Shown: positions 1-64,000 of the stretch, in pieces
How positions within the stretch are numbered: position 1 is the stretch's first letter
Layout: every line of letters starts with the position of its first letter
IMG/VR virus record: IMGVR_UViG_3300037140_000174
Location: 1 to 64,000 of that record
Origin: a virus
Reading direction: 5' to 3' (one strand)
Length of the DNA: 64,000 bases
Notes under the pieces: model-generated
Told to the model about the DNA's origin: nothing
The model's database searches: none
What the model saw: the letters and a program-made list of their open reading frames with translations, nothing else
Translations under genes and position numbers: made by a program

Positions 1-11
1 TCTCTCAGAGC

Positions 12-752
12 ATGGCTGAGGTTCCATTGAGGGATTTCAATTCGCCCATCATGAGCACCGCTGCCGGCTTCCACAACGACACGCTCGATCTATCGACCGC
101 CCGCATCATCGAGGGCGCGACCTGGAAGCGTCAGCGCATCGTGGTGCTGCTTCCGGCCGCGCGGACGATCGAGTCCACGGTGTTCATGACGTTCTGGCAC
201 CTGATCTTCCCGCCCAACAACGCCTCGCACAAAATCCTTTGTCAGGGCATGGAGGTCGGGGACGCCTACAGCCGGGCGATCGAGTGCGTGCTCGGCCACC
301 CGGACCTGAGCACCTGGGAGTATTTCCTCACCATCGAGCATGACAACACCCCGCCAGCGGACGGCATCGTCAACCTGATCAAGAGCATGGACCAGCACCC
401 CGAGTACGCGGCGATCTCGGGGCTCTATTGGACCAAGGGTGAGGGCGGCGTGCCGCAGATATGGGGCGACCCGAGCGACCCGATCCCGAACGCCCGCCCG
501 CAGCCGCCTAAGCCGCGCTGCGTCCAGGAGTGCTGCGGCATCGGCATGGGCTTCGCGCTCTGGCGCATGTCGATGTTCAAGGACGAGCGGCTGCGCAAGC
601 CGTGGTTCAAGACCGTGGCCTCGCTGCAGGAGGGCGTGGGCACGCAAGACCTCTACTTCTGCGGCGACGCCCGCAAGCACGGCTACCGCTTCGCTGTAGA
701 TACCAACGTCAAGGTTGGTCATTACGACGCCGCCACGGGGAGAATTTGGTGA
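12..752 (+). CDS. GT-A fold (GT2-like) glycosyltransferase
   Basis: EHDNTPP (DxD-like), GIGMGFALWR and GTQDLYFC...GY...DTNVKVGH motifs typical of phage GT2-like enzymes. Confidence 0.75.
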   Translation: MAEVPLRDFNSPIMSTAAGFHNDTLDLSTARIIEGATWKRQRIVVLLPAARTIESTVFMTFWHLIFPPNNASHKILCQGMEVGDAYSRAIECVLGHPDLSTWEYFLTIEHDNTPPADGIVNLIKSMDQHPEYAAISGLYWTKGEGGVPQIWGDPSDPIPNARPQPPKPRCVQECCGIGMGFALWRMSMFKDERLRKPWFKTVASLQEGVGTQDLYFCGDARKHGYRFAVDTNVKVGHYDAATGRIW

Positions 753-1330
753 TGAAGCGTAAGTCGGTTCCGGTTGACACGATGAAGGCCGCGCCCGCGC
801 TGATCAAGATCGACGTCGGCTGCGGCAAGCGAAAGCAGGAGGGCCACGTCGGGCTCGACCGGATCAAGTTCGACGGCGTTGATCACGTCCTCGATGCCGG
901 CCGCGCCCGCTGGCCGTTCAAGGATGGCTCGGTCTCGGAGGCGTATTCCTCGCACTTCCTGGAGCACCTGAACGCCGAGGGCCGTGCTCACTTCGCCAAC
1001 GAGCTCTATCGCGTGCTGGTCCCGGAGGGGAAGTGTAAGCTGATCGTTCCGAACTGGTCGAGCGGCCGAGCCTACGGCGACCCGACTCATCAGTGGCCTC
1101 CGGTGTCTGCGTTCTGGTTCCATTACCTCAGCCGCGAATGGCGATTACAGGAAGCCCCGCACACCGACAGCACGAACGACAAGCGTTGGTTCAACTGCGA
1201 TTTCCACGCGCAGTGGGTCGTCGGCGTCAATCCCTCGCTGGAGGGCCGCAGCTCGGGCTTCATGGAGACCGCGATGGGGCACTACATCGAGGTCGTGTGG
1301 GACATCCACGCCACTCTTACCAAGAGGTAA
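752..1330 (+). CDS. Class I SAM-dependent methyltransferase (type 11-like)
   Basis: IDVGCG motif I, SSHFLEHL, ELYRVLVPEG, DPTH; ATG at 752 overlaps the upstream stop (TGATG), so the ORF-track start at 530 is too early. Confidence 0.8.
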   Translation: MKRKSVPVDTMKAAPALIKIDVGCGKRKQEGHVGLDRIKFDGVDHVLDAGRARWPFKDGSVSEAYSSHFLEHLNAEGRAHFANELYRVLVPEGKCKLIVPNWSSGRAYGDPTHQWPPVSAFWFHYLSREWRLQEAPHTDSTNDKRWFNCDFHAQWVVGVNPSLEGRSSGFMETAMGHYIEVVWDIHATLTKR

Positions 1331-1354
1331 TCGCGCTTCGCGGTTGGCACTGCC

Positions 1355-3808
1355 ATGAGCATCGCAGCCGCACCGCTACAGCAGGCGACCGGGACGGGCC
1401 TGACCGGTGCGGGCCAGGGGACGGCCACGTTCGGTCTCGCCCCACTGATCGGCAACACCATCATCCTGACGATGGTGACGGATGATGTCTCTGGCGCGTC
1501 TGCGATCTCTAGCGTCGCATTGACCAATGCGAACTGGACAGAGCTTGCCTTTGAGGCGGTAAACACCAACGAGCATATCGAGATTTGGGCCGGCGTCGTC
1601 TTCAACTCTCCTGGCGGGAAAACGGTCACTGCCACCTTTCAGGGATTGAACACAGCGAATTGCTACATAAGCATCTCGGAATGGCCCGGGATTCTGACCA
1701 CCGGCGGTGCTGGTTCCAACACGGGGACGGGCAACACATCGTCCACTGGGACGTTGACCCCAGTCAGCGGCTACAACACCCTGATCATCGCTGTGTCTGG
1801 GCACGATGGTGTTTTGTCATCAGGCCCGACCGGCGGGTTCACGGCGCTCAATACCGCCAATCAAATAGCGCAGAGCGCCTATTTCTGGCAGCCGGCCGGG
1901 GAGACGGCGGTCGCGGCGACGTGGACTTATTTCTCCGCGCCGGCATGGGCGACCGCCTACGCGATGTTCGTCGGTCCGGTGACAAGGAGCACGCCGACCC
2001 TGTGGAACTCGGGGGACACCACGCCGAGTCCACTGACTGACATATTCTCCCTTCTGGGCAGCTTCGCGTGCACCTACAACTCCGCCGGAGGGATGGCCCG
2101 CTCGCAGAGCTCAAGATCGTCCGGGAAATGGTATTTCGAGGGCGTGTTCGGCACCCCCAACAACACCACGACGTTCGGCGGCCTGGGGGTGGCCGACGCG
2201 ACGTTGGTGATGAACGCGTTCACTGTGCCGGGGTCCGCCGACGCTGTCTCGTCCAGTTATCAGACGGTCGGCAACATCTGCGCCAACTCCACGACCACTG
2301 GGGGGCAAGCAGCCGTCACGACGCAGACGATCGGCGTCGCCGTCGATGTCGACAACCATTTGATTTACTATGCCGTCAACAATGCCTGGCAGAATGGCGC
2401 GGACCCGAACACAAATACTGGCGGCACGGACTATGTAACGACCGCCCCGGTCTTCGCCTTCGGGCAGATCGTGCAGTCCGGCAGCTTCGTATTTTTCTAC
2501 CTCTCGGCCAACTTCGGCAACGCCGGGACCGCCTTCACGTACGCGCCGCCGACCGGGTTCCTGCCGTGGGACTTCTCTGGCACCGCGTTCCAGTCCGATT
2601 CCTTCCAGTCCAATTCCTTCCAGGAGTACGGCGGGACCGTCACCGCGAGCTTCTCAGTCACGGCCGACTCCGGCGCGCCCGTCGAGTTCCTGCTCGGCTT
2701 CAGGGGCGACGGCGCGACCCACATGGAGATCATCGCCGGACGGACCGCCGACGCGACCGCGCAGCTCGAGGCGCTCGCGGCCGTGCACATGGATGGGCTC
2801 GCGCCGCTCGAGAGCATCATCGCCGTGCGCACCGACGACATCGCGCAGCTCGAGGCCGTGGGGTCGTTCCGGGCCGACGCGACCGCGCCGCTGGAATCAA
2901 CTGCCGTGATGAAGCCCGCAGACGCGACCGCGCAGTTGGAATCGCTTGTCGCGGTGCTCAGCGATGAGTTGGTTCCGGTTGAGACCCTCCTGAGCGTTCA
3001 CGGTGACGGCCCCGTGCAAGCGGAAATTGTCGCCAGTTATCGCGCAGATAGCGCCGTGCCGCTCGAGTCGGTCGCGGTGATGAGGCCAGCCGACGCCACG
3101 GCTCCCTCGGAGATCATCGTGACTATGAAGCCAGCCGATGCTACGGTTCCACTCGAATCACTCCTGGGCGTCCATGGTGATGTGATAGCACCGACTGAGA
3201 TTATCTCTGGGGTCCGCAGTGACGCGATTGTTAATCTCGAGTGGACGGTCGCTCTACGCATGGACGTCGTGGTGCCAATGGAGGCTGTTTTATCCTTCAG
3301 CGCCGATGCCACACCCCTTCTTGAGATCAGTGTGAATATGAAGCCAGCCGATGCTACGGCATCGGTCGAAGTCTTGGCGGGCAGGAGCGCTGACGCAATC
3401 GTGTCTACCGAGATTTTAGCGGGGCGTGTGGCTGACCAGATTGCACCGACGGAGATCCTCCTGGGCGTCCACGGTGACGATGTGGTTCCGCAGGAGAACC
3501 TCGGGGCGCTCGTGGTTACGGGAGACGGCCGGGTTAATCTGGAGATAAAAGCCCTGTTTCAGGCGGGCACTGTGGCGCTTTCTGAATCGCTTAGCGCCAG
3601 AAGTGCCGATGCCACGGCCCTGATTGAGGATGTGGCGGGCGTGCGTGGCGATAGTGGGGTGCCCATCGAGTTTACAATCAAGGTGCGCGGAGACGGCAGC
3701 GTCCTCATAGAGATAAGGTCATCGGGTGGGGGTGGGAATTCTACGAGATACTGGTATATTTCATCGGCGTACATAATGAGTCTTTTGTGTTTGCTTTTGC
3801 CTTACTAA
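1355..3808 (+). CDS. Large Thr/Ser/Gly-rich fibre/adhesin-like protein with SPRY/ConA-like domain and C-terminal ~14-aa repeat stalk
   Basis: RSSGKWYFE...TIGVAVDVDNHLIYYAVN resembles SPRY; about 24 D-x5-E repeats; hydrophobic C-terminal end. Confidence 0.6.
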   Translation: MSIAAAPLQQATGTGLTGAGQGTATFGLAPLIGNTIILTMVTDDVSGASAISSVALTNANWTELAFEAVNTNEHIEIWAGVVFNSPGGKTVTATFQGLNTANCYISISEWPGILTTGGAGSNTGTGNTSSTGTLTPVSGYNTLIIAVSGHDGVLSSGPTGGFTALNTANQIAQSAYFWQPAGETAVAATWTYFSAPAWATAYAMFVGPVTRSTPTLWNSGDTTPSPLTDIFSLLGSFACTYNSAGGMARSQSSRSSGKWYFEGVFGTPNNTTTFGGLGVADATLVMNAFTVPGSADAVSSSYQTVGNICANSTTTGGQAAVTTQTIGVAVDVDNHLIYYAVNNAWQNGADPNTNTGGTDYVTTAPVFAFGQIVQSGSFVFFYLSANFGNAGTAFTYAPPTGFLPWDFSGTAFQSDSFQSNSFQEYGGTVTASFSVTADSGAPVEFLLGFRGDGATHMEIIAGRTADATAQLEALAAVHMDGLAPLESIIAVRTDDIAQLEAVGSFRADATAPLESTAVMKPADATAQLESLVAVLSDELVPVETLLSVHGDGPVQAEIVASYRADSAVPLESVAVMRPADATAPSEIIVTMKPADATVPLESLLGVHGDVIAPTEIISGVRSDAIVNLEWTVALRMDVVVPMEAVLSFSADATPLLEISVNMKPADATASVEVLAGRSADAIVSTEILAGRVADQIAPTEILLGVHGDDVVPQENLGALVVTGDGRVNLEIKALFQAGTVALSESLSARSADATALIEDVAGVRGDSGVPIEFTIKVRGDGSVLIEIRSSGGGGNSTRYWYISSAYIMSLLCLLLPY
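2663..3720 (+). repeat. Degenerate protein-level tandem repeat, ~24-25 units of 14-15 aa (consensus ADATAPLE..)
   Basis: ADATAQLEALAAVHM, ADATAPLESTAVMKP, ADATVPLESLLGVHG etc.; DNA motif gaagcc(a/c)gc(c/a)ga(t/c)gc recurs. Confidence 0.8.
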
Positions 3809-3854
3809 GAAAGTTGTGTTACATTATTTTGACGATTTGCTAGGGGTGATAAAA

Positions 3855-4253
3855 ATGATCAGCTCTTTTGCTATTATAACTGCCATTAAGCACTGGAATC
3901 GTTTGGTGGCTGGTTTAATTGTTCTTTTTTGCGCTTTGTTTTTGTCTTATTCCTCGTCTGATGCTCAGCAAGGCATTACCCCCTGCGCTGCTTTCTCCGT
4001 AAGTGTATCTGGTACTTCCGCCAACCAGCAACTCTCAGCTTGTGGTGGGGTGGTCATCCTGATGAATGTTTCGACTCAGGAACTGTTCTACACTTATGGG
4101 GCAACAAGTGCCACCACGGCCACGACTAGTAATTTCTCACTCCCAGGAAACTCCTTCATCACCCTCAACCTTGGGGTCAATCGTCAGTATGTGGCCGCTA
4201 TTACAGCGACCAGCACTACGACGCTTAGAATCACTCAGGGGCAGACGAGATGA
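3855..4253 (+). CDS. Hypothetical signal-peptide protein with small beta-sandwich-like mature part
   Basis: Hydrophobic N-terminus ending SDA-QQ; Thr/Ser-rich; two Cys in the mature part; GGGGTG SD before ATG 3855. Confidence 0.65.
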   Translation: MISSFAIITAIKHWNRLVAGLIVLFCALFLSYSSSDAQQGITPCAAFSVSVSGTSANQQLSACGGVVILMNVSTQELFYTYGATSATTATTSNFSLPGNSFITLNLGVNRQYVAAITATSTTTLRITQGQTR

Positions 4254-4492
4254 GGTTTGTCTTAGCTACCCTAGCCATGCTGGCACTCAATCTAAGCGCC
4301 CTAGCTCAGGTCAATACCCTTTCTGGGCCACTAGGGGATGGGTATCCAATCCTTTTGGAACCACCTCTGGTTGGCGGCCTTAATACGATAAGTTCTGGCC
4401 CACCTGGAACTGCCTGCCTTGCAGGAGCAATTGATCTATCGTTAACAACTGGCTGCAATCTGCCATTCTATCTTGGAGGAATTTTTCCATGA
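4250..4492 (+). CDS. Small hypothetical signal-peptide protein
   Basis: MRFVLATLAMLALNLSALA signal-like sequence; Cys pair; ATGA coupling at both ends. Confidence 0.6.
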   Translation: MRFVLATLAMLALNLSALAQVNTLSGPLGDGYPILLEPPLVGGLNTISSGPPGTACLAGAIDLSLTTGCNLPFYLGGIFP

Positions 4493-5268
4493 TTAAACGA
4501 TCCATTATCCTGTCTGCATTCATACTGTGCAGTTCACAGGCAATGGCAGTTTGCCCGACTCCACTTACGGGTAAGGATGCTGCCGGTACCACTCAGAACT
4601 TCGGTGTGACGGTTGACGGGTCCGGTAATTGTTACGGCAATGTCGGTATTGTTGATGGGACGAATGCTGCAAACAAAGCGGCTGTGAAGGCTGCATCCAC
4701 TGCTGCTGCTCAGACTGATCCAGCAGTCGTTGAAAGAAATCCAGACATTGGAACGATTGGTGACACGGCGTGGACGAGCGGCAGCGGGTCTGTCATTGCG
4801 GTGCTCAAGGGCATCTATACCGGGATTCAGTCGCTTATATCCGCCGTAGGATCTGCCATCGCGGCCGGGACCAACATGATCGGCTATGTCGGGCTGCAAG
4901 CCAACACGACGGGCGGCTGTACGGCTGGGCACGTCCTGACCGCCGCGAGCAATAATTCGACAAGCATCACCAATCGCGCGTCGGGAGCGGCGGAACTCTG
5001 TGAACTCTCGTTTCTCAACACCACGACGGGCGTATTCGATATTCGACTTTACGATGTTGCGGCCGCACCGACTTGTTCCTCCGCAACGGGAGTTGTGGCG
5101 AACTATATAGCGGTGTCTAGCGCGACTAGCCCTGGCTTCTCGATCAACCTTGGACCCTTCGGCAAAGCCTTTACGAATGGCATCGGCGTCTGCATCACTG
5201 GAGCGAATGCCGACAACGACAACACAAATGCCGCTACCGGCGGTAACCTGAATTACGCTTACAAGTGA
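4489..5268 (+). CDS. Hypothetical signal-peptide, Cys-containing beta-rich protein
   Basis: MIKRSIILSAFILCSSQAMA signal; six Cys in mature part; C-terminal jelly-roll-like GKAFTNGIGVCITG. Confidence 0.7.
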   Translation: MIKRSIILSAFILCSSQAMAVCPTPLTGKDAAGTTQNFGVTVDGSGNCYGNVGIVDGTNAANKAAVKAASTAAAQTDPAVVERNPDIGTIGDTAWTSGSGSVIAVLKGIYTGIQSLISAVGSAIAAGTNMIGYVGLQANTTGGCTAGHVLTAASNNSTSITNRASGAAELCELSFLNTTTGVFDIRLYDVAAAPTCSSATGVVANYIAVSSATSPGFSINLGPFGKAFTNGIGVCITGANADNDNTNAATGGNLNYAYK

Positions 5269-6020
5269 TCCCCATGCTCTCCCGCATTCTCGCCGTTGCG
5301 CTACTGATCGCCGGCTTCTGGTGCCTTGGGCAGCGGGAGGGCGTTCATGCGCAATTGATCGGGGAAGGGGTGTTTCGGAAGGTTCCGGGCGCGTCTTGTT
5401 CGGCCCCTACGCTCAACGGCACGGCATATACCCCCACCGGCGTTCATAATAATCCTGGTGTGCTTTCTGGGTTAACGACCACCGGGGGGAATCGAATAAT
5501 TTATGTTGTGGCCGCGATCAATGGAGTAAATGGCGGAGCAGACACGATAGCTTTTTCAGACGCAGCCTCCTTGAATGTTCTAACTTTTTCTCAAAGAGCG
5601 ATAACAAGGGCGGGTGGAAATCTTGTAGTGTCGGCTACTGCGGTCGCATCTGGTACTTTGACCGCCGACGCCATAACGGTTTCTGTTACGCCTGGAGTTG
5701 GTGTTGGATATATTGAAGGCTTGGCCATAGGAATTGCCGGCGCAAACACGACAACAAAATTTGATGCCAACGGAAGCATTCCTCAAGCAGTCGTTACGGG
5801 CGCAGTTAGCATCAGCACCAGTCATAATTGCGATTTTATACTTAACGCGATGCGCGGTGGTAGCACTCCGTACACACCAGACGCAGGTTGGACGAGCGCC
5901 ATTCAGGGCGATTTTGTCGGCATGGAGTATTTGCCAGTTACGTCAACGCAATCGGGTCTATCGCCAACTTTTGGCATCAGCTACAACGGAGCAATTAGCG
6001 ATGCGATCGTTTCTCCGTAA
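5265..6020 (+). CDS. Hypothetical signal-peptide, Gly/Thr-rich beta protein
   Basis: MLSRILAVALLIAGFWCL...VHA signal-like sequence; similar composition to the N-domain of 1355..3808. Confidence 0.65.
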   Translation: MIPMLSRILAVALLIAGFWCLGQREGVHAQLIGEGVFRKVPGASCSAPTLNGTAYTPTGVHNNPGVLSGLTTTGGNRIIYVVAAINGVNGGADTIAFSDAASLNVLTFSQRAITRAGGNLVVSATAVASGTLTADAITVSVTPGVGVGYIEGLAIGIAGANTTTKFDANGSIPQAVVTGAVSISTSHNCDFILNAMRGGSTPYTPDAGWTSAIQGDFVGMEYLPVTSTQSGLSPTFGISYNGAISDAIVSP

Positions 6021-6490
6021 TTGTTTCCTAGCGCTTATTCTCGTGCTGTCTGGCGATGCGTTTGCTGGCTCGCACGGCACGCCCTACGCCAACACCGGCT
6101 CACCGTTGGGCGCGAACATCGGCGGCTACCGGAGGCGGAACGGTTCCGGATTCAAGCCCTAATTTATTGATTGCCGGAACTCAGCAGCTTTCTAACGGGT
6201 GGTGCAGGATATGGCTGATAGATACCGCCAGCAATACGGTAGCGAGTACTTATAATGTGAATACGATACCTTATGCCAGTGCGGTGCGCGTAGTACAGAC
6301 TGCCTATAGCGTACAGGTCACCGCAGATCAAAAGCCAACCCCTAATGGGAATTGGAACAATCACGATACTTTAGTGGCTCAAACGGCTAGCGCGAACGGG
6401 AATATCGCGTATCCGGTAACTGGCGTGCGCCTTGTTGTGTCCGGGTACTCATCTGGGTCTGTGAACCTTGGAATGGCCTCTTGGCCATAA
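6001..6490 (+). pseudogene. Frameshifted or deletion-fused gene: signal-peptide ORF 6001..6162 continuing in the +1 frame to 6490
   Basis: ATG 6001 gives MRSFLRNCFLALILVLSGDAFA-GSHG..SPLGANIGG then stops at 6162; the protein-like part of ORF 6056..6490 starts only after ~6120. Confidence 0.5.
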
Positions 6491-6537
6491 TGAGGTATGT
6501 TTGCGGTAAGATTCAAACAAACTGAAAGGTTCTGAAA

Positions 6538-6813
6538 ATGAAAGAGTTTGGTAATGTTGGCCCCGAAGATAGGGGTTCTGAGCTTGAAGGCAAAGGCCCC
6601 GGTGCATCTGGGCATGATCAGCCTCAGGGGAAGAGCATTGGTGCTGGTCATCCTACGGGTAAGGCTGAGCACCATCCTCACATGAAGATGGAAGCGCACA
6701 GCTTCAAGATGCCAGCAGGCAATAATGCTCACACGTTCTGCGGCACCAAGAAGTCAGGTATGCTTCGGGTATCCGGTCATTCTGGTGCCCATCAGGTTGG
6801 GCGCAAGAAGTAA
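6538..6813 (+). CDS. His/Gly-rich small protein (paralog 1)
   Basis: AAAGG SD; C-terminal GMLRVSGHSGAHQVG. Confidence 0.7.
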   Translation: MKEFGNVGPEDRGSELEGKGPGASGHDQPQGKSIGAGHPTGKAEHHPHMKMEAHSFKMPAGNNAHTFCGTKKSGMLRVSGHSGAHQVGRKK

Positions 6814-7106
6814 TGCCCAAGAAAAGTGGATTTTACGCCAACGAGCCTGCTGTACCGGCAAGTCAGATTGCTGGCGTAAACCCAATACAAGGGCCGGTGG
6901 TGGGGTCCATGGAAAGCCCTGCTGTGGACCAGCACCCCGGCACTATACATGGCCTAGGGACGCCCGCTAGGGCGTTTGGGCACCCATCTGTGAAAGGTGC
7001 TCATGGGTTTGGCCATGTAGCAAAAGAGCGACACGGTCATCTGCGTACTTCTGGCCATGCTGGGGCACACCAACTTGGTATTGTAAAAAAGAAGCCTAAG
7101 CTCTAA
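6813..7106 (+). CDS. His/Gly-rich small protein (paralog 2)
   Basis: TAATG coupling; C-terminal GHLRTSGHAGAHQLG. Confidence 0.7.
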   Translation: MPKKSGFYANEPAVPASQIAGVNPIQGPVVGSMESPAVDQHPGTIHGLGTPARAFGHPSVKGAHGFGHVAKERHGHLRTSGHAGAHQLGIVKKKPKL

Positions 7107-7642
7107 TGTCAGCAGGCCATCATCATTTTGACGGTGAGGATAATGGCCTGCTCAATTCTCAGGTCATTGACCGTATATTGAAGAACCCTGAAATTAGAAG
7201 CAGGGTTTACGGTTTTCATACGTTAAATTACGAATATGATCTTCCATACCTCGGCGGTTACTCAGTTGACGGAAAAACGATATATCTTGATCGCCACCTA
7301 CCCAGTGTTTTGACACTTGAAGAAGATGGGCGTAAAAAGGAATTCAATCCGTACCGTCATATTGAAGACCATGAGGTCTTTGAAAAGGCGATTATGGACG
7401 TTATTGGTTGGGGTTACGAACACGCTCACCATGCGGCAAATGGATTTGAGCGGCGTGGCGTGCTGCGAGCTGGTTTGTTCTGGAATCCCTACAATCGCGC
7501 TCTTGGCCCTTACATTAAGGGTGCGGAACATGAGAAGCTTAAAAAGGTTCCTGCTGATCTGGATATGCGCCCATATTATTTTCCCCCAATTAATGATAGT
7601 TTGATTCGTCATATGAAGAAGGCGATGAAACGTGCAGTATAA
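7106..7642 (+). CDS. Hypothetical protein with HExxE...AH putative metal-binding motif
   Basis: DHEVFEKAIMD..GWGYEHAHHAA; TAATG coupling. Confidence 0.6.
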   Translation: MSAGHHHFDGEDNGLLNSQVIDRILKNPEIRSRVYGFHTLNYEYDLPYLGGYSVDGKTIYLDRHLPSVLTLEEDGRKKEFNPYRHIEDHEVFEKAIMDVIGWGYEHAHHAANGFERRGVLRAGLFWNPYNRALGPYIKGAEHEKLKKVPADLDMRPYYFPPINDSLIRHMKKAMKRAV

Positions 7643-8243
7643 AGGAAATATCGGCAGGGTTATGCTACGGATACGATCCGTAGTTCCTGGGCATCCCCCT
7701 TTTGAAAAGGGGAATAAGTATGCTGCTGCCGAGAAAATGTCGCCTGAGTCTCATAGGCGCAGAATGCGGGGGCTGTTCAAAGCATGGGGTGTTAAAGATA
7801 GGGTTAATAGAGGAGAACGTGTTGTGACCGCGAGTACTATCAAAAAGATCAAGAAGCGTGCGCGTGTCCGTCTGAAAGAAACGGTAGCGAAAGAAGTTCG
7901 CGATATTCAGAATTTGGCTCGCAAGTTTGCACTGGCTGGCATTGAGGAAGCTGCAAAAATTGCAGGTAGCTCTTCGTCAAAGGATTCTGATAAGCTCGCT
8001 GCAATCAACCTTCTTCTTGATCGCGCCTTTGGCAAGGCCACGCAAACCAGTATCAATGCAGTTCTAGACGCAAATGGCAAACCCTCCGAAGTTACTGGTA
8101 AGGAACTCGACGAGCGAATTGCTGAAGCTCTCAAGCGAGTTGAAGAACTTACAGGGCGAGCGCCAAAAGCGCCTAAGAGCGAAAAACGACCTGATAATAT
8201 ACGCGAGCGTGATCGAGATACCGGGGGCTCCTCAGTCCATTGA
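7632..8243 (+). CDS. terS: Terminase small subunit (putative)
   Basis: PFEKGN motif, helical KLAAINLLLDRAFGKATQ, directly upstream of TerL; start may be ATG 7662. Confidence 0.7.
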   Translation: MQYKGNIGRVMLRIRSVVPGHPPFEKGNKYAAAEKMSPESHRRRMRGLFKAWGVKDRVNRGERVVTASTIKKIKKRARVRLKETVAKEVRDIQNLARKFALAGIEEAAKIAGSSSSKDSDKLAAINLLLDRAFGKATQTSINAVLDANGKPSEVTGKELDERIAEALKRVEELTGRAPKAPKSEKRPDNIRERDRDTGGSSVH

Positions 8244-9735
8244 TGAGGATAGTAAGGACCAATTTGTTCCAATAACCACAGCGTTTGGTGCTCACCATCT
8301 CCTTTGGCTTAGTTGTCTTCAAAAAGTAGAGGATGGTGCAATAAAGAGATTGATGGGTCTACTCCCACCAGGAGCAGGTAAATCGGTCTATACCTCTGTT
8401 GTGTTTCCAACCCACTTTCTTGGACGATTTCCAAGTAAGTCAGTAATTCTTACAAGTTATGGGAAGGATCTTCCAAATAAATTTGGAAGACGAGCTCGCT
8501 CAATTGTGTCTAGTCGTCAGTTTAGACGTATTTTTGATGCTACACTATCTCCAGAATCAGGTGCTGTTGATGAATGGGCATTGACTAATGGCTCAGAGTG
8601 GATGGCAGCCGGCATTTTGATGGGTATTACTGGTAATCGCGCTGATGGAGTTATTTGGGACGATTTGATTAAGGGCCGTGAACAAGCGGATTCAGATGTT
8701 ATTAGGCAAAAGACTTGGGATGCCTATATGGAAGATCTGATGACCCGCAAAAAGCCCAAAGCTTGGGAGGTGGGAGTCACGACAAGATGGCATGAAGATG
8801 ACGTTGCTGGTCGAATTCTTCCTGATAATTACGATGGTGAGTCTGGGTGGGTTCACTGCCGAGATGGCAATGATTGGTATGTGGTTTGCTTGCCTGCTGA
8901 GTGTGATCGTGCGGATGACCTTTTGGGACGAAAGATAGGCGAAATTCTTTGGCCTGAATGGTTTACTCCCGCTCACTTTGCACCATTTAAGAAGCAGGCA
9001 CGAACTTGGTCAGCGTTGTTTCAGCAAAGGCCAGCCCCTGATGCTGGTGACTTCTTCCAGGCAGAATGGTTGAAGTCCTATGGATTTGATCAGAAGCAAC
9101 AGCTCCCACCCCGTGAAGCCCTTAACGTGTATGGGGCGAGTGATTACGCGGTTACGGCTAATGGGGGCGACTATACTGTTCATATTGTTGTCGGGGTTGA
9201 TTCTCAGCAGCGTATTTTTGTTCTTGATCTTTGGCGTGCTCAAACAACTTCTGCACAATGGATTGATGCGTTTTGTGACTTGGTTCTTAAATGGCGTCCA
9301 TTGGGGTGGGCGGAAGAAACTGGCCAAATCAAAGCTGCAGTTGGTCCATTCCTCACACAAAGAATGAGGGAACGTCATGCCTATGTGGTTCGGGCTTCTT
9401 TTCCTACCCGTGGTGATAAGCGAACTAGGGCTCAGTCTATACGCGGACGCATGGAGATGGATGGTCTTTACGTGCCCATTCATGCCTCCTGGTATCCAGC
9501 TTTCAGAAAAGAAATCCTGACCTTTGATGCTGGCCGCAATGACGATCAAGTTGATGCGTTGGGTCTGATCGGTCAGGTTTTAGATAAAATGATTCGCGGG
9601 AAGCAGGTAGTTGTTGAACTAGCGAAGCCTAAGGTCTTGTCAACTGATCCAAGATCATGCACAGTGACTCTTGATGATTTATTTAGTGCCAACGAACACA
9701 AAAGAAGCAAATATAGTGTTCCTAGGATACATTGA
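8074..9735 (+). CDS. terL: Terminase large subunit
   Basis: Walker A PPGAGKS, ITGNRAD..WDDLIKG, TRWHEDDVAG, nuclease ASDYA..GDYT and NDDQVDA. Confidence 0.95.
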   Translation: MANPPKLLVRNSTSELLKLSSELKNLQGERQKRLRAKNDLIIYASVIEIPGAPQSIDEDSKDQFVPITTAFGAHHLLWLSCLQKVEDGAIKRLMGLLPPGAGKSVYTSVVFPTHFLGRFPSKSVILTSYGKDLPNKFGRRARSIVSSRQFRRIFDATLSPESGAVDEWALTNGSEWMAAGILMGITGNRADGVIWDDLIKGREQADSDVIRQKTWDAYMEDLMTRKKPKAWEVGVTTRWHEDDVAGRILPDNYDGESGWVHCRDGNDWYVVCLPAECDRADDLLGRKIGEILWPEWFTPAHFAPFKKQARTWSALFQQRPAPDAGDFFQAEWLKSYGFDQKQQLPPREALNVYGASDYAVTANGGDYTVHIVVGVDSQQRIFVLDLWRAQTTSAQWIDAFCDLVLKWRPLGWAEETGQIKAAVGPFLTQRMRERHAYVVRASFPTRGDKRTRAQSIRGRMEMDGLYVPIHASWYPAFRKEILTFDAGRNDDQVDALGLIGQVLDKMIRGKQVVVELAKPKVLSTDPRSCTVTLDDLFSANEHKRSKYSVPRIH

Positions 9736-12407
9736 TGAACGAGCCTGAGGTTGATGAGCTCGCTGGACCTGATGGTGGTAACGAAGGTCGTCGTTTAGCC
9801 AACCATTGGAAAACTCAGCTAGAAGCGATAAAAGATAATAGTCAATTCAAACGCTGGAACAAGCGTGGGAGTGATATTGTCAAAAGGTATCGTGACGAAC
9901 GAACTAGAGACGAAGACGATGGTCAACGTCACTACAATTCGCTTTGGTCAAACGTAGAGATCCTGAAGCCAGCCCTGTATGGCAAGATACCGTTGCCAGT
10001 TGTTGAGCGGCGTTTCAAGGATAAAGACCCTGCCGGGCGCAATGCGTCTCAAATGCTTGAGCGGGCACTTCGCAATGAAATTGAAATCTGCGGCTTTAAC
10101 GATTCACTCAATGCGGCAGTAAGCGACTATCTCCTGCCTGGGCGTGGGGTGGTTTGGGTTCGTTATGAGCCCAAGATTGAGGAAAGCGTTTCACTTCCGC
10201 TTGAGCCTCAAGTTGATATGAAGGATGCTCAAGGCACTATTCAAGGGCTTGATACAACTAGGGACGATGCTGAGCCTGATGAGGGTGATACTGAATTAAC
10301 CCCTGGTGGCCGCACCCGCATGAAGCTGCGGGAGGATACAGACCAGTCTGACCCTGATGAGCAGCCTGAAGAGGATGTAGAACTAAGCGAACAGAAACTG
10401 GTTGATACTGGAGATAGGATCCTAAGGGAATCAACCCCGGTTGATTACATTCCCTGGGAAGACTTCTTCACGTTCCCAGTCCGCGCCCGCTCTTGGACTG
10501 AAGTGACGGCCATTGCAAAGCGCGTTTATATGTCGCGTCAGCAAATGATCCGCCGCTTCGGTAAGGTCATTGGTAAGAAGATTCCGCTTCAAAAGGACGA
10601 TAGAGGGGATAGAACCCAAAACACGACCCTTCAGGCTGCTGAGCAGGATAAGGGTCAGGTTATGGAGATCTGGTCCAAGGACGACGAGACGGTCTATTGG
10701 ATCGCTGAAGGGTATGAGTATCTTTGTGATCGCAGGGATGATCCACTTGGGCTTGAGAACTTCTGGCCGGTTCCGAAGCCGCTTTTTGCCAATCCGACGA
10801 ACAACACCATAATTCCTGTTCCTGATTACATTCAGTATCAGGATCAGGCTGTTCAAATTGACGAGCTTACTCAGCGTGTCGCGATGCTGACCAAAGCTTG
10901 TAAGATGGCCGGCGTGTATAACGCTGCGGCTAAGGATATTCAGCGTCTTTTCAATGAGTCGGTAGAGAACGAGTTGATCCCAGTTGATGATTGGGCAGCC
11001 TTTGCTGAGAAGGGGGGTGTTGAAGGTAACTGGAGCTTGATGCCGGTTGCTGAGATCATTCAGATCGTCAACGAGCTTATGCTGGCTAAGCAGAAGCAAA
11101 TTGAGGAGATGGATAGGCTTACTGGCATTAACGATATCATGCGCGGAACTAGCGATGCTCGTGAGACTTTGGGTGGTGTCCGCTTGAAGTCGAACAGTGC
11201 TGGTACACGTTTGACCAGCAGGCAGAACGAAGTGGCGCGATTTGCGCGTGATACTCTGCGTATCATGGCAGATATTATGTCGCAGCATTTCAGCCATCAA
11301 AGCTTGATTGAGGTTTCAGGGGCTCTTTATGAGGAAGGGCTTGGTCCTGATGATATGCCGTCCTTGTCGGCACCTACAGCACCGCCTCAAATGGGGGCTC
11401 AACCACATCCTCCAATGGCCACTGGGGCTCCAATGCCTCAAGGAGCGCCTCCTCAAGGGATGCCTCAGCCTGGGATGCCCCAGCCGGGGCCAATGGGGGC
11501 TCCCCCTCCCCCGCAAATGGGTGGAAATGTAGTGCCCTTCAGGGGTCCAGTACCCCCAGGAGCCCCGCCTGCTCCCATGGGGGCACCCCCTCAGCCTGGG
11601 ATGGCACCGGGAATGCCCCCTGGTGGGCCTATGATGCCCCCTGGTCCGCCTCAGTCCGTCATACCTCCTGAGGTACAGGCCAAAATCGACGCACTCACAC
11701 GCATTGCAAAGGCAATTTCACTGCTTCGAAATGAGCAGTTGCGTGGATTCCGCGTGGATATTGAAGTTGATTCCACAATTTATGGCGATCAGGCTCAAGA
11801 TAAGCAAGATCGCACTCAGTTTGTGGTAGCGACTACTCAATATCTTCAGCAAGCAGCCATGCTTGGCGCACAAATGCCGGAAATGGTTCCACTTTTGGGT
11901 AAGATGCTTCAGTTTGCTGCTCGTGGTCACCGCATTGGCCGTGATCTTGAGCTTGCAATTGAGGAATTTACCGATCAAGCAACCATTATCGCTAAGCAAA
12001 ATCAGATAAAGGCTCAGACTACTCCGAATCCTGAGCAGCAGAAGATGCAAATGGAGCAGCAAAAGACGAATGCTCAGCTTCAGATTGCGAATATTAATGC
12101 CCAAACTGAAAAGGCGCGTGGTCAGTCGGAAATTCAGTCTAATCAGTTGAAGAATGCTTCGGAGCAGCATCAGGCACAAGCTGAAGTGCAGCGTCAGGCA
12201 GTTGAGAATGCTGGAAATCAGGCGAATGCTCAGGCTGAGATGGCGAAAGCCAATGCAGATCAGGAAATGATGCAAACCCAGCGGCAGATTGAGCTTATTA
12301 AGCTTCAGATTGAGCTTAAGAAGCTTGAAGCAGCTTCATCCAATGCTGAAAAGGCCGATACTATGGCTGATAGGGCTGCAAATCCACCGGAAGCTGCTTC
12401 GGCATGA
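9732..12407 (+). CDS. Portal protein (podovirus type) with Pro/Gly/Met-rich insertion and Gln-rich C-terminal coiled coil
   Basis: Follows terL; NSLWSNVEILKPALY, TGINDIMRG, FRVDIEVDST motifs; long Q/A-rich helical tail. Confidence 0.9.
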   Translation: MMNEPEVDELAGPDGGNEGRRLANHWKTQLEAIKDNSQFKRWNKRGSDIVKRYRDERTRDEDDGQRHYNSLWSNVEILKPALYGKIPLPVVERRFKDKDPAGRNASQMLERALRNEIEICGFNDSLNAAVSDYLLPGRGVVWVRYEPKIEESVSLPLEPQVDMKDAQGTIQGLDTTRDDAEPDEGDTELTPGGRTRMKLREDTDQSDPDEQPEEDVELSEQKLVDTGDRILRESTPVDYIPWEDFFTFPVRARSWTEVTAIAKRVYMSRQQMIRRFGKVIGKKIPLQKDDRGDRTQNTTLQAAEQDKGQVMEIWSKDDETVYWIAEGYEYLCDRRDDPLGLENFWPVPKPLFANPTNNTIIPVPDYIQYQDQAVQIDELTQRVAMLTKACKMAGVYNAAAKDIQRLFNESVENELIPVDDWAAFAEKGGVEGNWSLMPVAEIIQIVNELMLAKQKQIEEMDRLTGINDIMRGTSDARETLGGVRLKSNSAGTRLTSRQNEVARFARDTLRIMADIMSQHFSHQSLIEVSGALYEEGLGPDDMPSLSAPTAPPQMGAQPHPPMATGAPMPQGAPPQGMPQPGMPQPGPMGAPPPPQMGGNVVPFRGPVPPGAPPAPMGAPPQPGMAPGMPPGGPMMPPGPPQSVIPPEVQAKIDALTRIAKAISLLRNEQLRGFRVDIEVDSTIYGDQAQDKQDRTQFVVATTQYLQQAAMLGAQMPEMVPLLGKMLQFAARGHRIGRDLELAIEEFTDQATIIAKQNQIKAQTTPNPEQQKMQMEQQKTNAQLQIANINAQTEKARGQSEIQSNQLKNASEQHQAQAEVQRQAVENAGNQANAQAEMAKANADQEMMQTQRQIELIKLQIELKKLEAASSNAEKADTMADRAANPPEAASA

Positions 12408-12571
12408 GGAAACGCATAAGGCGTGGGCGGAAAGCTAAGAAGCCGTCACCAATAAGGGATAATCGCCCAGGTTCTGTTTGGCTTAAAAAGAGGAAATCAG
12501 ATGCGATTAGTTTACCGACCAGGCCACCCCAGCGCGAACGAGAACGGCTTGGTGGATGTCAGCCAAATTGA
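12404..12571 (+). CDS. Possible small basic peptide (55 aa)
   Basis: ATGA overlap with the portal stop; MRKRIRRGRKAKK...; fills the gap but overlaps the next gene. Confidence 0.3.
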   Translation: MRKRIRRGRKAKKPSPIRDNRPGSVWLKKRKSDAISLPTRPPQRERERLGGCQPN

Positions 12572-12833
12572 TCACTTTGGGGACGATGCTCGCTTCTACG
12601 TCATAAGTGATACTATGGATCCGCTTCGACACATGGCTAATGGGAAGCATTACACTTCCAAACGGGAATTCAGGGAAGCTACCAAAGCCGCAGGCTGCGT
12701 TGAGTATGGCTCAGAGACAGCACATTTACTTAAGCCAAGGGTGCCTGTAAAACTGGATCGCAATAAACGGCGTGAGGATATTAGGAGAACTATCTATGAT
12801 ATTAGGAATGGTATCCGCAGAGAGAATGAATGA
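12501..12833 (+). CDS. Hypothetical phage protein
   Basis: AGAGG SD; GKHYTSKREFRE...GCVEYG. Confidence 0.7.
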   Translation: MRLVYRPGHPSANENGLVDVSQIDHFGDDARFYVISDTMDPLRHMANGKHYTSKREFREATKAAGCVEYGSETAHLLKPRVPVKLDRNKRREDIRRTIYDIRNGIRRENE

Positions 12834-13326
12834 ATTGTACGAAATTGATTTAGTCAAAGGTGAGTTTTATCACAAGAGGTCAGTTGGATGTGCTGTAATG
12901 GGGAGTAGGGCCGGATACTCCCTTGATGGGGGGTATAGGATTTTGAGTATAGATAGAAAAGATTATTTTGAGCATAACTTAATTTGGTTCCTTACACGTG
13001 GGTCCTGGCCTCCTAAGGGTAAAGAAGTAGATCATAAGAATAGGATCAAATCAGATAGTTCTCCAAATAATTTAAGATTGGCTTCAAGGAGTCAAAATTG
13101 TGCAAATAGTGGTGTAAGAAAAGATAATAAATGTGGTCATCGGGGAGTTCATTTTAATAAAGAGAAACAGAAATACGCGGTTCAAATAACCAAAGATAAA
13201 AAGGTGTATTCTTTGGGTTATTTTAAAGAACTTTCAGTAGCAGCGAAAATAGCACAAGAAGCAAGGATCCGGCTCTTTGGTGAGTTTGCAGAAGAGCCAA
13301 TTCAGGCAGGAGGCCCTAATGGCTGA
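12826..13326 (+). mobile_element. Free-standing HNH homing endonuclease with AP2-like domain
   Basis: EVDHKNRIKSDSSPNNLRLASRSQN (HNH) and RGVHFNKEKQKYAVQI..LGYF (AP2); AT-rich relative to flanks. Confidence 0.85.
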
Positions 13327-13609
13327 TTTGGTTCCCTCTCAACAAGGCGCTTTGTCTCAACAGATGGCCCAAGCCTTGATGGCTGGTGGCAACGATCCAA
13401 TGCAGCAAGCTCTTAATACACCGTATGGGCAGCAAGGGGCTCAAACTCAGCTTCCAATGCAGGGTGGAAGCATGATGATGCAAAGGCCCCCCGGAATGCA
13501 AATGCCAATGAACCCCAACATGAAAGATCAATCACGGTTCATGTCGCATCAATACCCACCGTCAATGCTTGGTGTTAGTCCTCCATCACTGGGGCCTAAT
13601 TTTAGGTAG
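13319..13609 (+). CDS. Met/Gln/Pro-rich small protein
   Basis: AGGAGG SD before ATG 13319; low complexity. Confidence 0.65.
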   Translation: MADLVPSQQGALSQQMAQALMAGGNDPMQQALNTPYGQQGAQTQLPMQGGSMMMQRPPGMQMPMNPNMKDQSRFMSHQYPPSMLGVSPPSLGPNFR

Positions 13610-13691
13610 GATTGCTAACGAGTTCTAGAACTGTTAAGAGTGAAACAAGAGCAAATGGTCCGCACCCGCCGACCGCAAATGGAGAGTGTTT

Positions 13692-14999
13692 ATGTTGACT
13701 GATAAATGGCTTCGTACCACTTACCTCACTGCACCCGAAGGCGTTGTTGGAAATGAAGGGGGTGATGCTGGGGGTGATGCTGGTGGTGCACCGCCCCTCG
13801 ATATTGGTGTAGACCATCCAGTTAGTGATGGGCCTGGGAGTGGGCGATCCACAATTAGGAAGCAGCTTGAGGGGGAATTTGAGAAGGATCGTAAGCGCAG
13901 TGCTGCTCCGGCTAGGAAGGGGCGTGTTGCTCAGGGCGCGGCCCGGCTTGAGGACGAACCTGAAGAGCCGAAGGATCCTGGAACTGAAGCTCCAGTAGAA
14001 CCGGCCGCCCCTGTTGTTGCAGAATCAAAGCTGGCCCCGCCTGAAGGCTTCTCTAAGGAAGCGAAGGCTGAATGGGAAAAAACCCCGGCTCAGGTGCAAC
14101 AGGCTATCCTTAAGCGTGAACAGGATATGTCTAAGGGGGTTGAGGAGCTGAAGAAGCGTTATACTGACATTGACCAAGCTCTAACCCCTCGGATGGATGT
14201 AATCCGGAAGCATGGGCATACCCCTGGTCAGGCGATACATCAGCTTTTCTCTTGGTTTGAGGCGTTATCTCAAGATCCGGTCAGGTTGAAGAGCGGTCAG
14301 GCTCCAGTTGCGTTGGAAGCATTGGCCAAATCTTTTGGTATTGATCTTAGAGCAATTTACACTCCTCAGCAGCAAGCTGAGAAGCCGAAGGAAGTTGCAC
14401 AAGAACCGGGTAAGGATGGGCAACCGGCTGGTGCTGTGCCCCCGCAAGTACAAGCTTATATCGACAGCATGAAGGAGCAGCTTGCTCAGTTTGGGCAGGC
14501 AGTTCAGCAGCGGTTCGGTTCGATTGAGAACACGTTCCAGAGACAGTCGCAGGCACAAACTCAGGAGATGCTCGATTCTTGGTCCAAGGATAAGCCATAT
14601 TTTGAGGACGTTCGTGGCATGATGGCTCATTTGATTACACCGGGGCCAGCTTCTGCTATGTACCCTCAGGGTTCGCCCCCGGCCGTGCCCCCTCTGGCAA
14701 ACGGATCAGCAGATCTTGACACGGCCTACGATATGGCTATTAATGCGATGCCAGCAGTCCGGCAAAAGGTACGCCAGGAAGAGCTGACAAAGATTGAAGC
14801 CGATCGAGTTGCTAAGGAGCAGAAGGAGAAAAAGGCTCAACAGGAAGCCGCTGACAAGGCCCGCAAGGCAAGTGGCAGTTTGAGTCTTACAGCTCCCGGT
14901 GCCCCGGTCACTCCACAGAAGGGACCGAAGCAACGCAAGTCGGTTGGTGATAGCCTTAGGGAAGCTATTGCTGAGCATTCCAAAGGCAGCAGAATATGA
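13692..14999 (+). CDS. Capsid scaffolding protein (putative)
   Basis: Between portal and capsid genes; acidic disordered N-terminus, APPEGFSKEAKAEW, helical, C-terminal SVGDSLREAI. Confidence 0.8.
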   Translation: MLTDKWLRTTYLTAPEGVVGNEGGDAGGDAGGAPPLDIGVDHPVSDGPGSGRSTIRKQLEGEFEKDRKRSAAPARKGRVAQGAARLEDEPEEPKDPGTEAPVEPAAPVVAESKLAPPEGFSKEAKAEWEKTPAQVQQAILKREQDMSKGVEELKKRYTDIDQALTPRMDVIRKHGHTPGQAIHQLFSWFEALSQDPVRLKSGQAPVALEALAKSFGIDLRAIYTPQQQAEKPKEVAQEPGKDGQPAGAVPPQVQAYIDSMKEQLAQFGQAVQQRFGSIENTFQRQSQAQTQEMLDSWSKDKPYFEDVRGMMAHLITPGPASAMYPQGSPPAVPPLANGSADLDTAYDMAINAMPAVRQKVRQEELTKIEADRVAKEQKEKKAQQEAADKARKASGSLSLTAPGAPVTPQKGPKQRKSVGDSLREAIAEHSKGSRI

Positions 15000-15001
15000 G
15001 G

Positions 15002-15142
15002 CCCGTATCGATCACGGGAGCCACACAGGGCTGAAGCATCGAGCAACGTGGCATAAGCATCCACCAGCGTCAGTAGCTCTAGGCATACAAGCCAGAGCGA
15101 ACAGCGCAAAAGGGATGGTGCTGCACTCAACGCAATCGCTGG
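15002..15142 (+). ncRNA. Candidate structured leader RNA upstream of the major capsid gene
   Basis: Stems CCCGT/ACGGG, GCCAC/GTGGC, and CCAGCG/CGCTGG enclosing GCTCT-GGC/GCC-AGAGC and CAGCGC/GTGCTG. Confidence 0.4.
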
Positions 15143-15164
15143 GAAAGTTAAAAGGGGACCTTAA

Positions 15165-16199
15165 ATGGCTTCGTTTCCCAATCTGAGTGAAATTGTCACG
15201 ACTACCCTGCGTAATCGCACGGGTGAGCTCGCTGATAATATGAGTCGTAATAACGCGGCTCTGCTTCGACTTACTCGACGCGGTAACCTGAAGACGTTCT
15301 CAGGTGGCCGCACAATCGTCCAAGAACTTAACTACGCTGATAACCAGACCTTCCAGTGGTACAGTGGTTACCAGACGCTGAACATTTCCCCTTCTCAGGT
15401 GTTCTCGGCTGCTGAATACCCGATCCGTCAGGCGGCTGTTGCCGTTTCGATCAGCGGGTTGGAAGAGCTTCAGAACTCTGGTGAAGAGGCGATCATCGAT
15501 CTGCTTGAAAGCCGCATTATGAACGCTGAAGACACGTTCATGAACGGCCTTTCTCAGGGCATCTATGGTGATGGTACTGTCACCAACTCTGTTGGTGGCC
15601 TCCAGTTGCTTGTTGCCTCAAGCCCGACGACCGGCGTGGTTGGCGGTATTGATCGCAGCCAGTGGCAGTTTTGGAGGAACCAGACCTGGTCGGCTGCGAC
15701 GAACGGCTCTACCGTTCTGAGCTCTGCCAGCATCCTTCAACAGATGGATGCCCTCTGGGTGCAGTTGGTTCGTGGCCGTGACTATCCGGACCTGATCGTG
15801 ATGGATAACGTCATGTATCGGTATTACCTCAGTGCGCTGCAAGCTATTCAGCGTATTGGGCCGGAAGGCACGCCCCCCGATCTGGCTGAGGCTGGGTTCC
15901 AGTCCCTGAAGTACCTGAACGCAGATTGTGTTCTGGATGGTGGCTTCCAGGGGTTCAGCACTGACCCGCTGCCCGCACAAACGTCTACGTCTTCCTCTGC
16001 CGTTGGTGGTGCTCCGTCGACCACTGGGTACTTCCTCAATACGAAGTACCTGCATTGGCGTCCGCACTCCCGCCGTAACATGGTTCCGCTTGACCCGGAT
16101 CGTTTCTCGGTCAACCAGGATGCCATGATCCGGTTGATCGGATGGGCTGGGAATATGACCATTTCGAACGCATTTTTGCAGGGAGTTCTCACCTCGTAA
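15165..16199 (+). CDS. Major capsid protein
   Basis: 344 aa after the scaffold; LADN..NN.LL.RL, SGG.TI..EL.Y, SISGLEELQNSGEEAIIDLLESRI, GGIDRS..FWRNQ; strongly biased codons. Confidence 0.92.
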   Translation: MASFPNLSEIVTTTLRNRTGELADNMSRNNAALLRLTRRGNLKTFSGGRTIVQELNYADNQTFQWYSGYQTLNISPSQVFSAAEYPIRQAAVAVSISGLEELQNSGEEAIIDLLESRIMNAEDTFMNGLSQGIYGDGTVTNSVGGLQLLVASSPTTGVVGGIDRSQWQFWRNQTWSAATNGSTVLSSASILQQMDALWVQLVRGRDYPDLIVMDNVMYRYYLSALQAIQRIGPEGTPPDLAEAGFQSLKYLNADCVLDGGFQGFSTDPLPAQTSTSSSAVGGAPSTTGYFLNTKYLHWRPHSRRNMVPLDPDRFSVNQDAMIRLIGWAGNMTISNAFLQGVLTS

Positions 16200-16227
16200 T
16201 AGGTGAAACAGAAAAGGAGGACTGCAA

Positions 16228-16596
16228 ATGCCTACTCGTGAAGATTTGGTTGGGCTTGGTATTCCGTCTGGGCCTGCTTCCCTGCTCGGTAATAGCCCTC
16301 AAGCTATTAACGGGGCTGGGACTACTCAGGCCACTGCTACGCCCATCTTGACGACACTGTGCAGTATTACTGCGGCTGGTGGTGCCACGGGTGGAATTCT
16401 TCTCGCTGACGCCAAGCTTGGTACTCCTTACTACGTGACTTCGGTAAGTGGTACCGCTGCTAAGATTTGGCCCCCGGTTGGTCATTATCTTAATGGTTCG
16501 CTGAATACTGGTGTTACGTTTTCCGCTGCTACTGCATCTGGCATCTTTATCCAGATGTCTTCGAAGCAGTGGTTCACGATCCCGCTGGCTCCGTAA
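16228..16596 (+). CDS. Minor capsid/decoration protein (putative)
   Basis: AAGGAGG SD; Thr/Ala/Gly-rich; directly after the capsid gene. Confidence 0.65.
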   Translation: MPTREDLVGLGIPSGPASLLGNSPQAINGAGTTQATATPILTTLCSITAAGGATGGILLADAKLGTPYYVTSVSGTAAKIWPPVGHYLNGSLNTGVTFSAATASGIFIQMSSKQWFTIPLAP

Positions 16597-16730
16597 GCCA
16601 GTGAATGAACACCCTTCCCCGCAAACCAATGTGGGGAAGGGTAGGTTGCTGGGCAGGGTGAAACCAATCACCAATCTGCTTGGCCGCAGCGGATACCTCA
16701 AGGTCCGCCCTGGTAAGGGTTTTAACCTTA
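16597..16730 (+). ncRNA. Multi-hairpin intergenic element with two identical AACCAA loops
   Basis: 13-bp stem 16611-16642 and stem 16657-16672 both loop AACCAA; two further hairpins at ~16689-16708 and ~16714-16730. Confidence 0.5.
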
Positions 16731-16743
16731 GAGGAGTGGTCTA

Positions 16744-17340
16744 ATGACCCAGCCTACCAACTATACGACCGACTCAGCAGTAGGTGTAGACTTTAATCAG
16801 GTCTATACCGTTTCTGCGTCGGCTACTCCGGAGACCCCGGCACCGCCGTTCCTGATTGGGACGACCCTGATTGGCTTCTTTGGGGCTGAGTACATCTTCG
16901 TGCAAGCATCGACGTCGATCTCTGCGAACGACTTCATTGCGATCACGGGGGCTAATCAGGCAAACTCGCTGACCAATACCAACGTGGAAGCCACTGGTGG
17001 TGTTCGCATTGGTGTTGCTCCGGGTGCGCCGGTTGTGACTTCGACAGGTATTGCTGCTCAGGCTTACTTCTGGGCTGCCCTGAACGGGTCTCAGCTTGCT
17101 GCAAACGGTGTGGCGGCGTCTACCACGAGCAACGTCCAGCTCTATACCACTGCTGTTGCTGGTGTGGTTTCGTCCGTCACGGGTTCGTCTGGTGTTCCGC
17201 TTGGTGGCGTTATCTTGACGGCATCAGCCACTGCCAATCCTCAGACCTTCGAACTGAGTTGGCCGCGTCTGGTGGCGATCATCAACACCTCGGTTCAGTA
17301 CGTTGGACCGTTCTTTGGTGTCAATGCGCAGAACCCGTAA
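16744..17340 (+). CDS. Capsid decoration/cement-like protein (putative)
   Basis: GAGGAG SD; G.EYIFVQA and QAYFWA motifs; Ser/Thr-rich; same transcription unit as the capsid gene. Confidence 0.65.
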   Translation: MTQPTNYTTDSAVGVDFNQVYTVSASATPETPAPPFLIGTTLIGFFGAEYIFVQASTSISANDFIAITGANQANSLTNTNVEATGGVRIGVAPGAPVVTSTGIAAQAYFWAALNGSQLAANGVAASTTSNVQLYTTAVAGVVSSVTGSSGVPLGGVILTASATANPQTFELSWPRLVAIINTSVQYVGPFFGVNAQNP

Positions 17341-17355
17341 GGGCTACTTCGCGAT

Positions 17356-17385
17356 GGGGGCTGGGAAACCAGCCCCCTTTTTCTT
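17356..17385 (+). terminator. Rho-independent terminator after the capsid genes
   Basis: GGGGGCTGG-GAAA-CCAGCCCCC followed by TTTTTCTT. Confidence 0.9.
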
Positions 17386-17400
17386 ATGTGAGGGCATACA

Positions 17401-18318
17401 ATGGAAATGAGTCCTGCGCTTCGTGTAACTGAGGACGGAAAATCAGTTCTCGCCCCTAAGATAATCTTTTATTGTACTAAGCCTAGAGACGAAACTGGCC
17501 AAATCAGGGATCAAACCGGGGATGCTGCGCGCCACATCAGGCTTGCCGCAGAACGTAACCTTCCACGTATTAAAAAGGTTGAAGAGCCGAACACAGGAAA
17601 AGCTATCATTGTTGGTGGTGGCCCTTCAATTGCTGATCAATTGGATAAGATTAAAGAATTTGCGGCTGATAAGAATAACGCCATTTTCGCTTTGAACTGG
17701 GCTCATACTTGGTTAATCAAGAATGGAATTCTTCCAACTGCTTGTGTCATGTTTGAGATTGATGTCGATCCCTGTCAAATAATTGATAACACTCACCCCG
17801 ATGTGACTTATTACGTTTGTACTCATTGTCATCCGCTCACCCTTGATGGACTTAAGGATAGAAAAGTTGTCCTGTGGCATTCCCCTCCTAACTCTCCTGG
17901 TGAAAAGATAGCTTTGGACGAGCTGTTTCCTGGTGATTTGAATTTAGGCGGTGGTATTGCAACCTTTCTTCGATCAATGTCCATTGCCCTTGTTCTTGGG
18001 TATAGGCAATTTGAATTGTTTGGGGTGGATAGTTCATTTCCTGATGATTACCCATCCACCCACATTATTGGATATCCAACCATTACTTCACCTAAAGCTG
18101 ATGGCATCTTCATCTATGCTAAAGACGATAAGTCAGGTGAAGTTAGGAGATTCAAGACAGTAGGCTACCTTGCCTATCAGGTTGAAGAATTCATTAAATA
18201 CTTGAAAGTTAATCACATGCTCTTCAGATTGAAGGTTCACGGTGATACCCTACTGGCATTCGTACATAGAAATATGTGGGCTCACCAGTATGAGGAACCA
18301 GAGTGCTCAAATTCCTAG
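17401..18318 (+). CDS. Maf/DUF115 (MptE-like) family protein, candidate nonulosonate transferase
   Basis: KAIIVGGGPS, FALN, GG.AT...SIALVLGYRQFELFGVDSSF...H motifs; first gene of the neu/leg cassette. Confidence 0.7.
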   Translation: MEMSPALRVTEDGKSVLAPKIIFYCTKPRDETGQIRDQTGDAARHIRLAAERNLPRIKKVEEPNTGKAIIVGGGPSIADQLDKIKEFAADKNNAIFALNWAHTWLIKNGILPTACVMFEIDVDPCQIIDNTHPDVTYYVCTHCHPLTLDGLKDRKVVLWHSPPNSPGEKIALDELFPGDLNLGGGIATFLRSMSIALVLGYRQFELFGVDSSFPDDYPSTHIIGYPTITSPKADGIFIYAKDDKSGEVRRFKTVGYLAYQVEEFIKYLKVNHMLFRLKVHGDTLLAFVHRNMWAHQYEEPECSNS

Positions 18319-19172
18319 ACTGTTTCAAAGATTCTGATGAATGGGAAGAGTTGCTCAACACTAAAGATCCACATTTTTCTCCTGCTTTTTATCGTGCTTT
18401 TGGTGGGGGTAAACTTGCGGTATTTGATCGCAACACTTATCAGCCATTTCGTCATCAGGAAGGAAATTGGATAGGGAATGCTTATAATTTCGGTGGCATC
18501 CTCGGCACCTGCACGAATGTTCACAAATTTACTGATGAGTTTGATGAGTGGAAGACACAAAAAGGATTGAATGAACGGTGTACCCTTAGTTTATTTGACT
18601 ATCACTGCATCGAAAAGATGCACCGAAATATAACCACTAAGAGTTCTGTAGTCGTTGACCTTGCTGCTCCACTTTATCTACGTCAAACCACAAAACATTC
18701 CATAGCCAAGGCTACTGAGGCTGGGATTTATACTCAAGTAGTGGATTCAACAGTTGAGAATGCTTCCCTTTTTGAAGAGATCTACCTTGAATCTATGGGG
18801 CGTAAAGGGGCGGCTGCTCATTGGAGGTACCCATCTGGGTTTTTCTACTCAGTTTTGAGGGAATTAGGCACTTCTCGTTCAGCTCTTGTATTGTCGGCAC
18901 ATAAAGGTCGTACTGAAAGTGGCTGCTTTGTCATTTTTGATGAGAAGACGTGCTATTACCATTGGGCGGCCCGTAGGGCTGATGTTTCAACGGTGGGGGT
19001 AGATGCCTTTCAAGTGTGGAACGTCATTGGGTGGGCACGACAACACGGTTGTCGGTGGTTATGTCTTGGTGGGGGCCTGACTGAGGGGGATAGCTTGTTT
19101 AGCTTCAAAGCTGGCTTTTCAAAACTGTTCTTCACGACCAGGAGCTATGTCACAGAAATAGGGAGTGCGTGA
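18303..19172 (+). CDS. FemAB-like GNAT acyl/aminoacyl transferase
   Basis: IY..SM.RKGA...Y...FF, YYHWAA, WARQHGCRWLCLGGG...DSLFSFKAGFS. Confidence 0.75.
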   Translation: MLKFLDCFKDSDEWEELLNTKDPHFSPAFYRAFGGGKLAVFDRNTYQPFRHQEGNWIGNAYNFGGILGTCTNVHKFTDEFDEWKTQKGLNERCTLSLFDYHCIEKMHRNITTKSSVVVDLAAPLYLRQTTKHSIAKATEAGIYTQVVDSTVENASLFEEIYLESMGRKGAAAHWRYPSGFFYSVLRELGTSRSALVLSAHKGRTESGCFVIFDEKTCYYHWAARRADVSTVGVDAFQVWNVIGWARQHGCRWLCLGGGLTEGDSLFSFKAGFSKLFFTTRSYVTEIGSA

Positions 19173-19988
19173 ATGGTTGAGATTATCGCTGAGGCCGGAT
19201 TAAATCATAAAGGAAACCTTGATTTAGCTCTGGATATGGTAGAAGCAGCCGCTGCTGCTGATGCTGATGTTATTAAGTTTCAGACTTTTGATCCTTCCCA
19301 AATGTATCCTGATACTCATCCTTCATTCAAAATTCTAACCGAGTTACGACTCAGTCAAGCAGATTTTATTAGCATAGCCAAGAATTGTGAGAAATTAGAA
19401 ATTGAGTTTATGTCTACCCCAGGGGATGTAGATAGTTTGAAATTTTTGGTTTGGGAATGCGGGGTAAAGCGGATAAAAATTGGTTCTGATGACTTAACTA
19501 ATGAACCACTTCTTAGTGCGGCTGAGGATAGTGGGTTGCCTATTATTCTTTCTACTGGAATGGCAACCATGGACGAAGTTTGCGATGCAATGGACAAATT
19601 GAGGCCAAGCACACGTAGTCTAACCACTATTCTTCACTGTGTGTCGTCCTATCCTTGTGCCGTTGACGATGTTAATCTCAATGCCATGGATACATTGGGG
19701 AGATATTTTGGCAAAGTCGGGTATTCTGACCATACCAAAGAAGGGCTTGCTTGTATTGTTGCTGCCTCAAAGGGAGCAATAATCATTGAGAAGCACTTTA
19801 TGCTTCGGGATGACCCAGGGTGCATTGATTATTTAGTTTCAATTGATCAATGGAAGCTACAAGAGCTTATCTCCAAAATTCGTCAAGTTGAATTTATGCT
19901 TGGAACCGGTAGCAAGGTTCCGTGTGAAGCTGAGAAGAAAAACATCCCACTTTTCAGAAAAGGTAAGAATGGCAGGAGATGCGCGTGA
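19173..19988 (+). CDS. neuB: Nonulosonic acid synthase (NeuB/LegI family), without the C-terminal SAF domain
   Basis: IIAEAGLNHKG, ADVIKFQ, KIGSDDLTN, PIILSTGM, LHCVSSYP, GYSDHT, IIEKHF. Confidence 0.93.
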   Translation: MVEIIAEAGLNHKGNLDLALDMVEAAAAADADVIKFQTFDPSQMYPDTHPSFKILTELRLSQADFISIAKNCEKLEIEFMSTPGDVDSLKFLVWECGVKRIKIGSDDLTNEPLLSAAEDSGLPIILSTGMATMDEVCDAMDKLRPSTRSLTTILHCVSSYPCAVDDVNLNAMDTLGRYFGKVGYSDHTKEGLACIVAASKGAIIIEKHFMLRDDPGCIDYLVSIDQWKLQELISKIRQVEFMLGTGSKVPCEAEKKNIPLFRKGKNGRRCA

Positions 19989-20653
19989 GAACTATGGCAG
20001 TTATCCCAGCTAGGGCTGGAAGTGAGCGATGCCCTGGCAAGAACAAAGCAGCTCTTGATGGGAAGCCATTGATTTGCTGGACGATTGAAGCTGCTCAATT
20101 GTCAACTATGTTTGACGATATTGTTGTTAGCACTGATGACCAAGATATTGCTATTATTGCAATGCAGAAAGGATGCAAGGTAATTGAACGCCCATTTGAA
20201 TTGGCTCAATCTGACAGTGAAATGCTTCCTGTAGTTAGACACGCTTATAATGGTTTTCATTCGGATGTTGTAATGCTGCTTCAGCCAACGTCACCTTTTA
20301 GGACGGCAGAAGATATTTGCAATGCTTTCGGTATTCATGAAAGTAGGCATGGGGATGCTGTGATTTCGGTAATTGAAGCACCAAAGAATGATGTTTTTGA
20401 GATTGGACACGCTGGTAGGCTTCATCCGACCAGGCATACAGTAGTTGTTCCTAATGGGGCTATTTATCTAATTACAGGTGAACATCTTTTGAACAAAGGT
20501 GATTGGTATTCTGGAATTTCGTATGCTTATCAAATGCCAAAGGAACGTTCGCTTGATATCGACACAAAAATGGATTTGGAATACGCTAGGATGTTTGTCA
20601 AAGAGCGTGCCAAAAATGAAGATAGGTCACGGTATGCAAGTGAAGCTGGCTGA
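19979..20653 (+). CDS. neuA: CMP-nonulosonate synthetase (NeuA/LegF family)
   Basis: AVIPARAGS..PGKN, VVSTDD, LLQPTSPFR, NGAIY, SLDIDT..D. Confidence 0.93.
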   Translation: MRVRTMAVIPARAGSERCPGKNKAALDGKPLICWTIEAAQLSTMFDDIVVSTDDQDIAIIAMQKGCKVIERPFELAQSDSEMLPVVRHAYNGFHSDVVMLLQPTSPFRTAEDICNAFGIHESRHGDAVISVIEAPKNDVFEIGHAGRLHPTRHTVVVPNGAIYLITGEHLLNKGDWYSGISYAYQMPKERSLDIDTKMDLEYARMFVKERAKNEDRSRYASEAG

Positions 20654-21770
20654 TGCAATTGAGGAGGTGCTGCCGAAGCATAGGCCCATAGGGCATCATG
20701 ACGCTGCTATTAATGGCAAGGAATGGGTAGCAGTATCTGATTGTTTGAATGATCTGACTTCGGATAAATATGTAACCCTTCTTGAAGATAAGATTTCACA
20801 TTACTGTGATGTATCTTCTGTAATAGCAACTTCATCTGGAACTGCTGCCCTGCATTTGGCTTTGTTGGCAGTTGGGGTTAAGCCGGGTGAAGAAGTTTTA
20901 GTTCCAGCTTCAACTTTTGCAGGTACCGCTTTTGCGGTATCTTATTGTGGGGCAATCCCAAATTTCATTGATGGCACTGTTAGGATAAACGCTTACAAGC
21001 TTCGGCGCTATCTAGAAAGAACAACTGTAAAGAATTGGAATAGAAGGGGCCGCTTGAATTCTAAGACAGGAAGGGTAATATCAGCAATCATCGCTGTTGA
21101 TCTGCTTGGCTTCCCAAATGATATGGAGAAGCTGGCTGCTGTAGCTGATGAGTTCGGGCTTACCCTCATTGAAGATGCGGCCCAGGCTCTTGGTGCCTCT
21201 TTAGGCAACCGGCGCTGCGGTAGCTTCGGTAAAGCAGCGATTTTAAGTTTCAATAACAATAAAATCGTCACTGGGAATGGGGGTGGAGCAGTTCTGACTA
21301 ATGATGAGTGGATTGCCGCTAAGGTTTGGCAATTGGCCACCACCGGCAGGATAAAGCACCCTTGGAAAATTGAGCACGATGCAATTGGGTTTAATTACCG
21401 AATGAAAAATATCAATGCTGCGATTGCTTGTGCTCAGTTTGATCAATTGGATTTCTTTCTACAAAAGAAGCGTGAGCTTCGTGATCGTTATAAGCGAGCA
21501 ATTAGCGAGATTAAAGAGGTAGGGCTATTACTGACAGGTGAAGATTGGCAAGGAAAGCCGAACTATTGGTTAAATGCTATGTTGGTGCCAAACAAAGACC
21601 GGGAAGCTGTTCTAGACGAACTTAATAAGCGAGGTATTGGGGCGCGTTCACTTTATACTCCACTTCACAAGCTGTCGATGTATGAAGATAACCCAAGGGA
21701 CGATCTTCGATCGGCAGAAATTCTAGCTTCCATGGTCGTTTGTCTTCCATCAGGGATAGGATGTGCGTGA
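20616..21770 (+). CDS. legC: PLP-dependent sugar aminotransferase (DegT/DnrJ family, LegC-like)
   Basis: SSGTAALHLAL, IEDAAQALG, SFNNNKIVT.GGG (catalytic Lys), N..TGR.I.A insert, GFNYRM. Confidence 0.88.
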   Translation: MKIGHGMQVKLADAIEEVLPKHRPIGHHDAAINGKEWVAVSDCLNDLTSDKYVTLLEDKISHYCDVSSVIATSSGTAALHLALLAVGVKPGEEVLVPASTFAGTAFAVSYCGAIPNFIDGTVRINAYKLRRYLERTTVKNWNRRGRLNSKTGRVISAIIAVDLLGFPNDMEKLAAVADEFGLTLIEDAAQALGASLGNRRCGSFGKAAILSFNNNKIVTGNGGGAVLTNDEWIAAKVWQLATTGRIKHPWKIEHDAIGFNYRMKNINAAIACAQFDQLDFFLQKKRELRDRYKRAISEIKEVGLLLTGEDWQGKPNYWLNAMLVPNKDREAVLDELNKRGIGARSLYTPLHKLSMYEDNPRDDLRSAEILASMVVCLPSGIGCA

Positions 21771-22201
21771 TGAAAACTCTGTTGTTTGCAGCGGTGTTGT
21801 TAGCGACTCCAGCTTTAGCGAGAGATCAAGGGCAGTGGGGTGATACTGATCCTGCTGTGCGTCAATGGTTTCAATCTTTAATGCAGCCAGATAACCCATA
21901 TGTAAGTTGTTGCGGTGAAGCGGATGCTTATTTTGCTGATAGCTACAAGGTCGGTTCTCACGGTGAAACAATCGCTATTGTCACTGATGAAAGGCCAGAT
22001 TCATGGGTTGATAATAGTGGCATAACACATAGTCGCCCACACATCCCGGTTGGGACTCAGGTCATTATTCCGGATGCAAAGATAAAGTGGGATAAAGGTA
22101 ACCCAAGTGGTCACGGGCTTATATTTATTGGTGCATCTTATGTTTCGACGGATGGACAAGTTCAGAACGTATATTGTTACGTTCTGCCGGGGGGCGTGTA
22201 A
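21770..22201 (+). CDS. Signal-peptide protein with SCCGEAD...YCY motif
   Basis: MKTLLFAAVLLATPALA signal; TGATG coupling. Confidence 0.7.
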   Translation: MKTLLFAAVLLATPALARDQGQWGDTDPAVRQWFQSLMQPDNPYVSCCGEADAYFADSYKVGSHGETIAIVTDERPDSWVDNSGITHSRPHIPVGTQVIIPDAKIKWDKGNPSGHGLIFIGASYVSTDGQVQNVYCYVLPGGV

Positions 22202-22410
22202 TGTTAACCATTATCTTAACTGTTATTATGATTATGCCGGGGGATAAACCGGATGTAAGCCAATCTCATGAAATGGCCTCCCTTGATGAGTGTTCGAGTG
22301 CAGCTCGTGCATGGTTAGAACAGGATGCAAAGGCTGCTGGCGTGGCTGGGTTTGCGTCTGGTTGTTCAATCACAGACACTAGAACTGATCCTCCTGGGGA
22401 GGATAACTAA
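22201..22410 (+). CDS. Small hypothetical protein (hydrophobic N-terminus, Cys pair)
   Basis: TAATG coupling on both sides. Confidence 0.6.
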   Translation: MLTIILTVIMIMPGDKPDVSQSHEMASLDECSSAARAWLEQDAKAAGVAGFASGCSITDTRTDPPGEDN

Positions 22411-23423
22411 TGCGTGTAGCCCTAGTAACTGGAAGTAGAGCTGATCTTAATGCCCTTCGAATGGTTCATGACGGGCTGCTGAAACATACAAAGTTTCAAC
22501 CAGTTCTAATAAAGTCGGATCACTGGCAATTAGCCATTCCCACTGATATAGCGATAGTTTGTGGTGACCGCTATGAAATGTTGGAGACTGCTTTCAAGCT
22601 GAACCTTAAGCGTATCCCAATTGTCCATCTTGCTGGCGGGGATATAACTGGGGGAAGTCAAGACGATTGCTTCCGTCACGCAATCACAAAGCTTTCCCAT
22701 GTTCACTTCCCCACGAACCATGAATCGGCAAAGCGCATACTTCAAATGGGGGAAGACCCTAGACACGTTCATATGGTGGGTTCTGCCAGCCTTGATTTGG
22801 TTCTTCAGACTGAATTGCTGGACCGGGACACTACCTTTGCTGCCGTAGGGCTCAGGACGCCTCAGCGGGCGCTACTGGTAAGCTTTCACCCTAACACTTT
22901 AGGTGACACTGCCCAGGAATTGAGTGAGCTTAAAGCCGCCCTGCATGAATTGGACATTGCTTTGGTGATGATCGGCCCAAATAGGGATGCAGGTTGGGAA
23001 TTGATTGCAGCAGCCTTTGGTGCTCTCAGTGTTTCTCATAACGTGGTTTATGCTCATCACTTCGAGCCCAAAGTGTATCATTCCTTGATGTACTGGTGTG
23101 ATGCAATGGTGGGTAATTCGTCAGCGGGGGTCTATGAGGCTCCTTCTTTTGGAACGCCAGTAGTCAATATTGGGGATCGTCAGTCTGGACGGTTGAAAGC
23201 TCGATGTGTGACTGATTGTGACCCTGAGCGTAACGATATCCTTTCAGCTATAAGGTGGGCATTGTCAATGAAACGCTTTCCTCCTGAAAACCCGTATGGT
23301 GACGGTCATGCGAGTGAGCGGATTGCCAAAGTGCTCACCAGCATTGACGAACCTAAGCTTCTTCTGCATAAAGTATGGAACGATCTTCAGAAAACAGGTT
23401 CGCGTCAGCCTAAAGTGGCGTAA
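22410..23423 (+). CDS. neuC: Hydrolysing NDP-sugar 2-epimerase (NeuC/LegG family)
   Basis: VTGSRAD, GDRYE, HLAGGD.T.GS.DD..RHAITKLSH.HF, VGNSSAG..EAP, NIGDRQ.GR, NPYGDG. Confidence 0.92.
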   Translation: MRVALVTGSRADLNALRMVHDGLLKHTKFQPVLIKSDHWQLAIPTDIAIVCGDRYEMLETAFKLNLKRIPIVHLAGGDITGGSQDDCFRHAITKLSHVHFPTNHESAKRILQMGEDPRHVHMVGSASLDLVLQTELLDRDTTFAAVGLRTPQRALLVSFHPNTLGDTAQELSELKAALHELDIALVMIGPNRDAGWELIAAAFGALSVSHNVVYAHHFEPKVYHSLMYWCDAMVGNSSAGVYEAPSFGTPVVNIGDRQSGRLKARCVTDCDPERNDILSAIRWALSMKRFPPENPYGDGHASERIAKVLTSIDEPKLLLHKVWNDLQKTGSRQPKVA

Positions 23424-23432
23424 CAACGGAGA

Positions 23433-24203
23433 ATGGTTATGGACTTCACTGATTTCGCCAACCCGACTAACATTGTTATGCGTGGACACGTTGGCACTGT
23501 TGAGTACGGGGGTGGGGATCGTGGAATGGTGGTCATGTTCTACAATAAGCCTGAACATGATCCGCAGGCATCGCTTGCTACAGGCTCTCCTCAGTATAAA
23601 GACGTAGTTTTCGTCAAGATTCACCCGCCTGGGGAACGCCTAAACATCGTTGACCGCCCTGCCAAGGGTGAAGATTCCAGGCGGTGGCCCAATCAGTGGG
23701 CAGCTTTCTCACAGAACCGTCAGCAGATCCCTGAGGGTACCCCCGTTGATCTTCTTTATCCGGATAGGCCGTCAATTGCGGCTCAGCTCCGAGCAAATGG
23801 CGTTTATGTCATTGAGGATTTGGCGGAGCTTTCTGCCAATGCCATGGATACTGTTGGAATGGGTGCCCAGACCTGGGTGAATGACGCGAAGAAGTATCTG
23901 GCTGCTGCTCAGAAGGGCATGGGCGCTGCCAAAATCAGGGCTGAGCTTGAGGATCGTGATCGTCAGATCAAGGTTCTGGTGGAACAGGTCCAGAACCTTA
24001 CGAAGCAGGTTACGATGCTTCAGGCGGCTCGTGTTCAACAGGCCGACATCATGGGTCAGGCACTTGTGTCGGGGGCTATGACACGTCCTCAGCATATGCC
24101 CGCCATTCAATTTGATGCACAGACGGCTCAAATCAACGCCAACAATAGTGCGTCTAGGGCTCCTGCCCCGCAGAAGCGCCAGCGTGCTAAACTCCGTGCC
24201 TAA
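23433..24203 (+). CDS. Conserved phage protein with helix-hairpin-helix-like segment and coiled coil
   Basis: GGAG SD; LRANGVYVIEDLAELS...GMG; heptad region. Confidence 0.7.
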   Translation: MVMDFTDFANPTNIVMRGHVGTVEYGGGDRGMVVMFYNKPEHDPQASLATGSPQYKDVVFVKIHPPGERLNIVDRPAKGEDSRRWPNQWAAFSQNRQQIPEGTPVDLLYPDRPSIAAQLRANGVYVIEDLAELSANAMDTVGMGAQTWVNDAKKYLAAAQKGMGAAKIRAELEDRDRQIKVLVEQVQNLTKQVTMLQAARVQQADIMGQALVSGAMTRPQHMPAIQFDAQTAQINANNSASRAPAPQKRQRAKLRA

Positions 24204-24241
24204 TAGAGCTTGAGTGCGTTCCTTATTTCTAAGGGGCCACA

Positions 24242-25237
24242 ATGGCACAGACTATCCTTCAGATGGTGCAGCAGGCTCAGTCAGAACTGGGCCTGCCTCA
24301 GTCTGCTTCGGTCTTTGGTCAGACAGGTTCTACTGATCTTACTGGCACTCAGATGGGCGCTCTTGCAAACAGAGCGCTTGATGAGTTGCGCAGGCTTAAT
24401 CGCTGGACTGTGCTTCAAAAGGAATATGATATTGTTGTCAATGTCGCTGTTAACGTAACCGGCGATATGACCGCACAGTCTCCAGTCATCACCAGCATTG
24501 CACCGAACACAACTGGGCTCACTGCTCAGGATTGGCAAGTTTCAGGCCCTGGTATTTCAGTGGCTTCAAGGATTCAGTCAGTTTATTCTTCATCGCAAGT
24601 TACTTGCACGATGGAGAATACTAACCCAGCGAACTTAACGAATCAGGCTATTCAGTTTGGTCAGGATACGTATCCTCTTCCTCCTGATATTGATTGGTTC
24701 AACAATAGAACCTTTTGGGATAGAACTAATCGTTGGGAGCTGATTGGTCCAGATAGTCCTCAGATCGATCAGTGGCATCGATCCGGTATCGTGGCTACTG
24801 GCCCCAGAAGGCACTATAGGATACTTCAGGGTGTGAGCACGACAACTGGGCTGCTTCAGGATATGGTCAGGTTCTGGCCTGCCCCGTTTGAAATCGCGAA
24901 CCCGCTTCAGCTCGTCTTTGAATACATGAGCACCTATGCGGTGTCGGTTGGTGGGGCTGCTACCTATGCCCAAAACTTTACGACGGACACAGACACCTGC
25001 TTGCTCGATACTAATGCCATTATCATGGGCATCAAGTGGTTATTCTGGGAAGTCAAAGGGTTCGGTAGCTATATCACGATGCAGAACCGTTGGGTTGATT
25101 ATTGTGAGCGGTTGAAAGCTCGTGATGGTTCTGCCCCCAATCTTAAAGTAGTGCAGCGTCTGAGTCCTCTGCTGATCTCGCCCAATTCGGTGCAAGACGG
25201 TTTCTGGCCGGGACCCAGCGGTCCTAATACGAGCTGA
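24242..25237 (+). CDS. Head-to-tail adaptor (tail tubular A-like)
   Basis: TILQMVQQA..ELGL, Y.LPPD, WDRTNRW...GP.SPQ; position before the hub gene. Confidence 0.75.
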   Translation: MAQTILQMVQQAQSELGLPQSASVFGQTGSTDLTGTQMGALANRALDELRRLNRWTVLQKEYDIVVNVAVNVTGDMTAQSPVITSIAPNTTGLTAQDWQVSGPGISVASRIQSVYSSSQVTCTMENTNPANLTNQAIQFGQDTYPLPPDIDWFNNRTFWDRTNRWELIGPDSPQIDQWHRSGIVATGPRRHYRILQGVSTTTGLLQDMVRFWPAPFEIANPLQLVFEYMSTYAVSVGGAATYAQNFTTDTDTCLLDTNAIIMGIKWLFWEVKGFGSYITMQNRWVDYCERLKARDGSAPNLKVVQRLSPLLISPNSVQDGFWPGPSGPNTS

Positions 25238-25239
25238 TC

Positions 25240-25536
25240 ATGACAACCTTAGACGATACCATAGCGGCTTTGATTGCTCAGAAGAACCAACCTCAGCCAA
25301 TGGGTGCTGGAAGTGCGGATAGTGGGATGGGGCCGATGATGTCGGTACCCCCTCAGCATTTGCAACAAATGGCTGGTGATGTGATCCCGCTTCCAATTAC
25401 GCCTGGGCCGAATGCAGGGCCTCCGGCAAGTGGCGCTCCGGTAATGGATGTCTATAGGGCGGGTAAGCCCCCAAATGTTCAATTTATGCCGGCAGATGCG
25501 TACAGAAACCACATTATGAATATTCTAAAGAGGTAA
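25240..25536 (+). CDS. Met/Pro-rich small protein
   Basis: Fills the gap on the operon strand. Confidence 0.55.
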   Translation: MTTLDDTIAALIAQKNQPQPMGAGSADSGMGPMMSVPPQHLQQMAGDVIPLPITPGPNAGPPASGAPVMDVYRAGKPPNVQFMPADAYRNHIMNILKR

Positions 25537-25537
25537 G

Positions 25538-25891
25538 GTGCTTTCTCAAGAAGTTGAGATTTGCCGATTTAGGGTTCGCATCGAACGTGTTCGACTAGCG
25601 GTAATGCGCAAACAAGGAAATGGTGCTTACATGAAGGAAATCCAAGATATTACGTCGGCTCTTCAGGCACTAGCGGCTCTGAAGCAGGCAGCTTCATCCA
25701 CGACTGCTGCTTTTTCAAAGGAAGCTGCGAATGCTCAGGTGAATATCTCAAAGGTTACTGCCCTGACGCAAGAACTTAAGGATGCCAATAAGGCTCTTGA
25801 GAATGTTCTTGGTTCGAGCGGAAGTAATTTTGCTTCTAACACCACTTTGAGTGCTCCTGATGCCAATGGGGTACAGGTCAATAAATCCTAA
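25538..25891 (+). CDS. Hypothetical coiled-coil protein (start may be ATG 25631)
   Basis: Ala-rich heptads; TAATG coupling to the next gene. Confidence 0.55.
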   Translation: MLSQEVEICRFRVRIERVRLAVMRKQGNGAYMKEIQDITSALQALAALKQAASSTTAAFSKEAANAQVNISKVTALTQELKDANKALENVLGSSGSNFASNTTLSAPDANGVQVNKS

Positions 25892-27537
25892 TGAGAAAAA
25901 CGAAAACTATCCAAAAGGTTCCATTTTTGGGGCCTGAGGTTTTGACCAAGGTGATCCCGGCCCCTACTGATGGCTGGGATCAAATCTCTCCCTTGGCTGA
26001 AATGGATCCAAAGCGCGCTCCCATCATGCAGAACTGGGTGCCACGCCCTGGTTATGTGGAGCTTCGTGGAGGATTTCAAGCTTTTGCCAGTGCGGTAACA
26101 AGCAGTGCTGTCGAATCTCTCATGGTTTGGCGCTCACCAAGCCAAGAGAAGATGTTTGCGGCGGCTGATAGTCATATCGCAGATGTTTCTTCGGGTGGTC
26201 CTGGTAGTGTTGTTGTCAGTGGCTTAGGAAGTGCCCGTTTTCAGTATGTCAATTTTACCCCTGCTGGGTCATCGACCGTAATTCAGTGCTGTAACGGGGT
26301 CGATGCCCTACAAATGTATGACGGGTCGTCTTGGACTACCCCTTCAATTACTGGATTTCCTGGTGGGTATTCCTCATCCAGTATTGTGAATATAAATTCG
26401 GATAAGAGACGGCTTTGGTATGTGCTAGCTAATTCTTCTGTTGTGGCCTTTATGCCAACAGATGCAATAACTGGTCCAATTGCAGGCACACTCGATTTTG
26501 GGGCACTTTGGATAAAGGGTGGTTACCTTGTAGCCATGACCCCTTGGACAGTTGATGGGGGAAGTGGCCCCCAGGATTATGCTTCTTTTATATCTTCTCG
26601 TGGTCAGATAACAATTTATGCAGGAACTGATCCTACCAATTCCAATGTTTGGTCATTGGTGGGTACTTTTGATGTATCCCCGCCAATTGGGATGCGATGC
26701 TTCTTGCGTGTGGGCTCAGATGTTATGGTGATCACACATGCTGGTGTGATCCCAATGTCTCAAGCACTTCCATTTGATCCTTCTGCTGATCGTTCAGTTG
26801 CGGTTACTGCCAGAATTCAGAACGCAATGGTAACTGCCGCTTTGAATTATTCTAGCTTGTTCGGTTGGCAGCTAGTATCGTTTCCTCTTCAACAATTGAT
26901 CCTTCTGAATGTGCCCATTGCTGAGAACAATCAGCAGAATCAGTTTGTCATGAATGCTCTTACTGGAGCGTGGGGTGAATTTGTTGGATGGAACTTCAAC
27001 TGTTTCGAGATATACAGTAACAATCTTTATTCAGGTGGAAATTCTGGGATTGTCAATCAATGCTACATCGGAACTACTGATGGTGGGAATTCAATTCCAG
27101 CCGATGTGCAGTGTGCTTTCAATTGGCTAGACGAACCTGGGCGCGTAAAGCGCATGACGATGGTTCAGCCATTGCTTACGGTTGGTGGTGGTGTAACCCC
27201 GACAATGGCTGTTGATACTGACTTCCAGACATCAACTGCTGTTGCTCCCGTGACTACCCTTTCTGGTGGTTCGCTTTGGGATCAAGCGAAGTGGGATTCT
27301 TCTGTTTGGTCAGCTACCTCTATCAATTTCACAAGCTTCTTGAGCGCGGATGCAATTGGTCATTCATTTGCAATCAGGATGCGTGTGAATATTAATGATC
27401 CATCAGGTGCAGAAGTGGCTGTCTTTGACATGGCTATCTTTGACACAGCTATCTTTGATGCTAACTACAGTTCCTTGCTTCCTATCCTACAAATAAATGC
27501 TTTTAACAGTATCGCTGAAATGGGCGGAGCCATATAG
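25891..27537 (+). CDS. Tail hub/nozzle (P22 gp10-like DNA stabilisation protein)
   Basis: PAP.GW......M....A....NW.P....V.LR.G N-terminus; beta-rich; Y.GTDP; WD...WD...W. Confidence 0.8.
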   Translation: MRKTKTIQKVPFLGPEVLTKVIPAPTDGWDQISPLAEMDPKRAPIMQNWVPRPGYVELRGGFQAFASAVTSSAVESLMVWRSPSQEKMFAAADSHIADVSSGGPGSVVVSGLGSARFQYVNFTPAGSSTVIQCCNGVDALQMYDGSSWTTPSITGFPGGYSSSSIVNINSDKRRLWYVLANSSVVAFMPTDAITGPIAGTLDFGALWIKGGYLVAMTPWTVDGGSGPQDYASFISSRGQITIYAGTDPTNSNVWSLVGTFDVSPPIGMRCFLRVGSDVMVITHAGVIPMSQALPFDPSADRSVAVTARIQNAMVTAALNYSSLFGWQLVSFPLQQLILLNVPIAENNQQNQFVMNALTGAWGEFVGWNFNCFEIYSNNLYSGGNSGIVNQCYIGTTDGGNSIPADVQCAFNWLDEPGRVKRMTMVQPLLTVGGGVTPTMAVDTDFQTSTAVAPVTTLSGGSLWDQAKWDSSVWSATSINFTSFLSADAIGHSFAIRMRVNINDPSGAEVAVFDMAIFDTAIFDANYSSLLPILQINAFNSIAEMGGAI

Positions 27538-27539
27538 AT

Positions 27540-27992
27540 ATGCCAGCGGGCTTACTTTTCGATAATGATGAGTTTGTTGCTGCTTACTTGTTCAAGATGT
27601 ATGGCCAGAAGCCGTTTAAGGTGGAACGAGCTCTAGGAATAATCAACAAAGATAAACTAGTAGGGGCTGTTATCTTTCATAATTGGAACGGTGCCAACCT
27701 TGAAATGAGCTACTACGGCAAGAACACGATGACAGTTGGGATTGTTCGTATGCTTGCCCGTTTTATGATCTGTACTTTTGATCCATCTAGGCTTACAGTG
27801 GTAACGATTAGGCGGAACAAGCGTTTGATCCGAGCTTATTATAAACTTGGCTTTAAGCTCGAAGGAACGCAACGGTGCTATTACGGGAAACAGGATTGCC
27901 AGCGTAATACAGGCGTGCGGTTCGTCATGTTTCGTGACAGGATCGATGAAATCGCAAAGCTTCCACAAAGCCCGAAGGCAGCCCAATGCTAA
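27540..27992 (+). CDS. GNAT-fold tail assembly protein
   Basis: ALGI....LVGAVIF.NW, N.RLIR..YKLGFKLEG..R; usual position between nozzle and ejection genes. Confidence 0.75.
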   Translation: MPAGLLFDNDEFVAAYLFKMYGQKPFKVERALGIINKDKLVGAVIFHNWNGANLEMSYYGKNTMTVGIVRMLARFMICTFDPSRLTVVTIRRNKRLIRAYYKLGFKLEGTQRCYYGKQDCQRNTGVRFVMFRDRIDEIAKLPQSPKAAQC

Positions 27993-28201
27993 GCACTCCG
28001 CCCCCGGTGGCTGGATACACCACTACTGCAATGAATATGCAGAGCCCGCAGTTGCTGGGTTCGCCTGTTCAGCAAGCTCGTTATCAGCGGATGTACCACC
28101 CTACTTTGAATGGTGGCACATCCATGTCCATGCCCGCCTTGTCACAGAACCCAATGTCGCCTCAGATGATGTCTCAGGCTCTGGCTAAGGGGTCGATGTA
28201 A
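27986..28201 (+). CDS. Met/Gln/Pro-rich small protein
   Basis: Overlap and TAATG coupling with neighbours. Confidence 0.6.
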   Translation: MLSTPPPVAGYTTTAMNMQSPQLLGSPVQQARYQRMYHPTLNGGTSMSMPALSQNPMSPQMMSQALAKGSM

Positions 28202-29016
28202 TGTCTCTTTTTAGCCCTCCAGATCCAAATACTGCTGGCCAAGCTGCTTCCACTGGGGCAGCACTTACGAGTCAGCAAACCGGGCTCAACACTACTGCTG
28301 CGAACCAGAGTCAATCTGGTTCTATGGTCAATCAGAATAACCCGTATGGGTCCCTAACCTATTCTCAGACTGGGGCGGGACCAAACGGCAACCCAATTTA
28401 TTCTTCCAATATTAATCTAACTCCTGAACAGCAAAATCTCTTCAATACGCTGCAAGGGACGCAAACTACTGCTGGTGGTCAGGCTAGTTCGCTCCTTTCT
28501 GGAGCCAATTACGGTTCTACTTCACCATCCGACGCCATCGGAAATATGACATCTGGTCTTGAAGGCCAGCAAATGGCTTCTTATGCCGCTGGCAATCAGC
28601 CAATTCAAGAAACTGCCCGTTCACAGTTGGATACTCAGTTGAAGAACCAAGGGTTGAACCCTGGTGAGCCTGGGTATGACAACGCAATGCGCAGTTTGGA
28701 TACGAGTCAGACTTTGGCCAACGATACGGCTAATGCTGGCTTTGCGAATACTGCCTTTAATCAGGCTAATACCGAGTATGGTTTGCCATTGAGCATGTCT
28801 GAGAGCTTGGCTCAGTTCGGAGCCCCAGGTTCTGTTAATTCCGGGCTTGTGAACGCCCCTGCCTTGAATGTTCAGCCTGCGAGCACGACGGCTGGATATA
28901 ACAGTGCTTCTAGTGCTCTACAAAATCAATACCAAAACCAGATGGGCCAATACAGTGGGATGATGAATGGTATCTTCGGTGTTGGATCAGATGTACTTGG
29001 CGCAATGGCGCTGTAA
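28201..29016 (+). CDS. DNA ejection/internal virion protein
   Basis: P.PDP..A N-terminus, NQ.NPYGSLTY, L.NQGL.PG...YDNAM, Gly-rich hydrophobic C-terminus. Confidence 0.7.
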   Translation: MSLFSPPDPNTAGQAASTGAALTSQQTGLNTTAANQSQSGSMVNQNNPYGSLTYSQTGAGPNGNPIYSSNINLTPEQQNLFNTLQGTQTTAGGQASSLLSGANYGSTSPSDAIGNMTSGLEGQQMASYAAGNQPIQETARSQLDTQLKNQGLNPGEPGYDNAMRSLDTSQTLANDTANAGFANTAFNQANTEYGLPLSMSESLAQFGAPGSVNSGLVNAPALNVQPASTTAGYNSASSALQNQYQNQMGQYSGMMNGIFGVGSDVLGAMAL

Positions 29017-29026
29017 GGAATAGAAC

Positions 29027-29398
29027 ATGCTAGGAGCTGCTGATTACGGAAGTACTCCTGAAGGGTACATGACACCTGATCAAATTAAGCAGATGCAGAC
29101 CTATGCCGGCAACTTGACTGCTGGAGGTCAAAGAGATTCTACAATTACGTCCCCTTGGCAGGGCGTTAGGATGCTTGCTGATGCTTTGTCTGGGAGATCA
29201 ATGAGGAACCAATTTGGACAGGCTCAAAAGCAAGGTATGGGAAGTGCTGCAAATGCAGTTTCCTCACAACCAGCTCCTGGATCCTTTAATCAACCAGTTC
29301 CATACATGGGTTCTCCAATGGGGGCTTCTGCATCAAGCGTGAATCCAATGATGAGCGCCCTTATGTCACAGCCGCCGTCGACTTACGGCATGGGTTAA
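29027..29398 (+). CDS. Short paralog of the N-terminus of the next ejection protein
   Basis: Shares TPDQ and GGQRD..ITSPWQGVRMLADALSG with 29403..31709. Confidence 0.75.
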   Translation: MLGAADYGSTPEGYMTPDQIKQMQTYAGNLTAGGQRDSTITSPWQGVRMLADALSGRSMRNQFGQAQKQGMGSAANAVSSQPAPGSFNQPVPYMGSPMGASASSVNPMMSALMSQPPSTYGMG

Positions 29399-29402
29399 GC
29401 CA

Positions 29403-31709
29403 ATGCTCTCTGCTGAGGATTTCCTCAACACCCCGTCCAATTATGCGACGCCGGATCAACTTGCATCCGTGCGTCAATACGCTGATCTTTTGACTAAAGG
29501 CGGTCAGAGGGATCAGCAAATTACGTCTCCTTGGCAGGGTGTTCGCATGTTGGCGGATGCTTTGTCTGGAAATGTTTTAAGAAATCAAGCTGGTCAGCAG
29601 CAGATGCAGGGGTATGGAAGCGCTGCGGATGCAGTTTCTTCACAGGCCCCCGGTGGCAGTCCTCAACCGCAACAGCAATCTGATTCGTCCTCGACTGGAG
29701 CTTCTTCAGGAGCAGCTTCTGTAAGAAATAACAATCCTGGAGCTCAGTGGCCTGGGCCTGTTGCGATGGCTTATGGGGCCACTGGTTCTCAAACCGTAGG
29801 CGGCGGAAATAAGATTGCTACTTTTGACGATCCTGTTAAGGGCGCTGCTGCTCAATTGGCCCTGCTTGATAGCAAGTACACTGGGGTTCCTTTGAGTGCT
29901 GCTGTGTCTAAGTGGTCGGGTGGAAATGATTCTTCAGAATACACCAAACACATAATGAACGATACTGGGTTGACCCCAGATACAGTAATAACCCCACAAT
30001 TGCTTCGTAGCCCTCAGGGCATTGCTTTGGCGAAGTCCATGGCCAATTGGGAAGCTGGTGGTCAATACCCGTTGCCGGACGAAGGCTGGCAAAAAGGGCA
30101 GGCATTGGCTTTCAATGGGACCCCTAGTCAGGGGCCGCTAGCTATGCCGGGCACACCCCAGTCCGCCGCTATGGCTTTGAGAGGGCAACCGTCCACGGAG
30201 CCCCCGGTTTCAAAAGTTGGTGACCCTCAAATGGGTCCTCAATTTGCTCCTTCGCGTCCTCAGGTCACCCCACAGAAATTGAATGAGATTCTTCGTAACC
30301 CTTGGGTTGATCCTGGCCTTAAGCAAGAGTTCTATAAGAACTACATGATGCAGAACCAGCCTACTTCTGCGGCTGGGCCTGGAGGTAATTGGATATTTGA
30401 TCACAACGGTAATAAGGTTTGGGTTGGTGATCTTCAGAAAGGGGAACTTAAGGCGGGTGACGTTTCCACCCCATACATGGGCACTCTTGGCGAACCTAAT
30501 GGTGGAAGTGCTGGTCAGTATAATCCAGCAGGGGGAGTTCCTGGGGTTAGGCCTCCAGCTCCGGCTCCACAGGGCACGCCCCTTAATGATCTAATGAACG
30601 CACCCTCCCCTTGGGTGACCCCTCAAGCCCCTGTCCCTGGTGGTGCTGCTCCAGGCGCTCCTGGCCCACAGGGGGCCATTGCTCCGCAAGGAGCCCCGAC
30701 GGCTGCGGCTGCTGCAATGCCTATGGGGCAGGCTGCTATGGCCGGAGCGCAGGCTTCTGCTGCTCAAGCCACACCACAAGCTTCACCACAGGTGGCTTCG
30801 CAAGGGGCACCGCCTATTCAAACCGCGATGGCTACCCCTGAAGGTGTCAAATCCGATGCCCCACCCATTGGGGCTGGAATGCTGGGGGCGGTTCCGCCCA
30901 TTGGCGCGGCCCCCACCGCCATTCCTCCTGCCCCGCAACTGGCACAGGCTGGTGGCGGGCTCCCGACACTCAATGATTTGGCTGATTTCGCCAATCAGAA
31001 TAAGTACAAGCAGGAGCTGAACACCAACAATGCGAAGCACTATGCGGATAATTCGAATGCGGTGCTGGCGGCTGGTGCTCAGGCTACGCAAAGCTTGCCG
31101 ATGATTGATATGGCCGCTCAAGCGGTCAAGGATCCAAGATTCTATTCTGGTATCTTCTCAGAAGGTGCTCTTGACCTTAAGAAGCTACAAGCTGCGTTTG
31201 GTGATGACCCGAATGCTGCTGCTGCAATGGAAGTGTTCACCAAAGCTATGGCTGGGGATGTGCTAAGCCAGCTCCGGTCAAAGCTCCAAGGACTTGGGCA
31301 GGTCCGGCTTGCTGAAATCCAGTTGATTAATCAAGCCACTGCGAATATGCACAATACCCCTGCTGCAAACTTGGCGGTTCTTAATATTATCCGCCGAAGT
31401 TACCAGCAAACATCTGCCCTTTCGCAGATTGCAGATGCTTATAACGGGCAAGCGAACCCACCGACAAATGCTGGGTTGGAATCGACGATGCAGAAGTACC
31501 TGTTAACGCATCCAACTTTCAGCCCTGATGAGATAAAGAACTTTAGCCACACCCTCTCTCTTGATGGCCCTGCGAAGCCTGAGGCAACGACTTATTCGAA
31601 AGGTACACCACCCCCTGCTGCTCCTCCTGCATCTACGGGCATGGATTTGACACACCCTGACTTGCTCCCGAATATTCAGCAAGAAAAAGCGAGACGTGGG
31701 CTCCAATAA
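29403..31709 (+). CDS. Ejection protein with RNNNPG lysozyme-like domain
   Basis: RNNNPG...ATF.....G..A...LL, KW...ND..EY, MANWE.G; long Pro/Ala/Gln linker. Confidence 0.7.
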   Translation: MLSAEDFLNTPSNYATPDQLASVRQYADLLTKGGQRDQQITSPWQGVRMLADALSGNVLRNQAGQQQMQGYGSAADAVSSQAPGGSPQPQQQSDSSSTGASSGAASVRNNNPGAQWPGPVAMAYGATGSQTVGGGNKIATFDDPVKGAAAQLALLDSKYTGVPLSAAVSKWSGGNDSSEYTKHIMNDTGLTPDTVITPQLLRSPQGIALAKSMANWEAGGQYPLPDEGWQKGQALAFNGTPSQGPLAMPGTPQSAAMALRGQPSTEPPVSKVGDPQMGPQFAPSRPQVTPQKLNEILRNPWVDPGLKQEFYKNYMMQNQPTSAAGPGGNWIFDHNGNKVWVGDLQKGELKAGDVSTPYMGTLGEPNGGSAGQYNPAGGVPGVRPPAPAPQGTPLNDLMNAPSPWVTPQAPVPGGAAPGAPGPQGAIAPQGAPTAAAAAMPMGQAAMAGAQASAAQATPQASPQVASQGAPPIQTAMATPEGVKSDAPPIGAGMLGAVPPIGAAPTAIPPAPQLAQAGGGLPTLNDLADFANQNKYKQELNTNNAKHYADNSNAVLAAGAQATQSLPMIDMAAQAVKDPRFYSGIFSEGALDLKKLQAAFGDDPNAAAAMEVFTKAMAGDVLSQLRSKLQGLGQVRLAEIQLINQATANMHNTPAANLAVLNIIRRSYQQTSALSQIADAYNGQANPPTNAGLESTMQKYLLTHPTFSPDEIKNFSHTLSLDGPAKPEATTYSKGTPPPAAPPASTGMDLTHPDLLPNIQQEKARRGLQ

Positions 31710-33577
31710 TGCCTAACATCGACCTCACTGATCTTTCAAACGAGCAATTGCTTGCGCTAGAAGCACAGGCAAAGGGTGCGCAGTCTACTGCAGCTGATGT
31801 CGCACAAACCATTCCCTCATCCCTTGAGAAAATGACTGTTGGGCTCGGGACGTTCCCTCTTGATACCGCAGCTAATCTTAATAAGATGGGAAGTTGGGCC
31901 GCTTCAAAACTGACCCCGGCTAGCCCTCTTGCGGACGCAACTCAAAACACGCCCCCTGGTGGTCAAGTTAACGTTCCTGGGGTTGAAGGAACGGTGACTA
32001 AGGCTGCTTCTGCACCCACTGCGCCTTCTGGTAAGTCTTTCTATGACTCGGCTCAGGATTATCTCCATGACAACATGGGGGTAGGGCCGCTCTATCAGCC
32101 TCAGGGTCACACGGCCAAGATGGCCGATCAAATGATCCAGGCTCTTCCCATGTTAGGTGGGCCTGAGCTAGCTACTGGGCGCTTTTCTGAGATTATGCCT
32201 AACCTATTGCGAGGGGCTGGGGCTATTGCTGGCGGTGAAGCTGCCAAGACAGCGGCTGATTCGGCTGGCTTCAGCAATACCGATCCCTACAGTCAGGCAT
32301 TAGGAATGGCTGCTGGAACCTTTTTGCCAGCCATGCTTCGTAAAGGCATTACACCATTCCCGGCTTCTGATGCCAATTTAGCGATGGCTAAAACCCTTAA
32401 GGGGGCTAACATTGATGTGCCTGCCGCGTTGAAGACTGGTAGCCCAACCCTCAACAGGTGGCAAACTTCCTGGGAAGGAAAAGATCCTTCAATTGATCCT
32501 CACCAGTTCACTTCTTATGCTTTACAGCAGATGGGTGTTGATCCGACCACTGCCAGTTCTAAGGGAGACATTACCCCAATCATCAATAAGTGGATGGGGC
32601 CTGTTGATCCTTCAACAGGTCAAAAGAGCATCCTTGCTACAAAAATGGATGATCTATCAAAGAGTACACAATCTAATTATTACGCTCCTGACCCAAGTAA
32701 CCCTCCCAATGGGGTACTTTCAGACCCCCATGGCAACCCGCTGTTGGAACCACAACTTGCTTCCGATAGGGATGCCATCTTGAAGAGATACGTTGGGGCT
32801 GGTGGCACTTTGACCGGCTCATCCCCTATTGAGCAGGTGATAAATAGTTCTTTGATGAATACCAAGTCCAATACATTGGCTTCTGGGTTGACGGGAAGCC
32901 GATATCAAGATATGCGGCAAAATATAAGTGACCGGGTTGGTGATTTGTACGCCAAGGGTGAACAGAACTCTGCTCAAGCGGTGTCAGCGTGGGGTGATGC
33001 TTTGGATTCCAACATGGCTCGTTCCTCTCCCCGAGGACAGGAGTGGCCTGAGGTATTCAAGCAGTACGAAGCTGGAAAGATTCTTCAGAATGCGAATAAA
33101 GGGTCCAAGGCAATACCGGGCACCCTTAATCCGTCTGATGTATTTAACTCAGCTTCTGGACATCCAAATAGCGACCTTTATAAGGTATCTGAAGCGGCCA
33201 CAAAGATTTCAAACATGCCCACCCCTAAAGCAGGCATGGTCGATGCGGTTGCCCCATTCCTAGGGGCTGGGCTTGGTTATGCCGGCATGAAGTATGGGGC
33301 TGGGCATGTTCCGGCTGGAGCCGATTTGTCCATCCTTGGAGATCTACTGTCTGTCCCCGGGGCCGTTCTTGGATCCAAGGTGGCTGGCCCCATCTACAAT
33401 GCTACCGGGCTTCCTGGTAATCAGCTTCTGAGGGGTGGTTCTCAAGCTGCCCAACCGGGCATCCAGGGGATGTTGGGAAGGACTGCTAACAATATGTCCT
33501 TCAACGGGCCGGCTTCGGTCAGCAACATGGCTCGTTTGCTTGCGCTTAAACAGGCGCAACAAGGCAACAGTAATTAA
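31709..33577 (+). CDS. Large ejection/internal virion protein
   Basis: DLTDLSNEQLLAL N-terminus; Gly/Ala-rich hydrophobic segments; TAATG coupling. Confidence 0.7.
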   Translation: MPNIDLTDLSNEQLLALEAQAKGAQSTAADVAQTIPSSLEKMTVGLGTFPLDTAANLNKMGSWAASKLTPASPLADATQNTPPGGQVNVPGVEGTVTKAASAPTAPSGKSFYDSAQDYLHDNMGVGPLYQPQGHTAKMADQMIQALPMLGGPELATGRFSEIMPNLLRGAGAIAGGEAAKTAADSAGFSNTDPYSQALGMAAGTFLPAMLRKGITPFPASDANLAMAKTLKGANIDVPAALKTGSPTLNRWQTSWEGKDPSIDPHQFTSYALQQMGVDPTTASSKGDITPIINKWMGPVDPSTGQKSILATKMDDLSKSTQSNYYAPDPSNPPNGVLSDPHGNPLLEPQLASDRDAILKRYVGAGGTLTGSSPIEQVINSSLMNTKSNTLASGLTGSRYQDMRQNISDRVGDLYAKGEQNSAQAVSAWGDALDSNMARSSPRGQEWPEVFKQYEAGKILQNANKGSKAIPGTLNPSDVFNSASGHPNSDLYKVSEAATKISNMPTPKAGMVDAVAPFLGAGLGYAGMKYGAGHVPAGADLSILGDLLSVPGAVLGSKVAGPIYNATGLPGNQLLRGGSQAAQPGIQGMLGRTANNMSFNGPASVSNMARLLALKQAQQGNSN

Positions 33578-33736
33578 GTGGAACCAACTTGGGATTGATG
33601 TTAGAACCCAGGTTACGATGAAGGCGAGTGTGTAACCAAAGGCTATCATCTGCCCATTTGTTTGCCCTGAAGGTCTTATGTTCTTCAGGAAATAAATGGA
33701 CCACAGAACGATAGCTATTTGTAAGATGTACCACAT
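33344..33736 (-). CDS. Antisense small membrane protein, superinfection-exclusion candidate
   Basis: AAAGGAG SD 6 nt before ATG on the - strand; two hydrophobic segments; fills the 33578-33750 gap. Confidence 0.55.
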   Translation of the reverse strand: MWYILQIAIVLWSIYFLKNIRPSGQTNGQMIAFGYTLAFIVTWVLTSIPSWFHLITVALLRLFKRKQTSHVADRSRPVEGHIVSSPSQHPLDARLGSLRTTPQKLITRKPGSIVDGASHLGSKNGPGDRQ

Positions 33737-33762
33737 GAATTTCTCCTTTCTAGGAGGCTGAT

Positions 33763-34692
33763 ATTCCGCGCAACGGTTCAGGGACTTACACTCTTCCGCA
33801 GTCGCCCTTTGTTCCAGGGACGACGATATCTTCGGCTGCGGTAAATTCTGATTTTTCAGATGTTGCCAACGCCTTGACTGGATCAGTTTCTGTTGATGGT
33901 CAAACCACCATCACTGGTCAGTTGAAATTCCCAAATGGGTCGGCTGCTGCCCCATCTCATACGTTTGCATCAAATCTTACGACGGGGATGTATTATATTG
34001 GAACGAAATATTTGGGTTTCACTACGGGTGGAACCCAAATTGTCGCCTTCAATGGTAATAGTCAAGGTTCTGGTCAAAGTGGAAATGTAATCGAAATTAA
34101 TACTGCGACTGGAACTATTTATCCTAACCCAGTTGGTTTTATTGGGGATTTTGCAGGACCTACGGCTCCCGCTGGTTGGCTTCTTTGCTATGGACAAGTT
34201 GTCAACACAAGTGATTATCCAGAGCTTTTTGTAGCTCTAGGAAGTACCAACACTTATGGAGGAAATGGAACTACTACATTTGGTATCCCTGATTGTCGTG
34301 GCCGTGCTTCTTTTGGTAAAGATAATATGGGAGGTTCGGCTGCCAACCGAATTACTTCGGCTGGTGGTAATTTTGATGGCACGGTTCTTGGGGGCACAGG
34401 CGGTCAGCAGAATTTTACCCTTACGACAACCCAACTGCCGGCCATTAAACCAGCAATAACGATTACTGATCCAGGGCATCTTCATATTACGTCTAATCTT
34501 GTCGTCAACGGAGGTGGAAGCGATAATATCCTTACGAGTGGGGGTATTATTAATATTACTGCACCTAACACAAACACAGCTGTGACCGGAATAACGGCTG
34601 CTTTTACCAGCAATCTTGGTTCTGGGAATGCTACTCCGGTTCTGTCACCTTCAATTATTTTCAATAAGATAATCTTTGCAGGGCGTGTATAA
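33763..34692 (+). CDS. Tail fibre with tail-collar domain; proposed ATT start
   Basis: AGGAGG-ctgat-ATT CCG CGC AAC GGT TCA (xPRNGSGTYTLP) in frame with ORF 33874; collar motif P.GWLLC.GQ...YPELF..LG..YG.GNG.TTF.IPD.RGR. Confidence 0.85.
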   Translation: MPRNGSGTYTLPQSPFVPGTTISSAAVNSDFSDVANALTGSVSVDGQTTITGQLKFPNGSAAAPSHTFASNLTTGMYYIGTKYLGFTTGGTQIVAFNGNSQGSGQSGNVIEINTATGTIYPNPVGFIGDFAGPTAPAGWLLCYGQVVNTSDYPELFVALGSTNTYGGNGTTTFGIPDCRGRASFGKDNMGGSAANRITSAGGNFDGTVLGGTGGQQNFTLTTTQLPAIKPAITITDPGHLHITSNLVVNGGGSDNILTSGGIINITAPNTNTAVTGITAAFTSNLGSGNATPVLSPSIIFNKIIFAGRV

Positions 34693-37577
34693 TGGTTTCG
34701 TTGCTCAGATATTATAATGAATTGCGGGAGTGGTCGGTTATCTCAGGCAATGATTTAGACATAGGACGTACTCCGGTTTCAGATACTAATTACACACAGA
34801 CGCTAGACAATATTCAAATTGCCTACACTACTCTGACAGTTTCACGGGTTATTTCCCTACTCCCTGCCAGTAGCTTTGCCCCAGGGCAGCAGATAATAAT
34901 TCGTGATGATTCTGGCTCTGCTTCATCTACTGTAACGATCAGTGCTAAGCCCAATGGTACTGATAAGATAAATGGTAGTAACACTACTCAGATTATGGTC
35001 AATGCTCCGTTTGGGGCAGTGTGGCTGGAATCAAATGGAGTCAGTAGTTGGACTACGGGGAATCTGGTTCAGGCACCCACTCGTGTCAGCTTAGGTATTG
35101 ACTCTAGGACTCCGGTTTCAAATGTAAACTATACGGTACTGGCTACCGATTATAATATTGCTTACATTACTCTGACAGCTTCACGGGTCGTGTCCCTGCC
35201 TGCTGCTAGTAGCTACTCATCTGGTCGACTTCTGGCTATTCGTGATGATTCTGGGTCAGCATCAGCTACCAAGACCATTAGTGCTAAGCCCAATGGCACC
35301 GATGATATTAATGGCAGCAACACTACTCAGGCCATGATTAACTCCCCTTTTGGGGTGGTTATGCTGGAGTCAGATGGAGTCAGTAATTGGACTGTATATC
35401 TGGTTCAGGCACCCACTCGTGTCAGCCTAGGCATTGATTCGCGTACCCCAGTGGCCGATACTAACTATACGGTACTGGCCACTGATTATAATATTGCCTA
35501 TACGTCCTTGACCGCTGCTCGCACGGTGCTTTTGCCTGCTGCTAGCAGTTATTCACCTGGTCGGCTTTTGGTGGTTCGTGATGATTCTGGGCAATCTACG
35601 TCAACTATTACAGTCAGCATCTCTCCTAATTTGAGTGACCTTATTAATGGAGTCAACAGCAGTACAGTTGTTCTTAATAGCCCTTGGGCGATGGCTTTTA
35701 TCGAGTCAGATGGTGTATCTAAATGGACCATCAATCCAGATCTGGATGCCAAGCTGACGCCACACGGCGACACCAATTTCGTAATGGTGGCGGCCGACAC
35801 CACTACCAATATCACCGCGACTTATACCGCGCCGAGGACTGGGACGCTGCCGGCTGCAAACGCGGTAGTGGCCGGTGCCCCATACCTCGTCGGAGATCAA
35901 GCTGGCGGGGTTACCAAAGCCTCCCCGCTTACACTCGCTCGAGCTGGGTCTGATACTGTCAACGGTGGCGTGTCGATCATCGCCATTGACAATCCGAACA
36001 ATGCCGCGATCGGCTTTTCTGACGGGGTCTCGAAGTGGAGCTTCTTCAGCCTCGTTTCGAGGTTCATTCAGCCGTTCACCGGGGCCATCAATCGGACGCT
36101 GGCCTCGATCTTCTCGGATTGGCCGGTTAGGCCACAGGATTTCAGCACCCTAAGCGGCAACCCGGTCGGCACCGGATCGGATGACACGCAGGCAATCCAA
36201 GCCGCTATAAACACGGGAAAGACCGTTTATCTCCCCAAGACCGCCAGCGGCTATCTGTTGAACAGCACGGCTCTGAATTGCACGACGGCGGGGCAACTCA
36301 TCTACGGCGACGGTATCGAGGGCGGGACGATCATCAATGTCGGGACCGGCTTTATCGGTATAGGCGCTGGTGCCCCAACGGCGGGCACGAACGGGGTATT
36401 CAAATTCAATAGCGGCGAGCCTGGCCCGCATATTCGTGGCCTCACAATCACCGGCGCGCAGCCCAACAACGTCACGACCTCCGCCTCATCGAACACCATC
36501 GGCACAGGAAGCAAGACCTTCACCGTCGGCTCTGGTCTCACGTATTTCGTGGCCGGGTACACAGTCTATATCTACGACACCGCCAACCCGGCCAACACGA
36601 TGACCGGGTCGGTCAGCAGCTATTCCGGCACGACGCTGGTCGTCAGCATCTCGTCGGTAACGGGTTCCGGGACCTTCACCACCTGGACCATCCAGTGCGC
36701 GGCGCTGGCCAACCAGAACCAATACCCTCCTGCCGTTTGGTGTGCATATTCAAGCACCACAGCCTCTCAGGCGCGGTTCATTCTTGAGGATATTCTGATC
36801 TACGGGTTCCCGACCGGGATCGACATGCGCGGCAACAATGGTGGGGCCTATCTCAGGAATGTTTGGCTCGGGTGCCTCGGCAACAATATCCTGATTGACG
36901 GCTGTCTGGATGTTGTTCAGATCAATTCCCTTAGAGTATGGCCGTTTGGTTTGAAGAACAATGCTGAGTTGGCCATTTTTTGTGCCGGTGGCACAAACGG
37001 AATCTATGTCTACCGTTGTGACGGCTTGTATATTGATAACGCGACGTTCATTTGCAACGACCAACTGCAAATTGACACCTCAGTGGCGTCTGCCTACAGT
37101 CTTGGCGGCGGAATGTTCGGTGTGGCAGCGGCGACCGAGTTTGACAGTTTCAACGGTATCATCATGAATGATGCTGCCGGCATTGGCGGATCATCATTTT
37201 CGGTGGCTGGCAGTTTTCTATCTATGGGTGGACCGGCCTTCATCAGCACCAATATAGCGGCCGGACACCTGAATATCTCGACTTCCATTTTCAACTGTCA
37301 GTTTGACCAGACCGCACTTGCTTGCGGTGGCGGCTTGCTTAACGCGACCGGCAATACGTTCGTCTGCGGGAACTTCGCTCGCAGCAATACCGTCATCAAC
37401 GTCACCTCCGGAACCGTTATCCTCATCGGGAACACACCGGATGGCCCGACCGTTTCTGGAAATTTCATAACCACAGCGGCAGGATCGCAATTCCATCGAG
37501 TGATTGGTAACGGCAAAAATACTGGATGGACCAACTCTCTTGGGGCAAATACAAACGCCATCTACGCTAATAACTAA
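34692..37577 (+). CDS. Tailspike/receptor-binding protein: four ~112-aa repeats plus a pectate-lyase-like beta-helix
   Basis: Repeated TPV.DTNYT..LP.A......DDSG......PNG.D.ING; DDTQAIQAAIN.GKTVYLP beta-helix entry motif. Confidence 0.85.
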   Translation: MVSLLRYYNELREWSVISGNDLDIGRTPVSDTNYTQTLDNIQIAYTTLTVSRVISLLPASSFAPGQQIIIRDDSGSASSTVTISAKPNGTDKINGSNTTQIMVNAPFGAVWLESNGVSSWTTGNLVQAPTRVSLGIDSRTPVSNVNYTVLATDYNIAYITLTASRVVSLPAASSYSSGRLLAIRDDSGSASATKTISAKPNGTDDINGSNTTQAMINSPFGVVMLESDGVSNWTVYLVQAPTRVSLGIDSRTPVADTNYTVLATDYNIAYTSLTAARTVLLPAASSYSPGRLLVVRDDSGQSTSTITVSISPNLSDLINGVNSSTVVLNSPWAMAFIESDGVSKWTINPDLDAKLTPHGDTNFVMVAADTTTNITATYTAPRTGTLPAANAVVAGAPYLVGDQAGGVTKASPLTLARAGSDTVNGGVSIIAIDNPNNAAIGFSDGVSKWSFFSLVSRFIQPFTGAINRTLASIFSDWPVRPQDFSTLSGNPVGTGSDDTQAIQAAINTGKTVYLPKTASGYLLNSTALNCTTAGQLIYGDGIEGGTIINVGTGFIGIGAGAPTAGTNGVFKFNSGEPGPHIRGLTITGAQPNNVTTSASSNTIGTGSKTFTVGSGLTYFVAGYTVYIYDTANPANTMTGSVSSYSGTTLVVSISSVTGSGTFTTWTIQCAALANQNQYPPAVWCAYSSTTASQARFILEDILIYGFPTGIDMRGNNGGAYLRNVWLGCLGNNILIDGCLDVVQINSLRVWPFGLKNNAELAIFCAGGTNGIYVYRCDGLYIDNATFICNDQLQIDTSVASAYSLGGGMFGVAAATEFDSFNGIIMNDAAGIGGSSFSVAGSFLSMGGPAFISTNIAAGHLNISTSIFNCQFDQTALACGGGLLNATGNTFVCGNFARSNTVINVTSGTVILIGNTPDGPTVSGNFITTAAGSQFHRVIGNGKNTGWTNSLGANTNAIYANN
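34767..36050 (+). repeat. Four tandem domain repeats, 336-bp period between copies 2 and 3
   Basis: atctggttcaggcacccactcgtgtcagc at 35062 and 35398; cgtgatgattctgg and agtgctaagcccaatgg recur. Confidence 0.85.
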
Positions 37578-37624
37578 AGTTGCTATATATTGTAGTCGCA
37601 ACATATCAAAATCAGGAAAAGTAG

Positions 37625-38227
37625 ATGAGTTTCACCAACGGTGTATATACACCCCCATCTGGAGCTGAAAATGCCTTCCCTGGGCAAGTCATTGCTTCAG
37701 CGACGTGGAATGCTATCTTCACCGATATTGCAAACAACGGCCTAACCGTTGTCGGCACATCTGGTGCCAACACCATTAAAGGGAACAATACTAACGCGAC
37801 AGCCACTGTTGCTGATCTGACCGTGCCTCAAGCACAGTCAATGTTGGGGATGAGTATTTTTACGGTAAAGTTAACTGGAGTTAACTTTAATGCTGCAAAT
37901 ACAGATAATCCAATTAGCATAACTTTGCCGAGTGGGTTTACTCGTTACTCTGTGGCTTCATGTGTTTTGTCTGGAGCCAGTGGTTCTTTGAGCACAGCTA
38001 CTTGTGCGATGTATACGAATGCTTCAGCAGGCGGTGTTGTTGTGTTTGGAAGTACTGCAATTACAGTTACTTCGTCTGCTGAGAATACAATCAATAATAC
38101 CCAAATTATCACTCCTTCTGCTTTAATAACTGAGAGTTTTAATGTTGCCACTCTTTATTTTAGGACACTCACAGCAGAAGGTATAGCACAAACCGGAAAT
38201 GTAACTCTTTATATTCGTCCAATATAG
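37625..38227 (+). CDS. Minor tail/fibre protein
   Basis: N-terminus NGVYTPP...PGQVI.SA..N..F.DIA..LT parallels the 33763 gene; Thr/Ser-rich. Confidence 0.7.
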   Translation: MSFTNGVYTPPSGAENAFPGQVIASATWNAIFTDIANNGLTVVGTSGANTIKGNNTNATATVADLTVPQAQSMLGMSIFTVKLTGVNFNAANTDNPISITLPSGFTRYSVASCVLSGASGSLSTATCAMYTNASAGGVVVFGSTAITVTSSAENTINNTQIITPSALITESFNVATLYFRTLTAEGIAQTGNVTLYIRPI

Positions 38228-38236
38228 CTTAAGGAA

Positions 38237-39049
38237 GTGAACATGGTGTTTAAGCCTGTTTGTATCGACTTGTATCAGCACGACGCTGTTGAAGATTTCA
38301 ACAAAGTTAAAGCTCAAGGCATCCCCTTCTTGATCCACAAAGCAAGTGAGGGAATGACTGAAGTTGATAAGCAATATAAAGCCCGACGAACTGAATGGCT
38401 TAAAGGGGATGCTATCAAAGTTACTGACATTGATGGTCAAATTCTTCTTTTGAAGCCTCGTATTGCAGCTTATCACTTTTTTGATGGGGGAGACCCAGTA
38501 GCGGAAGCCAACCACTTCTTAAATACCGCTGATATTCAACCAGGAGAAGATGCAGTAATTGATTGGGAACAAGTTGGGGCTAGTGGTCACCAACCGAATG
38601 CCGAATCAGCAGATATTTTCTGCAAAGTGCTCGAAGCAAAACTTGGGTTCAGCGTTATTGTATATTCTGGGAATGTTGCTAAAGAACAATTGAAAGGAAT
38701 TGATCAAAGGTTCCGTGGCAGGCGCTTGTGGTTGGCGAGCTATGGGAAAACATTCACCGTGCAGCAGAGCTGGGCTCAATCTGGTCCTTGGCTTTGGCAA
38801 GATGATGGAGATAAATACGGCCCTGGTCCCACCAAAATTCCGGGGGTAAACAACTATTGTGATAACTCAACAATCTCTTCTTCAATGACTGTGAAGAAGC
38901 TCTATTCAGATTGGGGTGGGCCGGCTGTTGTTACTACCCCGATAGTTCTGAACGAAGCCAAACTTGTTCCTGATCCTGAAAGCATGATTATCCAAGGATT
39001 GGAAGGAGAATTGAATGAGTTGGGAGGGTGGATTAAAAGCCGCCTATAG
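38237..39049 (+). CDS. Endolysin, GH25 muramidase
   Basis: IDLYQH, KASEG, AYHF, IDWE catalytic pair, IVYS, LWLASY, WLWQ. Confidence 0.9.
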   Translation: MNMVFKPVCIDLYQHDAVEDFNKVKAQGIPFLIHKASEGMTEVDKQYKARRTEWLKGDAIKVTDIDGQILLLKPRIAAYHFFDGGDPVAEANHFLNTADIQPGEDAVIDWEQVGASGHQPNAESADIFCKVLEAKLGFSVIVYSGNVAKEQLKGIDQRFRGRRLWLASYGKTFTVQQSWAQSGPWLWQDDGDKYGPGPTKIPGVNNYCDNSTISSSMTVKKLYSDWGGPAVVTTPIVLNEAKLVPDPESMIIQGLEGELNELGGWIKSRL

Positions 39050-39125
39050 TGTAGGGCTGTGGGGGTTATTCATCTTCACAGTTATGGTTCTTTTGGCCAA
39101 AGTGTGAAACAAAACGGAGTGTGTA

Positions 39126-39308
39126 ATGAAAGGTTATCGAACTTACGTTGTAGGCTTCTTTATGGCAGTGGGGCCGGCTGCGATCACTTACCTGCTTGGC
39201 CTCGATTGGACCAAGTTGATCGGCCCAAATGGAGCACTGCTCGTTGCAGGCATACTTACCATTGCAATGAGATCAATAACCACGACACCCCCTAGACAAG
39301 GATCTTAA
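39126..39308 (+). CDS. Holin candidate
   Basis: MKGYRTY..., two TM segments, RSITTTP; follows the endolysin. Confidence 0.6.
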   Translation: MKGYRTYVVGFFMAVGPAAITYLLGLDWTKLIGPNGALLVAGILTIAMRSITTTPPRQGS

Positions 39309-39311
39309 CCC

Positions 39312-39683
39312 ATGCTGAAAAAGATCGTTGCACTTACCTTGGCACTTTCCCTCGGTGGATGTGCTGGATTCCAAACGTTCCTCACGAATTTGAACACGAA
39401 TGCCAACCAATACAGCCAACTGGTTGGTAAAGATCTGATCCTGGTCGCGAACATTCTTGTTCAGGCCGAATGTGCCCCGGCCACTCAGACTGGTGGGCAG
39501 GTTGTGACAAACATTCTTAAGATTGTTGCCCCTAACTCCAAAGCGGCAGCGAGCGTACAGAATGTACTGGCAACGAATGCTCAGGTAGCTGGCATTTTGT
39601 GCCCGTTTGCTTCGGCTATCCAGGCTAGTGTTGGGACGGTGCCCTCTGGTACGCCTACACAAATCATACCAGCAACTTCGTGA
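39312..39683 (+). CDS. Lipoprotein (spanin-like candidate)
   Basis: MLKKIVALTLALSLGGC lipobox; further Cys pair. Confidence 0.65.
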   Translation: MLKKIVALTLALSLGGCAGFQTFLTNLNTNANQYSQLVGKDLILVANILVQAECAPATQTGGQVVTNILKIVAPNSKAAASVQNVLATNAQVAGILCPFASAIQASVGTVPSGTPTQIIPATS

Positions 39684-39690
39684 GGGTCAA

Positions 39691-39864
39691 ATGGCAACAG
39701 CTAATCAAACCACCACTGTCAAAGCAGCAGTCGTTGCTGTTTTGAATAAGCACTTCGTCTCAAAGCTAGCCGCTTCTTGGCTGTCTGGGGTAGCAGATGA
39801 AATCACTCAGGCTGCTATCAGTGCTTACGAAAACAATGCCTCAACCTCACCAGTCGGAAATTGA
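39691..39864 (+). CDS. Small hypothetical protein
   Basis: GAGGG SD before ATG 39691. Confidence 0.55.
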   Translation: MATANQTTTVKAAVVAVLNKHFVSKLAASWLSGVADEITQAAISAYENNASTSPVGN

Positions 39865-40213
39865 GGAACTCAAAGAACGGATTGCTCAGCTAGAGGCTAC
39901 GCTTTTAGCTGGGCAATCTGATTGGCTTGAATTCGGGCTTAGCACTACAGAGTCACGTTTGTTCGCATCACTCATGAACCTGACTTTACTGCATCGTGGA
40001 TCATTGCAGCTTCTAATGAGGGATACCCATAAGGAAGCAGTAAGTGAAAATGCCGAAACGGTAGCCATGTATCGTATAAGGAAAAAACTTAAGAAATATG
40101 GCATTGAGATAAAATCAAAGACAAGAACTGGCTACTATTTGACCCCACATGACAAAGCGAAAGCGAGAGCCCTTTTCGGAACAAGACATGGAAACATTGC
40201 TAAAGTGGCTTGA
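39836..40213 (+). CDS. OmpR-type winged-helix DNA-binding protein with N-terminal coiled coil
   Basis: GLSTTESRLF..L, V.MYRIRKKLKKYGIEIKSKTRTGYYL. Confidence 0.75.
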   Translation: MPQPHQSEIEELKERIAQLEATLLAGQSDWLEFGLSTTESRLFASLMNLTLLHRGSLQLLMRDTHKEAVSENAETVAMYRIRKKLKKYGIEIKSKTRTGYYLTPHDKAKARALFGTRHGNIAKVA

Positions 40214-40313
40214 TGAGCACGTAACAAAGGATTGGCAGATCGGTCCTGTTCAGTTCGTAGTGTATGTGGCAGCCATTTTGTTCGTCATAACTGAAATAAT
40301 CCGGAGAATCTGA
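40188..40313 (+). CDS. Small single-TM peptide (41 aa)
   Basis: Translated by hand: METLLKWLDEHVTKDWQIGPVQFVVYVAAILFVITEIIRRI. Confidence 0.5.
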   Translation: METLLKWLDEHVTKDWQIGPVQFVVYVAAILFVITEIIRRI

Positions 40314-40315
40314 TC

Positions 40316-40564
40316 ATGCGTGCATTCGTAGCTTTGTTGCTCTTGACGTCCACTGCTTTCGCGCAGGAGCGTTCGGCTCCCCTAAGCTTGGCGCAAGCTA
40401 GGCAGCTATTGTCCGCCGTTGGCGTGAGCGTAGGTAAGGTTTTTGCGGTCGACCCTACCCCCGGTGCCCGTTCAGATCGCTACGCCCTTACCCGCTTAGA
40501 CAGCCACCAAAAGCGCCCCAATGTCTTTCAGCTTGAGATTGAAATAACTCCTCTAGCAAAATAG
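40316..40564 (+). CDS. Small signal-peptide protein
   Basis: GGAG SD; MRAFVALLLLTSTAFA. Confidence 0.55.
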   Translation: MRAFVALLLLTSTAFAQERSAPLSLAQARQLLSAVGVSVGKVFAVDPTPGARSDRYALTRLDSHQKRPNVFQLEIEITPLAK

Positions 40565-40571
40565 GATCAAA

Positions 40572-40832
40572 ATGCCCCTGATCTCAATCATAATCGCACT
40601 TGTCGGCGGTCAATCTATTGGGGCAATAGCGGCAGGGCTTTCCATAGCTGATTGGATTGGTATCGCAGGTACGCTAATCTCAGCCGAACCAACTTTGGTC
40701 AAAGCCTTTTCAGAACTTCACCCGGCTTTTGATATTCTAGCAAAACACCTAGGTAACGGGGCTGAAGCAGCGGGGGGAGCTGCCTACCAATCCCTCGGTC
40801 CACACTATCACGGAGGCCCTAAAAGCCCATAA
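40572..40832 (+). CDS. Small hydrophobic protein
   Basis: AGGA SD; Gly/Ala/Ile-rich. Confidence 0.55.
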   Translation: MPLISIIIALVGGQSIGAIAAGLSIADWIGIAGTLISAEPTLVKAFSELHPAFDILAKHLGNGAEAAGGAAYQSLGPHYHGGPKSP

Positions 40833-40856
40833 CGGCGCAAATGCTAGGGGTTAAAA

Positions 40857-41174
40857 ATGAACGATTTTCTATCTTCTTTATCCCTTGATCCCAGTGCGTT
40901 AGTAGCCGGTGCTTTAGGTGGGGTGGTTGCAATCTTTGCGTTGAGGCAAACGAAACCGTTCGATGCAGTGGGTAGTGTACTCATCGGAGCTATTCTAGGC
41001 AACTATTTATGGGGTCTGACGTTTAAGTGGTTAGCATGGGTGCCTGTAACCCCTTCTCTCGCTCAAGCATTGACGGGGATGGGCGGTATGGGTTTTGCCC
41101 AAGCGATCATAACCCTAATGAAGAATGCACCAGCAATGTTACAGCAGCGAAAGGACACAAACAATGAGCCCTGA
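40857..41174 (+). CDS. Three-TM membrane protein (holin-like)
   Basis: LVAGALGGVV, IGAILGNYL, GMGGMG helices. Confidence 0.6.
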   Translation: MNDFLSSLSLDPSALVAGALGGVVAIFALRQTKPFDAVGSVLIGAILGNYLWGLTFKWLAWVPVTPSLAQALTGMGGMGFAQAIITLMKNAPAMLQQRKDTNNEP

Positions 41175-41517
41175 TCTTGCTGCTCAATTGAGCGGTTCTC
41201 TCCCTTACGTGTTCTCAATTTTGGGGGTAGTGGTTTTCGTACTTAGTTTGATGGTATCTCAGCAAATAGGACTGGATCCTAATCGGATACCCCCTTGGTG
41301 CCACTTGAAGCGAGCTGGGGTCCTCTTGTTAGGAATAATTTGCTTAGCAGATGCTTTTCAGCTAAGCACAGTGCCAACTTGGCACCGATTTTGGGGAATG
41401 CTATCCGTAGTTATGATATTAACTGGATCAGCATTTTCAAGAAGTACAGATGGTAAGATAAGAAGCAAATTCAGAATACGTTCTGAAACCGAAGTAATAA
41501 AGAAAGCGATTTTCTAA
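41164..41517 (+). CDS. Three-TM membrane protein
   Basis: AAGGA SD; three hydrophobic segments and basic tail. Confidence 0.6.
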   Translation: MSPDLAAQLSGSLPYVFSILGVVVFVLSLMVSQQIGLDPNRIPPWCHLKRAGVLLLGIICLADAFQLSTVPTWHRFWGMLSVVMILTGSAFSRSTDGKIRSKFRIRSETEVIKKAIF

Positions 41518-41539
41518 GCTCGGTCTCCTCCCACCAACT

Positions 41540-41571
41540 GCCCTCGTCATTAATTTGACGGGGGCTTTTTT
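41540..41571 (+). terminator. Rho-independent terminator ending the late/lysis transcript
   Basis: GCCCTCGTCA-TTAATT-TGACGGGGC then T7. Confidence 0.85.
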
Positions 41572-41632
41572 ATTCCTGGCGTATTTAGGGGGTGTGCCCT
41601 AGTTTTTTAGGCATGACTAAATGGAGAAAAGC

Positions 41633-42268
41633 ATGAAACTAAAACCTAACCAAAAATGGACTCAAGACGTGGTTGATGAAGTCAGGGCTTGTGCAGCTAG
41701 AACCCTGTCTTCTGGGGAAACTGCAAAATACATTAGCGATAAACTTGGAAAGTATCTTTCACGAAACACTATTATTGGGATTGCTATGCGAGCAAAACCA
41801 GTAATCACTTTTGGTGCTCGTCCGCCTCGTGGTGGTAAGAAACGGCAAAAAGTAATTACGCTAACGGCACCCAAGAAAATTGAACTTAAAAAGGAGACCG
41901 TTAACAACTCTGGTATGAAAGCCATCAACATCAGGCGTAAGCGTGCCAAACTTCTTGAAGAATTACCTGCTGAGATAGTTGTTGCACCGGAGCCTATTGT
42001 TGTTGATGAAGATAAAGCTTGCACAGTATTGGATCTTACATCCAAAAATTGTCATTACCCGATGTGGGGTGAAACCGCAGGACCTTATGTGTTCTGTGGG
42101 TTGCCAACGGCAAAGAAGCCTTACTGTGCTGTTCACAGGCGAATCGCTGGACGTCAATACAATACTTCTAAACGTGACCCATCAGCGTCCTTGACGGCAG
42201 TAATAGTGCCTGAGAAGCCGCCAAAGTCCAAGGACGAATGGTCAACCATGAATACCCGCTTACGCTGA
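41633..42268 (+). CDS. gcrA: GcrA-like cell-cycle regulator
   Basis: WT.......,S..E.A......SRN.IIG...R HTH and LDLT..NCHYP.G....FCG.P....PYC..H; GGAG SD before ATG 41633. Confidence 0.88.
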   Translation: MKLKPNQKWTQDVVDEVRACAARTLSSGETAKYISDKLGKYLSRNTIIGIAMRAKPVITFGARPPRGGKKRQKVITLTAPKKIELKKETVNNSGMKAINIRRKRAKLLEELPAEIVVAPEPIVVDEDKACTVLDLTSKNCHYPMWGETAGPYVFCGLPTAKKPYCAVHRRIAGRQYNTSKRDPSASLTAVIVPEKPPKSKDEWSTMNTRLR

Positions 42269-43740
42269 TCTGAAGCACGTTCGGCTAGCGTTTCAGCTAG
42301 ATCAAGAACGCCTGTTGGGCTTAAATGTGCGCTGGGTTCATCAAAAAATTCTATGGAGTTGATGAGCCCAGCCTTTTCCATGATTAGATTCGCTAACCCC
42401 AAATCACCGGCTAGGCTCAACCGCTGAATCTCACCCCCGGACCAGGCTTCAAACTTAACTGGTTCTGCGTGCCCTGGGGAACGGATCAGGACTACAAAGC
42501 CTTTGGTGATGCCACCCGACTTGTTTTCCCGCTCAATGTCAAATTCTACAGCCCAATCAGTGAGCCCAAGATTGGCTAGATTGTTGTTTACCTCGATTTC
42601 AAGCTGACGAAGTGATTCCTCAACAATAATAAGCCGAATACGCTTGAACCCAGTGACCCAGAAGCTGACAGCTACGTGCTCTTCCTCAACTTTAGTTATC
42701 TGCTGGGCTATAGATTCAATTTTATCTTTTACAGCCTTTAAGCTGGAACGCTTCTCAGCTATCAGTGTTGAGAAGTGATTCTCACGTTTCATCTCTTTTG
42801 AAATTGAAGACTTCAAGTCACTGATTTGGGATTCACGGTCTTGTTCCCAGCGTGTAAGCCTGCGAAGCTTATCCTCAAAATCGGATTTGTTTTGCTGAAT
42901 TGCTTTTAAGTCGGGATTTGGTACTTTCTGATTGCAGGTCGGGCACAAGCCTTTGCCAGCGTGCTTTGCAATCCTAGCCTCTAAGCTAATTAGAACTTTT
43001 TTGACGTCCTTAATCTCTTTTTCTTGGTTATCCTTTATGATTAAGGATAACTGCCGCTCAAGATCCTTGATTGCAGCATTTTGGTTCTCAGTGAAATTGG
43101 CTTCCTTATCCTTAAGGATTGAGATATCGTCCTTGATCGTTTCAATCTGACCCTTATGCTTGGCTAAGATCAGTTGGAATTGTGACTTCTCAGCAGCTAG
43201 TTCCTTTGCTTTGTCATCTGCAAGCTTGCTCTTATCCAGCCAATAATCAAGTTCCAGGATTTCTGAGAACAGGGTCAGCTTATCAGCAGGTTTGAGATCA
43301 AAAAATGAATCCCCGAACTGTGGCAGGATAACTGAATGGACAAAAGCTTCAGGAGTCAGCCTGAGGTACTTTTGTAGCCCGTCCTGCTCAATAGGGCGGT
43401 CACTGGCTGCGTCTGCTTCGAGCGTCAGCCCATTAGGGCTTTGGCTTCGGCGCACCCTGAGCCTTTTGTGGCCTATTGTGAGGGTGACGGTTACGGAACA
43501 GCTTTTGGCCCCCCAAGAAACTACATCACCAGCCTTAAGGCCTCTTAGTGTCCGGCCGTATAGGCACCAAAAAATAGCATCTAACAGTGATGATTTCCCA
43601 CACCCATTGGTTTCTAGCCGTGGGTTATCTTCATTGCGCCCGGTGAGGCTATATAAGCCACTTCGTTTTGGCACTTTAAAGACATGTTCCCCAACATATG
43701 ATCGAAAATTATCCAATATTACTTCATGGATATCAAACAA
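42154..43740 (-). CDS. sbcC: SbcC/Rad50-like ATPase
   Basis: NGCGKS Walker A, CPTC zinc hook, WSGGE signature, FFDEP Walker B. Confidence 0.92.
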   Translation of the reverse strand: MFDIHEVILDNFRSYVGEHVFKVPKRSGLYSLTGRNEDNPRLETNGCGKSSLLDAIFWCLYGRTLRGLKAGDVVSWGAKSCSVTVTLTIGHKRLRVRRSQSPNGLTLEADAASDRPIEQDGLQKYLRLTPEAFVHSVILPQFGDSFFDLKPADKLTLFSEILELDYWLDKSKLADDKAKELAAEKSQFQLILAKHKGQIETIKDDISILKDKEANFTENQNAAIKDLERQLSLIIKDNQEKEIKDVKKVLISLEARIAKHAGKGLCPTCNQKVPNPDLKAIQQNKSDFEDKLRRLTRWEQDRESQISDLKSSISKEMKRENHFSTLIAEKRSSLKAVKDKIESIAQQITKVEEEHVAVSFWVTGFKRIRLIIVEESLRQLEIEVNNNLANLGLTDWAVEFDIERENKSGGITKGFVVLIRSPGHAEPVKFEAWSGGEIQRLSLAGDLGLANLIMEKAGLINSIEFFDEPSAHLSPTGVLDLAETLAERASDQRKRVFMVDHSSLDFGGFSGTITAVKDADGSRLEVLY

Positions 43741-44719
43741 GCAGTTTACTTCCAGCTTTTTTGATGTTATTCGCTACTTTCTCGGCTTTACAGAAGTCAG
43801 TAAACACTTCCTCACGGGTTCGTGAAGTGCCCGGCTCAAGCTTCGTTCGTTCTTTGCGCTTTGAAGGGGCTACTTTCAGATCAACCCCATATACGTCCAC
43901 ACCCATTTCCGCACAAGCTTCTAAAGCACGCCGTTTGTGAGCAGCCCATTCAACGACTTCTTCTCGTGCTAATTCAATCATGACCTTGACTTGATCCCCT
44001 TCACGCAGGTCTTCGTTATCAAGTATCTCATCTGCGTCATGAATTTGCAGCACCCATTTATGAGGCGCTGGAAAGTACAGGTTCTGTTCCTTGCCATTTT
44101 TAATGATCAATACTCTTGGAGAAAAATCATCTCCGAATCTTACATGGTAGGGAGCCCCCACATAAGTTATGCCGCCCACCCGTTGTGGTCGGTGTATGTC
44201 CCCTGCCCAGGCACCTAGGGGTCGTTTTGTCTCAATAGCTGCTGCGCTCAAGCCCGACAAACGGGCTCCTGTTTCAGCAATGGCCCCGTCTAACGCCTGA
44301 TGAAGAACTACTCCTGGAGCTTTATCAGGAATTATGCTGGCAGTCTTATCCAAAGCTTGTTGGTTCGGTTGATGTGGAATCATAGCCATTCCATGCTCTT
44401 TAAGGAATGTGGGCTCAACTACGAACTCAACCCCTTCGATGCAATTCAAGAACTTAAAATAAGGATTGTCTGGGTCGATAAAGTCATGATTACCCTTGAG
44501 GATGTAGATTGGTGGCTTCAGCCCAATCAGTTCGTCAATTATCCTGTTTACTAGCTTTGACGAATGTTTATCCTTTTTCTCCGTAATGTCACCAAGTATA
44601 AAGGTAGCCGTGGTGTTGTATTTCTGTTGCTGCTTCGCGAGCCACTGGAATAGTTCAAATCGGTGCTCATCCCGAGCACGATCGCTTAAATGCAAATCTG
44701 AAGTTATCAGCCAAGTCAC
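43733..44719 (-). CDS. sbcD: SbcD/Mre11-like nuclease
   Basis: SDLH, LGD, GNHD, GDIH metallophosphoesterase motifs. Confidence 0.92.
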   Translation of the reverse strand: MTWLITSDLHLSDRARDEHRFELFQWLAKQQQKYNTTATFILGDITEKKDKHSSKLVNRIIDELIGLKPPIYILKGNHDFIDPDNPYFKFLNCIEGVEFVVEPTFLKEHGMAMIPHQPNQQALDKTASIIPDKAPGVVLHQALDGAIAETGARLSGLSAAAIETKRPLGAWAGDIHRPQRVGGITYVGAPYHVRFGDDFSPRVLIIKNGKEQNLYFPAPHKWVLQIHDADEILDNEDLREGDQVKVMIELAREEVVEWAAHKRRALEACAEMGVDVYGVDLKVAPSKRKERTKLEPGTSRTREEVFTDFCKAEKVANNIKKAGSKLLV

Positions 44720-45183
44720 TTCTTGGTCATCCTCAAAAGCATGGCGTTACTTCTAGCTAGGTTTTGAGACAATTGACCTGTTCTGTTTCTCATGGTTGTG
44801 CTTATGATCTCACCCATCATTCCAGCCCCTTGTTTGACTGGTTTCCAAATTTTTAGGTTCTTACCAGAGGTAAGATAACCCAATCCTGATGGTTTATATA
44901 AACACTTATCCGGCCATTCGGGTTCAAGCTTATTGAGTGAATAACTTTCATATTCAGGAACTGATCGCATCCTGATGAATTGATCGTCAGCAATTAGGGC
45001 CTGCATAGGTTTACCCATATGAAGGCCAACACGCATCCTGATTAGGATTGTCTCTCGAAAACCTTTTAACCTAAGCGGTATTTCACCCCTATTGTTAGAC
45101 TCAAAGTGAGCCCATGTCATGCCCTTTGATCGGCGCATTTCCCTTTCAATTTCTTCAGCGGTTCTCATCTCTTTGGTTTCCAT
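44716..45183 (-). CDS. Hypothetical protein (paralog B)
   Basis: W.HFE...RGEI...MRVGL..G.P.QA shared with the next gene. Confidence 0.65.
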   Translation of the reverse strand: METKEMRTAEEIEREMRRSKGMTWAHFESNNRGEIPLRLKGFRETILIRMRVGLHMGKPMQALIADDQFIRMRSVPEYESYSLNKLEPEWPDKCLYKPSGLGYLTSGKNLKIWKPVKQGAGMMGEIISTTMRNRTGQLSQNLARSNAMLLRMTKK

Positions 45184-45539
45184 AGGGCAGTGAAGTGTTT
45201 CGGTGATTTGGGTGATTGTTTCCAGTCGTTAGGATATAAATTGTCATTGGGACAATTTGGGTTCAATTTAGTCAGCACACACTTATCGTCAATATAGTGT
45301 TGTGCTGATTTAGTTCGGATTATGTGCCCCCGAAATATAATGGCCTGTACTGGCCTTCCAAGGAACAACCCAACTCTCATATAGAAGGTATAACCGCGTG
45401 TGTGAATCTCACCCCTATGAGTGTTCTCAAAATGATCCCAGCTAAAATACTGACCAAGAATTGTCTCGATAGCTTCGATAAGATTCTTCTCATGCTCCTC
45501 TTTTGCGGCTTCCCAGTAGGCTAAGGCGGAATCGCGCAT
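45165..45539 (-). CDS. Hypothetical protein (paralog A)
   Basis: WDHFENTHRGEI..MRVGLFLGRPVQA. Confidence 0.65.
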   Translation of the reverse strand: MRDSALAYWEAAKEEHEKNLIEAIETILGQYFSWDHFENTHRGEIHTRGYTFYMRVGLFLGRPVQAIIFRGHIIRTKSAQHYIDDKCVLTKLNPNCPNDNLYPNDWKQSPKSPKHFTALWKPKR

Positions 45540-46027
45540 TTTAGAAAATCCTCGAAAAGCACTACCCTCAGGTTCATTTTTGGTACGATGATGATTGAGT
45601 ACTTCGGTAGCTGAAGCGCCTCAATGCCGGCCAAGGTTAAACAGGCTACGGTTGGCTGTCTATTTTGTTTTGCGATAAGCAGTGGTAATTTGCCATATCG
45701 CTTAGCCTGCATCTTAGCTTCGTTCCAGAAGTCAACTAAGTGTCCTCGGTTACTCAACAAACCAACATAGTCTAGGTTCGCGTATGCCTTTACCTCTACC
45801 ATGAATTTAGAGATGAAAATGTGGCCAGCAGGATGGATACAGGATATATCCCCAGCCTGTGCCGCCATACGCTTCCCTTTGGCGTGAGCCACTGTGGAGC
45901 GCCCACCACTAGTTGCGCTTCTCCAAAACACATCCTCCTGTTTGCCATCAGTTATCCACATAGATAATTTTGTGCATATTAATCTTTCAAATGAAGAACC
46001 CTTCCTTTTTCCTCCTCCAGAAATCAT
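45521..46027 (-). CDS. Holliday junction resolvase (Hjc-like PD-(D/E)xK)
   Basis: KGSSFER, GDI, VEVK motifs; ATGA coupling. Confidence 0.8.
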   Translation of the reverse strand: MISGGGKRKGSSFERLICTKLSMWITDGKQEDVFWRSATSGGRSTVAHAKGKRMAAQAGDISCIHPAGHIFISKFMVEVKAYANLDYVGLLSNRGHLVDFWNEAKMQAKRYGKLPLLIAKQNRQPTVACLTLAGIEALQLPKYSIIIVPKMNLRVVLFEDFLKCAIPP

Positions 46028-46551
46028 AATACGTGCTTCCAATGATTTCCTTTTAATATGCTTCTTAAGGTTCCTCTAGAAATTTCAAATTTAGCAGCCA
46101 AATTCTCCTGACTTATCCAAATCCCACTATCCCGTATTTTTCTTATTTCGCGTACTTTCTCAGGGTTCAGCTTCGTCTTATGATTCTCAAACCATTTAAC
46201 TCCAGGCGGATTTTTATTCGTCCCATTTCTGACACTATCTTCATGATTGTGAGTCTGGGTCCCCCATTTCAGATTTATTTCTGAATTATTCTCTCTATTG
46301 TCATCCTTATGAAGGACGTATGGGTAACCATATTTATTTGGAACAAAATGTATCCCAACGAGGCGATGAACCATTATTTTTGTGCCTACGTTGTTCTTGT
46401 ATAGTGTTACATACCTATATCTGCACCTCGTTCCAGGACCTCCTGATTGTTTCTTAGGTTTATGGGTACCAACACATCTAACATTTCCAATGTTCGAAAC
46501 TTCATACAGCTTCACATAACCTTGAATTGGTACCCATCTTTCTTTGATCAT
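46024..46551 (-). mobile_element. NUMOD4-HNH homing endonuclease
   Basis: W.PI.GY..LYEVSN.G.VR, VHRLV..HF, VLHKDDNRENN...NL.W.T...N. Confidence 0.88.
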
Positions 46552-46557
46552 TTAAGG

Positions 46558-46986
46558 CTATCCCTCCCGCCAAGCAATGACCCCGGACGTAGAACGCGGC
46601 CTAGTTCGTACCGCGTGACTGTCATTGCCAGATATGGCTAGGACTACTCCAGGTTTGATCACTGCAATGACTTTGAAGACATGGTGGGGCATTACCCCAA
46701 TAACCCCAGGAGCTGGCCCAGGGGCTGCATGACCCCAATGTTCCCAATTGCGGGCGAGATTATACTCAACCCCAGGATCGCTGCCAACAAGTCTACGCAT
46801 TTCCCAGCCACACCAAGCGGAAGGCCGACCATCACGGCTTGCCACGGCAACTTGTGAAGAGTGATGTACAAGTAACTTGTAGTGAGCGTGGGCTACAACA
46901 AAACTCTTACCGTGATGGTGGTACTTATGAGCTTGTGCTCCTGAGCTAATGAAAAGCGCGAATAGGATCAAAACTACGGTCCGCAT
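46558..46986 (-). CDS. Signal-peptide protein with CHAP/NlpC-P60-like Cys-His core
   Basis: AAGGAG SD; signal peptide; WCG...PAPG...HHV....ISGN. Confidence 0.6.
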   Translation of the reverse strand: MRTVVLILFALFISSGAQAHKYHHHGKSFVVAHAHYKLLVHHSSQVAVASRDGRPSAWCGWEMRRLVGSDPGVEYNLARNWEHWGHAAPGPAPGVIGVMPHHVFKVIAVIKPGVVLAISGNDSHAVRTRPRSTSGVIAWREG

Positions 46987-47009
46987 TCGTGTCTCCTTTT
47001 TAATGGTAA

Positions 47010-47116
47010 CGGCCTGCCCCGGCAGCTTACGAGATGCCTAGTGATACTCTCTACGAGACGCCTAGATCGTAAAGTGACCGTGAGCGGGGCCGGTCCAGGG
47101 CGTCTACCGTTTCGGT
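47010..47116 (-). ncRNA. Candidate structured leader with a 14-nt direct repeat
   Basis: tacgagaYgcctag at 47028 and 47052; nested inverted repeats ttacga/tcgtaa and gcccc/ggggc; ACCG-AAA-CGGT hairpin. Confidence 0.35.
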
Positions 47117-48139
47117 TTAACCATACTTTTTTCTTGTAGGCAAGAACGTGACTTCAATCTCAGACCAAGCCTTCTTAACCGCCTTTGACACCGAAGCTTG
47201 TTCTTTCCTGTAGTCAGTATTACTCAATTTATCAAGTTCTTTGAGGTAGTCCTTTACCTGTGCCTCAGAAAGGTCGATATCAGCTAATCGGCCCACTTTC
47301 TTCAGCCAATCAACTGATGCCCCCATATCGTCAATACCATAACCGAATATAAAATCGAATTCAGCTTCTCGGAATGGGAGCCCCACTTTGTTCTTCTTTA
47401 CCTTACCCTTTATCCCAACCCCGTAAGGACGCTCAACCTTCTTAATTGTGCGTTTGATTTGCCCCATATTGGCAAGCCACAGGATCTGACTTGCGTAGAA
47501 ATCCAATGCACGGCCACCTGAGCGTTTGTGCTTTTCCCCCATCATAGCTCCAATATTATCCCTGACCTGGGATATGATTAGGAGCAGCACTTTTGCCCGT
47601 TTAAGCTTTTCAGTAGTGGTTCTGAAGAACTGGCTTAGAGCCTTAGCCTTGGCTGTGCCATAGGTGCCCTTGCCAATGTCAGTTTCCATTTCAGTTTCAT
47701 CTGAAAGGGAATCAAGGCTATCAAGGATGTATATCCCAGGTTCACCACTTTTGATTTGTTTATCTAGGAACCTGTTTACGTCCCTGGCGAACTCTTCAAC
47801 CGTGACAAACGGATTATCAATATTGCCGAAATCAATCTTCTCTAACGGCAGGCCCATCGCAGCGGCATAGTCATGCTCAAAGGCAGCCTCAGCGTCGCGG
47901 TAAGCTGCAGCTCCACTGGGGTATGCCTGGACAAAATTGATCAATGCTTCAGTACCTAAGGCGGTTTTCGCGGTGCTCCGGTCACCCACAATGTTGGTGA
48001 CTTTCCCGAGAGCATATCCTCCTCCCAAGGCGCAATCAAGAACTGTGCAGCCAGATGGGATAAAGCTGATAGCTTCCTTATCTTCTGCGAAATAGGAGGT
48101 TTTCTCAGCTTTAAGTGTTGCCCTGGTTCTTTTGGCCAT
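47117..48139 (-). CDS. recA: RecA/UvsX-like recombinase
   Basis: SG...LD.ALGGG, GDRSTAKT, DAE.A, ILDSLD, ISQVRDNIG, SGGRALDFYAS, KNKVG.PF. Confidence 0.92.
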   Translation of the reverse strand: MAKRTRATLKAEKTSYFAEDKEAISFIPSGCTVLDCALGGGYALGKVTNIVGDRSTAKTALGTEALINFVQAYPSGAAAYRDAEAAFEHDYAAAMGLPLEKIDFGNIDNPFVTVEEFARDVNRFLDKQIKSGEPGIYILDSLDSLSDETEMETDIGKGTYGTAKAKALSQFFRTTTEKLKRAKVLLLIISQVRDNIGAMMGEKHKRSGGRALDFYASQILWLANMGQIKRTIKKVERPYGVGIKGKVKKNKVGLPFREAEFDFIFGYGIDDMGASVDWLKKVGRLADIDLSEAQVKDYLKELDKLSNTDYRKEQASVSKAVKKAWSEIEVTFLPTRKKYG

Positions 48140-48140
48140 T

Positions 48141-48389
48141 TTATCCGAACTTTGGTGCTTTATCGTAAGCAACCTTGAATGTTTCAGTACACACTTTGAC
48201 TAACTGTTCTTCTGTCATCAATGAATCTACGGCAAGCACTGAGGCTACATCAAGCATGGCGATTGTGAATAAGCGTTGAAATTGCACACCATCCAAAGTG
48301 TTCCCATTTTGCAATTTCATGAAAAGAGCTTTTAACTCTTCGACCAATTCACAATGCACGTTGTATAGCTCACTTTCTTTCATCGTCAC
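48141..48389 (-). CDS. Hypothetical protein
   Basis: Fills the gap on the operon strand. Confidence 0.55.
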   Translation of the reverse strand: MTMKESELYNVHCELVEELKALFMKLQNGNTLDGVQFQRLFTIAMLDVASVLAVDSLMTEEQLVKVCTETFKVAYDKAPKFG

Positions 48390-48573
48390 GCCTTTTCAAT
48401 AATTCAACCCAAGAAGTGAACCCAGCCCGTTCAATAAGCGCCGCTTGCTTTTCCCAACGCGCATAAGGAATCTCGTCATTCATGACTTCGTTGAGGGGGC
48501 GTTTGTCAGCCCATTCAGGGGTTCTCCCCGCCCTCCTCAACTGTTCTGTTCTGCGGTTAGTCGTCATCCTCAC
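48370..48573 (-). CDS. Hypothetical protein
   Basis: Fills the gap on the operon strand. Confidence 0.5.
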   Translation of the reverse strand: MRMTTNRRTEQLRRAGRTPEWADKRPLNEVMNDEIPYARWEKQAALIERAGFTSWVELLKRRDDERK

Positions 48574-49678
48574 TTTTAGATGACACCGCAGCGCGGCGTT
48601 GCTTCAGCTTATCCCTGATGCTTTGCTTCGGTTTCTCCTCAGGCTCATCTTCATCCTCAGGGTCAGCTACTGCCCTACGGCGCTTCGGCTTCTCCTCAGG
48701 CTCATCCTCAGCATCATCTTCAGGCTCAGGCTTTGCAGCCGCACGCCGTCGTGGCTTCTCTTCAGGCTCGTCATCATCAGGATCAGGCCGCCTACGCTTC
48801 GTCTTTTCCTCAGGCTCATCTTCATCTTCAGGATCCGGCTTCAGTGCGGCCCTACGGCGGGGCTTAGGTTCATCCTCGTCATCATCAGCCGCACGGTCAC
48901 GCTTCCCACGTGCAGGTTTTTCGTCATCATCATCCTTGTCAACCCTGACATGCCCATCAAACACTTCAGAAATGTGGGCATAGTCGTGGTATTCAAGGCA
49001 ATCCGGAACTGGATTCTCAGCTACAAATTCCAACCAATCATCCTGAAGCTTCTCGTCGTCATGAATAGGTGACTTGGCCTGAAGCTTCATTTTTGAGGCT
49101 GGGTACTTTGTGGTCATTCCGGTTCCTTCCTTATAGAACCGGATATCACATCCCTCTTCAGGGTCATCCACAAAGATTGCTTCTTTCGTATCCTCGTCAA
49201 GCGATAGATTACAAAAATCCTTATCCAAGGTGAAAGGTGCGTCCCAAAGCTGAGGACCTTCATCTTCATCAAGGCGGTCAATGACCCACATCAAAATGCG
49301 GTGCCTAGGCTGAAGCGCCTTAGCCGTCTTTTCATCTCCGTCAGCTTCAGCTTCCCTACGGGCCTCAGCAATTGGATCTTTGGCACTCTCAAGCTGCTTC
49401 AGGTCAGGGTACAATTGTTTCATCTTTGAAATGCTGAGATAGCTCTGGTTATCAACGCCAATGCCGTAATTGACGTGGATATCAAAGCCGTAATGCTTCG
49501 CACCTTCCCAGGTGGGGGGCAGGATGCGGATCAAGTTCTTACCGTCACGCACCTTATACCGCTTGAATTTTGACTTGATGTAGCTGTCGAAGCTACCCCC
49601 GCGCATGTTGGCACGTTCACGTACATCTTCACGCGAACGCTCAGTATAACGGAACGACCTTTTAGCTTCCTTTGCCAT
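48557..49678 (-). CDS. Single-stranded DNA-binding protein (gp32-like) with repetitive charged tail
   Basis: G.N.IRILPP, DPI.E, DDPEEGCDI...KEG.G..TKY; acidic C-terminus; next to recA and uvsY-like genes. Confidence 0.75.
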   Translation of the reverse strand: MAKEAKRSFRYTERSREDVRERANMRGGSFDSYIKSKFKRYKVRDGKNLIRILPPTWEGAKHYGFDIHVNYGIGVDNQSYLSISKMKQLYPDLKQLESAKDPIAEARREAEADGDEKTAKALQPRHRILMWVIDRLDEDEGPQLWDAPFTLDKDFCNLSLDEDTKEAIFVDDPEEGCDIRFYKEGTGMTTKYPASKMKLQAKSPIHDDEKLQDDWLEFVAENPVPDCLEYHDYAHISEVFDGHVRVDKDDDDEKPARGKRDRAADDDEDEPKPRRRAALKPDPEDEDEPEEKTKRRRPDPDDDEPEEKPRRRAAAKPEPEDDAEDEPEEKPKRRRAVADPEDEDEPEEKPKQSIRDKLKQRRAAVSSKSEDDD

Positions 49679-49823
49679 CACCGGCACCTTTCGATTTGTT
49701 TACGAGACGATCCACGAAGTTTTCCTTTTCACGATAAAAGGAAGCAAATATGGCATTAAACATGAGCCACACAATGCCTGCCAGCAAGCAGGCAAATCCA
49801 AGCCATTCCGGAATACTCCTCAT
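49662..49823 (-). CDS. Small single-TM protein (53 aa)
   Basis: Translated by hand: MRSIPEWLGFACLLAGIVWLMFNAIFASFY...; ATGA coupling. Confidence 0.55.
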   Translation of the reverse strand: MRSIPEWLGFACLLAGIVWLMFNAIFASFYREKENFVDRLVNKSKGAGDGKGS

Positions 49824-50299
49824 CCCTTATTCTCTCTATTCAATGCTAGCCGCTTACGACGCTGTTGGTAAGTGAAAGTATCAGTCTCATTGGTTCCTTT
49901 CACTGAGCTTTCCTGAAAATACCCCGTTACGTGAAGCTGCACCAAATCCCTCAGCATATACGAACGTTGAGAAAATGCATCCTTCAAAGCTGAGAGCAAT
50001 GCTGCTTCCTGAACTGCCTTAAGGTAAGCTTCCTGCGCCTTTTTGTGCTTTGTATTCGTCTGTATTTGACCCTTTATAAGGGCTTCAGTGATCTTTTCAT
50101 CCTTGAACTGATTGCGTACAACGCCATCAAGTTCTGCATCAACTACCCCAAGGGCCTCCTTGAGTGAATCCCGCTGAGCAGCCGCTTGCACATAAGCTTC
50201 GGATACGCGCCACAGAAGCATTGGCTGTTGCATGAGTTCGTCATCAAGCGATGACTTATCAATCCTCAGAAGGCTCTTAAGTTCGTCTATGTCGGTCAT
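49820..50299 (-). CDS. UvsY-like recombination mediator
   Basis: L.ID...LD.E...QP, KITEA.I, AF.QRS.ML..L; helical. Confidence 0.7.
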   Translation of the reverse strand: MTDIDELKSLLRIDKSSLDDELMQQPMLLWRVSEAYVQAAAQRDSLKEALGVVDAELDGVVRNQFKDEKITEALIKGQIQTNTKHKKAQEAYLKAVQEAALLSALKDAFSQRSYMLRDLVQLHVTGYFQESSVKGTNETDTFTYQQRRKRLALNRENKG

Positions 50300-50314
50300 G
50301 TTTATTAATACGTC

Positions 50315-51265
50315 TTAGCGGTCCAAATCCAACGCCATGGCCACTGAATGAAGCAGCGGTGCGAAGCGATCAGAAGCTGCGTAGGGTGTTAGAAACGGCT
50401 CAAGAACTGCAAGCAGGGGCTTCACTTTTTGTTCGCTGTTGGTATTCAGTAGAACCACCATCAGGTAATTGACGATGTTTATCCTGATGCTTTCAGCATC
50501 CAACCTACCATCCAGGTCCTTGATAATTTTGATGGCTGCCCCCCATGAGCGTCCTTTGTTGCCTATCAACATGCGACACAGGTCAATGACTTCCTTATTT
50601 TGACCACCACTTTTGATTACTTCCCGTGCCTCAGAAGCAGTTTCACAGAACGTGCAAGCTTCAAGGAATACTAGGGCCTGTCGTGGGCTCCCACCACAGC
50701 CCTCAGCTATGGCTTCCAGCACTTCATCAGATTGGTCAATTTTCTCTTGGTCAGCTACTTTGGTTAGTAGTTCGAGAATTTCCTCTTCAGGAACTGGCTT
50801 TAATGCGAACTCAACACATCTGGTTTTTATTGTCTTGGGAATTTTGCCCGGCTCAGTAGAGCACAGAACCCAGTAAACGTGATTTGGTGGTTCTTCAATT
50901 GGCTTTAAGAGGATGGTCCAAGCCGCAGCACTAAGACGGTGGCACTCGTCAACGATAATAACTTTAACAGGTGAGGAACCAATTGCACGGAACCTAGTAT
51001 GTTCCACAATTTTGCGCATGTCATCAGCGCCAGAATTGGCTGCTGCGTCTATCTCTTCAACATTTTGTTGAGTAGCTTCACCCCCACACCAGACGTTAGC
51101 CAAAACACGGGCCAGGGTGGTCTTTCCGGTCCCAGATGGGCCGGTGAATATGAAGGATTTGGCACGTTTATCCTTCACTATGCGCTTGAGTGAAGCGACA
51201 ACGTCGTCCTGCCCAATTACTTCTGTGAAGGTCTTGGGCCTATAAACCGTGTGAAGGGATGTCAT
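50315..51265 (-). CDS. dnaX: Clamp loader AAA+ ATPase (DnaX gamma/tau-like)
   Basis: YRPKTF.EVIGQ, GPSGTGKTT, IDAA, IVDECH.LS, IEEPP, TIKTRC. Confidence 0.92.
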   Translation of the reverse strand: MTSLHTVYRPKTFTEVIGQDDVVASLKRIVKDKRAKSFIFTGPSGTGKTTLARVLANVWCGGEATQQNVEEIDAAANSGADDMRKIVEHTRFRAIGSSPVKVIIVDECHRLSAAAWTILLKPIEEPPNHVYWVLCSTEPGKIPKTIKTRCVEFALKPVPEEEILELLTKVADQEKIDQSDEVLEAIAEGCGGSPRQALVFLEACTFCETASEAREVIKSGGQNKEVIDLCRMLIGNKGRSWGAAIKIIKDLDGRLDAESIRINIVNYLMVVLLNTNSEQKVKPLLAVLEPFLTPYAASDRFAPLLHSVAMALDLDR

Positions 51266-51271
51266 TAAAGC

Positions 51272-53878
51272 CTATACGTCCCGGTGTGACCAAAATTTCC
51301 CTAATGGCTCTAATTCAGCCCAGTTCTTGCCAAGAGAAATTTCGATAGATAATGGGACGTTAATCCATTTATAATCGAACTTTAGCATCTGTTTCATGAT
51401 AATTTCTAATGCAGGCTCAAGAAGCTTTTCATCTTCAGGAATGAAAAAGCTTAAATCGTCATGCACGTTCAAAACTGGGTGCATGTACCAGTTTCCAGAT
51501 TCTGACGCTATTATGGATAGCCTATTCATGGCGTCACACACCAATTCAGCCTCCGCACCTTGAATCGGCATATTCACTGCTTGATTCCTGGTCAGTGGGT
51601 AGTTGTGCCGCCTTCCAGTGAGTGTCGTAACATATCCCTCATCATAGTAGCGTCTCATGGTCTCATCTTGCCAAGAGTGGACGCCGGCAAATATTTTCCA
51701 GAATTCATCCATTAGGTCGTCCACATCACCTTGATCTACGTCATACTCAGTGGCTGCCGTCAGATACCTTTTGACTGATGTGGAAGCAGCACCAAAGAAA
51801 GCGGGGAAAACTAACTTATTTTTTATTAGAGATCTAAAACCCTTCATTATTTTTGCGTCTTTAATGTTTTCTTTGCCCCCTATGAGCCCAGGGGCTTTGT
51901 GGGCTGCTTTTAGAGCCCATTCCATATGGATGTCGTAGTCCTCCCAAAGAGCTTTCACCAAGTATTTGTCGCGTGAGCACATAGCCCCGGTGCAAGCTTC
52001 TAGCTGCCCATAGTCCACAGCCACCATCAAGTGCCCTTTAGGTGGAACAATTGACTTCCGTACCCAAGAATCATTTCTTTTTGGAAAGTTCTGAAGGTTT
52101 GGCGAACTACTACTCAGCCTGCCGGTCTCCGTAAATGTGGTGTTGAATGAAGTGTGGAGCTTACCGTCAGGATAAATAATATCTCCAACCCCAAGCTCAA
52201 GCCCATCAACGTAGGTGGATTTGAGTTTGGATTTGTTCCTAAGTTCGACAATCAGCTTAGCCAAAGGGTGGTCAATTTTATCCAACACATTTTTGTCAAC
52301 GGAATAGCGAGTGTTATTTTCTTCAACAATTGTCACTTCCTTACGCTTAAGATAATCTCTGAAAAGCTTGATTGCATCTTCACCCAGTGGGTTGAATTCT
52401 TTATTATCCAGTACATACTTTTTGACCACCTTAAGATCATGGATCTTGGCCATGATCAGATTCACTTCACCCTCAAGCTTTTTCTGTGAACTCTTTATCT
52501 CGTCTTGATTTACAATCACACCTAGGCTTTGCATGATTGCAACAGTGCATTGCCTAGGGAGTGCTTCTATGTAGGCATCATAAACCTGAAGCTCTCGCAT
52601 TATCTCATTTTGAGTAACCCAGAGCTGAAGCGTAATCTTAGTATCTACCCCATTGTAGATCAGTATTTCACCTAGGTCAGATTTTGACATATCCTTCTTA
52701 TCAAGCTTGAAGAAGCTTTTGTAGGAAGTGCCAAAATACTGCTTACATAGGAAATCTAGTTTTTGATATGGAGAAGCGTGATCTTCTTCACTGTTGCCTT
52801 GTTTGCCTTTACGCTCATCAATGAAATGAGCCTGCATCATGGTGTCTTCCCAGACATCATGCCTGACTACATCTTTAGCGTAGAGCCAGATGAACCACTC
52901 TAATTCAAAGGGAGCATTGTGAGCTATCTTTATAGTGTCATCACGAAGTATTCTCTGAAACTCAGCACCAATTTTCAGCTTCTGCTGATCTGTCCATTTT
53001 GACTTAGGGTGATCCCAAGCGAAGGCTACGTGGGTAGCCTGAAAACTAATTGCCATCGACATGATGGCGGCCCCTTTGCTGTACGGCCTCAGCCCTTTGG
53101 TCTCAATATCTACGGCTTTGACCTCCGCTTTCTTTGCCTGCTGAAGCAGACCCATCAGTAACGCGAAGTGCCCAGGTTCAGAACCGTCAAAGCACTGAAT
53201 CCCAGCTCGCATCTGATCTTCAGTCGGGATGGCAGTAGCAGCACGAAGTTTTGGGGCCAATTCAAAAGCCCGCTTCAAATCCATTTTGAAGCAATGACCC
53301 AACCTTGATCGTAATGGCTTCTTTTTGTCATAAGCCATTTTAATCAAGTCAGTAGGATCATAGGTGGGCATGAAATACCCCACCCACTCACCTATTTTGA
53401 CTTTGAAGATGCGTCCACGCATCCCTACGAGGTCATTTGACCCCAAAACCTGGGATAAGGCACCGTGGCCTAGACCGATTATTAGCTTTGGATTTGCTGT
53501 TTCAATACTCTTTGTGACTAGTGGACGGCAACACTCAGTTTCCTGCCATGATGGCTTCTTAGTGTAGTCACGCACTACGTTGTCAAAGGAGCAGAATTTA
53601 AGTGTCTCTTCAGGTATTTCTGCAATGTGCAGATTGCCAAACGGTTCCCCAGATTTATCGTCAGCTTCAGTAGGCCCGCTCCCTAGGAAGTAGACGAGTG
53701 TATTTTTAGCCAAAATAGGGGCCATTTTAGGCGTGGTTACGTCCGCCTTGTTAAGCGGGCAGGCGGCACAGCCAATGCGTGACAGCGTCTGGGCGCTGGC
53801 CTTACCCCCCGACGTTGGACCCCTACCAGTGGCCTTTGCAATGGGTTTACGGGCCGGTTTGGTGAAGAAAAATGAAAT
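51272..53878 (-). CDS. polA: Family A DNA polymerase with N-terminal UDG-like and 3'-5' exonuclease domains; proposed ATT start
   Basis: DIET, HNAPFE, TGRLSSSSPNLQN, DYGQLE, NMPIQG, NVHDD; the 51 open codons upstream of ATG 53725 contain CAACPL and begin GGAGG-N7-ATT. Confidence 0.92.
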   Translation of the reverse strand: MSFFFTKPARKPIAKATGRGPTSGGKASAQTLSRIGCAACPLNKADVTTPKMAPILAKNTLVYFLGSGPTEADDKSGEPFGNLHIAEIPEETLKFCSFDNVVRDYTKKPSWQETECCRPLVTKSIETANPKLIIGLGHGALSQVLGSNDLVGMRGRIFKVKIGEWVGYFMPTYDPTDLIKMAYDKKKPLRSRLGHCFKMDLKRAFELAPKLRAATAIPTEDQMRAGIQCFDGSEPGHFALLMGLLQQAKKAEVKAVDIETKGLRPYSKGAAIMSMAISFQATHVAFAWDHPKSKWTDQQKLKIGAEFQRILRDDTIKIAHNAPFELEWFIWLYAKDVVRHDVWEDTMMQAHFIDERKGKQGNSEEDHASPYQKLDFLCKQYFGTSYKSFFKLDKKDMSKSDLGEILIYNGVDTKITLQLWVTQNEIMRELQVYDAYIEALPRQCTVAIMQSLGVIVNQDEIKSSQKKLEGEVNLIMAKIHDLKVVKKYVLDNKEFNPLGEDAIKLFRDYLKRKEVTIVEENNTRYSVDKNVLDKIDHPLAKLIVELRNKSKLKSTYVDGLELGVGDIIYPDGKLHTSFNTTFTETGRLSSSSPNLQNFPKRNDSWVRKSIVPPKGHLMVAVDYGQLEACTGAMCSRDKYLVKALWEDYDIHMEWALKAAHKAPGLIGGKENIKDAKIMKGFRSLIKNKLVFPAFFGAASTSVKRYLTAATEYDVDQGDVDDLMDEFWKIFAGVHSWQDETMRRYYDEGYVTTLTGRRHNYPLTRNQAVNMPIQGAEAELVCDAMNRLSIIASESGNWYMHPVLNVHDDLSFFIPEDEKLLEPALEIIMKQMLKFDYKWINVPLSIEISLGKNWAELEPLGKFWSHRDV

Positions 53879-53881
53879 GTC

Positions 53882-54187
53882 TTAGCCTCCAATTCTGGCT
53901 TTGACTTTTTCTACATCATCCCCAGTTTTGAGTGGCTTGCCGTCAATCAGCATTTGAGATACTTTATTTATCGCGTAGTAGACAGACGAGTGGTCACGCT
54001 TCCCAAACCTCATGCTGATATCCCGCAATGATCGGAAGGTTAGCTTACACATGCAGTACATGGCGATGTGCCGCCAATAAGTGACGCTGAGTGTCTGTAC
54101 GTCTGGAGCCACCAACACATCTATCGGAATTTCAGCGATTTCCGATACTGCATTTAACACGTCATCAATTGTGACGGTTTTGATCAT
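53882..54187 (-). CDS. DnaA C-terminal-like HTH protein
   Basis: RHIAMY......SL.DI...FG.RDHSSVYYA..KV. Confidence 0.8.
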   Translation of the reverse strand: MIKTVTIDDVLNAVSEIAEIPIDVLVAPDVQTLSVTYWRHIAMYCMCKLTFRSLRDISMRFGKRDHSSVYYAINKVSQMLIDGKPLKTGDDVEKVKARIGG

Positions 54188-55209
54188 CCCATATTGCTTA
54201 TCAGTTGAAAGAAGTTGCTCCCCGATGTGCATACACAACACTCCTCCGTAATTGCTATCTTTTCAGAAATACTCAGTGAGCGTTGCAGGAGCTGAGCACT
54301 CACACCAGCTTCCACATCAGGGTGCTTGAAAGGTAACACGTCCCTGACAATGCCCATCGAGGCATCAGTGACTACTGTTACCTTTCCACCCTTCACAGTC
54401 AGGATGGTTTTTGCAGATTCAGGGTCAGCTACAATGCGTGCTCGTGAAAGCGCATTGTCTAATAGCTTCGGCACGTCTACCATTTGTGGAGTTGTACTTA
54501 TCTTTTTCTTTATCTGACCGGCAAAATCAAGAGGACGATCATTTTGAATTATCCTACCATAAACGGTTACCTCACCAATTGAGGCAATTGCCCAATCCTT
54601 GCTCAGTGAAAGTGTGGCATCCTCAACTTCTGGGATTTTAAGCACAGTTTCACAAAAAGAAGTTGGAATCATGTAATCAGGGAGTTTTGGGTTTCCCTTT
54701 ATTGTAGTGATATATCGCGTCAATGTATCCCCATCACAGGAATACATAGTTATGGCTTTATCTTTCTGAGTAATTGAAACCCCTTTCAGGGCAGGCATAG
54801 CCTCACTCTTAGCCACAGTCATTAAGCAACGATCAAGGCCATTTAGGAAGTCACTGTCAATTTTGACCGTAATATCCGGTGCTTCTTCAGGCTCAGTAAA
54901 TAGAAATTCATCGTCAGGATGAAACGGAAGCTTGAAAGTACTCTTACCAGCCTTGATGACTAGATCATGCCCTTCAAAATCAATCTCAACTTCCTCAGAA
55001 TAGCTATTCTTGAGTAGCCCAAGCAGTGTCTTGCCATCAACCCCGAATGATTGCTCAGTTTCACACTTGGTTACAATCCCAAGCACGTCATTGTAGGCTG
55101 CTACTTCACTGCCATTGAATGTGAAGCATTTGAAGATTGGGACTAGGTCACCATCAGCTAATGCACGGCCAACTAGCTCCAAAGTATCAACCAGTTCTTT
55201 TCTATTCAT
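54184..55209 (-). CDS. dnaN: Sliding clamp (DnaN beta-like)
   Basis: 341 aa; N-terminal R.EL...L, PIF..F, P.L.GV, .DG..L, AL.RA; adjacent to polymerase and dnaX. Confidence 0.8.
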   Translation of the reverse strand: MNRKELVDTLELVGRALADGDLVPIFKCFTFNGSEVAAYNDVLGIVTKCETEQSFGVDGKTLLGLLKNSYSEEVEIDFEGHDLVIKAGKSTFKLPFHPDDEFLFTEPEEAPDITVKIDSDFLNGLDRCLMTVAKSEAMPALKGVSITQKDKAITMYSCDGDTLTRYITTIKGNPKLPDYMIPTSFCETVLKIPEVEDATLSLSKDWAIASIGEVTVYGRIIQNDRPLDFAGQIKKKISTTPQMVDVPKLLDNALSRARIVADPESAKTILTVKGGKVTVVTDASMGIVRDVLPFKHPDVEAGVSAQLLQRSLSISEKIAITEECCVCTSGSNFFQLISNMG

Positions 55210-55850
55210 ACTAACCCCTTTGATCTTAAGCGAAGGCTGATAGCTCGAATTGCTTTTTTCGATGTTTCAAACAAACCGAGATAAAATCTTTCTCCCTTTA
55301 TTGAAACATCTGCTCTAAATTTATTGTGGTGAGCACGCACATTTACACTCTTAGTTCTTCTCCTATTATTGTTTTGAGTATCCCAATCTGCCCAGCAACA
55401 ATTCCATTTAGCGTAAGGCCCGTCATTATCAATTCTCTCAATAGTTAATCCCTCAGGGGCTTCTCCCATATCAGATAAGAAGTTTTCAAAAACAAGCCAT
55501 CTAGTACACACCACAATCCCTCTGCCACCATATCGATTATAGGACTTAGCTTTTTTATTTGTGCAGCGTTGCACCATTGCGTTCCAGACTTGGTTTGTTT
55601 TAGATTTTGAAAAATGAGTGGTGTGCCCATGTTTGAAATTTCGTTCACGCCGGTAACACCCACAGCTCCTTGTGCTCCCGTACCTCAGTTCACCTGACCT
55701 AACCAAACAAACGGTTCCACAATCACACTTACACTTCCACCTAAATTGTCCCTTCTTGTTCCCCTTAGCCCCAATTTCTACTGTATCCCTTGATAATACA
55801 ATCAACTTTCCAAAACGCTCACCAGTCAAATCTATCAGTTTCTTATTCAT
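55206..55850 (-). mobile_element. HNH-type homing endonuclease
   Basis: DLTG.RFG.L, W.C.CDCG, SCGC, YGGRGI.VC.RW, TIERIDNDG.Y...NC.WA...Q.NN. Confidence 0.85.
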
Positions 55851-56739
55851 TTAATGGTTGCCTGAAAACCAATAGGAATTCGTGGGAAGGTACGAGTTTG
55901 GTTCCTTTCCAGGCGTTACTAGCACGAGTCGCCGCAGACGCAAAATTCTTACTCAACACCACTTGTTGCCAGTAAATGAAACCAGCTTCTCGAAAGTTAT
56001 CTATGGTATGGCCAGGAAAATCAATTAACTCACCTGTTTTTTTATTGCGGAATGGCCCTACGACAATACATACGAAAGCACCCGGCTTCATTAACTTAGC
56101 ATGAGCTAGAGCACTCAGGAACATGGCCCCATTGAATTCGTCATAGGACGACATGTTGCTTAAGTCATCAGATTGATCACTGTACTTCTCAAGATCATGG
56201 TAGGGCGGGCATGTTAGGGCGAAATCAAACTTGGGTAGTTCAGGATCCAGGAAACGCCCATCACCAAGAATATAACTAGCACCAGTGAGGCCAAGAGAAT
56301 TGAGAACTGCCACGTTTTCATCTATTTGCTCTTGCCTGATGTCAAAGCCGGTGTATTTGTATCCCATGATACTAGATACGAGTCCTCTTGGGGGACCCCC
56401 CGCAAATGCATCCAAGACGGTGGACCCAGTCGGACCCCCATAACGCAGTAGTATCCATTCGACCAATGGAGCAGGAAAGACTGATACTGTGCCAGTGTAG
56501 ACGGAGTCATGATCCTTCCTCATAGTTTCAGCGCGGGAACCGTCATGCCCGGTTTCCCCGGTCAGCCTGCGCCAATCACGCACGCTGCGGCGGATCAATT
56601 CATCAACCCGCCAAACAGTTGTAGTAGTCTGGAACCACAGCTTTCCAGGCCCAGGTCGGACATAACCCTGCTGAGCACTTAAAAGAAGGGGGCGCTCTGT
56701 GTATAAAGTGCGCCCCCCTGAAGTTCGTTTAATTAGCAT
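55843..56739 (-). CDS. Orphan amino (N4-C/N6-A) DNA methyltransferase
   Basis: VLDAFAGG motif I, TCPPY motif IV, HEFLLVF. Confidence 0.85.
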   Translation of the reverse strand: MLIKRTSGGRTLYTERPLLLSAQQGYVRPGPGKLWFQTTTTVWRVDELIRRSVRDWRRLTGETGHDGSRAETMRKDHDSVYTGTVSVFPAPLVEWILLRYGGPTGSTVLDAFAGGPPRGLVSSIMGYKYTGFDIRQEQIDENVAVLNSLGLTGASYILGDGRFLDPELPKFDFALTCPPYHDLEKYSDQSDDLSNMSSYDEFNGAMFLSALAHAKLMKPGAFVCIVVGPFRNKKTGELIDFPGHTIDNFREAGFIYWQQVVLSKNFASAATRASNAWKGTKLVPSHEFLLVFRQPLNE

Positions 56740-56959
56740 TTTCTCTTGTTTCGCCAGCCATCATCATGCTTGAAATCTTCTCCAGCATTCCCTGAAGATT
56801 CTTCAGGACCTGAAAAGGTAGATGAATTGCTGAGTGGTACGTGGCAGTTTCGTCATTCCCATCAAGAGAAGTTCCAAATGAAATTGTCACTGAGTTATCC
56901 CGATATGACGTGACAGACATATGGTTGACAAAGATGGCAGGCACTTCGTTCTGCTTCAT
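56729..56959 (-). CDS. Hypothetical protein
   Basis: Fills the gap on the operon strand. Confidence 0.55.
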   Translation of the reverse strand: MKQNEVPAIFVNHMSVTSYRDNSVTISFGTSLDGNDETATYHSAIHLPFQVLKNLQGMLEKISSMMMAGETRENAN

Positions 56960-56960
56960 T

Positions 56961-57722
56961 TCACTTCCCTTTCCTGGAAGGCTTCACAACATCGTCCTTA
57001 TGAGTGAGCCTGAAAACGCCACCAGGAAGCTTTTCAAGCTTGTGGCCCTCACTGGTGAGCTTCGTCAGAACATTGTAGAACTTACCTCCAGTAGCCTCCT
57101 TGATGTCCTTTGATGTCGCCCCCTTTTCATAGAGTTCTACCGCCTTAGCGGTTTTTGTCCCAATGATAATGCCGAATTTATCCTTCGCTCCGGTGATATT
57201 AGCGTAACTGGAGGGCTCACGCTTTTTCTTTGGCTGTTTTGCAGCAGGTTTGGCCACCTTGCCACCTCCCGCAGGCTTCTTGCTCTTTGCTTTTTTGGCG
57301 GCTTGAGCTTCAGCTTCTTCATTTTCGGATTCGGCTTCAGCTTCCTCAGAAGCTGAGAGCTCTTCATCAGACTCAGCGGCTTCCTCAGGTTCATCAGCCG
57401 GCTCATCATCAGCTTCTTCAGTGTCATCAGCTTCTTCAACTTCAGCCTCATCTTCAGGCTCATCCTCAGCCTCTTCAGCGACCTCAGCCTCAAGATCAGG
57501 GAACTCCTCAATCTCATTCTTTTTGTTTCTGGCTTCAGTAGCTGCATTAAACCAATCAGCAGCTTCCTGGGATATGGTATCAAACAGGTCATCGTCCTTG
57601 CTGCACGCAATGTCAAAACCACGGATCAATGCCACCAAGTAATCCTGGCGACTGTCAAAATCTTCCTCCTTTTTACGCATCTTCCATGCTTTACGCAGTT
57701 CTTGCTCAATTTCAGACATCAC
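56961..57722 (-). CDS. Acidic-linker, Lys-rich protein with C-terminal winged-helix-like domain
   Basis: Long E/D tract, KKAKSKK tract, GAT.KDIKEATGG..YNVL..L...GH. Confidence 0.65.
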   Translation of the reverse strand: MMSEIEQELRKAWKMRKKEEDFDSRQDYLVALIRGFDIACSKDDDLFDTISQEAADWFNAATEARNKKNEIEEFPDLEAEVAEEAEDEPEDEAEVEEADDTEEADDEPADEPEEAAESDEELSASEEAEAESENEEAEAQAAKKAKSKKPAGGGKVAKPAAKQPKKKREPSSYANITGAKDKFGIIIGTKTAKAVELYEKGATSKDIKEATGGKFYNVLTKLTSEGHKLEKLPGGVFRLTHKDDVVKPSRKGK

Positions 57723-58294
57723 GCTTGCTCCTGAAGAAGGGACTTGAGCGTCCCAGTGAAGTCATAGTTACGGAGTTCATTTAGGCGGGCTGTGTCAAAG
57801 CCAAGGATACGCCTTAACCGCATATTGAGGTTTTGGCGCTTTCTTTTGACTTTGGGCTTACCCCTTAGAGCTTCTGGGTTATTCTCAATAATGTCAAGAG
57901 CCATTTGTAGCTCTTCCGGAGCCTCAGCCAACAAGGCTGAGACGTAACCATTGTTCGTCACTTCCCCTATACGTCCGGTAGCCAGTTCTGGTGCATCCAC
58001 CGATGTTTCTTCGTGGACTACACGCTTACGTTTAACGTAGCGTGCGTTATCGTGCATATTGTTGGTCATGGCCATTTTGAAGAGGCCCATGAAAATCTGG
58101 GGTTCTGTAATTGAGGGGTAGGATTCAACTATCTTCAGGTAAATCAAATAGGCGTCTTGGAGCAGGTCTTCGAAGTCATTTATCGGATCACAGCGCCATT
58201 TATTTCTGCTTATGAAATTACAGGACCATGCTCGTATTGGGCCTTCCCACTTTGGCGTCCAGTTAAGCTTCGAGCGTAAACGCTTCTGCTGCAT
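57719..58294 (-). CDS. Sigma-70 region 2-like transcription factor
   Basis: DFEDLLQDAYLIYLKIVESY...F...F.....N...D; GGAGG SD before ATG 58294. Confidence 0.7.
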   Translation of the reverse strand: MQQKRLRSKLNWTPKWEGPIRAWSCNFISRNKWRCDPINDFEDLLQDAYLIYLKIVESYPSITEPQIFMGLFKMAMTNNMHDNARYVKRKRVVHEETSVDAPELATGRIGEVTNNGYVSALLAEAPEELQMALDIIENNPEALRGKPKVKRKRQNLNMRLRRILGFDTARLNELRNYDFTGTLKSLLQEQA

Positions 58295-58324
58295 CGGCCA
58301 AGCCTCCAATTAGTGAAGGTGCCG

Positions 58325-58354
58325 ACGCTAGCGAATTAACAAATTGGCCGTCAA
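58325..58354 (-). promoter_or_regulatory. Host sigma70-type promoter upstream of the sigma-like gene
   Basis: TTGACG-16 nt-GCTAGCGT, similar to the alphaproteobacterial TTGAC...GCTA pattern, in the only gap of this region. Confidence 0.5.
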
Positions 58355-58377
58355 CTTAAATCTACACGAGATCCCAC

Positions 58378-59352
58378 TCATTTGTATTTATCAACGAGCT
58401 TTAGAACTTGTTGTTCAGACAATTCTCCAGGATCTTTTATCCCTTCTGGCAATGCGCCGATAATTACGTTTTTTGAGTGTAGCCAATCAGCCGCATAGAA
58501 AGCAGGTTCAACTGCATCTTGATCAAAGAGAACCACAACCTTTTTGAATCTACGCCTAAGCGCACTTAGAATGCAAATCTGGTCAATACTCATTGTGACA
58601 CCAAAGACACAAGTGGCCCTAGCCCCATATTGCTTCCCGTAATAGTCCAGTTTCAGGGCATCAAAGGGGCCTTCTACTATAAAGAGTGTATCGTCCCCTT
58701 TTTGAAGCTTTTCCTCAAAGCAAACAGTGTGCTTCACTGCTTCAGACGAACTGAGGTATCTGGGTGCATTGACTGGGTTGCTGATTGCGCGTCCTGTCCA
58801 CCCTACCAAGTCACTGTTAGAATCATAGAATGGGATAACCACCCTATCCTTCCAACGTCCGCTTAAAGCACACTGCAATTCATATTCTTCAACCAAGCAT
58901 GAAATGCTGGTGAATCCCCTCCTCTTGAGATAGTTCCAGAACTTCTTGGTTGGCCCATCCTTTTTTACAGTTCTGAACTCTTCAGGCAACTCAAGGGGGT
59001 GGGCTGAGGGAGCCCATTTGTCGGGCTTAGGGGGCTCACTGGTGGCGGTTAAACTGGCCAAGGCCTCGTCAAGGTTGGACGGATCGGGGCGACTGTACTG
59101 CCCCGCTACCAGTTTAGCCTGCCCAAACGAGCATCCAAGCAGGCCCTGGATAAGTTTTTGGGGGCTTTTACCCCTATGAGCACCATTCCTGAGGCAACCC
59201 CAATTCTCAGTGGTAAGGCTGATCCCAAGATGTTCAGATGGATCGTCGTCACCACAGAACGGGCAGTGAATCGACACTTCACCACGCTTGGTGTTGCCAC
59301 TTTTTGTAACATACCCAATGTGGTTATCATCTAGAAATTCTATCCAGTTCAT
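58378..59352 (-). CDS. DNA primase (Zn finger + TOPRIM)
   Basis: CPFC...H, YL..RG, GW.GR, IVEGPFDA, FDQD, KDPGE. Confidence 0.88.
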   Translation of the reverse strand: MNWIEFLDDNHIGYVTKSGNTKRGEVSIHCPFCGDDDPSEHLGISLTTENWGCLRNGAHRGKSPQKLIQGLLGCSFGQAKLVAGQYSRPDPSNLDEALASLTATSEPPKPDKWAPSAHPLELPEEFRTVKKDGPTKKFWNYLKRRGFTSISCLVEEYELQCALSGRWKDRVVIPFYDSNSDLVGWTGRAISNPVNAPRYLSSSEAVKHTVCFEEKLQKGDDTLFIVEGPFDALKLDYYGKQYGARATCVFGVTMSIDQICILSALRRRFKKVVVLFDQDAVEPAFYAADWLHSKNVIIGALPEGIKDPGELSEQQVLKLVDKYK

Positions 59353-59573
59353 TTGGATTTTTTGGGCGTATTTACATAGAAACTAATTGGATCCAGGCAG
59401 GCCCAATGACAAAGGGCTAAAAAGAAACGCACTGTAATTGGCCTCCCTGCTTCTGCTCTCCCCCAGGTTCGCCTATCAACGTGAAACTCTTTACTAATTT
59501 CACGGATACTATAGGCCAGGGCTTCACGTTTTTCCTTCACCATTTTGCTGAACCGTTTCCAATCCACTTTCAT
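59349..59573 (-). CDS. Cro/C1-type HTH protein
   Basis: SIREISKEFHVDRRTWGRAEAG. Confidence 0.7.
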   Translation of the reverse strand: MKVDWKRFSKMVKEKREALAYSIREISKEFHVDRRTWGRAEAGRPITVRFFLALCHWACLDPISFYVNTPKKSK

Positions 59574-60027
59574 GACTTATCTCCTCTATGGCTCTGACAG
59601 CTCCTGCTCTCTGATTGTTATATTTTCCCCGATAAGGTTGTTCAGTTGGCTCATCCAATAATTGAAATACAATTTGCGCTATTGGCATCCCACTAATGAG
59701 CCTTAAGTGATCCCGACTATTGTTTGTGATCTCAAGTGTGAGGTATCCACACCATCCTGGCTCTATAATCGTATTTTGTACGAACAACCCCTTTCTAGCC
59801 CACGATGATTTATCAGCCACTTGAGCCAACAAATCATTGTGCATACTGAAACGCTCAATTGAAGAACCTAAGAAAAACTCGCCAGGGAACAGCAGCATGC
59901 TTTCAGCTACCCGGATATCATACCCAGTAGACGACAACCCATAGGTCATGCCATGAGCTACTGTTCGCTCAACAAACGGCGTGATTAGAGTTCTACGTCT
60001 GCGGATAGACTGCGCACTCAAGATCAC
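59524..60027 (-). CDS. dcd: dCTP deaminase
   Basis: GLSSTGYDIR, KSSWARKGL, IEPGWCGYLTLE, IAQIVF, Y.GKY..Q. Confidence 0.9.
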   Translation of the reverse strand: MILSAQSIRRRRTLITPFVERTVAHGMTYGLSSTGYDIRVAESMLLFPGEFFLGSSIERFSMHNDLLAQVADKSSWARKGLFVQNTIIEPGWCGYLTLEITNNSRDHLRLISGMPIAQIVFQLLDEPTEQPYRGKYNNQRAGAVRAIEEISHESGLETVQQNGEGKT

Positions 60028-60218
60028 AAGGGTAACTCCAATTGAGCTTTACGAAATTCAAAGCAGCCACAATATTTACAGCCTACATTTGCCATATTAT
60101 CGTAGCTATCAAAATGTCGGTAATACGGATGTCCACATACACATTCAGCTTCCTGATCGAAGCTTTTATTCCACACTAGTTCTGTTCTGTGCCTTTCAAG
60201 ATAGGGTTGTTCATTCAT
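60024..60218 (-). CDS. Small Cys/His zinc-binding protein ending in QLELPL
   Basis: CVCGH...H.....C..CGC..F; coupled to neighbours. Confidence 0.65.
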   Translation of the reverse strand: MNEQPYLERHRTELVWNKSFDQEAECVCGHPYYRHFDSYDNMANVGCKYCGCFEFRKAQLELPL

Positions 60219-61762
60219 AGTCTAACCTTCCCTGCAAGAAGTTGCTTAAGCATGTCAGCACCGGCTTTATTCGATTTGTAGAGCGGGTAGTCAGCAGTCC
60301 TGCGCATAAGCAGATCATAAATAAGTACGCGCTGGCTTTGACCCGGACGCCATACCCTACGCTCGCTTTGTTGTCGGTCAATTGGCGAATCGGGTTGCTC
60401 AAAATATATCAAGTAGTTGGCGGTTTGTAGATTTAGAGAACTCGAACCAGACTTATCATTAAGAACCAAAACAGTACAATCAGGGTTATCCTTGAACAAC
60501 CGTAATTGCCCAATTGGGTCTTTTTGCTTCCCCCAGATTCTAGCGTGGTTGATCTTCAGCTTCTTGAGACGGTCACTTATTATCGTATTCGTAAAGACAA
60601 AATGGTGGAAAATAATCGCTTTACGCCCGAACGGTAAGGATATAAGTATATCCTCCAACGCTTCCAACTTAGGGTTATCCTCGAGCCGAATCTGAATTTT
60701 GTCATCATCTGTGCCTTTCAAGGTCATGAAGCCAGATGAAAGCTGTCTCAGCTTAAGGTATTCTGACTCCACTTCACGATATTGTCCGTCTTTGATTGCC
60801 TCACGAAGCTTCTTGGTTGAAGCCTCGGCATACACATTGGAAGCGTCTGGGCAGTTGACGTTCTTGATTATGTATTCCTTAGGAGGCATGTCGTAGAATT
60901 CATCAATGCCGTAATAAATAGAACAGTTCTTTATCGTCCGTTCCAGCTTTGGCATCAGCTTCTTTTTAAATGTGTGTTTGTATCCTCCGAAGTATCCCTG
61001 CTTACTGTCAAAAAATAAATCGCGGTAAAAGCCCATTGTCGGGCCTAGCGTCTCACCGAAATCAATTAAGTAATACTGCGGCCATAGGTCCTGCAAATCC
61101 TTGCCAAAGGGCGTCCCCGTAAGCCCCATGACCCAATCACACTGGGCTGAGATAGCCCTGCACATGCGGTAATAGAGTGAAGTCACTCCTTTACATTTAT
61201 GGATCTCATCCATCACCAACATGTCGAAATCAGCAAAGTACTTCCTCACTTGCTTCGGGGTTAGCGTCCATTTTGTTTTGCCCTTTTTTGAAGTAGCTGT
61301 CTCACTGACCATCGCAAGAGCAGACTGATAGCAAATAACGAATAAATCGCCAGGAGCAGACATTGCAGACAAATTATCGTTGCCACTACCCAGTAAAGGG
61401 ACGCATAGAAGATCTGGAGCATGTTTCTTTACCTCTTCAACCCAGGTTTCTACGCTAGTGATGTAGGGCACAAATACGATGGCTTTAGGCTTATCACCAC
61501 GCTGCTTCCTATACTTCAGCAGCATCAAGGTTAGCAGCGTCTTGCCACCCCCCATGTCAATGTGAAAGATGAAGCGTTTAAGTTCAAGCAAAATTAGGAA
61601 GCAGGCTAGCTGATGGTCCCACGGCTTGATCTGCCCAAAGTCAGGCTTGGGCTTAAGTTCAGACAATGCTGCCAATAGCTCTTTGCGGGAGCAATCCTTT
61701 AACCAATCAAACGAGTCAAGCTTCCTAGCTAGGAACTCATCTATGATTCGTTTGTTAAGCAT
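60215..61762 (-). CDS. SNF2-family helicase
   Basis: DMGGGKT, MDEIH, LTGTP, SLNLQ.A, QSERRVWRPGQ. Confidence 0.9.
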   Translation of the reverse strand: MLNKRIIDEFLARKLDSFDWLKDCSRKELLAALSELKPKPDFGQIKPWDHQLACFLILLELKRFIFHIDMGGGKTLLTLMLLKYRKQRGDKPKAIVFVPYITSVETWVEEVKKHAPDLLCVPLLGSGNDNLSAMSAPGDLFVICYQSALAMVSETATSKKGKTKWTLTPKQVRKYFADFDMLVMDEIHKCKGVTSLYYRMCRAISAQCDWVMGLTGTPFGKDLQDLWPQYYLIDFGETLGPTMGFYRDLFFDSKQGYFGGYKHTFKKKLMPKLERTIKNCSIYYGIDEFYDMPPKEYIIKNVNCPDASNVYAEASTKKLREAIKDGQYREVESEYLKLRQLSSGFMTLKGTDDDKIQIRLEDNPKLEALEDILISLPFGRKAIIFHHFVFTNTIISDRLKKLKINHARIWGKQKDPIGQLRLFKDNPDCTVLVLNDKSGSSSLNLQTANYLIYFEQPDSPIDRQQSERRVWRPGQSQRVLIYDLLMRRTADYPLYKSNKAGADMLKQLLAGKVRL

Positions 61763-61982
61763 TGTTTTCTAGTTCCTCACGCGTCTTTGCCCCCTTCTCA
61801 TATTTCTCTTTAAGCCGAAGGAAGTAAGCCTGAGCCATATAGACAATTATATCTGGTTCATGTTTTGCAAAAATCCCGCACGTTATCTCCTCAGTAGATT
61901 TTATCGCCCCTTCTGGGGAGTCAAACAGCCCCTCAATTATCTCCTTCATCTCCCGCTGGGAGGTTCTCCCAATAAACGCCAT
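61755..61982 (-). CDS. Hypothetical protein
   Basis: Fills the gap on the operon strand. Confidence 0.5.
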   Translation of the reverse strand: MAFIGRTSQREMKEIIEGLFDSPEGAIKSTEEITCGIFAKHEPDIIVYMAQAYFLRLKEKYEKGAKTREELENNA

Positions 61983-64000
61983 TCATCAGTGTTGAGTCCA
62001 CCATGTAAGCACCGATCCCATATTGCTGTGAGATACAGATAGTGATTTTATCCTCATCATTACGGCCACCAGCCACATGCAAACGGGCCAAGCCCAACTT
62101 GTGCTCTGCCTTCGTTTGCGTGTACGTGATCACGGTATCAGCATGGGCTATCTTACTGTACGCCTCAGCTACGTTGTCTGAACCCACTAGCTTTGATTTG
62201 GCTGCGCTGCGGTGGCTTTGGCTTACCACGGCTCCAGCTATGTTGCGGCTTACCAGTAGCCCCCTAATGCGTTTATAGGTGTCATCAATGGCTAGCCTGA
62301 AGTTAGCCGCATCAAGCTTCATCAAATCAGGATAATCAATGATTAGCAGGTCTGGGATAAACCGCTCAGTTTGCTCCAGGTTATCCAAGTATGCTTCGAG
62401 CTGGTTTACAGTGAGGCTGCCAGTGGGGAACTGTTTTATGTAGATGTTATCCAACCATCTAGTTCCAGCCTTATCTATCTTTTTGGCTAGCTTCGCTTTG
62501 ATGTTTGGGTCATCAAAAGATAAAGTTGGTGTGACCCTTACATCTGCAAAGCCACTAATGCGATCAAGTTTATCCTTTTCGAAGTGAATTGTTTGAAAGC
62601 TTTCCTTACGCTTTGAGATGGCAAAGAACGCTTGTAAATACCTTTGAGCGCAACGCGCCTCTGACATCTCAAGCGTGATATGACAAACCCTGACCCTGTG
62701 GATCAGAGCCATTTTGGCTAGGTGGATGAGCGCCCAGGTATTGTGGACAACAAGGTTACCCGCGATGAAATTGTGAGTTCTTTCAACTGAAAGGTCATAT
62801 GTTCTGACTCTACCGGCTTTTTCTATTGAAACTACTTTATCATAGAAAATGCTACCAACTCGGTCATTGCAGGTATAATTGGTTCGCGCGCCTGACAAAC
62901 CATGTTTTCTTATTAGTGTGTTTAACTTCCTCTGTTTGCCAAAAAACAATCCAATATCATCGTCAAACTTAACAATTTGACGCTTTCCTTTTATAGAAAC
63001 AGTCCAACTGCAATATGGCTTTCCAGCCACAATTTGCCATCGTTCCCTTACCTTTGAGACGAGGCCGAATCTGGTTAGAAGATGATCTACCTGACGTGCA
63101 AGCACTTTGCTTGTTGTTCCATATTCAAAACAAGCCCCGGTTTTTTTATCAAAGATGGAGCCGTCACAAGTGAATAGGGCTGATAGGAACTCAGCAATTA
63201 ACTTCTTTTTTAGCCTAAAGATAAAGTCTGGGATTACTTTAGCGTTTGATTTTTTTCCAATTAATTCATTCGTCTTTAGCAAATTGACGATGTTATTCTC
63301 TTTCCCGTGACTTGTGACCCAATATTCTCCAAACACTTTTTTACTTGGAGTAAGGGTGCAGCCCACAGTTTCTGCACAACGGATAAAATCTGCAACTACT
63401 TCATGATCATGTTTCGTGAATGTTGGGGTTGAGGCTTTTGTGAGCCCCCCATCCGCAATTAAATACCCAAGTAGTCTTAATTGCTCGCGAGGAAATTCCT
63501 CATTTCCAAAAAATGGTAGCTCAATTGGAGCTGCAATTGCCTCACCTACCCTAACCTCAGAAGTGAGCTTCCAACCTGATTTAGTTAGAAGTGGATGATT
63601 ATCAGTTAGAGTTACTGTGCGCCCAGTTCTGGTTGTAACCTTGACTACGTTCTTAATCCCATTGAAGGCAAGTCTTGCAGGCTTTGCCTCAAAACGCATC
63701 GTATCTTCATTAAGAGAAGCAACGCTAACTCCTACCATATCAATATTCTGAATTGGCACATAACTGCCATCAGCTAGGAGGACTTGCTCCCCTTCTGCAA
63801 TACATTTCCCGGCTTTGGTGTTGGCGATGTAGAGCCACATCTCTTTACGAGTTGGGCCAAATCCTCGTTTGTCCAACTCAGGTATGCCTGTAGGTAGAGC
63901 AACTGTTGAATTGTCAAGGAATCCAAGCGCTCGCTTTTTATCACTGAGTCGAGTGCCTGGGTCAAATATTCCCAGCGTTTGCTTATTCGCCTTAGATAAA
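61933..64000 (-). CDS. dnaB: DnaB-like replicative helicase, intein-interrupted, 5' end outside the window
   Basis: Frame open to the edge; PTGIPELD, split Walker A ANTKAGK/T, ITLEMS, IIDYPDLM, SQSHR. Confidence 0.9.
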   Translation of the reverse strand, partial: LSKANKQTLGIFDPGTRLSDKKRALGFLDNSTVALPTGIPELDKRGFGPTRKEMWLYIANTKAGKCIAEGEQVLLADGSYVPIQNIDMVGVSVASLNEDTMRFEAKPARLAFNGIKNVVKVTTRTGRTVTLTDNHPLLTKSGWKLTSEVRVGEAIAAPIELPFFGNEEFPREQLRLLGYLIADGGLTKASTPTFTKHDHEVVADFIRCAETVGCTLTPSKKVFGEYWVTSHGKENNIVNLLKTNELIGKKSNAKVIPDFIFRLKKKLIAEFLSALFTCDGSIFDKKTGACFEYGTTSKVLARQVDHLLTRFGLVSKVRERWQIVAGKPYCSWTVSIKGKRQIVKFDDDIGLFFGKQRKLNTLIRKHGLSGARTNYTCNDRVGSIFYDKVVSIEKAGRVRTYDLSVERTHNFIAGNLVVHNTWALIHLAKMALIHRVRVCHITLEMSEARCAQRYLQAFFAISKRKESFQTIHFEKDKLDRISGFADVRVTPTLSFDDPNIKAKLAKKIDKAGTRWLDNIYIKQFPTGSLTVNQLEAYLDNLEQTERFIPDLLIIDYPDLMKLDAANFRLAIDDTYKRIRGLLVSRNIAGAVVSQSHRSAAKSKLVGSDNVAEAYSKIAHADTVITYTQTKAEHKLGLARLHVAGGRNDEDKITICISQQYGIGAYMVDSTLMNGVYWENLPAGDEGDN
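62740..63804 (-). mobile_element. Intein (355 aa) with LAGLIDADG endonuclease
   Basis: Starts CIAEG, block B LTDNHPLL, LLGYLIADG and FLSALFTCDG, ends TYDLSV..HNFIAGNLVVHN before Thr+1. Confidence 0.95.

Follow-up and report, generated by a model that had tools for sequence, protein, structure and literature searches.

Does the DNA polymerase gene of an uncultured 93-kb phage, carried on the minus strand of the 64,000-nucleotide stretch analysed here (the window), begin at the first ATG of its reading frame or 51 codons further upstream, at an ATT? Very few genes of model bacteria start at AUU; in Escherichia coli these are infC (coding for IF3) and pcnB (poly(A) polymerase I). ORF and gene callers pick the ATG at 53723-53725, which codes Met52, a conserved internal residue within T-P-K-M. 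The original prediction moved the start to the ATT at 53876-53878, followed by TCA TTT TTC TTC, and the arrangement it described is present in the DNA. A GGAGG Shine-Dalgarno (SD) sequence (53886-53890) is separated from the ATT by the 7-nt spacer ctaagac, and the TAA stop codon of the preceding gene (53882-53884) lies in frame with the polymerase, 3 nt (two codons) 5' of the ATT. Read in frame, the 51 codons that precede ATG 53725, beginning with the ATT (53726-53878), hold neither a stop nor an ATG, GTG or TTG, and Met52 is the first canonical start to follow the upstream TAA. The coding sequence opened by the ATT (51272-53878) would yield 868 amino acids with a UDG-like domain, a 3'-5' exonuclease and a family A polymerase. 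The 51 residues missed by gene callers carry an S-F-F-F amino terminus and the CxxC of the UDG-like domain. Comparison with homologues indicates that the gene almost certainly starts at this ATT, behind a strong SD.

The domain content is supported by Pfam matches to PF00476 (family A polymerase, E 8e-58), PF01612 (3'-5' exonuclease, E 3e-9) and PF03167 (above cut-off). Homologous proteins have 860-900 amino acids, to be compared with 868 for the ATT-started product. Taken by itself, the extension can be aligned over its full length to residues 1-53 of homologue P0011 (57% identity, E 2e-18), and five positions that are invariant among homologues (R35, G37, C38, C41 and L43) all lie within it. 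Two of the conserved cysteines of the UDG-like domain are among them, and the extension motif G-C-A-A-C-P-L is matched by K-C-T-A-C-P-L in TM0511, a family-4 UDG of solved structure (1L9G/1VK2). This alignment (E 1.2e-7) begins at residue 36, upstream of Met52, and runs from the CxxC onward. Judged from these alignments, the agreement of the extension with homologue amino termini is more than chance. The UDG-like domain itself is retained. Its glycosylase activity is doubtful because the canonical family-4 motif G-E-[A/G]-P-G, which adjoins the active site, is absent, the window having G-S-G-P-T where TM0511 has G-E-G-P-G and the homologues A-E-A-P-G, and because five residues are deleted directly after G-S-G-P-T.

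These data bear on a start at ATG 53725, which would give an 817 amino acid polymerase and leave the 51 codons as untranslated leftovers. Met52 is the first canonical start of the frame and was chosen by gene callers in four datasets. However, homologues whose canonical start lies upstream nearly always have this methionine too, its ATG is poorly served by a weak SD (-4.2 kcal/mol), and the sequence upstream of it is free of stops and matches a homologue. A protein started there would moreover lack the first cysteine pair of the Fe-S domain, the truncation that the original prediction had anticipated. Initiation at Met52 is thus very unlikely.

The start codons of homologous polymerase loci give a direct comparison. 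The ATT of the window aligns exactly with the ATG, GTG or TTG start of about 40 loci, whose products open with M/V/L-[S/G]-F-F-F where the window has I-S-F-F-F; the same codon position is ATT or ATC in nine other loci. The question of whether homologues begin with M-S-F-F at this codon thereby receives a positive answer, with a second class of loci that share the non-canonical state. ATT or ATC occurs in at least two further lineages of the polymerase, one being L020 and another the clade formed by L003, L050, L008, L009 and L012 (five distinct sequences). With the window included the non-canonical start is found in at least three lineages, and the tree requires at least five changes, with two reversions. 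In L013 and L045 the ATT gave way to GTG or ATG via small insertions. The indels of the ATT clade are multiples of three downstream of the ATT but not upstream of it. Two distant loci with ATA at the aligned position (L056 and L057) were counted as canonical because they have an in-frame ATG two codons upstream, while L061, with ATC and a GTG four codons upstream, was left ambiguous.

The GGAGG of the window would form a duplex of -9.3 kcal/mol with the 16S 3' tail. All seven distinct non-canonical loci have SD energies between -9.3 and -11.6 kcal/mol, versus a median of -4.25 kcal/mol in 26 canonical loci. The five independent pairs of non-canonical and canonical loci all differ in the same direction, with a sign test p of 0.0625 in a test that with five pairs is incapable of reaching 0.05. 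RNA folding around the polymerase start is no better than in shuffled sequences (z -1.3).

Conservation of the ATT within the window's own lineage was judged by the gene-call lengths of relatives. Gene callers likewise began three proteins of other datasets, P0062 (Logan, differing by at least one residue), P0061 (ENA) and P0004 (Logan, 93% identical), at the internal Met, and these therefore have no canonical upstream start either. A scan with the 393 amino-terminal residues found no close relative in viral contigs; in JGI metagenomes the same residues retrieved only a 37%-identical locus and no close relative. A DNA similarity search against 50,697 phage records gave no match. An ATG start with a weak SD is found on a related contig of 92 kb that was binned with an acidobacterial MAG; the binning is only a weak hint on the host.

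Conservation of the amino terminus extends to cultured phages. The Vibrio Mardecavirus phages (SSP002) and Edwardsiella phage vB_EpM_ZHS code polymerases with the same domain order, an M-[S/G]-F-F amino terminus and a clamp gene nearby, although their identity to the window polymerase is only 22-28% over the 260 amino-terminal residues. Their starts are canonical, ATG-GGA-TTC-TTT in SSP002 and GTG-TCG-TTC-TTC in the Edwardsiella phage. Persistence of S-F-F-F over this distance argues for its translation, and it bears on initiation at another near-cognate codon of the extension such as CTG 53785 (Leu32), which would keep the CxxC and lose S-F-F-F. This CTG belongs to the polymerase frame and follows a G-rich run at 53810-53800 (GGGGGGTAAGG), for which strong SD pairing is calculated at 53800-53791. 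The spacing between the run and the CTG is nevertheless 14 nt, beyond the usual 5-9, and the run is not conserved in homologues. Together with the conserved S-F-F-F these features leave such an internal start with very little probability, and the ATT is retained as the initiation codon.

The polymerase gene follows two other genes on the minus strand. The sliding clamp gene (DNA polymerase III beta-like, PF00712) occupies 54184-55209 in the same operon and is followed by a small gene coding a DnaA carboxyl-terminal HTH-like protein (53882-54187; PF08299, E 3e-15). The ATG of the latter overlaps the TGA of the clamp gene in an ATGA at 54187-54184. Between the end of the clamp gene and the start of the polymerase (54184-53878) the minus strand showed no promoter- or terminator-like site; farther upstream there are two weak promoter-like matches, at about 55394 and 55565. 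On the mRNA the junction of the DnaA_C-like and polymerase genes reads UAA GAC AUU. The in-frame position of this TAA, and a 51-codon ORF from TTG 53892 that overlaps the extension in another frame, could suggest that the polymerase is fused to the DnaA_C-like protein by readthrough or reached by a frameshift. Against this, the stop in the other ATT lineages is a TAG, out of frame and 2 nt before the ATT, the upstream gene varies among homologues (it is the clamp gene in SSP002) and the S-F-F-F position is the start in all of them. TAA is also the least leaky stop codon, and a fused product is extremely improbable.

It is very likely that initiation at AUU 53878 is genuine and SD-driven, aided by coupling to upstream translation and yielding a low polymerase output. 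The strong GGAGG 7 nt upstream would position the 30S subunit on the AUU, and ribosomes that finish the DnaA_C-like gene at the UAA, 3 nt before, would probably reinitiate there. The initiator tRNA is expected to pair with the AUU despite the third-position mismatch, which would render initiation several-fold to about 20-fold weaker than at AUG. The 93-kb phage genome encodes no tRNA that could serve as initiator at AUU. Since AUU initiates less efficiently than AUG, the polymerase would be made at a constant, low ratio to the clamp and the other products of the same mRNA. We infer from this arrangement both the use of the AUU and the low output, as well as a selected benefit of the latter.

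A second AUU start is found in the same genome. On the plus strand, AGGAGG, ctgat and an ATT at 33763 (33752-33765) precede a gene for a tail-collar-domain fibre protein (33763-34692; PF07484), which has 309 amino acids if started at the ATT and was called as 272 amino acids from TTG 33874. Homologous fibre proteins open with M-P-R-N-G-S-G-T-Y and align with I-P-R-N-G-S-G-T-Y in the window, while the nearest relatives have ATC, ATT, ATA or ACG at the same codon. A strong SD accompanies every non-canonical start, in polymerase and fibre loci alike.

The fibre gene also speaks to a more trivial, biologically meaningless origin of the polymerase ATT: a mistake of sequencing or assembly, or else an ATG that mutated to ATT only very recently in a genome that is defective or hypomorphic. 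The base is known from a single metagenome-derived IMG/VR contig and one substitution separates ATT from ATG. Such an event is highly improbable when three independent near-identical or related proteins are likewise called from Met52, the non-canonical state recurs at the polymerase start of other lineages from many samples, and the genome has its second ATT start; error would likewise not account for the strong SD found in every non-canonical case. The AUU start advanced in the original prediction is accordingly strongly supported by amino terminus homology, recurrence in related phages and SD strength.

AUU initiation is a known mechanism, to which the phage polymerase adds a case. Starts at AUU, AUC and AUA reach about 5-25% of the output of AUG, and where they occur naturally they have extended SDs (PMC3592434, PMC5499595, PMC13009471); the efficiencies known from E. 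coli and S. aureus may not be those of the phage host. The closest parallel is the E. coli thrS-infC junction, UAA GGU AUU (PMC3592434), where as in the phage (UAA GAC AUU) the AUU stands behind an SD with the upstream stop 3 nt before it. E. coli pcnB similarly has an AUU at the initiation position behind an SD, and by analogy with both genes an output below that of AUG is expected for the phage polymerase too. In S. aureus non-canonical starts behind an extended SD are found in infC (AUA), ccpN (AUA) and cvfC1 (AUU), with initiation reduced relative to AUG (PMC13009471). The association of a weak AUH codon with a strong or extended SD is shared by the phage polymerase and fibre loci, though the S. 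aureus sites were located with ribosome profiling and reporters, the phage ones by comparison. Among phages, an AUU start was predicted for orf28 of Streptococcus thermophilus phage TP-J34, whose sequence was re-checked by the authors (PMC3952083). That is one gene in one phage, without the comparative support, SD compensation or recurrence seen here.

The phage codon differs from that of E. coli infC in that it is not deeply conserved and alternates with ATG, GTG, TTG and ATC among relatives. As the codon flips to ATG or GTG in close relatives, the start seems to be a tunable or labile state rather than a fixed switch, unlike the deeply conserved infC device. Such lability is as compatible with a slightly deleterious state that is tolerated as with one under selection. 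The proposal that the AUU deliberately limits the polymerase dose hence stands in part: that a weak codon keeps polymerase and fibre scarce is plausible and agrees with both the second AUU gene and the way a weak codon is combined with a strong SD, while the flips to canonical codons leave its deliberate nature conjectural.

Given the AUU starts in the polymerase, the fibre and their relatives in other phages, standard gene finders shorten these proteins. They lose 51 residues of the polymerase, with half of the Fe-S ligands, and 37 of the fibre. The same miscalling occurs in related phages, and database entries for this family are hence systematically truncated. AUU starts thus recur on two kinds of low-copy phage protein, always with a strong SD. 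The natural series of ATG, GTG, TTG, ATT, ATC and ATA starts with matched SD strengths is a tool to study co-evolution of start codon and SD and protein ratios in operons. Tentatively, AUU, AUC or AUA combined with a maximal SD might be, in a clade of about 90-kb environmental phages, an evolvable setting for low-stoichiometry proteins such as the replicative polymerase and tail fibres, a setting turned on in some phages and off in their close relatives. Their synthesis might in this way also be tied to the host IF3-to-ribosome ratio during infection, a version of the IF3 sensing that the original prediction offered as an alternative for the polymerase. Such IF3 dependence, if true, would couple both the replication of the phage and its assembly to the condition of the host translation apparatus.

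The window, which contains the DNA polymerase gene, covers the initial 64 kb of an IMG/VR viral contig of 93,069 bp rated complete by CheckV. Its full frame (51272-53878, minus strand) codes for 868 amino acids comprising a UDG-superfamily domain, a 3'-5' exonuclease and a family A polymerase. As described in the original prediction, a GGAGG Shine-Dalgarno (SD) sequence (53890-53886) and the spacer ctaagac precede an ATT codon (53878-53876) followed by TCA TTT TTC TTC, and the 51 codons leading from this ATT to ATG 53725 contain no stop and no in-frame ATG, GTG or TTG. The in-frame TAA reported ahead of the ATT is likewise present (53884-53882, minus strand). It terminates a small gene for a protein with the DnaA carboxyl-terminal HTH domain (PF08299, E 3e-15), which ends 3 nt before the ATT.

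The polymerase gene is a member of a tightly packed replication operon. The sliding-clamp gene (54184-55209, minus strand) overlaps the DnaA_C-like gene by an ATGA (54184-54187) that couples the two, so that translation of clamp, HTH protein and polymerase is coupled in a single chain. A clamp-loader-like gene (50315-51265) begins 6 nt past the polymerase stop. Between the end of the clamp gene and the ATT, the minus strand showed no promoter- or terminator-like site. Farther upstream, weak promoter-like matches occur at about 55394 and 55565.

A search of 5.8 billion proteins yielded 58 relatives with the identical three-domain set, most of them 860-900 amino acids long and covering the query from residue 1. 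The MSFF opening looked for in homologues occurs as M/V/L-[S/G]-F-F-F, aligned residue for residue with I-S-F-F-F of the window protein. The 51 additional residues alone match residues 1-53 of the homologue P0011 (57% identity, E 2e-18), and R35, G37, C38, C41 and L43, all inside the extension, are invariant or nearly so. The domain can be aligned to a solved structure, that of the family-4 UDG TM0511 (1L9G/1VK2; E 1.2e-7), from the CxxC at residue 36 onward, which bears out the claim that ATG 53725 truncates the UDG-like domain. Initiation at this ATG belongs to a set of four alternatives, with sequence error or fresh mutation, an internal CTG, and a fusion product, that are improbable even when taken together. 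The ATG has no SD, its use would lose the CxxC, and proteins with canonical upstream starts also conserve the corresponding Met52 at an internal position (T-P-K-M). The CTG at 53785 does follow a G-run, but at a distance of 14 nt; homologues do not conserve this run, and a protein begun at the CTG would lack the conserved S-F-F-F. Synthesis of the polymerase as a fusion by readthrough or frameshift is opposed by the out-of-frame upstream stop in other ATT lineages and by variation of the gene upstream of the polymerase among homologues.

In distant cultured relatives the polymerase opens with ATG GGA TTC TTT (Vibrio phage SSP002) or GTG TCG TTC TTC (Edwardsiella phage vB_EpM_ZHS). The M-[S/G]-F-F-[F/Y/H] amino terminus (window 53864-53878, minus strand; 601-615 and 514-528 in the homologous loci L081 and L082) is kept down to cultured Vibrio and Edwardsiella phage enzymes of 22-28% identity. 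A sliding-clamp gene is always near polymerases with this terminus, which might act as a clamp-binding peptide. In the window lineage (53640-53690, minus strand; residues ~65-85) the family-4 UDG motif is degenerate, reading G-S-G-P-T rather than G-E-[A/G]-P-G or A-E-A-P-G and followed by a 5-residue deletion, with the four conserved Cys retained. Judging from these changes, glycosylase activity may have been lost in this lineage.

Two scans, of viral contigs and of JGI metagenomes, gave no close relatives of the window polymerase. The three closest public proteins come from other datasets: P0062 (Logan; nearly identical), P0061 (ENA; same 90% cluster) and P0004 (Logan; 93%). All are called from an internal Met, with 817-819 amino acids, implying that no ATG lies upstream behind GGAGG, as a gene caller would have chosen it. 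At the position aligned with the ATT, the 43 homologous viral loci that include the amino terminus carry ATG (26), ATT (8), GTG (4), TTG (2), ATC (1) or ATA (2, both with an in-frame ATG two codons upstream). The ATT/ATC loci originate from different samples and, apart from the window, represent two or more lineages: L020 and the clade L003/L050/L008/L009/L012. A tree that leaves out residues 1-60 requires at least five changes of the trait. Indels in the ATT clade are multiples of three downstream of the ATT and not so upstream. Small insertions restored a canonical start in two members: in L013 the 6-nt TAGGTG just after the old ATT creates a TAG stop and a GTG start, while L045 regained an ATG. 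When the whole 93-kb genome was searched mechanically for near-cognate codons that follow a strong SD and open a long 5' extension, the polymerase gene and one for a tail-collar fibre were the sole clear cases. The relatives' calls, the recurrence of the codon, the indel phase and the genome scan argue that the ATT is neither an error nor a fresh mutation. L012 (100-150) and L013 (2150-2200) have nearly identical polymerases with different starts, and the sequence upstream in L013 is unrelated; the difference has the look of a reversion, or of a recombination event, that arose naturally at the start site.

SD energies were calculated for the duplex of the 17 nt before the start with the 16S 3' tail. 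They range from -9.3 to -11.6 kcal/mol in all seven distinct ATT/ATC polymerase loci, while the median of 26 canonical loci is -4.25 and a single one reaches -9.3 (p 4e-5 in a rank test that ignores phylogeny). Phylogenetically independent pairs all go in the same direction (5/5; sign-test p 0.0625, the floor for five pairs). Natural AUU/AUA starts of S. aureus similarly all have an extended SD in ribosome profiling (PMC13009471), and the fibre loci repeat the association of weak codon and strong SD.

The fibre gene (33752-34692, plus strand) starts with AGGAGG, ctgat and ATT (33752-33765; ATT at 33763), and gene callers miss its first 37 codons by starting at TTG 33874. Its product carries a phage tail collar domain and reads I-P-R-N-G-S-G-T-Y where 17 of 19 aligned homologues open M-P-R-N-G-S-G-T-Y or close variants; the two nearest sequences, the call for the window itself and P0087 (87%), were cut short by the gene callers. 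Sequence homology thus confirms this predicted AUU start. Several of the fibre loci most similar to the window gene are non-canonical, all with an SD of -8.5 or stronger: ATC in L083, ATT in L084-L088 and L096, ATA in L089/L090 and ACG in L134. These related phages' ATA, ATC, ATT and ACG starts all lie behind GGAGG-type SDs. The start is uniformly ATG in a distant 35-kb group.

Four related large contigs were scanned in the same way. G001 has an ATT polymerase and an ATG fibre gene; G002, the contig of L007, has ATA and ATC in two adjacent fibre genes (74815 and 73883, minus strand) and an ATG polymerase; G003, the contig of L020, has an ATT fibre gene (16178, plus strand) and an ATC polymerase. 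The scan gave no clear non-canonical case in G004. Since G001-G003 carry the trait on differing genes, it belongs to the clade while the carrier gene varies. Outside the window, ATT and ATC codons at 86396-86411 (minus strand) follow a very strong, G-rich SD (-11.8 kcal/mol). A 52-codon ORF has its first canonical start 5-7 codons farther downstream, and the two codons are possibly a third weak start or a chance match. Two long stop-free frames, 90731-91753 (plus strand; 340 codons) and 91748-92902 (minus strand; 384 codons), reach an ATG/GTG/TTG only after 328 and 212 codons, respectively; one of them may be a gene with a non-canonical start, or may merely mirror the other on the antisense strand.

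For infC and pcnB, initiation at AUU and discrimination against it by IF3 are established. In the reading adopted here the initiator tRNA would start at AUU, driven by the SD, and at the polymerase gene would be aided by ribosomes terminating 3 nt upstream. The window junction UAA-GAC-AUU has a geometry identical to that of E. coli thrS-infC (UAA-GGU-AUU), whose reporters give ~1/4 of the AUG level, about half by reinitiation and half by de novo initiation (PMC3592434). Other measurements place AUU/AUC/AUA at 5-15% of AUG (PMC5499595). At the fibre gene, whose ATT is separated from the preceding gene by 186 nt, initiation does not require coupling and must rely on the SD alone.

Predictions of isolated AUU starts exist for phages, as for TP-J34 orf28 (PMC3952083); no description of such starts for phage polymerases or fibre genes was found in the literature searched. 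Clade-wide, programmatic AUU/AUC/AUA starts on low-copy proteins are a tentative proposal. Polymerase and fibre protein are needed in small numbers relative to their operon neighbours, making dose limitation a reasonable purpose of the AUU starts; putative IF3 sensing through them is a possibility. The frequent flips between ATT and ATG/GTG show that the state is labile and tunable, unlike a regulatory device that is fixed.
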